A DNA stretch of 32,000 bases from Ornithinibacter aureus (GCF_009858245.1 NZ_VMSB01000001.1:2453623-2485622); one strand, 5' to 3'; numbered from the stretch's first letter, positions 1 to 32,000 are shown. Translations and numbers: made by a program. The notes: generated by a model from the sequence alone, not told the origin.

Positions 1-37
1 CGTCCGAGCGGGCGGCGTAGTGGAAGGCGAACGGCAT
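1..37 (-). CDS. PP2C-family Ser/Thr phosphatase (PstP-like), N-terminal 12 codons only; the gene runs off the window
   Basis: ATG at 35-37 (minus strand) gives MPFAFHYAARSD. The YAARSD motif is the conserved start of actinobacterial PstP, and the gene sits 3 nt after the fhaB stop, as in the conserved fhaA-fhaB-pstP cluster. Confidence 0.5.
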   Translation of the reverse strand, partial: MPFAFHYAARSD

Positions 38-40
38 CCG

Positions 41-620
41 TCACCTCTGCAGTTCGACGACGGTCTGGCCGATCCGCAGTACGCTGCCGACGGCGACCTC
101 GCGCGGCTCGGTCAGGCGGTTCGCACCGAGGAACGTGCCGTTGGTGGAGCGCAGGTCCTCGACCATCCACGTGCCGTCGTCGGCCTGGAAGATGCGGGCA
201 TGGCGGCCCGAGACGTAGTCGTCGTCGAGCACGAGGGCGCACTCGGGGCTGCGACCGATGAGGGTGCCGGCCGGGCGCAGCGGCAGGGTCGTGCCGGCGA
301 GCTGCCCGGCCGTCACCGTGAGCCTGGTCGGGCCCTTGCCGCCGCCACGACGGCCGAACCGACCGCCTCGAGCGGGGGCCTGAGCCGGGGCCGTGGCCAC
401 CGCGCCCCCGGCCGCGGGGCCGGCAGCCACTGCGACGGGTGCGGGCTTGGCCGGCTTGGCGGCCTTCGCGGCCCTGGCCTTGCCGGCGGAGCGCCGGCCG
501 ACGCGGGTGCCGTACAGGTCACCGCGCAGGACGCCGACGATGGCGAACACGAAGAACCACAGCAGCACGAGGAGCCCGAGCCGCATGAGGGTGATGGTCA
601 GCTCGCTCAGCACGCCGACG

Positions 621-637
<17 letters not shown>
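41..637 (-). CDS. fhaB: FHA domain-containing membrane protein (FhaB/FipA-like)
   Basis: N-terminal TM helix (LLVLLWFFVFAIVGVL) and C-terminal FHA motifs (GRSPECALVLDDDYVSGRHARI, STNGTF). GTG start at 637; an alternative GTG at 613 would remove the overlap with fhaA. Confidence 0.8.
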
Positions 638-1562
<925 letters not shown>

Positions 1563-1659
1563 GGAGCACCTCCTGCGCGGTGTGGGGGGACGGTCGATTT
1601 GTCAGCCTATCCGTCACGGCTGGGAGTTCTCCGACAGTGCGGCCCCGTACCGTGGACGG

Positions 1660-2634
1660 ATGAACGACGGCGTGCAGGTGATCGTGCCCCGCGAGGTGCC
1701 CCTCGGGGGGCTGCGGTCGATGACGGTGCGGCGCACGCTGCCCGCCAGGGAGCGCTCGTTCGTCGGCGCCTGGTGCTTCGTCGACCACTACGGGCCCGAT
1801 GACGTCGAGGTCACCGGGGGCATGGACGTCGCGCCACACCCGCACTGTGGTCTGGCGACGGTGTCGTGGCTGTTCACCGGCGAGGTCGAGCACCGCGACT
1901 CCCTCGGGACGGTCGCGACCGTCCGCCCGGGGGAGGTCAACCTCATGACGGCCGGGCGCGGCATCTCGCACTCGGAGGTGTCGACGGCGGCGACGTCGGT
2001 GCTGCACGGGGTGCAGCTGTGGCTGGTGCTGCCGGCGGAGTCGGCGGGGTGCGAGCCACGCTTCGAGCACCACGTGCCCGATGTGGTGGCGGTGGCGCCC
2101 GGGGTCGTGGTGTCGGTGTTCGTGGGGTCGCTGTTCGGGTCGTCGTCGCCGGTTGCGGTGGCGACGCCGCTGGTCGGGGCGGAGGTCGTGCTGGAGCCCG
2201 GTGCCGTCGTGGACGTGCCGGTGCCTGTTGGGTTCGAGCTGGGGGTGCTCGTCGACCGTGGCTCGGTGGTGTTCGCCGGGCAGGGCCTGGCGCGTGGCGA
2301 GCTCGGGGTGGTCGAGGCCGTGGGTGCGGATGCCGGTGGCGCGCCACGGCATCCGGGTTCCGTTGCGCTTCAGGCCGGTTCGGACGGCGCGCGGGTGCTC
2401 GTGCTGGGGGGTGAGCCGTTCGCCGAGGAGGTCGTCATGTGGTGGAACTTCATCGGGCGCTCGCACGAGGAGGTCGTGACGGCCCGCGAGGAGTGGGAGG
2501 CGTCTGGGGTGTCGGGGGCATCGATGGGCCGCTTCGGGTCGGTGCAGGGGTATGTCGGTGAGGTGTCGCGGATCCCGGCGCCGGGGCTGCCCGGGGTGCG
2601 GCTGAGAGCTCGGGGCAACCGCCGCCGGCCGTGA
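1660..2634 (+). CDS. Pirin family protein
   Basis: The in-frame ATG at 1660 within ORF 1390-2634 gives MNDGVQVIVPRE. Cupin/pirin motifs are HPHCGLATVSWLF and MTAGRGISHSE. The upstream part of the ORF overlaps the fhaA start and looks non-coding. Confidence 0.85.
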   Translation: MNDGVQVIVPREVPLGGLRSMTVRRTLPARERSFVGAWCFVDHYGPDDVEVTGGMDVAPHPHCGLATVSWLFTGEVEHRDSLGTVATVRPGEVNLMTAGRGISHSEVSTAATSVLHGVQLWLVLPAESAGCEPRFEHHVPDVVAVAPGVVVSVFVGSLFGSSSPVAVATPLVGAEVVLEPGAVVDVPVPVGFELGVLVDRGSVVFAGQGLARGELGVVEAVGADAGGAPRHPGSVALQAGSDGARVLVLGGEPFAEEVVMWWNFIGRSHEEVVTAREEWEASGVSGASMGRFGSVQGYVGEVSRIPAPGLPGVRLRARGNRRRP

Positions 2635-2701
2635 TCGGTGGGGCCGCTTTGGAGCATCGGCCCTTCATCGGGCACACTGTGTCTGCTCGCATGAGCACCA
2701 C

Positions 2702-2787
2702 GCGCAAGTGGCGGAACGGCAGACGCGCTGGCTTCAGGTGCCAGTGTCCGAAAGGGCGTGGGGGTTCAAATCCCCCCTTGCGCACCA
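2702..2787 (+). tRNA. tRNA-Leu (anticodon CAG), encoded CCA end
   Basis: Acceptor stem GCGCAAG/CTTGCGC. Anticodon stem CTGGC/GCCAG with loop TTCAGGT (anticodon CAG). Long variable arm. T arm GGGGG-TTCAAAT-CCCCC. Discriminator A followed by CCA. Confidence 0.9.
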
Positions 2788-2790
2788 CTG
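2783..2790. repeat. 8-bp direct repeat CACCACTG (copy 1), spanning the tRNA-Leu 3' end; possible attL core
   Basis: An identical octamer recurs at 13278-13285, immediately before an orphan terminator. Confidence 0.3.
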
Positions 2791-2826
2791 GGATGTTTCC
2801 GAATCTCGGAGGCATCTCTTCCCGAA

Positions 2827-2858
2827 AGTCCCCGGTCAGAGGTTTCTGGCCGGGGACT
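2827..2858 (+). terminator. Hairpin downstream of tRNA-Leu
   Basis: AGTCCCCGGTCAGA/TCTGGCCGGGGACT forms a 14-bp stem (one G-U pair) with loop GGTT, followed by the moderately T-rich TCGTCGTTCG. Confidence 0.45.
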
Positions 2859-3141
2859 TCGTCGTTCGTGGCCGTGGTGCGGGTGAAATGGACGCTGTCG
2901 GCTGCCGAGCCGCGGCCAACCTGGACAAGTCGGTGCCGGTGGCGTCAGTCGAGGCTCCCCTGGGCGCGGTCGAGGGCCGCGGGACCGGCCTTGGGCGATA
3001 GTGCAGCAGCTTGTTGCACAAACGGGTCGTAGAACCGGGCTGGTCGAGCTACTGACGAGTGACGGGGCTTCGAGATCTGCGGTCGGTTCGGTAGTAGTGG
3101 TCCAGCGGCCGGGTATCCGGCTCCTCGTTCAGTGCGAGCCG

Positions 3142-4687
3142 CTAAGGGTCGTCGAGTCCGCGGGTGGTGTGCCACCGGTACAGCCGGCGGATGTTCATGC
3201 CGAGTAGGGCAAAGGCGGTCAAGAGACCGGTGGCAGCGCGTCCGCGGCAGCGGATGTAGCCGCGGTTGAGGTTGACGTCCTGGTAGCGGGCGAGGCCGTT
3301 GAGGCCTTCGATTCGACTTCGCCGGTTCCAAACCTTGGCCCAGGCGGTGCTCTGCCACGGCAGTGCTTGGCGGTCGCGCTCATGAGTGGTGGCGGGAACA
3401 GTTACTGTGGCGCCACACCCACAGGGCGTTCCCTTTGGCACGCCGTCAGGGCTCGACGGGCTGGGTCGCCGCGCATGCTTTTGGGGATGTTGCGGCAGCG
3501 GACGCGTCCCGCGAGGGCCGGCCCTTTGAACCGTTGGGCGCCGGTCACCGGATCGGGTGCGTTGTGGGCGACGAATTCGTACTTGTGGCGGCGGTCGAAC
3601 TCGTCGCGAAGTCGATCCTTGACGGTGGCGGAGTCGCCGGGCCGCGGTGGTCGGAGTTCGCGAAGGTCAGTGGGGATCGCGGCGCTGTAGAGGCAGCCGT
3701 CGAGCCAGATCGTCCCGGGGACGGGGCCGGGGCGGACACCGCGTTGGGTCTCGTGGAGGTTCTTGGTGTTGCTGATGCCCAGGCTGCGCAGCGGTCGGGC
3801 CCAGCGTTCGGGCTTGGCGGTGGTGTAAGCGCGGTCGGCGAGGACCTCTGTGAGGTTGCCGAGGCGACGGATGATGGCCATGGCCGCGGCGTTGCGGTCC
3901 CGGACGCCGGGGCGTACCGCCAGGCCGGTGGCTAGCAGGGGCAGCTCTTGGTCCGCGCCCGACGGCAGCATGGTTGCGATGTGCGCCTCGTTGCCGACGT
4001 AGAACTCGGTGCGGCGCCGATCGGTCGGAGTCCGCTTGCCCAACGAGGCCTCGGTGTCGATGCAGTCCCACTTTTGGTCTGCTGGGGTCGCGGGTCCGGG
4101 CTGCCTTCTCCGGTAGTGCGACTCGATGTCGGTGCCGTCGATGGCGATAGCGGTCGGCAGTTTCGCCCTGTAGCCGTCCGGCAGGCTCGCCAGCAGAATG
4201 TCGGTGAGGATCTCGTCAAGGTCTGCGTCTATGTGGCTGCAGCTGGGCCGCACTCGATGACCTCGCCGGTCGCGGGGTCGGCTTCTGGATGGTCGTGTGG
4301 GAGGTGCACGCCGACGGAGGAGCGGCTGATAAGGGCTGACACGCCGCTGCGGATGCGCTTGTCGGTGACTGCCACCCCAGCGGGGATGCCGATGGTGAGT
4401 CGCTCGCTCGGCGACAAGTCGGCGGCGGTGCGGACGATCTGGGAGACGATCATCGAGGCGCCGGTGCGGATCGCGTGCAATGCGAGCAGGATCGCGATCG
4501 AGCGGAGCGGGATCATGCGGGGACGGCCGAGTCGTGGTGTGGCGTGATCGAGCAGGGTGCGCATCGTGGTGTTGTCGGCGCAGCCGACGGCACGGGCGAT
4601 TTGCTGTGCCCGGGTCAGCTCATTGGCGATCAGCACCCGGCTCGGCGCCGGGCCCGACCGCGTGCGGTTCTTGGTTCGCCGGCTCAT
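3142..4687 (-). pseudogene. DDE transposase (IS4-like YREK-type C-terminal motif), split over three reading frames
   Basis: ORFs 4229-4687, 3402-4253 and 3142-3441 overlap head-to-tail in different frames. Candidate catalytic residues are AIDGTD, VLADRAYT and WNRRSRIEGLNGLAR (W-x2-R-x3-E-x6-R). No slippery heptamer was seen at either junction. Confidence 0.65.
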
Positions 4688-5667
4688 CGCCTCGTCATCT
4701 GGGCGAACACGTCAGCCTCGGGGATGTCAGGCAGGTAGGGCATCAGGTGCCCGATGGTCTTCGTGGTGCTGAGGCCGGCGACCTTGGAGAGTTCGTTGAG
4801 GGGCACGTGGTTGCGCATGTGGTGCAGGAGCCAGGTGGCTCGTAAACGGTGCAGCTTGATCACGGGTGTGCCCGGTGGAAACTCGTCCTTGCCGAGAAGG
4901 TTGCTCAGCCGGGAGCGGTCCCATGCGGGCGCGACGTAGCCGAGCAACGTCGAGCCGGGATCCTCAGATTGGATCGTTCTGAGAGTGTCGTCGTAGGGCG
5001 GGAGGATCGGCACGACGCGAGCCCGGTCACCGAGAACGTTGAGGCAGAGCAGGCCGTGCTTGTCGAGAAGGTCGTCGGTGGTGACCGTCCACGACTCCTT
5101 GGGGAAGAGTCCGGCGCCGAGGCCCAACGCGAGGAGGGATTGCAGATGCCGTCGCTGCACCCGGGTCCGTTGTGATGCGGCGACCTCGAGCAGTCTGGCG
5201 ACTTCCTGGTCGGTGTAAGGAACGACGGCGTAGTTCAAGCCTCAATGGCTTGACGGCGGGCGGCCATGGCGCCCTGGTCGTGAGTTCACGTCCGTACTGG
5301 CGCAGGTAGGAGCGTCGGGTCGCCCGGGATGACTGAGCGAGGTGATGGCACCCCCCGGCGATGTAGCCCTCGACTGTATCGGGGTCGAAGATCAGCTCCA
5401 CATCAAGAGGGAGTCCCTGCGTCCGCGACCAGTGGATGACTGCGAGATGGTGCGCATCGACTCGATCGCTCGTTTGGGATTGGCGGGGTTCAGCTGCAAC
5501 GCGAGGACGACGGTGAACTCGGCGATCGGCTCCCACTGATCCGCTCGCAGCAGGTGGGGCACGTAGCGCCGAACGGCCCGCTCGGCGGCGGACGGGGACA
5601 CGTTGGTCGTATCGTGCTTGACTCGGGTGGTTCTGGAATCGGAAGATGGCCTGACGAAGCCCTCCAC
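4684..5667 (-). pseudogene. Tyrosine-recombinase-like (integrase family) gene, split over three reading frames
   Basis: Frames 5392-5667, 5027-5536 (middle portion) and 4684-5238 read through as one ~328-aa protein. The C-terminal piece has LHRLRATW (H-x-x-R box) and GHLMPYL (H...Y). The box I Arg position looks degenerate (GLFPKES). Its stop overlaps the transposase start (ATGA at 4684-4687). Confidence 0.55.
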
Positions 5668-5777
5668 ATGGGATGCGTTGTTTGGAGCAGCGGTGTTGCC
5701 CGCTGTGAAGGCGAATCGGTCGGGATGGCAGTCCCGGCCTTTGGCATGTTCGGCGTCTTCCGCCGACAGGGGTCAGG

Positions 5778-6167
5778 TCAAATGGCCTCCTCTCGCTCGG
5801 CGAGAGCGGCAGCCAGGAGGTCGGAGGCGATAGCGCTCACGGGGCGACCGTTCGCCGCGGCCAAGGCGAATACCTGGGCGGCGACCACGGCCGGCGTACG
5901 CACTTCAACGCGCACCAGCGCGTTCGGCGGCAGCCGACGAGGTGTTGAGGGTGGCCGGCCCGAGCGAGCAGGGGGAATCTGCACCCTGCTGTCGTCTTCC
6001 GTGCCCATCTGCCTCACCTCGTCCGAATCGATCACATCTGCCAAGTCGCTTCGGGGCGTTGGTAAGACGCTGATCTCATCGGGGTTCGGCTGGGAGGCCG
6101 ACTGATAGGGCAAGGCTACCCCGTAGCAGTCGGGCCTTCTGGAACTCGCTGCACGTCGGCGCGCCAC
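5778..6167 (-). CDS. Hypothetical protein with a possible ribbon-helix-helix-like C-terminus
   Basis: The C-terminal VRVEVRTPAVVAAQVFALAAANGRPVSAIASDLLAAALAEREE resembles a beta-strand plus two helices. An alternative ATG at 6008 is possible. Coding evidence is weak. Confidence 0.3.
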   Translation of the reverse strand: MARRRAASSRRPDCYGVALPYQSASQPNPDEISVLPTPRSDLADVIDSDEVRQMGTEDDSRVQIPPARSGRPPSTPRRLPPNALVRVEVRTPAVVAAQVFALAAANGRPVSAIASDLLAAALAEREEAI

Positions 6168-6644
6168 GCGCCATCAGCCCAATTGGGCAGCAACCTGCTG
6201 CCCAGTTGGGACCGGTCGCCGACGCGCCACAGACGCCAGAGCCGACACGTCCGTCGGTATCAAGTGCCACTCTGAGGCTGTGCACCAACGGGATCCTCGA
6301 AGCGTTGCTCGTCGTGGCGTCGCGATGCGGTGTTGCGCACAAGTGGCTGCCCCCACGCGAAGCGTGTGGCTGCTTCTCAACGTAGAGACCAAGGACTGGT
6401 AGGTCAGCACGGCACGCCACATGATGAAGTGCCCGGTTCCAAAGCAGCGCCAGCCAGTTCTGGGTGGGTCAACACGGAAACGTGGCACCTCCTTGACCGG
6501 AGTCAGGAGCGCTAGCCTGGCGTTGACCTCGCAGGCGTTGCCATTTCAGGCGTCAACCCTGCTGGCGGTGCCCCGGCCTCCGAGTGGTCGTGAGAGTCTG
6601 TCGTTCACTCAGGATCGAATGGAGACAGCTGTGAGAAGCTCGGC

Positions 6645-8117
6645 GTGACGCGGCGCAGCAAAGCGAAGCGGTGGCTTGGAAGGCCGGATGACCCCTCGCC
6701 CCTATCGCCGACAGACAGTGCAGCCCGCCGCATTACAGTGCCGCTCGTCCCCCCGGTCGCGGACCTAGACGAGCCGGATGAGACCACTGAAGTAGGTCAA
6801 CACTGGGTCACACAATCGGCGAAATGGAGCGTTCGACGGAGCCCCGAGTTTGGTCCGCTGGTGGTTCCGACAGGCAACTCTGATGGGCCGGTGCATCGTT
6901 GGTTCCACTTAAAAGAAGCCTTCAGTCGAGATTTGCTTCCCCAGCTGCTCCAGCTCTTGCCCGAGGCAAAGTCGCCTGACGGTGGATTAACCATTGTCGA
7001 CCCGTTCTCGGGTGTCGGGACCACGATGCTTTCGTCGGTGGAGTTGCTCCGCGACGGCCACCTGAGCTCGTTGCGGGGTTACGGGCTTGAGGTCAATCCC
7101 TTCTTGCAGTTCGTCAGCTCAGTCAAAGTGAGGTCAGCGCTCTCGGACACCGAGGCCGACGTCAACACGTTGCTGTCGCTGGTCAAGGTGGCGGGCGGAT
7201 TGGCGGTTTCAACCTCGGATTTTCCTAGCCTGTCGACTTTCCGAAATGAGCGGTACTTTCCCCCAACGCATCTTGAACAGCTGGTCAAGCTTCGTCGCGC
7301 CATCGACGTCATGGGTCTAGACGAAACGAACCGTGACTGGGCGAGGTTGGCACTCGCGATGACCGTCGAGCCCGCCAGCCGTCTTCGCCGCGACGGCCGA
7401 GCATTGCGATATGAAGCTCGCGAGCCGCTCGCGCCTATGCAAGTCTTCGAGCGTGCGGTCGGGCGCATCTCGCATGACGTTTCAACTTTCGGTGCGGTCA
7501 CCGGAGGCGATGTCGAAATCGTTCAAGGCTCGGCGGCGACCCCGGAGTGGCAGCTCGTCGGTCCAAGCTCTGCTGACCTCGTCGTGTTCAGCCCGCCGTA
7601 CCCGAACAACATCGACTACACAGAGGTCTACAAGACCGAGCTGTGGGCGTTGTCCTTCGTGACCGATGCCGACGAATTCAGAGAACAAAGGCAAGCGACG
7701 CTGCGGAGCCATCCAAGTGTCAAGTTCCGGCGTGAGGTGGCGTACTTGGAGGGTGACCGAGCGGCGGAAGTCGCAAGCGTTCTCGGTCCGGTAGTCAAGG
7801 CCATCCCAGCAACGTCTCGCTACGCAAAGCCGCTGGAGCGGATGATATGCGGCTACGCCGACGACATGCTTACGACTTTCGACGCCGCCTTCAAGAGTCT
7901 CCGGAAGGGGGGCTATTGCGTGTACGTCGTGGGCAACAGCGTGCACGGCACCGCTGAGGACCCGGTCATGATCGCATCTGACGTCATGCTGGGTCGGCTA
8001 GCGGAGTTGGCTGGGTTTGAGGTCGAAGTCGTGCTAGTTGCCCGTGATCTGCCGCGAAGGAGGACGGCCAGCAGGTTCGTTCGTGAGAGTGTCGTTGTGC
8101 TGCGCAAGCCGTTCTAG
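6645..8117 (+). CDS. DNA methyltransferase (N6-adenine or N4-cytosine class, SPPY catalytic motif)
   Basis: AdoMet motif I IVDPFSGVGTT (D119-T127, nt 6999-7025). LEVNPF motif. Catalytic motif IV FSPPYPNN (S316-Y319, nt 7590-7601). Downstream LRKGGYCVYVVGN. GTG start with no clear SD, so the start is uncertain. Confidence 0.85.
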   Translation: MTRRSKAKRWLGRPDDPSPLSPTDSAARRITVPLVPPVADLDEPDETTEVGQHWVTQSAKWSVRRSPEFGPLVVPTGNSDGPVHRWFHLKEAFSRDLLPQLLQLLPEAKSPDGGLTIVDPFSGVGTTMLSSVELLRDGHLSSLRGYGLEVNPFLQFVSSVKVRSALSDTEADVNTLLSLVKVAGGLAVSTSDFPSLSTFRNERYFPPTHLEQLVKLRRAIDVMGLDETNRDWARLALAMTVEPASRLRRDGRALRYEAREPLAPMQVFERAVGRISHDVSTFGAVTGGDVEIVQGSAATPEWQLVGPSSADLVVFSPPYPNNIDYTEVYKTELWALSFVTDADEFREQRQATLRSHPSVKFRREVAYLEGDRAAEVASVLGPVVKAIPATSRYAKPLERMICGYADDMLTTFDAAFKSLRKGGYCVYVVGNSVHGTAEDPVMIASDVMLGRLAELAGFEVEVVLVARDLPRRRTASRFVRESVVVLRKPF

Positions 8118-9169
8118 GCGCATGACGGCGCGAGAAAGCAACGGAACGGCTGGCCCATATCGGCGCGTCCGAGAATGTTGGTCGGGTACTCCGGGTCTCT
8201 CAATGCGTAGTAAAGCCCGTCTTCGGCTGTGATGCTCGCCTGTGTGGCTGACAGGTTCCGACGCCGCGCGTCGAAGACGAACAGGTAACCCATCACAGGA
8301 ACGTCAGAGCTGGTCGAATCCCGTAGGTCCAGGTACTCGGCGAGCTGTTTCAGGCCGGAGACGGCGCGCGCTTGGGTGTAGGACGTGCTGAACGCTGAAG
8401 CGTTCAGCGGACCTGAGTCGCCCAGCCACTTGATCTCGATAAGTGCAGAACGCTTGACACCCCACCATGTGACCTCGATGTCGACCGGCCTTGATTCACT
8501 TTGGTTGAGTTCCGGGCGGACAGTGGCGTCGCCGCCCAGCGCGTAGTTGAGCGCCTGGAGCAACGACCGGCGCATCAGCTTCTCGGGCTTTTCGACGAGC
8601 CCCAACCGCGATCCATCGCGCCACATGGTCTGAAGATGTCCACACTGCTCAGGCACTCGGTTCTGGCGGACATAGTGGGCGAGTGCCTCCTCCAGAGTCG
8701 CGAAGGTCGGCGTGGCCATCCCACAAGCCCAAGGACTGTCGTTCACTGGCCAAGGTGTGCCGTCAACCACGATCTCTTCCACTTGACCGTGTACGTAGCG
8801 ATAGGTGAGGTATGGGCCGTCGCACACCACGTCCAATGCGTCGTCGTCCCATGCCTTATGCGTGGTCGTCCCCACGATGACGACAGTGAGCTTGCTCATT
8901 GCCTTCCCGCCGAACTCGTCGAGTCGATGAAGGACCGAGCCGCCGTCAGCGTCGATCATGAGCTCGGGATCTATGGGCGCGAGCACGCGCAGCCCGTCAG
9001 TAAACATCTCGAACGGGACGTGCTTCAGCAACTCGCGCGTGGAGGCTAATAGGCGAATCAGCGCGTCAACGCCCGCTACGCCGAAACGTTGATGAACCGC
9101 CACCTCGTACTGGTTCTCATGCAACCTGGCGAAGGCTGCCACGAGCTCATCAGCGCCCTCCTCCGTCAC
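8114..9169 (-). CDS. PD-(D/E)xK nuclease-fold protein with an uncharacterised ~190-aa N-terminal domain; candidate effector
   Basis: The motif is PVD230-IEV...ALIE245-I-K247-W (nt 8429-8482), preceded by a helix (EKPEKLMRRSLLQAL) and followed by the strand GYLFVFD. The GTG start overlaps the upstream stop (GTGA at 9166-9169), with SD-like GAGGCGGA 6 nt upstream. Confidence 0.75.
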   Translation of the reverse strand: MTEEGADELVAAFARLHENQYEVAVHQRFGVAGVDALIRLLASTRELLKHVPFEMFTDGLRVLAPIDPELMIDADGGSVLHRLDEFGGKAMSKLTVVIVGTTTHKAWDDDALDVVCDGPYLTYRYVHGQVEEIVVDGTPWPVNDSPWACGMATPTFATLEEALAHYVRQNRVPEQCGHLQTMWRDGSRLGLVEKPEKLMRRSLLQALNYALGGDATVRPELNQSESRPVDIEVTWWGVKRSALIEIKWLGDSGPLNASAFSTSYTQARAVSGLKQLAEYLDLRDSTSSDVPVMGYLFVFDARRRNLSATQASITAEDGLYYALRDPEYPTNILGRADMGQPFRCFLAPSCA

Positions 9170-9963
9170 TGTTCGTCCGCCTCGTCAAGCGCCCGAGACA
9201 CGCCGTCCTGAGCCCTCTGCTGGAGGTATCTGACGTACAGAGAGGCAGGAACGATCAGTTCCTCGTGCTCGGAGCCTAGAACCTGCACGAGTGCGGAGAA
9301 CTCGCGATACAGAGGCTCGCTGGATACTTGAGTGAGAAGCAGGCGTGGATTGTCCAACCGGAGTGCCTGTGCAAGTTGAGGCTCGTAGGCGAGCGAGTTC
9401 ACGACGGCCGGAGGAGAAGTGAAAAGCGCCGTCTTGCCGGCGGCGCGAAGGAAGTCGACACGTGGCGCGAATGCTTCCAGTCCCGACAGGAACGCGAGGT
9501 CGCCCCTCCCTTGTGCAGTCAACCTGTAGCAGTTGGTGCCTTCATCAGCGTCCTCGGATCGGGTGCGGAGCAAGCGAGCCGACGCCACGAGATCTGAAAG
9601 GGCGGCCTCGATGGCGGGGCTGAACGGAAGCGTCGGAGGCACAGCACTGAACGCGTAGCCCCACTCGGAGGCAGGCTCGCCTTTGTAGACGGACATAAGG
9701 CACCCCAGGTACGCAAACGTCTGAAGTTCGAGCCGGCTAGGCGAGCCCTGGGGTTCCAGAACAGCCACAAGATAGAGAACATCGAAGGTGGCTGCCGGTT
9801 GCCAGTCTTGCAGGGCTTCCCACGCGGTGTCCTCTAAGCCGTCGTCTACGAAGTCAGAGCCGCTCTCCTCATTGAACGTCTCCGCATCGTCGAGCTCTAG
9901 ATCTCCGAGCGTCAATTCATCAGTCATTGAGCGCCGCCAAGGGTTCGGAACCGCCGTTGTCAA
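9166..9963 (-). CDS. Acidic hypothetical protein; candidate 'middle component'/kleisin-like adaptor of the ATPase-nuclease operon
   Basis: It lies between the ATPase and the nuclease and overlaps both. The N-tail (DELTLGDLELDDAETFNEESGSDFVDDGLED) and C-tail (LDEADEQ) are acidic. The TTG start at 9963 has GAGGAGG 3 nt upstream. An alternative ATG at 9927 overlaps the ATPase stop by 8 nt (AATGACTGA). Confidence 0.7.
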   Translation of the reverse strand: MTTAVPNPWRRSMTDELTLGDLELDDAETFNEESGSDFVDDGLEDTAWEALQDWQPAATFDVLYLVAVLEPQGSPSRLELQTFAYLGCLMSVYKGEPASEWGYAFSAVPPTLPFSPAIEAALSDLVASARLLRTRSEDADEGTNCYRLTAQGRGDLAFLSGLEAFAPRVDFLRAAGKTALFTSPPAVVNSLAYEPQLAQALRLDNPRLLLTQVSSEPLYREFSALVQVLGSEHEELIVPASLYVRYLQQRAQDGVSRALDEADEQ

Positions 9964-11932
9964 GCGCCTCCTCGATGGCCCCGTAGGCCTTCTCGAAGAG
10001 ATGTTCTTCTTCGACCTGGACGTCAGTTAACGTGGTCCACTCGGTCATCCGAACGAATTGCATCTTGGCTCGACCGGATCGTTCGGCCATGCGCGTGAGC
10101 AATTGGGAGGTGTTGACATTGGCAGTCATTATGACTTGGTCCCCGTCGGCAGTGAATGAAGCAAACATGTCGCCTGCCTTCGCCTCGTAGGCGATGTCGA
10201 GTGCTCCCTCGGGAGTGTCGATCAGAAGGCACGCGGGGCCACTTCCGCTGGTCATGTGCTGGGCGAGGCTCATGCGAAGCGCGATGTCGAGGAAGAAGCG
10301 CTGACTTTCTGAGAGTTGCTCAGACCGTCGTCGATGGGTGCCGCTCACCGAAAGAGCAAGGTGAGCCATCCCTGAGATCCCAGAGCCTGCGTCAAGTGTG
10401 ACCTGCAAGGGCAGGCCCATGAACTCCTCCGCGAGGCGACGGAACCGCGGAACGAACTCCACCTCCGCCTCGTTCCACGCGGACTTCAACTGTGCCTGAA
10501 TTGGCTCATAGGATGCGAGCGCCTCGGCTCGAAGTCGCAGGTGTTCTTCCTTCCGTCCGAGCAAGACGTCAATCGAGCCCTCCAGTTGCGAGATCCGATC
10601 GCGCAGGAGCCCTTCATCGGCGTCGGCGGGCTCTTCCTCCGATGGCAGTTCGTGATGCGCCTGCATCTCGGAGACTTCGTTGATGATCGAAGCCAGTTCC
10701 CGTTGCTTCTCTCGGACCTCTCCGTCGAGCCGCTCGATCGTCTTCGCGAGGCCCGTCGATCGGCGCGAGACGGCTGCAAGTTCCTGATCGAGAGCAACAA
10801 GGCGCTCCTGCGCCTCCTCGGCGTCCGAAGGGTCGTGGACCAAGTCAGCTGTGCAAAGGGGGCACTTGTTGAGCGCGACTGCTGCTTTGATCGCGACCGG
10901 ACCCGTCGAGTGCTGGGTGCCGCAGATACGGCACTGGTGGTCCGAGAGACTTTGTCCGATGATCGCGTGGAGCTGAGGGCCAGCACTGGTGCGGCCAAGA
11001 CGCCGCATGAAAGCTTCGTCGTACTCAAGGCGTTTCCGCATCCGCGTTGCGCTTGCCTCAGCGAACTCCAGTCGGGAATCGGCCAGTTCGGTGCGCAGCG
11101 CATTGCGCTCGACCGTGATCCGCTCACGATCGGATTGCAAGTTGCGGTAGCGATCCATGACGCTCTCATCGACCCCGGACTTCCGGCGCAACTGACCGGT
11201 CACGCGCTCTAGCTCGTTGCGCGCCAAGGTTGCTTGGTACTGAGCGTTGCGCGCCTGCGACCCAGCGGCGGCGGCGGCTTTTCGGAGCTCGTCGACTTGC
11301 TTCGCCAAACTGGGATCGAGTCCAAGCGCAAGGTACAGAACCAACTCGGTCGCACGGGTGTCCCAGAAGAGGAGGTGTCGGTGCTCGTCGAACGAGAACA
11401 CAAAGTGTTGGAGAAAGACGAACTGCGCGAACGTCTGCAGGCCGGTGTCCTGGACCAGTCGAACTTCGTACAGACGGTGTCGTTCCTCGGCGTCCATGTG
11501 AGGTTCGTGCGCCACGACCGTTCGGCCCTCGCCGTCAGACACGGAGAACTCCTCGAGCTCGTGAGCAGCGAAGAAGCGCCGTCGCACGTAGTACTCGAAT
11601 TCGCCGACCCTGAATCGGAGAGCAACGCTTGCGCTCGGCCGATCCAGTTCGGCGATCCTGCCAGTGAAGTACTTGGTTCCGTAGGCTGACGCATCGCGCT
11701 GGTATCGCGAGAGTTGCTCGACTCGCACGTTTGGCGGCGCCACCCCACCCGTGAGGCCGTAGTTCAGAGCGGCGATGAAGCTCGACTTGCCAAGGCCATT
11801 GGCCCCAGCCAGACAGAACACGTCCCGGTCGATGTCGATCGTCACCGTCGGCTTGACGCGGTACAGGCTGAACGCGTTGAGCGCCACCTCGCGCAGATGC
11901 GGCAACTTGGTCTGTCGCCGTTCGGCGCTCAC
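9920..11932 (-). CDS. Rad50/SMC-like ABC ATPase with coiled-coil insert and central Zn ribbon
   Basis: Walker A GANGLGKS (aa 43-50, nt 11783-11806). ABC signature LSESQ (aa 540-544, nt 10301-10315). Walker B CLLID + E575 (D572 at nt 10217-10219). About 300 aa of heptad-like, charged sequence lies in between. CRIC-x20-CPLC sits at aa 334-360 of 670 (nt 10853-10933). GTG start with GAGGAG SD 7 nt upstream. Confidence 0.9.
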   Translation of the reverse strand: MSAERRQTKLPHLREVALNAFSLYRVKPTVTIDIDRDVFCLAGANGLGKSSFIAALNYGLTGGVAPPNVRVEQLSRYQRDASAYGTKYFTGRIAELDRPSASVALRFRVGEFEYYVRRRFFAAHELEEFSVSDGEGRTVVAHEPHMDAEERHRLYEVRLVQDTGLQTFAQFVFLQHFVFSFDEHRHLLFWDTRATELVLYLALGLDPSLAKQVDELRKAAAAAGSQARNAQYQATLARNELERVTGQLRRKSGVDESVMDRYRNLQSDRERITVERNALRTELADSRLEFAEASATRMRKRLEYDEAFMRRLGRTSAGPQLHAIIGQSLSDHQCRICGTQHSTGPVAIKAAVALNKCPLCTADLVHDPSDAEEAQERLVALDQELAAVSRRSTGLAKTIERLDGEVREKQRELASIINEVSEMQAHHELPSEEEPADADEGLLRDRISQLEGSIDVLLGRKEEHLRLRAEALASYEPIQAQLKSAWNEAEVEFVPRFRRLAEEFMGLPLQVTLDAGSGISGMAHLALSVSGTHRRRSEQLSESQRFFLDIALRMSLAQHMTSGSGPACLLIDTPEGALDIAYEAKAGDMFASFTADGDQVIMTANVNTSQLLTRMAERSGRAKMQFVRMTEWTTLTDVQVEEEHLFEKAYGAIEEALDNGGSEPLAALND

Positions 11933-12024
11933 GAAATGTCTCCTCGGGTTTGCGGACTGTGCGGCCTAAGTCTGCACAGGTATTGCTACCAGACATCCGG
12001 CCATGCCGCTGATGAACGGACTCC

Positions 12025-12044
12025 AAAACGGCCGGGTGGCCGTT
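12025..12044 (-). terminator. Intrinsic-terminator-like hairpin after the DUF4238-like gene
   Basis: On the minus strand, AACGGCC-ACCC-GGCCGTT is followed by a U run (GTTTTGG), 18 nt after the stop at 12062. Confidence 0.4.
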
Positions 12045-12061
12045 CAAGTTCAACAGGTCGC

Positions 12062-12940
12062 CTACGGGGCTGGCCGTCGGAACATCTGCACGACACGAAC
12101 CTGCTCCTGAAGCGAGTTCAGCAGAGTTGCCCCGGCGGCCGTCAGCTCACGAACCTCGGCGACGTCGTGCATCGATACGAACAAGCGGGGTCCCAAGGGC
12201 ATACCCGCCGCGGTGGCGTCCCCCAAGGCAACGCCCTGCGAGGGGTTTAGCCCCTTCCTGCGGCCGGAAGGCGTCAGAACGGGGGCGTCGGACATAACCA
12301 GGTCCTCCACTCCGTCACCACAGAGCAGCACCTGAACATGACTGCGAGCGAGGTGGCTGCGTGCGAACCCGTAAAACTCCGGGACGCGGGCAGCGAAGTG
12401 GCGCCCGTCGAGCACCTCTTCGGGGCCCGTATGCAGTTCCGCATTGAGGGCGTCGAGTTCCGCAGGTGTGGCCGTGCGGCCTGTCCGCCTCTCGAACAGC
12501 CCCGCGAGAACGTGATCACCTCGACTCCGGAACTCGTCGCGATGCCTGGCCTGCACCCTCAGCCACGATTGGTGGGCCGCGGTCTTCACGGCCTTGCTGC
12601 GGGCCCAGTGCAGGGCGATGCAGTCACGCAAGGTCGACTCCTCGGGCGAACCCGGCTCCGGAGCCACACCTTGGAGCGCAACGGAGATGGCTTGGGGCAG
12701 GCGTGTCTCCACGGTTTGCCAAAGGGCCTCGACCTGCCCACTGTCATGTTCGACGAAGTCGCTGACATATCCGACCGCTGCAGGGGAGCGGAGACGCCAC
12801 CGTCCGGGTCTGCGGGAGTCCTCAACCTCTAGGTGTCGGTCGACTGCGAACTGTGCCAGAACGACGCGGGACACCACGTGCTGCTTGGTGACCGACGCAT
12901 TCACAGGGCTCATCCTCCTGGCTGCTTCCTGAGCCAACAC
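12062..12940 (-). CDS. DUF4238-like protein
   Basis: N-terminal KQHVVSRVVLAQF resembles the DUF4238 'HyvPqfyLrrF' start, and LVMSDAPVL resembles its 'SDnPv' motif. Both comparisons are from memory of the family. GTG start at 12940, or ATG at 12913. Confidence 0.65.
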   Translation of the reverse strand: MLAQEAARRMSPVNASVTKQHVVSRVVLAQFAVDRHLEVEDSRRPGRWRLRSPAAVGYVSDFVEHDSGQVEALWQTVETRLPQAISVALQGVAPEPGSPEESTLRDCIALHWARSKAVKTAAHQSWLRVQARHRDEFRSRGDHVLAGLFERRTGRTATPAELDALNAELHTGPEEVLDGRHFAARVPEFYGFARSHLARSHVQVLLCGDGVEDLVMSDAPVLTPSGRRKGLNPSQGVALGDATAAGMPLGPRLFVSMHDVAEVRELTAAGATLLNSLQEQVRVVQMFRRPAP

Positions 12941-13277
12941 GGCAATGATGTCCGTTGCCCTATGTCCCGACCCAACAGCGGGCCGTCGAGCCTATAGTGC
13001 GGCGCGCCGTGGGGTATCCCCCCGGACTCAAGTCCGAACACAGACCTTACAACGGCCGGACTCGGCGCCTAGGACCGAGAGCCCTACTCGTCGGAGTGAC
13101 CCTCCATCTGCGTAGCGACCAATGTGGGATCTGCGCATCTCGGCTCGCGGCGGAGAACGAGCTCAAGCCGCGGGCGCACGGTCGTCGCGGCAGGTTGTGC
13201 CACAGGGAGGAGAGATCGGGTGCCAGAAGCCCTCCCGGCAGGGACGTCGAAGGAGTCAACGCCTTTCGGGAACCACC

Positions 13278-13285
13278 CACCACTG
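13278..13285. repeat. 8-bp direct repeat CACCACTG (copy 2); possible attR core
   Basis: Identical to 2783-2790 at the tRNA-Leu 3' end. No similarity extends beyond the octamer. Confidence 0.3.
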
Positions 13286-13327
13286 AGTGAGACCCCGACA
13301 GGCTTGTTGTCGGGGTCTCACTCTTTT
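13285..13327 (+). terminator. Strong Rho-independent terminator with no upstream plus-strand gene
   Basis: Perfect 16-bp stem GAGTGAGACCCCGACA/TGTCGGGGTCTCACTC with a 7-nt loop, followed by TTTT. Confidence 0.7.
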
Positions 13328-13445
13328 GCGGCCTCGGCGGGGTGCACGAAACCGGGGTCATGACACCGATTTCGTGCAGCACCGCCAGCGGGGAGAGGCA
13401 CGAACCACCTTGGGGTTGGTTCACGCGGGGCCCTGACGGCGTGTG

Positions 13446-14678
13446 TCACGTGAACAGGGCCTGACCCAGCACCTCACCCTCGCGAGCCCCGGGCAGCACC
13501 GCGAACACGGCTGACCCGACCGGGGTGGTCCACAGGTTGAGCAGGTCGAGCTCGGCGAGGCGGGCCTGCACCGGTACGAACTGGCGCACGGGGTCGGCCT
13601 GGTACGTGACGAACACCAGCCCCGACGAACTCGTCGACCCGGCATCCGGCGCATCGTCGTACGAGTAGGGCCGACGAAGGAACCGCTCGTGCGGGGCGCT
13701 GGCGTGCGCCCGGCGGATGTGCGCCGCGTCGTCGATGACGTGGAAGCCGAGCCCGTCGACGGCCTCGAGGTCGGGCGCCGTGTGGAGCCCGCCCCCGGTC
13801 ACGGGTGCCCCCGTCGCCAGCCTGCGCCCGATCGCGTTCTCCCGCGAGAGCCGGTCGACCCGGTCCCAGCCGTCGAGGTCCATCTCGATCCGCCGGACGA
13901 CGACCGAGCTGCCGCCGCGCAACCAGGCCGGCCCGGCATCCGCGCTCCACAGCAGGTCGGCGTCGAGCCCAGCCACGTCGGGCTGAACCGTGCCGTCGAC
14001 TTGCCCGAACAGGTTGCGCATCGGCACCCCCGGCCCCTCGTGCGGTTCCCGGAAGCCGCGCTGCACCCACCGCACCGACGCCAGCCCGCCCGCCCCTGAG
14101 AGGAGGCGGCGCTGGGCGTGGGCCACCGTCGTCGGGCTGGTCGCGCAGATCTGGAGCAGCAGGTCGCCGCCACTCCACCGAGGGTGCAGGCGGTCGATCG
14201 AGAAGGCGGGCAGCGGTGCCAACCAGGCCGGCACAGGCGCCCCGACGATCTCCACCACGCGCCGCCCGACCCCGACCGTCACGGTCAGCTCGGCCGTGAC
14301 CGAGGCGAGTTCGGGCTCCTGGTCGGTCAGGGTGCCGCGGCCCGCCATGAGCCGCTCGATGTCGTCGGTCCACACGGTGAGCAGCCGCCGCACCACGTCG
14401 GAGTCCGCCCCGTCCACGAGATCGAGGGCGACGAACGTCGCGTACGCCGCAGGAGCCTCGAGGATGCCGGCCTGGTGTGGCCCGCGGAAGGGGCGCGCCA
14501 CGGCATCCGGCCCCGTCGCCCGCGTGCCCGGTGGAACCGCCGGGACGGCGCTCGCCGGGCCCCCGGATGCCGCCGTCGCGATGGCTGCCGTGGCCGCGAG
14601 ACCGGCCCCGGCGAGCCCCGAGAGCAGGACCGAACGGCGGCCGGACTGCGCCGCTCGGCCCTGGTCGGGTGTGCTCAT
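13446..14678 (-). CDS. Dyp-type peroxidase (EfeB/DtpA-like), Tat-exported
   Basis: ATG at 14678 within the longer ORF gives MSTPDQGRAAQSGRRSVLLSGLAG (twin-arginine signal). DyP GxxDG motif FGQVDGT. C-terminal VFVTYQADP. Confidence 0.85.
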   Translation of the reverse strand: MSTPDQGRAAQSGRRSVLLSGLAGAGLAATAAIATAASGGPASAVPAVPPGTRATGPDAVARPFRGPHQAGILEAPAAYATFVALDLVDGADSDVVRRLLTVWTDDIERLMAGRGTLTDQEPELASVTAELTVTVGVGRRVVEIVGAPVPAWLAPLPAFSIDRLHPRWSGGDLLLQICATSPTTVAHAQRRLLSGAGGLASVRWVQRGFREPHEGPGVPMRNLFGQVDGTVQPDVAGLDADLLWSADAGPAWLRGGSSVVVRRIEMDLDGWDRVDRLSRENAIGRRLATGAPVTGGGLHTAPDLEAVDGLGFHVIDDAAHIRRAHASAPHERFLRRPYSYDDAPDAGSTSSSGLVFVTYQADPVRQFVPVQARLAELDLLNLWTTPVGSAVFAVLPGAREGEVLGQALFT

Positions 14679-15253
14679 GAGTGGGTGGGGCTCGGTGCGT
14701 ACGACTCCTGCGCGCCGGTGAAGGCCCGCACCGGCACCTCGAGGGTGATGTCCCCGTCGCTCGTGGTGAGCGTCAGGGTGGTGGTGGTGCCGGTCTCGAG
14801 GGGGCCGGTCAGCATCATGAGCATGACGTGGTCGGCGCCGGGCTCGAGCACGTGCGTGCCTCCGGCGGGGATGACGATGCCGCCGGCCTTGGGCTGCATC
14901 TGCATCGCGCCGGTGTCGTTCTTCACCGTCTCGTGCAGCTCCACCATGCCGGCCGCCGGGCTGCTGCCGCCTGTGATGGTGACCTCGTGGTCGGTGGTGT
15001 TGCGCAGGGTTCCGAACGCGGCGGTCATCGGCTCCGTGCCGGCCATGGCGTCGTCGCTCGCCTTGACCCAGCCGTCCTCGAGCACCACGGCGGCGGCGCC
15101 TTCGGTGGTCTCCGGCGTCGTCGACGACGAGGTGGATGCCGTGGCACCGGTTGGGGTGGACGGGTCCTGTCCGCAGGCGGTCAGGGTGAGGACGAGGGTG
15201 GCGGCTGCACCGAGGGTGAGGGCGCGGCTGATCGAACGGGTCGTGCTGGACAT
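14675..15253 (-). CDS. Copper chaperone PCu(A)C family lipoprotein
   Basis: Lipobox LTLTAC. Met/His copper motifs MVELHETV, GAMQMQP and ADHVMLM. The stop overlaps the peroxidase start (ATGA). Confidence 0.85.
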   Translation of the reverse strand: MSSTTRSISRALTLGAAATLVLTLTACGQDPSTPTGATASTSSSTTPETTEGAAAVVLEDGWVKASDDAMAGTEPMTAAFGTLRNTTDHEVTITGGSSPAAGMVELHETVKNDTGAMQMQPKAGGIVIPAGGTHVLEPGADHVMLMMLTGPLETGTTTTLTLTTSDGDITLEVPVRAFTGAQESYAPSPTHS

Positions 15254-15333
15254 GAGGTCTCCTGGAACTGGCGTGCGGGATCACACCCGCGGGGAAGGGG
15301 TCAGCGCGTGGCCGACCCCGTCGCGGAGCCGGC

Positions 15334-15957
15334 TCAGGTGACGGGCAGGGGCGGGCCCCGGCCGCCGAGGGGGCGCAGCGCCCGGCTGGTCGGGGTGGTC
15401 AAGGCGCCGGCCTCGACGGCAAGGCGCAGGATGCCGTGGGCGAACCGCAGGCTCAGCGGCTGGGGGAGCAGCGCGCGCACGACGGCGCGTACGGCATCCT
15501 CCCCGCGGGAGAGGAGTACGGCGGCGACCACGGTCGCGATCGCGTGGGCCGCGAGCATGCCTGGCGTGACGTGCAGGCTGGCGAGCAGGGAGGTGCCAGC
15601 CGCGCCCATCGAGGTGACGGTCGCCCCTGCGGCGGCCACGGCATCCGAGGTCGGGAGACCCGACGCCCCGTGGACGTGCGGGGCCATGCTCGTGCCGCGG
15701 CCCGGAGCCATCATCACGAGCGTGACGTGGGTGAGCACCTGCCCGGCGCCCATGGCCACGCCGAGGCGGGTGGCGGAGGCGCCGCGCCGCACCAGGGCCC
15801 ACACGAGCGGGCCGACGAGGGCGGCGAGGATGAGCACCGCGAGGGGTTGCGGGCCGGTGGCGCCGCCGAGGCTGTGCGCGGTGTGGCCCAGGCCGATGAC
15901 GACGAGGGTGGCGACGAGGGCGCGCAGCATCCGGGCATCGCGCGTGCGCTGCGGCAT
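15334..15957 (-). CDS. His-rich integral membrane protein, unknown family
   Basis: Several hydrophobic helices with His clusters (GHTAHSLGG, THVTLVMM, MAPHVHG, LHVTPGMLAAHA). The start is placed at MPQRTRD (15957), with an alternative at 15930. The ORF extends to 16011. Confidence 0.6.
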   Translation of the reverse strand: MPQRTRDARMLRALVATLVVIGLGHTAHSLGGATGPQPLAVLILAALVGPLVWALVRRGASATRLGVAMGAGQVLTHVTLVMMAPGRGTSMAPHVHGASGLPTSDAVAAAGATVTSMGAAGTSLLASLHVTPGMLAAHAIATVVAAVLLSRGEDAVRAVVRALLPQPLSLRFAHGILRLAVEAGALTTPTSRALRPLGGRGPPLPVT

Positions 15958-16035
15958 CCCGGTCACGAGATGAGCGTAGCCACGGCTCCTGACCGGCTCG
16001 CGCCCGGTCAAGGGGCACGACTGTCAGTCCTCGTC

Positions 16036-16071
16036 TCTACCGTCTACCCCATGAAGAAGGTAGACTCTACC
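16036..16071 (+). promoter_or_regulatory. Putative VapB operator: four TCTACC/GGTAGA hexamers
   Basis: TCTACC occurs at 16036, 16043 and 16066, and GGTAGA at 16059. Together they form the palindrome GGTAGA-C-TCTACC, which abuts the vapB ATG at 16073. Confidence 0.4.
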
Positions 16072-16072
16072 C

Positions 16073-16333
16073 ATGGGGCTGAACATCAAGAACGAGCGCG
16101 TGCACCGTCTGGCTCGCGAGGCGGCGCGCGTGACGGGGCGCACCCAGACCGGCGCGATCGAGGAGGCCCTGGTGAGGCTGCTGCGCGAGTACGACGTCGA
16201 CCCCGACCAGGCCCGCACCGCGCCGGTGGTCGACCGCGTCCTGGCCATCGCGGCGCAGTGGCAGGCCGATCCTGGGCGGGGTCACCTGCGCGCCGAGGAC
16301 CTGTACGACGAGGTGACCGGGCTGCCCCGATGA
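16073..16333 (+). CDS. vapB: Type II antitoxin, VapB family
   Basis: MGLNIKNERVHRLAREAARVTGRTQTGAIEEAL is typical of the VapB (Rv0623-like) family. The stop overlaps the vapC start (ATGA). Confidence 0.85.
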   Translation: MGLNIKNERVHRLAREAARVTGRTQTGAIEEALVRLLREYDVDPDQARTAPVVDRVLAIAAQWQADPGRGHLRAEDLYDEVTGLPR

Positions 16334-16740
16334 TCGTCGACTCGTCCGCGTTGATCTCGATCCTCGAGGGTGAGAGCGGCTCGACGCGGGTGCTCGAAGC
16401 CCTGGCTGCCGCCTCGCCGGGGGCACTGATGTCGGCGGCCAGCTGGGTCGAGGCGGGAATCGTCGCGGACGCCCGCTCCCCGCGGCACGGGGAGCGCCTC
16501 GACCGGGTGATCGAGGAGCTGGGGATCGAGATCGTTCCCGTCACCACCCGCCAGGCCGCGGTGGCGCGACTGGCCTACCAGCGTTTCGGTCGCGGGTCGG
16601 GTTCACCTGCTCGCCTCAACTACGGCGACTGCTTCTCCTACGCCTTGTCCACGACGGAGGGTCGACCCCTGCTCTACGTCGGCAACGACTTCAGCCAGAC
16701 CGACGTCGCTGCGGCGCTGCGTGCAGACTGGTCGCCATGA
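16330..16740 (+). CDS. vapC: Type II toxin VapC (PIN-domain ribonuclease)
   Basis: MIVDSSALISIL (the conserved N-terminal Asp) and a C-terminal YGDCFSYAL acidic residue. 136 aa. Confidence 0.9.
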   Translation: MIVDSSALISILEGESGSTRVLEALAAASPGALMSAASWVEAGIVADARSPRHGERLDRVIEELGIEIVPVTTRQAAVARLAYQRFGRGSGSPARLNYGDCFSYALSTTEGRPLLYVGNDFSQTDVAAALRADWSP

Positions 16741-18260
16741 CGAAGGCCCCAGGCACATCCCCGGAATCCGTGCGTGGGCTGGGGCCGATGACGGCGGCTG
16801 CCTTGGTGTTCGGGTCGAGTGCAGCCGTGCTCGTCGTCGAGCTCGCGGCGCTGCGACTGCTCGCCCCCTACCTCGGCCTGACCCTCGAGACCAGCACCAT
16901 CGTCATCGGCATCGCCCTGGCCGCGATCGCCACGGGGTCGTGGGCCGGGGGCCGGGCCGCCGACATCATGCCGCCGCGTCGTGCCCTCGGCCCACTGTTG
17001 GCGATCTCCGGGGTGGCGGTGGCCGCGACCCCGTTCGTCGTGCGGGCTGCCGGTGAGACCGCAGGGTCGGGAGCGGCGCTGCTCATGGCGATCGTCGCGA
17101 TCCTCGTGCCGGGGGCCCTGCTCTCGGCCGTGTCCCCGATGGTGACCAAGCTCGTGCTCACCGACCTTGCCGAGACCGGCAGCGTCGTCGGCCGGCTGTC
17201 GGGCATCGGCACGGTTGGCGCCATCGCCGGGACGGTGCTCACCGGGTTCGTCTTCCTCGCGGCACTGCCGGTCAGCTCGGTGCTCGTCGCCACCGGGGTG
17301 CTGCTCGTGCTGGCGGCGGCCGCCGTCGAGGTGGCTGTTCGGGGTGCCCGGGCTGCCGTCGTGCCGCTCGTGCTGCTGGTGCCGGGGGCGCTCGGCGCGG
17401 CCTACGGGCCCGGCCGGTGCGAGGCCGAGACCGTCTACCACTGCGCGCAGGTGCAGGTGGACCCGGCGCGCGAGAGCGGTCGGGTGCTCGTGCTCGACAG
17501 CCTGCGCCACTCCTACGTCGACCTCGACGACCCGACGCACCTCGAGTTCCAGTACGTGCAGGCGCTCGCGGGTGTCGCGGACACGGCGTTCCCGGCCGGT
17601 GAGCCGCTGGACGCCTATCACCTCGGAGGCGGCGGGCTGACCTTTCCTCGCTACCTCGAGCGGGTGCGGCCCGGCACGGTCAGCGTGGTCTCCGAGATCG
17701 ACCGCGGTGTGCTGGAGATCGACGAGCGCGACCTCGGGCTGGTCACCGGCCCGGCGTTGGACGTGCGCATCGAGGACGCGCGGCTCGGGCTGCGCAGCCT
17801 CGACACCGACAGCCGCGACCTCGTGGTCGGCGACGCGTTCGGCGGCATCAGCGTGCCCTGGCACCTGACGACCCGCGAGGCCCTCACCGACGTCCGGCGC
17901 GTCGTGCGGCCCGGCGGCATCTACGCCGCCAACCTCATCGACTTCGCGCCGCTGTCCTTCGCCCGGGCCGAGCTCGCCACGATGCGAACGGTCTTCGAGC
18001 ACGTCGCGGTGGCCGCGGATGCCGCGACGCTGGGTCGCGAGGTCGGGTCCGGTGGCAACGTGGTCGCCATCGCCTCCGACGAGCCGCTCGACCTCGAGGC
18101 CCTGCGGTCCGGGTTCGCCGCCCAAGGGCTCGCGTGGGAGGTCGTCCAGGGCGATGAGCTGGACACCTGGATCGGGGACTCGCCGGTCCTGACCGACGAC
18201 TTCGCCCCGGTCGACCAGTTGCTGACCCCCTACCCGAGCGCCCGCCGCCCCGTGGCCTGA
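16737..18260 (+). CDS. Fused polytopic-membrane / spermidine-synthase-like methyltransferase-fold protein
   Basis: The N-terminal ~220 aa are hydrophobic helices. The C-terminal part has HLGGGGLTFPRYL, VSEIDRGVL, VVGDAFGG and RPGGIYAANL. The start overlaps the vapC stop (ATGA). Confidence 0.8.
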   Translation: MTKAPGTSPESVRGLGPMTAAALVFGSSAAVLVVELAALRLLAPYLGLTLETSTIVIGIALAAIATGSWAGGRAADIMPPRRALGPLLAISGVAVAATPFVVRAAGETAGSGAALLMAIVAILVPGALLSAVSPMVTKLVLTDLAETGSVVGRLSGIGTVGAIAGTVLTGFVFLAALPVSSVLVATGVLLVLAAAAVEVAVRGARAAVVPLVLLVPGALGAAYGPGRCEAETVYHCAQVQVDPARESGRVLVLDSLRHSYVDLDDPTHLEFQYVQALAGVADTAFPAGEPLDAYHLGGGGLTFPRYLERVRPGTVSVVSEIDRGVLEIDERDLGLVTGPALDVRIEDARLGLRSLDTDSRDLVVGDAFGGISVPWHLTTREALTDVRRVVRPGGIYAANLIDFAPLSFARAELATMRTVFEHVAVAADAATLGREVGSGGNVVAIASDEPLDLEALRSGFAAQGLAWEVVQGDELDTWIGDSPVLTDDFAPVDQLLTPYPSARRPVA

Positions 18261-18269
18261 CGCAGCACG

Positions 18270-19082
18270 TCAGGACAGTGGGTGGTCGAGCCGCTCCGGG
18301 CGGGTCAGCAGGTCGCGCACGATCGTCGTGACCTGACCGGCGTGGGCCCCGTCGACGATCCGGTGGTCGGCCGTCGCGACGAGCACGAGCACCGGCCGGG
18401 CGACGACCTCCCCGTCGACGACGACCGCCCGCTGCTGCACCGTGCCCACCGCGAGGTAGATCGGCGTGCGGGCCAGCGGCAGCGGTGCGAGGAAGGCCTC
18501 GTCGAGCCCGAGGGTGCCGACGTTGGAGACGAACGCCGTGCCGAGCGGGAAGCCGGGCTGGCCGACGAATCCCTTCCCGAAGCCACCGGCCACGACACCG
18601 GCCGCCGCCATCACCGGGCGCAGCGCCCACGCGGGGGCGATCTTCACCAGGCTCGACGTGCGCTTGTACGAGGTGTGGTCACCGCGGCGCAGCTTGCCGG
18701 CCCCGGCATCCAGCGCCTGGGCGATCTCCACGGGGCTGAGGCGATCGACGTCGTGCACCTTGATCGGCGCGAGGTCGGACCCGCGGCCGATGTCGACGGC
18801 GAACCCGATGTCACACCTCTCCAGTGGACGCAGCCGCCCGAAGACCACCCGCGCCCGCACCTCGGGCACCGCGCGCAGGGCCCGCCCGAGAGCCGCCCCG
18901 ACGACGTGCGTGATCGTGATCCGTTCGCCGGTCTCCTCCCGCACCCGCTCGATGTAGGCCAGGGCGGGCGTGACGTCGACCTCCGTGCGCGCGTAGATGC
19001 GTCCGTCGCGGGACGGGCGCCAGGTCGCCACGGCGATCTTGCGGCGCACCGGCACCCGGGGTGCGCTGTGGTGGCCGGTCAT
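18270..19082 (-). CDS. 2-oxo acid dehydrogenase acyltransferase catalytic-domain protein
   Basis: Catalytic motif ATADHRIVDGAHAG (DHRxxDG). Confidence 0.8.
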   Translation of the reverse strand: MTGHHSAPRVPVRRKIAVATWRPSRDGRIYARTEVDVTPALAYIERVREETGERITITHVVGAALGRALRAVPEVRARVVFGRLRPLERCDIGFAVDIGRGSDLAPIKVHDVDRLSPVEIAQALDAGAGKLRRGDHTSYKRTSSLVKIAPAWALRPVMAAAGVVAGGFGKGFVGQPGFPLGTAFVSNVGTLGLDEAFLAPLPLARTPIYLAVGTVQQRAVVVDGEVVARPVLVLVATADHRIVDGAHAGQVTTIVRDLLTRPERLDHPLS

Positions 19083-19861
19083 CGGATGCCGGTCAGGGCC
19101 AACCGCACGACGCTGCGGGGCGCGTGGGCGAGGGTTGCGAGCGGGGCCGCGCGGCGCGGCATCCGAAGCGTGGCCTGGTCGTCCTCGACGGCGGCGACGA
19201 CGGCGCGTGCCACGGCATCCGGGTCCAACATGGTCAGGGCGCGCAGGCCGAGCACCCGGTCGAACGCCGCTGCCGTGGGTGGGTGGCTCGCGATGCGGCT
19301 CATCATCTGTGAGGAGACCGGCCCGATCTCGACCGCGAGGGTGCCGATCGGGCCGCCGCGCAGGTCGGCGCGCAGGCCGGACGTGAAGTGCGTCAGCCCG
19401 GCCTTGGTCGCGCCGTAGGTGGCCAGGCCCGGGAAGGTGGCGACCCCGGCCAGCGAGGAGATGTTGACGAGGTGGCCGCGACCGCGCGCGGTCATGCCCG
19501 GCAGCACCTGGCGGCAGAGCTCGACGGGGGCGAGCAGGTTGAGGGCGAGCAGGTGCTCGAGGTCGTCGGCGGTGAGGTCGGTGAGGTGGCCGACGGTCTC
19601 GGTGCCGGCGTTGTTGACGAGAACGTCGACCGGGCCGTGGGCCTGCTCCACGTCGCGGATCAGGGAGCGCAGGGTGTCGCGGTCGGTGAGGTCGGCGGAC
19701 ACGGCGTGGGCGCCCAGGTCGGCGGCGAGGGCCTCGAGGGGCTGGGTGCTGCGGGCGACGAGCGTGAGGCGCGCCGCGGCATCCGAGAGGTGGGTGGCGA
19801 GGCGCCGCCCGATGTCACCGGTGGCTCCGGTGAGCAGGACGTGGGTGCCGGCAACTCGCAT
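19079..19861 (-). CDS. SDR family oxidoreductase
   Basis: ATG at 19861 gives MRVAGTHVLLTGATGDIGR (TGxxGxIG). NNAG and YGATK (YxxxK) motifs are present. The stop overlaps the downstream start (ATGA). Confidence 0.85.
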   Translation of the reverse strand: MRVAGTHVLLTGATGDIGRRLATHLSDAAARLTLVARSTQPLEALAADLGAHAVSADLTDRDTLRSLIRDVEQAHGPVDVLVNNAGTETVGHLTDLTADDLEHLLALNLLAPVELCRQVLPGMTARGRGHLVNISSLAGVATFPGLATYGATKAGLTHFTSGLRADLRGGPIGTLAVEIGPVSSQMMSRIASHPPTAAAFDRVLGLRALTMLDPDAVARAVVAAVEDDQATLRMPRRAAPLATLAHAPRSVVRLALTGIR

Positions 19862-20008
19862 CCGTCCAGTGTCGTGCACGGCGGGTCGGTGGCCACCATC
19901 GTGAGTGGCCTGGGGGTGGGGATGTCGAACCTTGGTCGGGCTGCGGCCCCGGGCGTTCCGGTGTGCGGAATGGCGGATGCACCGACTTGAGCCCGTCCGG
20001 AACAATAT

Positions 20009-20029
20009 GGTGAGGTAAGCCTCACCTTC
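20009..20029 (+). promoter_or_regulatory. IdeR/DtxR-type iron-box-like palindrome upstream of bfd-bfr
   Basis: TGAGGTAAGCCTCACCTTC matches about 14 of 19 positions of TTAGGTTAGSCTAACCTAA. The arms GGTGAGG/CCTCACC are palindromic. It lies 44 nt upstream of bfd. Confidence 0.4.
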
Positions 20030-20072
20030 ATCCCCTGGTGCCTCGTGCGCCCGGCCCGCGACAGGAGACGCC

Positions 20073-20279
20073 GTGATCGTCTGCCACTGCCACGTCGTCA
20101 ATGACGCGGCCATCGCGGCGGCCGTCGACGCCGGCGCCCGCACCCTCGGGCAGGTCTGCCGCTCGACCGGGGCGGGCAGTGACTGCGGCTCGTGTGTGTT
20201 CTCGGTGCGGCGCCTCGTGTGCGAGCATGTCTCGAGCCAGGTTCCCGAGAGTGTGGAGGCGCAGCATGCAGCCAGTTGA
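20073..20279 (+). CDS. bfd: Bacterioferritin-associated ferredoxin (BFD-like [2Fe-2S] protein)
   Basis: Cys pattern MIVCHCHVV...GSDCGSC. Confidence 0.8.
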   Translation: MIVCHCHVVNDAAIAAAVDAGARTLGQVCRSTGAGSDCGSCVFSVRRLVCEHVSSQVPESVEAQHAAS

Positions 20280-20748
20280 CCCCAAGATCGTCGACCACCT
20301 CAACGATGCGCTGACCTTCGAGCTGAGCGTCGTCAACACCTACTTCCTGCACGCGCGCATGCTCGACAGCTGGGGCTTCCCCAAGCTCGGCAAGGTCTTC
20401 TACGACCTGTCGATCGACGAGATGCGCGACGCCGACTCCCTCATCACCCGCATCCTGTTCTTCGAGGGTCACCCGAACATCCAGCGTCTGAACGCCCTGC
20501 GCGTCGGCGAGAACGCCGAGGAGATGCTGCGCCTCGCCCTCGAGAGCGAGTACGCCGCCGTCGCGCAGTTCAACGCCGCCGCGCAGGAGTGCCACGACCT
20601 CGGCGACCACGGCACGGCATCCCTGTTCGAGACGATGGTGCTCGACGAGGAGAAGCACGCCGACTGGTTCGAGGGTCAGATCGAGGCCATCGCACGCATC
20701 GGGCTGCCGCAGTACCTCGCCCAGCAGGTCGAGACCACCACTCCCTGA
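20266..20748 (+). CDS. bfr: Bacterioferritin
   Basis: PKIVDHLNDALTFELSVVNTYFLHARM, with ferroxidase Glu/His positions (DEMRDAD, ESEYAA, LDEEKHADW). 160 aa. Confidence 0.9.
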   Translation: MQPVDPKIVDHLNDALTFELSVVNTYFLHARMLDSWGFPKLGKVFYDLSIDEMRDADSLITRILFFEGHPNIQRLNALRVGENAEEMLRLALESEYAAVAQFNAAAQECHDLGDHGTASLFETMVLDEEKHADWFEGQIEAIARIGLPQYLAQQVETTTP

Positions 20749-20757
20749 CCCCGGCGG

Positions 20758-21390
20758 CTACGCCAGGAGGATGCCGTACCATCGCGCCCCGGGCGGGCCG
20801 GTCACGGGCCGGAACCCCAGCCGCTGGTAGAACCCGGGCGCTGCGGTGTTGCCGGGGTCGACGCCGAGGTGGATGCCGGGCACTCCTTCGCGAGACAGCT
20901 CGCCGACGACCTCGTCCATGATCCGGCGACCCCACCCCTGGCCCTTGAGCCGGGGAAGGAGGTCGACGTGAAGGTGGGCCGGGTGCTCCGCCAGCAGGGC
21001 GGCATCCGACCGGGGGGTCTCGTGGATCCGCTCGACGAGGGCCCGGTCGGCCTCGGTGGCGCCGCTGCCCAGCGGCAGGCGCTCACGCAGCGGCGGCAGC
21101 CAGACGGTGTCGAGCCAGTGCTCGAACGCCGCGGTGTCGGGGACGGCGAGGCAGTAGCCGGCGACGCCCTGGTCGTCGTGGATGACCCGGGTGACGGCCT
21201 CGGGAAAGGCGAGGTAGGGCCCGGCCCAGAGGTGTCCGAGGAGGTCGGGGTCGGCGTGGCGGGAGGTGGCGTCGCGACCGGCGTGGCCGGTGAGGCGGCA
21301 GACGCGGTAGACCCCGGGGAAGTCGTGCAGGGTGCCTTCGCGCATCGTCGTCACGGCATCCACGGTAGCGAGGCCTGCCGATCTCGTCAT
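20758..21390 (-). CDS. GNAT family N-acetyltransferase
   Basis: Acetyl-CoA loop LKGQGWGRRIM and C-terminal FYQRLGFRP. An alternative start lies at 21345. Confidence 0.75.
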   Translation of the reverse strand: MTRSAGLATVDAVTTMREGTLHDFPGVYRVCRLTGHAGRDATSRHADPDLLGHLWAGPYLAFPEAVTRVIHDDQGVAGYCLAVPDTAAFEHWLDTVWLPPLRERLPLGSGATEADRALVERIHETPRSDAALLAEHPAHLHVDLLPRLKGQGWGRRIMDEVVGELSREGVPGIHLGVDPGNTAAPGFYQRLGFRPVTGPPGARWYGILLA

Positions 21391-21441
21391 GATGTCGAGG
21401 CTGCCCGGTTAGCCTCGAGGCACCGCCCCTGACTGAAGGAG

Positions 21442-22035
21442 TTGTGCCCCGTGGCTGCCTCGACGGTCGTGAGGTGGGTCAAGGTGCTGGTGGCGCTCGT
21501 CGCCGTGGGGCTGATGCTGTTCGGGGTGGTCGCGATCCTTGTCGGGTTGCTCGGCCGACTCTCCACCGGCACAGGTGGACTGGTGCCGGACGGGCCTGCT
21601 CCGACCGCTTCCGTCGCGCCGGGTGACCCCGTGAAGGTGGTCTCGGTGCCCGACGGCGACACCATCGTCGTGCGGGTGGGTGAGGGCACCGAGAGGGTGC
21701 GGGTCATCGGCCTCGACACCCCCGAGATCGGCTCCGAGGAGTGCTTCGCCGTCGAGGCTGCCCGCGAGGCGCGGGCGCTGGTGCAGGGCAGGACCGTGCT
21801 GTTGTCGGCCGACCCGACGCAGGATGACCGCGACCGATACGGCAGGGTGCTGCGGCACCTGACGATGGCCGACGGTCGCAGCATGGCGCAGGTGCTCATC
21901 GCGGGTGGGTTCGGCCGCGAGTACACGTACGATCGGCCGTACGCCGGTCGGGCCGAGCACCGGTCGGCCCAAGCGGCTGCGCGCCAGGGCAGGCTGGGCA
22001 TCTGGGGCCCGGCCTGCGCGTCAGCAGAGTCGTGA
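21442..22035 (+). CDS. Thermonuclease (SNase-like) family protein with N-terminal TM anchor
   Basis: DGDTIVV...RVRVIGLDTPE...DRYGRVLRHL...GFGREY. The GTG at 21451 (AGGAG 9 nt upstream) is a more likely start than the TTG at 21442. Confidence 0.8.
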   Translation: MCPVAASTVVRWVKVLVALVAVGLMLFGVVAILVGLLGRLSTGTGGLVPDGPAPTASVAPGDPVKVVSVPDGDTIVVRVGEGTERVRVIGLDTPEIGSEECFAVEAAREARALVQGRTVLLSADPTQDDRDRYGRVLRHLTMADGRSMAQVLIAGGFGREYTYDRPYAGRAEHRSAQAAARQGRLGIWGPACASAES

Positions 22036-22074
22036 CATGCAGGGGGCGCGGTATGTCGCGCGTTCGGCATGTCA
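22033..22074. terminator. Hairpin between convergent genes
   Basis: TGACATGC...GCATGTCA forms an 8-bp stem around a GC-rich interior. There is no T tract. Confidence 0.3.
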
Positions 22075-22100
22075 GTGCTGGAACCCGGTGAGCTCGACCC

Positions 22101-25028
22101 TCAGGTGGGGCCCAGGCCGGTGACGGTCAGCACGAGTTCGCCTGCCTCGTCGGTGGCCGCCACGTCGAGCTCGGCAGTGATCCGCCAGTCGTGGTCGCCC
22201 TCGGGGTCGTCGAGGATCTGCTCCACCACCCACACCTGCGCATCCGAGTCGTCGATCCGCAGCAGGGCCGGCCCCCGAGCCTGCGGGCCGGTGCCGAAGT
22301 CGTCGTAGTCGTCGAGGTAGGCCTCGTGCGCAGCCGACCAGTCGTCCTCGCCGAGCTGCCCACCGAGGGCGGCCAGGGCGGCATACCGGCGCAGCGCCAG
22401 CAGCTCGACCCGGCGGAACATGCTCTGCCGCACCATGACTCGCAGTGCCCGAGGGTTCGCCGACAGTGCGCGGCCCTCGGTGGGGGTGCGCACCTCGGTG
22501 AGCGGGTCATCGCCGGGGTTGGCCAGGGCCTCCCACTCGTCGAGCAGGCTGGAGTCGGTGTGCCGCACGACCTCGCCGAGCCACTCGACGATGTCGTCGA
22601 GCTCCTCGGTGCGCGCCGACGTCGGCACGGTCGAGCGCAGCGCCCGGTACGCGTCGGTGAGGTAGCGCAGCACGACCCCCTCGGCCCGGAAGAGCTTGTG
22701 GTGCGCGATGAACTCGCCGAAGGTCATCGCCCGCTCGTGCATCTCGCGCACGACCGACTTCGGCGACAGGTCGCGCGGGTCGACCCACGGGTGCCGCTGC
22801 CGGTAGACGCGCAGCGCCCCCTCGAGCTCCTCGGCGAGCGGGCGCGGCCAGGTGACGTCGTCGAGGGCGTCCATCCGCTCCTCGTACTCCATGCCCTCGG
22901 CCTTCATCGCGCCGACCGCCTCGCCACGGGCCTCGAACCGCTGCGCCATGAGGACCGGGCGCGGGTCGTCGAGCGTGGCCTCGATGACGCTCACGACGTC
23001 GAGCGCGTAGCCGGGGGCATCGGGGTCGAACATCTCGAGGGTGGCCAGGGCGAACGCCGACAGCGGCTGGTTGAGCGCGAAGCCGTCGTGCAGGTCGAGC
23101 GCGACCTGGAAGGGCCCTTCGTCGTAGCTCCGCCCCTCGCCGCGGATGAACTGCTCGACCTTCCCCGCCGGCGGCCGCTCCTCGGTGGGCTCCTGCGGCG
23201 TCTCGTCAGCAGGGGTCGAAGGGGCATAAGGGGTGGGGGCGAGGTGGCCGGCGGCGGCGAGCAGTTCGCCGATCGGGCCGAGGTCACTCGCCAGGTCGGG
23301 CTGCGCTTCGCCCTCGTCCGGGATGCCGTCCGCACCAGTTGGGATGCCGTCGGCACCTCGCGCGCTGTCACCTTCCCCCGGCGTGGGGTGAGGCGAGAGC
23401 GGCTGCGGCGCAACGGCATCCGACGTCGTTGCCTCGACCTCGGCAGGGAGCCAGTCCTCGAGGGACGAGCCGTCGTCGGGCTCGACCACCCCGGCGCGCA
23501 GGAGCGAGGTCAGCACCTGCACCGCGCGCTCGACGAGGGCGTCGCGGCGGGCGGGCTCCTCGTGGTTGTCCAGGAGCAGGGTGTGCAGCGCGGCCTGCTG
23601 GCCCTCCCACTGGTCGAGCACGTTGAGCACCATCGCGTGGTTGACCCGCATCTTGGAGACCAACGGCTCCGGCGGTGCCATGACGAGGCGCTCGTAGGTG
23701 GACTCGGTGTGGGTGAGCGTGCCTTCCGGCGCCTTCTTGTGCACGACCTTGCGGCGCTTCTTCGCGTCGTCGCCTGCCTTGGCGAGCGCCTTGGCGTTGA
23801 GCACGACGTGTTCGGGGGCCTGCACGACGACGTAGCCGACAGTGTCGAACCCGGCCCGCCCCGCCCGGCCCGCGATCTGGTGGAACTCGCGGGCCCGCAG
23901 CACGCGCTGCTTGCGCCCGTCGTACTTGGTGAGCGAGGTGAGCAGCACCGTGCGGATCGGCACGTTGATCCCGACGCCGAGGGTGTCCGTGCCGCAGATG
24001 ACGGCCAGCAACCCTCGCTGGGCCAGGGTCTCGACGAGGCGGCGGTACTTGGGCAGCATCCCCGCGTGGTGGACGCCGATGCCGTGCAGCACGAGCCGGC
24101 GCAGCGCCTGGCCGAACCCCTTGCCGAACCGGAACCCGCCGACGGCCTCCTTGATGGCGGCCTTGCGGGCCGAGGAGACGATGTCGACGCTCATCAGCGC
24201 CTGCGCCTGCTCGACCGCTGACGCCTGGGTGAACGACACGACGTAGACCGGGCCGCGGTCGTCGCGCAGCAGCAGCTCGAGGGTCTCGTGGACGGGTGTG
24301 AGCACCCACTCGAACTCCAGCGGCACGGGGCGCTCGACCCCGGTGACGGCGATGGTCTCGCGGCCGGTGCGGCGGGTGAGGTCCTCCTCGAACGGGCGGG
24401 TGTCACCCAGCGTCGCCGACATGAGGAGGAACTGGGTGTCGGGCAGGAGCAGCAGCGGCACCTGCCACGCCCAGCCGCGGTCGGGCTCGGTGTAGAAGTG
24501 GAACTCGTCCATGACGACGAGGCCGATGTCGGCCAGTTCCCGGTCGCGCAGGGCGTGGTTGGCCAGGACCTCGGCCGTGGCGCAGATGATCGGGGCCCCG
24601 GGGTTGACGGCGGCATCGCCGGTGAGCATGCCGACCTGCTCGGCCCCGAAGATCGCCACGAGGGCGAAGAACTTCTCGCTGACCAGGGCCTTGATCGGCG
24701 CGGTGTACCAGCTGCGCTGCCCCTGCGCGAGGGCCTGTGCGTGCGCGGCCACGGCCACGAGCGACTTGCCCGAGCCGGTTGGGGTCGCGAGCACGACGTG
24801 GGCTCCGCCGGCCAGGGCCAGCACCGCCTCCTCCTGCGCGGGGTACAGGGTCAGGCCCTGGTCGCCGGCCCACTCGATGAAGACGTCGAAGGCGGCATCC
24901 GACGCGGAGGACCCGCTGGACCCCCCGCGCGCGGTGGAGCCGCTGGGCGCGGTGGCGCCGGTGGCCGCGGAGGGGGCCACGGCATCCGACGTCGTGCGGG
25001 CGCGGTTCAGCCGGTCGGTGAGGGTCAT
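22101..25028 (-). CDS. DEAD/DEAH-box (Ski2-like) helicase with C-terminal DUF3516-type region
   Basis: Motif I ATPTGSGKS, motif II MDEFH, motif III MSATL, motif VI QIAGRAGRAG. 975 aa. Confidence 0.9.
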   Translation of the reverse strand: MTLTDRLNRARTTSDAVAPSAATGATAPSGSTARGGSSGSSASDAAFDVFIEWAGDQGLTLYPAQEEAVLALAGGAHVVLATPTGSGKSLVAVAAHAQALAQGQRSWYTAPIKALVSEKFFALVAIFGAEQVGMLTGDAAVNPGAPIICATAEVLANHALRDRELADIGLVVMDEFHFYTEPDRGWAWQVPLLLLPDTQFLLMSATLGDTRPFEEDLTRRTGRETIAVTGVERPVPLEFEWVLTPVHETLELLLRDDRGPVYVVSFTQASAVEQAQALMSVDIVSSARKAAIKEAVGGFRFGKGFGQALRRLVLHGIGVHHAGMLPKYRRLVETLAQRGLLAVICGTDTLGVGINVPIRTVLLTSLTKYDGRKQRVLRAREFHQIAGRAGRAGFDTVGYVVVQAPEHVVLNAKALAKAGDDAKKRRKVVHKKAPEGTLTHTESTYERLVMAPPEPLVSKMRVNHAMVLNVLDQWEGQQAALHTLLLDNHEEPARRDALVERAVQVLTSLLRAGVVEPDDGSSLEDWLPAEVEATTSDAVAPQPLSPHPTPGEGDSARGADGIPTGADGIPDEGEAQPDLASDLGPIGELLAAAGHLAPTPYAPSTPADETPQEPTEERPPAGKVEQFIRGEGRSYDEGPFQVALDLHDGFALNQPLSAFALATLEMFDPDAPGYALDVVSVIEATLDDPRPVLMAQRFEARGEAVGAMKAEGMEYEERMDALDDVTWPRPLAEELEGALRVYRQRHPWVDPRDLSPKSVVREMHERAMTFGEFIAHHKLFRAEGVVLRYLTDAYRALRSTVPTSARTEELDDIVEWLGEVVRHTDSSLLDEWEALANPGDDPLTEVRTPTEGRALSANPRALRVMVRQSMFRRVELLALRRYAALAALGGQLGEDDWSAAHEAYLDDYDDFGTGPQARGPALLRIDDSDAQVWVVEQILDDPEGDHDWRITAELDVAATDEAGELVLTVTGLGPT

Positions 25029-25044
25029 CGCGCCCCAGTCTCCC

Positions 25045-25470
25045 TCAGTCGGGCTGGTGGTTGGTCTCCCAGGCGCGGCGGACGAGGTCGGTCAGCACCT
25101 CACGGTCGAGGGCCTCGAACTTCTTGACGTAGACGCAGCCCTTGCCGGTGGTGTGCGGCCCGAGGCGGTCGAGCAGGTCGGTGTTGCTGTCATAGAAGGT
25201 CAGCCCGTACAGGGTCAGCGCGGCCTTGCGGGGGGAGAGCCCGACGGCGAACCACTCGTGCTCCTTGCCGTCGGCCGTGCGGTACGGCTGGCGGCCGAAG
25301 CCGACCATCGTCGGCCCCCACATCCGCGGCTCGGCACCGGTCACCTCGCGGATGAGATCCAGGGCGTCGAGGGCGTCGGCTCGGCGGCGCGAGTCGGGCA
25401 CGGCATCCAGGAATGCCGTGACGTCGGCGTCCGAGGGGTGGGTCTTGCGATCACCGGGGTTCGCGTCCAT
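25045..25470 (-). CDS. DUF1801 (YdhG-like) domain protein
   Basis: ATG at 25470 gives MDANPGDRKTHPSDADVTAFLDAV...MWGPTMVGFG...CVYVKKFE. Confidence 0.75.
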   Translation of the reverse strand: MDANPGDRKTHPSDADVTAFLDAVPDSRRRADALDALDLIREVTGAEPRMWGPTMVGFGRQPYRTADGKEHEWFAVGLSPRKAALTLYGLTFYDSNTDLLDRLGPHTTGKGCVYVKKFEALDREVLTDLVRRAWETNHQPD

Positions 25471-25741
25471 CCCCGAATCATCAACTGGTCCGGCAGCCCC
25501 GTCCACCCTGCGGACGCCGTGGCGGCCGCCAGGGGTTCGCTGGGGAAGGTGCAGGTCCGCTGGGGAAATGAACTTCTGTCGACCTGAAGGTTCCGGCATC
25601 GGGCGGGAAGGTGGCCTTTTGTCGATAGGGCGGTTGCTTCGGTGGCCACGGGCCCGAGGCGGTGCTACGTTCACCGAGTCTCACCGCGGGATCGAGGTGT
25701 CGCGAGACGCGAGCGCCCCCCGCAGGACCGTTGGAGGACGA

Positions 25742-28700
25742 ATGGCCCGTTCCACCCTTGCCCGGCTCGTCGCGAAGGTCGCCGTGGGCGCCCTCGCCGT
25801 GGTGACGCCCGTGGCGCTGGCCCCTGTGGCCGCCCAGGCCGCGGCCGGGGACCTGCTCATCTCGGAGTACGTCGAGGGGACAGGAGTCAACAAGGCCATC
25901 GAGATCTACAACGGCACGGGCGCGCCGGTCGACCTCGGTGCCGGTGGCTACCGGCTCGAGCTGTACAGCAACGGCTCGGCGACGGCGACCGCGTCGGCGA
26001 ACCTGACCGGCGCCATCGCCGATGGGGACGTCTTCGTCGCGGCCAACGGGGGGGCCAACCCGACGATTCTCGCCGTGACCGACCTGATCACCAACACGGT
26101 GGCCAACTGGAATGGCGACGACGCGGTCGTGCTGCGCAAGGGCGGCGTCAACGGCACCGTCGTCGACGCCTTCGGGCAGATCGGCACTCGCCCCAGCACC
26201 GAGTGGGGCACCGGTCTGACGAGCACCGCCGACAACACCCTGCGCCGCAAGGACACCGTCTGCGTCGGGGACAACGACGGCAGCAACTCGTTCGACCCGT
26301 CGATCAAGTGGGTCGGCTTCGCCGTGGACACCTTCGACGGTCTCGGTGCGCACGTCGCCAACTGCAGCGACACCCCGCCCGTCGAGCAGGCCCCGGCCGT
26401 CACGGCCGTCACGCCGGCAAACGCCGGATCCGGCTCCGCCCGGGTCAGCCCGACCGTGACCTTCAGCGAGGGTGTGGCCCTCGACGGCGCGGTCACCCTG
26501 GTGTGCAGCGTCACCGGCGACGTGCCCGTGACCGTCAGCGGTGGGCCCACGACGTTCACCGTCGACCCCACCCCCCGCCTGACCTACGGCGAGACCTGCA
26601 CCCTGACCGTGCTGGCCGCCGGAGTCTCCGACCTCGATGCGAACGACCCTCCGGAGGCCATGGTCACGGACTTCTCCTCCACCTTCACCGTCGTGCTGTC
26701 CTCGGCCTGCGCGTCCGCGGTCACCCCGATCCCCGCGATCCAGGGAACGGGTGCCACCGTGGCGCTCACCGGTCCCCAGACCGTCCGGGGTGTCGTCGTG
26801 GGCGACTACGAAGGGGCTTCGCCGGCACTGCGTGGCTTCTACCTCCAGGATGCCGGCGACGGCGACCCCGCCACCTCGGACGGCATCTTCATCTTCAACG
26901 GCGGCAACCAGGACCTCGTCGAGGTTGGGGACATCGTCACCGTGACCGGCACGGCCGGTGAGAACCAGGGTCAGAGCCAGATCTCCACGAACGCGGCGGG
27001 CATAGCCGACTGCGGCACGGGCTCGGTCGACCCGACCCCGGTGACCCTGCCGATGCTCAGCCTCACCGACTTCGAGAAGTACGAAGGCATGCACGTCGAG
27101 ACGACCCAGCCGCTGTACGTCACCGAGCACTTCCAGCTCGGTCGATTCGGCCAGGTCGTCGTCTCCAGCGGTGGCCGCCTCCAGCAGCCCACCAACGTCG
27201 TCGCCCCGGGTGCCGACGCCCTTGCCCTCCAGGAGAGCAACAACCTCAACCGCCTCATCGTCGATGACGGCTCCCAGGCCCAGAACCCCGACCCGATCCT
27301 CTTCGGCCGCGGCGGTGACCCCCTGTCCGCCGAGAACACGCTGCGCGGTGGAGACGTCCTCACCGAGGCCGTCGGCGTCATGACCTACACGTGGGCCGGC
27401 AACGCCGCGAGCGGCAACGCGTACCGCCTGCGCCCGGTCGGCGCACTCAACGCTTCGTTCGACTTCCAGGCGGCCAACCCCCGCCCCGAGGCACCCGAGG
27501 AGGTCGGCGGTGACGTGCGGGCCGCCGCGATGAACCTGCTCAACTACTTCAACACCTTCGACGGACTGCCGGACAACGTCGACAACTGCACCCTCGGCGT
27601 GGGCGGCAACAGCACCGACTGCCGCGGCGCCGACACGCAGGAGGAGTTCGACCGGCAGTGGGCCAAGACGGTCGCAGCGATCCTCGCGGTCGACGCCGAC
27701 GTCCTCGGCGTCAACGAGATCGAGAACGACGGCTACGGCAGCGACAGCTCGCTGAGGCACCTCGTCGACCGGATCAACGCCGAGACCGGCGACGACACCT
27801 ACGCCTACATCGACGCCGACAGCAACACCGGCCAGACCAACGCGCTGGGCACCGACGCGATCAAGGTCGGCATGCTCTACAAGCCGGCAACCGTCACGCC
27901 CATCGGCCAGACGGCGGTCCTCAACACCACCGAGTTCGTCGGTGGCGGCGACACGGCCCCCCGCAGCCGGCCCTCGCTCGCGCAGGCCTTCCGGGTCAAC
28001 GCGACCGGTGGCTCGTTCGTCGCGGACGTCAACCACCTGAAGTCCAAGGGCTCGGCCTGCACGGTGCCGGATGCCCTGGACGGCCAGGGCAACTGCAACG
28101 CCTCCCGCACGGTCTCGGCGCAGGCTCTCGCGACCTGGCTGGACAGCGACCCGACCGGCACGGGCGAGAAGGACGTGCTCATCCTCGGTGACCTCAACTC
28201 CTACGCCATGGAGGACCCGATCACGGTCCTGAAGAACGCCGGCTACACCAACCTGGTGAGCAGCTTCCTCGGTGAGGACGCCTACTCCTACGTCTTCGAC
28301 GGCCAGTGGGGCTACCTCGACCACGCGCTGGGCTCGGCCGACCTGTTCGGCAAGGACCAGGTCGCCGGCGTCGCGGAGTTCCACATCAACGCCGACGAGC
28401 CGTCGGTGCTGGACTACAACACCGACTTCAAGACGGCCAACCTCCAGGACGTGCTCTACGCCCCGGACATGTTCCGCGTCTCCGACCACGACCCGGTCAT
28501 CGTCGGCCTCACGCCGAACTCCCCGGCCACCGTCCAGGCAGCCTTCGACGACACGTCGGTGAGCTGCGGTGCGGGCAGCGCCAGCCTCACGGTCGACATC
28601 GCCGACCGGGATGCCGCCGACACCCACGAGGTGAAGATCGCCTGGGGTGACGGCACGACGGAGACGGTGAACACGGCATCCGACTCGCTCACCCGCACCC

Positions 28701-29098
28701 ACACCTACGCCGCAGCCGGGCGCTACACGGCGACGGTCACCGTCACCGACAGCCACGGCCACGTCACGACGACGACCGCCGACGTCGCCGTCGAGTTCAC
28801 GACGACCGGCGTGCTCGCCCCGTTCAAGAAGGGCAGCGTCACGGCCAAGCAGGGCTCGACGGTGCCGGTGAAGGTCGAGCTCGCCGACTGCGACGGGTCC
28901 GAGCCCACCGACCTCGACCCGACGCTCACGGTGAGCCAGGGCAGCACCGTCGTGGCGAGCGGCACGCTCACCTACGTCGACGGCAAGTGGCAGTACAACC
29001 TGTCGACCGCGGGCCTGGCACCGGGTAGCTACACGGTGACGATCACCGTGCCCCACACCGGTCAGACCATCACCGCCACCCTCGTCGTGCGGCGCTGA
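25742..29098 (+). CDS. ExeM/NucH-type extracellular nuclease (lamin-tail domain + EEP nuclease domain + PKD-like domain)
   Basis: Signal peptide ending AAQAAAG. LTD-like LLISEYVEG...KAIEIYN. EEP motifs DVLGVNEIEND and SDHDPVIVGL. PKD-like WGDGTTE...HTYAAAGRYTATVTVTD. Confidence 0.85.
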   Translation: MARSTLARLVAKVAVGALAVVTPVALAPVAAQAAAGDLLISEYVEGTGVNKAIEIYNGTGAPVDLGAGGYRLELYSNGSATATASANLTGAIADGDVFVAANGGANPTILAVTDLITNTVANWNGDDAVVLRKGGVNGTVVDAFGQIGTRPSTEWGTGLTSTADNTLRRKDTVCVGDNDGSNSFDPSIKWVGFAVDTFDGLGAHVANCSDTPPVEQAPAVTAVTPANAGSGSARVSPTVTFSEGVALDGAVTLVCSVTGDVPVTVSGGPTTFTVDPTPRLTYGETCTLTVLAAGVSDLDANDPPEAMVTDFSSTFTVVLSSACASAVTPIPAIQGTGATVALTGPQTVRGVVVGDYEGASPALRGFYLQDAGDGDPATSDGIFIFNGGNQDLVEVGDIVTVTGTAGENQGQSQISTNAAGIADCGTGSVDPTPVTLPMLSLTDFEKYEGMHVETTQPLYVTEHFQLGRFGQVVVSSGGRLQQPTNVVAPGADALALQESNNLNRLIVDDGSQAQNPDPILFGRGGDPLSAENTLRGGDVLTEAVGVMTYTWAGNAASGNAYRLRPVGALNASFDFQAANPRPEAPEEVGGDVRAAAMNLLNYFNTFDGLPDNVDNCTLGVGGNSTDCRGADTQEEFDRQWAKTVAAILAVDADVLGVNEIENDGYGSDSSLRHLVDRINAETGDDTYAYIDADSNTGQTNALGTDAIKVGMLYKPATVTPIGQTAVLNTTEFVGGGDTAPRSRPSLAQAFRVNATGGSFVADVNHLKSKGSACTVPDALDGQGNCNASRTVSAQALATWLDSDPTGTGEKDVLILGDLNSYAMEDPITVLKNAGYTNLVSSFLGEDAYSYVFDGQWGYLDHALGSADLFGKDQVAGVAEFHINADEPSVLDYNTDFKTANLQDVLYAPDMFRVSDHDPVIVGLTPNSPATVQAAFDDTSVSCGAGSASLTVDIADRDAADTHEVKIAWGDGTTETVNTASDSLTRTHTYAAAGRYTATVTVTDSHGHVTTTTADVAVEFTTTGVLAPFKKGSVTAKQGSTVPVKVELADCDGSEPTDLDPTLTVSQGSTVVASGTLTYVDGKWQYNLSTAGLAPGSYTVTITVPHTGQTITATLVVRR

Positions 29099-29109
29099 CG
29101 GATCTGCCC

Positions 29110-29592
29110 ATGAACACCCCGGCGACCCCTGCGGCAACGACGCCGCGGGGGTCGCCGGGTTCGTCCGGCCGACCCGCCGGTGGCCCGCCGGGCTCTGGCC
29201 TGGCGCGCACGCTCGTGCGCTGGGCGCTTGCCGTGCTCCTCGCGACGGCGGGGGTGGGGCACTTCGCGTCGGCGGAGGCCTTTCGCGCTCAGGTACCGCC
29301 GTGGATGCCGTGGCCCGAGGCCGTGATCGCCGTCAGCGGGGTGATCGAGCTGGTCCTCGCAGGTGCGCTGGTGCTCGCCCCGGCGCGGCTGCGCCCGGTC
29401 GTGGGCTGGGTGGTCGCCGCGTTCTTCGTCGCGATCTTCCCGGGCAACATCAGCCAGTACGTCACCGGGACAGCGGCCTTCGGCCTTGATTCGGATGCCG
29501 CGCGGCTGGCTCGGCTGGCGTTTCAGCCGGTGCTCGTGGCGGCGGCCCTGTGGTCAACCGGCGCCTGGGCAGCCTGGCGAAGGCGACGCTGA
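29110..29592 (+). CDS. DoxX-like membrane protein
   Basis: Four predicted TM helices, with a disordered Pro/Gly-rich N-tail. Confidence 0.65.
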   Translation: MNTPATPAATTPRGSPGSSGRPAGGPPGSGLARTLVRWALAVLLATAGVGHFASAEAFRAQVPPWMPWPEAVIAVSGVIELVLAGALVLAPARLRPVVGWVVAAFFVAIFPGNISQYVTGTAAFGLDSDAARLARLAFQPVLVAAALWSTGAWAAWRRRR

Positions 29593-29597
29593 CCTTC

Positions 29598-29659
29598 CCG
29601 CCGAGGGTGGTCCGGTGTGCACGATGTGACCAATAGGTCACTTCGTGCACGCTCGGCGG
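29598..29659. terminator. Bidirectional hairpin between convergent genes
   Basis: GTGCACGATGTGACC-AATA-GGTCACTTCGTGCAC forms a 15-bp stem with one mismatch, nested inside CCGCCGAG/CTCGGCGG. Confidence 0.45.
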
Positions 29660-29662
29660 GTG

Positions 29663-29863
29663 TCAGACCTGGCGTTCGAAGGTGATGAGCAGGCCTTCGA
29701 CGCCGCCCGGGCCGACGCGCCCCTTGACGTCGGCTGCCGTGATGGCCTTCAGTTGCCACCCCTGCGCCGCCCACTCGTTGAGCACCTTCTCGACCCGGTC
29801 ACCGGAGACCTTGCCGCCGATCATCTTCTCGCGGACCTCGACGACCTTGTACTGGTATGCCAT
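29663..29863 (-). CDS. DUF4177 domain protein
   Basis: MAYQYKVVEV...LNEWAAQGWQL is typical of DUF4177. 66 aa. Confidence 0.8.
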   Translation of the reverse strand: MAYQYKVVEVREKMIGGKVSGDRVEKVLNEWAAQGWQLKAITAADVKGRVGPGGVEGLLITFERQV

Positions 29864-29899
29864 GGCCCCACCGTAGCCCGGTTGTGGCAGGCTGACACG

Positions 29900-30550
29900 G
29901 TGGGGACGGTCTCGGGGACAGCGGAACTGCTGGCTGAAGTGGCGTCAGCGGTCGATGCCGGCGACCCCACCGGTGCCCGCCGCGCAGCCAGTGAGGTCGA
30001 CGCCGGCATCCGCGACGACCTGTGGCACCTGCTCGCGACGCGTGCGGCCGCCGGCTCCGTCGTCGCCGCCGAGGTGCTGCTCGTCGAGCTCGACGAGTCG
30101 GGGATGGTGCGCCGGTTCGCCCGCGGCGCCCTGCTCGACGAGTCGGCGATCGACGATGTCTGCCAAGACTCGCTCATCTCGATCGCGGCCTCGCTCGAGA
30201 GCTTTCGCGGCGACGCCAAGGTCAGCACCTGGGTGCACAGCATCGTGCGCCGGCGGATTGTCGACCACCTGCGCCGGCAGCGGGCCACGGCCCCCCTGCC
30301 CGACAGTGACACCGGTCCGGGCGAGCGGATGAGCTCGCTGCTCGCCACCCGGGCCACGGTGCGCGACGCCCTGGCCGCCCTGCCCGAGCCGTATCGCACG
30401 CCGGTGACGCTGCGTGACCTCGAGGGCCTGGCCTACGCCGACGTCGCCGACCGTCTCGACCTGCCGCTCGGCACGGTCAAGGGCCAGATCTCCCGCGGTC
30501 GGGCCCTGCTCGCCGCCTCCCTGCGCGAGCCGGGGGTTGATCTCACGTGA
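29900..30550 (+). CDS. ECF-type RNA polymerase sigma-70 factor
   Basis: Region 2 is DDVCQDSLISIAASLESFRGDAKVSTWVHSIVRRRIVDHLRR. Region 4 is YRTPVTLRDLEGLAYADVADRLDLPLGTVKGQISRGR. The GTG start at 29900 was chosen because the longer ORF overlaps the DUF4177 gene, and alternatives exist at 29939 and 30104. Confidence 0.8.
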   Translation: MGTVSGTAELLAEVASAVDAGDPTGARRAASEVDAGIRDDLWHLLATRAAAGSVVAAEVLLVELDESGMVRRFARGALLDESAIDDVCQDSLISIAASLESFRGDAKVSTWVHSIVRRRIVDHLRRQRATAPLPDSDTGPGERMSSLLATRATVRDALAALPEPYRTPVTLRDLEGLAYADVADRLDLPLGTVKGQISRGRALLAASLREPGVDLT

Positions 30551-31818
30551 GCGACATGACGCGCGGCGCCGATCGGTACCTCGGGCGGTACCGCCTCGGG
30601 GAGGTCATCGGGGTCGGCTCGTTCGCCACCGCGTACCTCGCGACCGACGACCGCCTCGAGGCCGACGTCGTCATCAAGGTGCTCGCCGAGAACCACAGCC
30701 TCAACCCCGAGGTGCGCGAGCGCTTCATCGCCGAGGGCCGCAGCCTGCGCCGGGTGCGCAGCCCCAACGTCGTCACCGTGCACGACATCGGTGAAAGCGA
30801 CCGCCAACAGCCTTACCTCGTGCTGGAGCACGCGGACCGCGGCACGCTGGCTGCCCGGGTGGCCAGCCTGCGTGGGGCGGGCTGGCAGGTCACTGCCGCA
30901 GACCTGCTGCACCTCGTGCGCTCGCTCGTCGATGCGCTCGACGCGGTGCATGCCGCGCAGCTCGTGCACCGCGACCTCAGCCCCTCGAACGTGCTGTTGA
31001 CCACCGACGGCCACCCGGCTGCGCGCTCGCGTGCAGACACGACCGGCCGCGCGCTGGTCGAGGACGACGAGCGCGTCCTGCTCGCCGACCTCGGGCTGTG
31101 CAAGGACCTTGCCCTCAACTCCGGGCTCACGGTCGCCGGTGGCACCGCCGGGTTCCGCCCGCCAGAGATGGAGAGCGGCCCAGCCGTCATCGACACCCGC
31201 GCCGACCTCTGGGCGCTGTCCGCCGTGGTCAGGTGGCTCTGCACCGACAGTGACGTCGCGACTCTGGTGGCTCCCGTGCTGGAACGCAGCCTGGCCACCA
31301 ACCCGGCCGACCGGCATCCGGACGTGCGTTCCTGGCTCGCCGAGATCGAGGATGCCGTGGCACCCGTCGGCGCTCCTGCCGCACCCGAGCGGGTCGCGCC
31401 GGTGATGTCGAGCTCGTCGGCAGCGCTCGACGGTGAGCCGGTGCCCGTGCCGGCGCCCTCGGCTGGGGTGGGGCGGCGCACCCTCGGGCTGGGCGCGGCC
31501 GGTGTCGCACTCGCCGGCCTCGCCGTCGGTTGGGCGCTCCGCGGAGATGGCGAATCGCCTTCCAGCCGTGACGAATCGTTCATTTCGATCGACGGGCCGA
31601 CCAGCACCAGACCCGGCGAAAGCGCGACGTTCACCCTGGAACGCACCGGGGTGAGTGCGTGGGTGTGGGTGCTTCCCACCGGGGAGTTCGTCGCGAACCA
31701 GCAGTCGGTGACGCTGACGCCGAGTGGCCCAGGGGAGGCCCTGATCAGCGTCCAGGCCACCGATGACACCGGCCAGGCGCTGCACGTCGAGCACCAGCTG
31801 AACGTCGTCGAATCCTGA
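30547..31818 (+). CDS. Ser/Thr protein kinase with a TM helix and small extracytoplasmic beta-rich domain
   Basis: IGVGSFATAY, VVIKVL, HRDLSPSNVLL, LADLGL and GFRPPE. TM helix GLGAAGVALAGLAVGWAL. The GTG start overlaps the sigma stop (GTGA). Confidence 0.85.
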   Translation: MSDMTRGADRYLGRYRLGEVIGVGSFATAYLATDDRLEADVVIKVLAENHSLNPEVRERFIAEGRSLRRVRSPNVVTVHDIGESDRQQPYLVLEHADRGTLAARVASLRGAGWQVTAADLLHLVRSLVDALDAVHAAQLVHRDLSPSNVLLTTDGHPAARSRADTTGRALVEDDERVLLADLGLCKDLALNSGLTVAGGTAGFRPPEMESGPAVIDTRADLWALSAVVRWLCTDSDVATLVAPVLERSLATNPADRHPDVRSWLAEIEDAVAPVGAPAAPERVAPVMSSSSAALDGEPVPVPAPSAGVGRRTLGLGAAGVALAGLAVGWALRGDGESPSSRDESFISIDGPTSTRPGESATFTLERTGVSAWVWVLPTGEFVANQQSVTLTPSGPGEALISVQATDDTGQALHVEHQLNVVES

Positions 31819-31906
31819 AGCGGAGAAACTTCCGGCGCGACGTAACTTTCCGCCGCGCTGGCGCGACGTACTCATGACAAGCAGACACCACCTTGAGGGA
31901 GATCTC

Positions 31907-32000
31907 ATGACCAAGCACACCCACCGCATAGCGGTTCTCGCCGTGGCAGCGACCCTGGCGCTCAGCGCCTGCACCGGCGGCGACAAGGCCGCGTTCGACG
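31907..32000 (+). CDS. Lipoprotein, N-terminal fragment (runs off the window)
   Basis: ATG preceded by GAGGGA. MTKHTHRIAVLAVAATLALSAC contains a lipobox (LSAC). Confidence 0.5.
   Translation, partial: MTKHTHRIAVLAVAATLALSACTGGDKAAFD

Follow-up and report, generated by a model that had tools for sequence, protein, structure and literature searches.

Lamassu systems (DdmABC; ABC-3C) share LmuB, an SMC/Rad50-like ABC ATPase with a coiled coil that is conserved across all of them. Their effector LmuA is composed of an N-terminal effector domain and a conserved C-terminal docking domain. Short LmuC has an HTH-type fold and contacts DNA in Lamassu, and a non-canonical Walker B has been reported for short Lamassu. 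In the characterised members, DNA ends as well as replication intermediates are sensed and the response is abortive infection, with methylation not involved. MANTIS (Gao_RL; BREX-related, type 2) labels self by methylation and controls both modification and restriction through ATP hydrolysis. In Ambrosia (AbrR/A/B/C/D), pre-methylation of phage gave no protection. Some neighbourhoods of CxC-clade ABC ATPases carry circularly permuted cytosine-N4 methylases.

Herein, we describe a four-gene cassette located in a low-GC island 3ʹ of a tRNA-Leu gene in Ornithinibacter aureus, encoding a DNA methyltransferase, a Rad50/SMC-like ATPase, a small winged-helix protein and a PD-(D/E)xK nuclease. We could find no named system for it, its gene set mapping full-length to none in PADLOC, Pfam or NCBIfam, as had been suspected in a first-pass annotation made from the sequence alone; it may nevertheless have been described earlier.

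Gene layout of the O. aureus locus

The window, that is, the whole stretch of DNA analysed, is 32,000 nucleotides long. All five ORFs called in the first-pass annotation were present at their coordinates and matched the genome's own gene annotation, except that the start of the middle protein is most likely ATG 9927 (253 aa, annotated) and not TTG 9963 (265 aa). The features of the cassette are listed in Table 1.

Table 1. Positions of genes and motifs of the cassette, counted from the first nucleotide of the window
Feature	Position	Strand	Evidence
N6A/N4C-type DNA methyltransferase, 490 aa	6645..8117	+	ORF, PADLOC, PF01555, invariant motifs
Methyltransferase motif I DPFSGVGTT, predicted AdoMet-binding loop	6999..7025	+	Invariant alignment columns
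Methyltransferase motif IV SPPY, predicted catalytic motif	7590..7601	+	Invariant, 29 sequences
Effector with C-terminal PD-(D/E)xK nuclease core, 351 aa	8114..9169	-	ORF, AF2 model
Predicted nuclease catalytic core E220...D230...E245-x-K247 (PVDI...IEIKWLG)	8429..8512	-	Invariant columns, model
Middle protein, 253 aa from ATG 9927	9166..9927	-	ORF, annotated start
Rad50/SMC-like ABC ATPase, 670 aa	9920..11932	-	Pfam, PADLOC
ABC signature LSESQ (540-544) and non-canonical Walker B D572-T-P-E575	10208..10315	-	Invariant residues
CxxC pair C334-x2-C337...C357-x2-C360, putative zinc hook/knuckle at coiled-coil apex	10853..10933	-	Both in 65/73 full-length family ATPases
ATPase Walker A GANGLGKS (K49)	11783..11806	-	Invariant residues
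Shine-Dalgarno GAGGAG, 7 nt 5ʹ of ATPase GTG start	11940..11945	-	Direct sequence reading

The tight packing of the three minus-strand genes that had been noted was confirmed: the start of the nuclease gene and the stop of the middle gene overlap by 4 nt (GTGA, 9166-9169), and the middle gene runs across the ATPase stop (9920-9922), still leaving an 8-nt overlap when it starts at ATG 9927. The strong Shine-Dalgarno reported before the ATPase GTG was also found. On the opposite strand, the SPPY methyltransferase gene converges on the nuclease gene as described, with their stop codons overlapping in a CTAG at 8114-8117.

A conserved, co-inherited and mobile unit of four genes

Gene neighbourhoods were counted in 80 loci retrieved via the nuclease family, spanning about 13 phyla. 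The triad of ATPase, middle protein and nuclease had an identical order and strand in 80/80 loci, each including the middle protein, and a methyltransferase of the window's family directly adjoined it in 77. Two of the three exceptions were contig edges, and the third (L013) carried a different N6/N4 methylase (PF01555) 1.1 kb from the triad. The methyltransferase was downstream and co-directional in 42 loci, upstream and co-directional in 14, upstream and divergent in 12, and convergent in 3-4, its arrangement following clades. Mantel correlations were 0.73 between methyltransferase and nuclease and 0.67 between methyltransferase and ATPase (p = 0.002), with r values inside the triad of 0.86-0.89. 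The four genes are thus a conserved, co-inherited unit. The earlier proposal that methyltransferase and triad work as one functional unit, for which a homologue survey of their co-occurrence had been set as the test, is supported by this adjacency and co-evolution, which are the opposite of the outcome named as refuting it.

When a fifth conserved gene was sought, no neighbour family occurred in more than 9 of the 80 loci. The DUF4238-like gene (Pfam PF14022, E = 6e-9, 36.1 bits vs a cut-off of 27, profile positions 1-239 of 281), which had been counted into a five-gene combination, co-occurred in 0/80 and is a separate neighbour outside the unit of four. The terminator assigned to this gene was not upheld either, as the element, a GC hairpin of 8 bp with four T behind it, failed the terminator scan and did not fold better than shuffled sequences (z = -1.0). 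A DUF4238 protein from a P2 hotspot has reported anti-T7 activity; the window's copy had no PADLOC match, indicating that it is divergent.

The cassette was found in 117 of about 185,000 species genomes, a patchy distribution, and had no match among 72,556 plasmids. One family locus lies inside an ICE transfer-gene cluster, one adjoins ArdC, tRNAs directly abut the cassette in five loci, and some loci are small insertions between housekeeping genes. The cassette is mobile, for which the low-GC island and the tRNA, ICE and ArdC contexts count.

Protein families and their relation to described systems

The ATPase matched Pfam SMC_N and AAA_23. Its motifs (Walker A G43-S50, LSESQ 540-544, D572-T-P-E575, CRIC(334) and CPLC(357)) were invariant or nearly so among 28 homologues with 30-40% identity, and strict invariance was observed for G43, A44, N45, G46, G48 and K49 of Walker A and for S541, E542, S543, Q544, D572, T573, P574 and E575. 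Both CxxC motifs occurred in 65 of 73 full-length family ATPases and were absent from a Bacteroidota-type clade. The Walker A and the signature of the first-pass annotation stand, its Walker B is the non-canonical D572-T-P-E575, its Zn ribbon corresponds to the CxxC pair, and its long coiled coil is a prediction based on residues 209-484, which match SMC/Rad50 coiled coils. Against PADLOC, the window's ATPase scored 4e-21 (74 bits) with LmuB (PDLC03859), 4e-11 with mad3 and 8e-8 with PbeC. All 28 members matched the LmuB and mad3 models, with best scores of 5e-26 (PDLC03859) and 1e-16, and most also matched PbeC or DndD, while PDB yielded only weak matches to SMC/Rad50 heads and the DUF3732 protein 9hqu. 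Judged by these profiles, the ATPase is clearly homologous to the superfamily containing LmuB, and is a distant relative of LmuB, mad3 and PbeC.

The middle protein has its winged-helix domain between an acidic N-terminal tail and a C-terminal domain made of helices. Its conserved core is about 200 aa, and the tail is limited to the window's clade, so the earlier label of an acidic middle protein applies within that clade and not outside it. In the AF2 model (pLDDT 87, pTM 0.82), the fold is that of an HTH-type winged helix, as in short LmuC, and Foldseek retrieved PadR/MarR-type wHTH regulators and, weakly, MukE/MukF. Among 47 members scanned, no Pfam, NCBIfam or PADLOC family was assigned, including the Pfam/NCBIfam MC families; one matched an LmuC model weakly (E = 0.019).

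The effector combines a variable N-terminal domain, with two long helices and a beta-rich part, and a C-terminal PD-(D/E)xK core at residues ~190-351. The D...ExK motif noted earlier was confirmed, with D230, E245 and K247 as well as E220 being invariant in 25 homologues at identities down to 29%. The AF2 model (pLDDT 85) had an alpha-beta-beta-beta-alpha-beta core with the catalytic residues on beta2 and beta3, and its Foldseek matches were weak and consistent (Hjc, SfsA, R.SwaI, MunI, the DdmD nuclease domain, Cas4 and RecU), each being insignificant with a best E of ~0.03. Motif and topology together point to a nuclease. None of the 25 homologues matched any PADLOC model or Pfam family, including the ABC-3C CTD, the effector had no NCBIfam match, and no sequence relative was found in PDB; the effector family comprises about 310 clusters at E<=1e-30.

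The methyltransferase is circularly permuted, motif I preceding motif IV. In PADLOC, the window's protein had matches to MTase_II (PDLC03224, 9e-40) and mad2 (4e-6), all 29 family members matched PF01555, and PDB profile matches to beta-class N6A/N4C methylases spanned the motif I region. D119/F121/G123/G125/T126 and S316-P-P-Y319 were invariant across the 29 sequences. At the level of the alignments, the catalytic motifs are thus intact and invariant in all three predicted enzymes.

The resemblance to Lamassu and ABC-3C suggested earlier is borne out for architecture and folds, while membership is not supported. As in Lamassu, a tight operon of three genes encodes a nuclease effector, a small middle protein with an HTH-type fold, and a Rad50/SbcC-like ABC ATPase, which is ~660 aa long, includes a coiled coil and carries up to two CxxC motifs. 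However, the cassette order is ATPase-middle-effector (80/80) and that of Lamassu LmuA-LmuC-LmuB; the nuclease domain is C-terminal, whereas the effector domain of LmuA is N-terminal; an unrelated N-terminal domain replaces the LmuA CTD; and the obligate fourth gene, the methyltransferase, has no counterpart in the Lamassu descriptions consulted. This reversed order and the lack of any LmuA, LmuC or ABC-3C family match (47 middle proteins, 25 effectors) speak against membership.

MADS, to which the mad2 and mad3 matches weakly point, is likewise a defence of several genes that is tied to methylation and includes an ABC-type ATPase. Yet the mad3 model (374 positions) covers just the head halves of the cassette ATPase, and the effector (25) and middle protein (47) matched no mad model. 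MADS comprises mad1-8 including the DUF4276/Toprim Mad4, whereas the cassette has four genes and no further conserved neighbour. Since the matches are weak and the eight-gene set is absent around the cassette, MADS was rejected. MANTIS likewise combines an ATPase, a small co-factor, a methyltransferase and a nuclease in four genes, but consists of a DUF499 AAA+ MtsA, a DUF3870 MtsB and an HKD-SF2 MtsD, of which the cassette has no homologues; with an ABC ATPase, a wHTH and a PD-(D/E)xK protein and no corresponding PADLOC/Pfam match, the cassette was not assigned to it.

The Dnd-associated CxC-ABC/PbeABCD systems have a similar Zn-hook ABC ATPase, whose coiled coil is ~400 residues long, and the window ATPase weakly matches PbeC and DndD, PbeC scoring below LmuB. 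Their partners differ, being DndE (two RHH), a small disordered protein and an HKD + SF2 helicase nuclease; in the cassette the partner is a winged helix, the nuclease is of the PD-(D/E)xK type and no helicase/HKD gene is conserved nearby, so this assignment was rejected too. A multi-gene defence that includes an RM-type methyltransferase as a module is also found in Ambrosia, but there the partner module is an entirely different one, two-component signalling plus HNH. Types I and III RM resemble the cassette in pairing a methyltransferase with a PD-(D/E)xK-core nuclease that has several subunits and depends on ATP, in being mobile and in their toxin-like dependence on the methylase; they differ in that their motor is an SF2 helicase, where the cassette has an SMC/Rad50-type ABC ATPase, and in that the cassette has no HsdS-like specificity subunit.

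Proposed mechanism and competing readings

We propose, at a probability of roughly 0.5, that the cassette is a horizontally mobile defence unit performing methylation-gated restriction by an SMC-like complex. The methyltransferase would modify a short motif of the host's DNA with m4C or m6A. The ATPase would dimerise via its coiled coil and CxxC apex, and the winged-helix middle protein would be a DNA-contacting, LmuC-like adaptor. ATPase, middle protein and PD-(D/E)xK effector would form a physical complex that scans or captures DNA and uses ATP to license cleavage of DNA without the mark. The net effect would be an RM system in which a three-protein machine of the Lamassu type carries out restriction. 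Candidate readers of the motif are the methyltransferase, as in Type I/III, BREX and MANTIS, the variable N-domain of the effector and the winged helix.

That the function is defence is suggested by the homology of the ATPase to the defence ATPases LmuB, mad3, PbeC and DndD, by the HTH-type middle protein resembling the DNA-contacting short LmuC, and by the neighbouring homologue of the reported anti-T7 DUF4238 gene. As in RM, the methyltransferase is genetically coupled to the nuclease, being adjacent in 77/80 loci and co-evolving, with invariant motifs. The dependence is one-way: the triad always comes with a methylase, whereas triad genes occurred in only 6 of 17 well-flanked methylase-seeded loci and the methylase family is mostly without them. 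Such a pattern is to be expected if the nuclease depends on the methylase but not vice versa, and fits restriction-modification logic. Methylation would then protect rather than target, although the lack of phage protection in Ambrosia means that a protective role should not be assumed. The only moderate variability of the methylase's putative target-recognition region and the methylation-independent abortive infection of characterised Lamassu also count against methylation gating.

The latter behaviour is the core of one alternative, which we regard as rather unlikely: ATPase and middle protein may detect aberrant DNA (ends, replication intermediates) and release the nuclease to kill the infected cell, with the methyltransferase not setting the target but being an autoimmunity brake or a DNA-loading/reader subunit needed for activation. 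LmuB as the best PADLOC match of the ATPase in 28/28 members, the HTH-type middle protein, the three-protein layout with a small middle component and the non-canonical Walker B all agree with it. However, Lamassu descriptions include no modification enzyme, an obligate, co-evolving methylase with invariant motifs is hard to square with irrelevant methylation, and the LmuA and LmuC families are unmatched. A modification-directed scheme (Type IV/Ambrosia-like), in which the methyltransferase marks DNA on infection and the nuclease complex cuts marked DNA, or the methylase senses infection and swappable partner modules act as effectors, seems quite improbable. It draws on the company that the methylase family keeps elsewhere, commonly a GHKL/histidine kinase, receiver and small protein module (36 loci, metagenomes), which in metagenomes is a commoner partner than the triad and resembles Ambrosia, where methylation did not protect phage, by architecture alone (methylase, kinase, receiver, small protein). 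Partner switching was indeed seen, kinase-linked methylases being ~42% identical to the window's and closer to it than triad-linked ones of other phyla. Yet methylase lineages mostly keep to one partner type (shared by the nearest neighbour in 87/92 and 30/33), and the methylase is mostly co-directional and overlapping with the triad, implying joint expression, a self-destructive arrangement if the complex cut methylated DNA.

A role not primarily antiviral, as a selfish addiction or stabilisation module of islands and conjugative elements or as a DNA repair/segregation accessory, is highly doubtful. The locus in an ICE transfer-gene cluster and the small insertions between housekeeping genes fit it, as does the action of Rad50/SbcC relatives in DNA repair; but no plasmid match was found among the 72,556 searched, and the patchy distribution and low-GC island context argue against housekeeping repair. 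Restriction-modification systems are addictive and defensive at once, so addiction would be compatible with defence. Finally, an orphan Type II methyltransferase standing by chance beside an unrelated three-gene system, as its opposite strand in the window and the family's occurrence without the triad might hint, has practically no probability left: adjacency in 77/80 loci across ~13 phyla in four arrangements, the significantly correlated distance matrices and a methylase near the triad even in L013, the sole non-edge exception, led us to reject it.

Under the preferred reading of methylation-gated restriction, the cassette may represent an undescribed defence family and the first SMC/Rad50-type (Lamassu-like) immune complex with epigenetic self/non-self discrimination, its methyltransferase being a portable self-marking module also used in two-component defence; we put this forward tentatively, at somewhat less than even odds. 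If true, it would bring together SMC-based DNA sensing and restriction-modification, both of them major strategies.

Composition and co-inheritance of the cassette

The cassette comprises genes for a DNA methyltransferase, a Rad50/SMC-like ATPase, a winged-helix middle protein and a PD-(D/E)xK nuclease (the effector), the last three of which we call the triad. The first-pass annotation had described these four ORFs together with a DUF4238 gene, and all five were found as described, matching the genome's own gene calls (490, 351, 253, 670, and 280 aa). The overlap of the minus-strand genes was confirmed by a GTGA common to the middle-protein stop and the nuclease start, the zero-gap convergence of the methyltransferase on the nuclease by their stop codons, which overlap as CTAG, and the SD sequence ahead of the ATPase GTG by GAGGAG, 7 nt upstream. 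The middle-protein and ATPase genes overlap as well, but by 8 nt at the ATPase 3ʹ end from the annotated ATG at 9927, the most likely start, not by the 44 nt that a TTG start at 9963 would give. The hairpin reported behind the DUF4238 gene is present, but it failed the terminator scan and was no better than shuffles, which leaves an intrinsic terminator unsupported.

A scan of 185,579 species genomes, seeded with the effector alignment, gave 117 loci, and 80 of them were retained. These 80 loci span about 13 phyla, the phyla and classes being Actinomycetota, Acidobacteriota, Alpha-, Beta-, and Gammaproteobacteria, Bacteroidota, Planctomycetota, Verrucomicrobiota, Chloroflexota, Thermodesulfobacteriota, Myxococcota, Bacillota, Melainabacteria, WOR-3, and Binatia. 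Gene presence was scored by searching the loci iteratively with HMMs of the five window proteins: the middle protein was found in all 80 loci, the ATPase in 78, the methyltransferase in 77, and DUF4238 in none. The order ATPase, middle protein, effector was contiguous and co-directional in all 80 loci. The methyltransferase, where present, always directly adjoined the triad, either downstream on the same strand (42 loci), upstream on the same strand (14), upstream and divergent (12), or downstream and convergent as in the window (3–4), and its position followed the ATPase clades. For the methyltransferase, the pairwise-distance matrix gave r=0.73 against the effector matrix and r=0.67 against the ATPase matrix (Mantel p=0.002); correlations within the triad were 0.86–0.89. 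The unit therefore consists of four co-inherited genes. The case in which triad homologues would almost never neighbour this methyltransferase family did not occur, and chance adjacency is refuted by the direct adjacency in the 77 loci and the correlated matrices. The proposed five-gene combination did not hold: DUF4238 is a neighbour, not a component of the cassette, and no other flanking gene family, sought as a fifth conserved component, occurred in more than 9 of the 80 loci.

Two of the three loci without the family methyltransferase (L057 and L078) end at a contig edge; in the third, L013, another PF01555 methylase ORF lies downstream of the effector, at a distance of 1.1 kb. L013 is the sole well-flanked locus of this kind; its 261-aa ORF matches the N-terminal half of PF01555 with motif IV first, so it is not permuted, and it could be either a substitute for the family methylase or a remnant. 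Apparent methylase fusions in L071 and L080 were artefacts, being GC-rich read-through ORFs. The ATPase lies in two to three ORFs in L022 and L065, and the effector in two ORFs in L041, with the methyltransferase intact in all three loci, which could reflect restriction-modification-style decay, in which the toxic half is lost first, or frameshift errors of MAG assembly.

Coordinates of the features discussed, in the window and in homologous loci (L-numbers)
Feature	Source	Position	Strand	Remark
tRNA-Leu(CAG)	window	2702-2787		G+C drop starts directly after this gene
Island ORF	window	3402-4253	-	
Island ORF	window	4229-4687	-	
Island ORF	window	4684-5238	-	
Island ORF	window	5392-5667	-	
Island ORF	window	5778-6167	-	
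Cassette	window	6645-11932		methyltransferase +; triad -
ATPase Walker B	window	10208-10219		residues 572-575
DUF4238 gene	window	12062-12940	-	directly upstream of the cassette
Probable VapBC pair	window; L081	~16.0-16.7 kb; L081:2430-3097		PIN-domain and PSK_trans_fac (VapB-like) proteins
PF01555 ORF	L013	11708-12490		261 aa
Methyltransferase with kinase module	L125	6758-11171		also L087, L089, L094, L103, L116, L124, L128, L140
Diverged cassette subtype	L091	513-5626		
Diverged cassette subtype	L163	972-6124		
Diverged cassette subtype	L141	1-4759		
Cassette in ICE	L083	6026-11110		Ectopseudomonas toyotomiensis

Protein families and partners of the methyltransferase

Conservation across deep divergence shows that the motif content of the ATPase, the effector and the methyltransferase goes beyond chance. 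Among 28 ATPases of 30–40% identity, there is no variation in Walker A (GANGxGKS), LSESQ or D-T-P-E. The invariant D-T-P-E is the Walker B, where hhhhDE is usual, and the usual H-loop histidine position of ABC ATPases reads MTAN, with T603 and N605 invariant; both features may be relevant to the control of ATP hydrolysis. The CxxC...CPxC pair occurs in 65 of 73 full-length ATPases and is absent in a Bacteroidota-type clade only (L035, L041, L043, L045, L046, L059, L062, and L079), which has lost both CxxC motifs (residues ~330–360) and keeps the remaining cassette. This loss is paralleled in Lamassu, where the zinc-hook copy number of the ATPase LmuB is reported to vary (0, 1 or 2). The window ATPase gave weak SMC_N and AAA_23 matches in Pfam, and matched LmuB (PDLC03859, 4e-21), mad3 of MADS (4e-11), and PbeC (8e-8) in PADLOC; LmuB (best 5e-26) and mad3 were matched by 28/28 family ATPases, and PbeC or DndD by most. 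In a PDB profile search, the matches were limited to weak ones with SMC/Rad50 heads and one of the coiled coil with the DUF3732 protein 9hqu. We conclude that the ATPase belongs to the Rad50/SbcC-LmuB-DndD group as a distant member that forms a family of its own.

For the middle protein, no fitting Pfam, NCBIfam or PADLOC family was found with 47 diverse members, the best matches being faint winged-helix models and one LmuC (Lamassu middle protein) match at E=0.019. Its AF2 model (pLDDT 87, pTM 0.82) has a winged helix and a helical C-terminal half, and Foldseek matched it to PadR/MarR regulators and, weakly, to MukE/MukF. The acidic character ascribed to this protein is present in the N-terminal ~40 residues, but within the window's clade only and not family-wide. 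In the effector, E220, D230, E245, and K247 are invariant in 25 homologues down to 29% identity, which bears out the D...ExK nuclease motif read in the last gene. No family fits these 25 members, and no sequence relative was found in the PDB. From the N to the C terminus, the AF2 model of the effector (pLDDT 85) shows two long helices, a beta-rich part and an alpha-beta-beta-beta-alpha-beta unit bearing the invariant E...D...ExK. Its Foldseek matches were all sub-threshold, yet consistently PD-(D/E)xK enzymes (Hjc, SfsA, R.SwaI, MunI, the DdmD nuclease domain, Cas4, RecU, and viral resolvases). Sequence variability is markedly higher in the N-terminal domain than in the nuclease core. As two of the four proteins have no Pfam, NCBIfam or PADLOC family, the cassette is missed by current defence-finding tools.

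DPFxGxGTT and SPPY are invariant in 29 methyltransferases, all of which match PF01555, and the window enzyme matches PADLOC MTase_II at 9e-40. With motif I ahead of motif IV, the enzyme has a permuted motif order compared with the beta class. Invariance of SPPY is more common among N4-cytosine than among N6-adenine enzymes, which is a lead, not a result. A metagenome collection seeded with the methyltransferase alignment gave at least 568 relatives, and 80 loci were fetched. Triad genes were found in 13 of these 80; among the 17 loci flanked by 2.5 kb or more on each side, six had triad genes and 11 had none. At least 36 non-triad loci had the methyltransferase followed by three same-strand genes: one for a protein of ~650–700 aa that combines a MutL-like GHKL region at the N terminus with a histidine-kinase core at the C terminus, one for a CheY-like receiver of ~190 aa, and one for a ~185-aa protein, whose identity as a PIN nuclease was a guess that was not confirmed. 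In the metagenome loci, the methyltransferase family thus stands beside this kinase module more often than beside the triad. The lineages are mostly partner-specific: partner type was shared with the nearest-neighbour methyltransferase in 87/92 and 30/33 cases. The kinase-linked enzymes are ~42% identical to that of the window and closer to it than triad-linked ones of other phyla are, indicating that partner switching has occurred. That one family serves an unrelated histidine-kinase module suggests a general theme of the methylase as an exchangeable module.

All three loci of a diverged subtype have a related ATPase (~200 bits) and a related methyltransferase (310–364 bits). The middle protein of L091 and L163 is only weakly related, and a different protein of ~400 aa serves as effector in these two; the L091 effector, the sole one of the subtype examined by sequence, again carries a D...ELK motif (RLDLEIEE...LLELKVLR). 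This subtype points to a broader superfamily of systems in which effectors and adaptors are swapped.

Genomic setting and mobility

The G+C content falls from ~74% to 61–66% between ~2.8 and 13.4 kb of the window, directly after the tRNA-Leu gene, and the core genes for Pirin and a Dyp-type peroxidase lie on the two sides of the low-GC stretch. The cassette therefore sits in a horizontally acquired island. A tRNA-derived direct repeat (att-like, tRNA-Leu 3ʹ end) was searched for in the window as the far end of the island and not found. The left-part ORFs (3402–6167) matched nothing in Pfam or the PDB and include no recognisable integrase, and an integrase/transposase identity for those at 3402–5238 was dropped. 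The window effector is 100% identical to GCM10023153_20870. The DUF4238 protein, whose Pfam match (6e-9) exceeds the gathering score, is probably the product of a second, independent defence gene on the island; a DUF4238 protein of the P2 prophage hotspot has been reported to give strong T7 resistance. A probable VapBC pair lies just beyond the island.

The cassette occurs in at least 117 species across ~13 phyla. Among 1.84 billion representatives, the effector family forms ~310 clusters (50% identity) at E<=1e-30 and 665 with the cut-off at E<=1e-3. It was not found in 72,556 plasmids, 50,697 phage records or 5,426 E. coli genomes, and was present on three of 2.9 million IMG/VR contigs, with the full cassette each time. 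In Ectopseudomonas toyotomiensis, the cassette, whose middle gene is missing from the source annotation, is inserted in an ICE transfer region between TraC_F_IV and DUF1525/TraU/TraG_N, and it thus travels as ICE cargo. It adjoins ArdC in Bradyrhizobium, forms a bare four-gene insertion amid housekeeping genes in Paracidovorax and Frigoribacterium, and lies within ~400 bp of tRNA genes, differing among loci, in five loci.

Proposed function and relation to known systems

The triad always occurs with a methylase, and the methylase often occurs without the triad. Judged from gene content, such one-way dependence is the signature of a presumptive toxic nuclease needing a protective methylase, and together with the intact catalytic motifs it favours methylation-gated restriction by an SMC-like complex, to which we assign a probability of roughly 0.5. 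In solved Lamassu complexes, LmuC, which contacts DNA, is held together with the effector by the coiled coils of LmuB; by analogy, an ATPase dimer would be bound to the winged-helix protein and, via the effector's N-terminal domain, to the effector. Motif recognition may be provided by the methyltransferase, as in Type I/III, BREX, and MANTIS, where it supplies recognition for modification and restriction alike. A Lamassu-like abortive infection, with the methylase as a brake or loader, seems unlikely to us. We give still less weight to modification-directed or sensor logic, which is suggested by Ambrosia, a validated Pseudomonas defence made up of an MTase, an HK/HSP90-like ATPase, a REC protein and a nuclease, in which phage pre-methylated by the MTase is not protected; in gene architecture, it resembles the module of methyltransferase, kinase, receiver and small protein. 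A mainly selfish or maintenance role is slightly less probable again.

With methylation-gated restriction as the favoured reading, the cassette appears, by architectural analogy, to work like a hybrid of Lamassu/ABC-3C and restriction-modification. The kinship with ABC-3C and Lamassu claimed in the first-pass annotation stands as architectural likeness but not as membership: the middle-protein and effector families are unmatched, and both the gene order and the effector domain order are reversed relative to Lamassu. Membership also failed for MADS, with faint mad2/mad3 similarity only, and for MANTIS/Gao_RL and PbeABCD/CxC-ABC, whose compositions differ. In the full-text literature searched, which did not include Krishnan et al. 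2020 and the MADS paper, no module of SMC-like ATPase, wHTH, PD-(D/E)xK and methyltransferase was found, and an earlier mention is possible. The abstract of Krishnan et al. 2020 reportedly speaks of ABC ATPases acting "together with restriction-modification systems".

Lamassu and Wadjet are SMC-family machines that act as innate immune sensors of the shape or the ends of DNA, and chemical marks are what restriction-modification, BREX, DISARM, MADS, and MANTIS read. A Lamassu-type complex tied to a dedicated methyltransferase, if true, would mean that these two principles can be combined, and the cassette would offer a compact four-protein system for studying how an SMC-like ATPase interrogates DNA modification. 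Given its breadth across species and phyla and its carriage on islands and ICEs, the cassette is a possible barrier to gene transfer, which it may hinder in soil and sediment bacteria.
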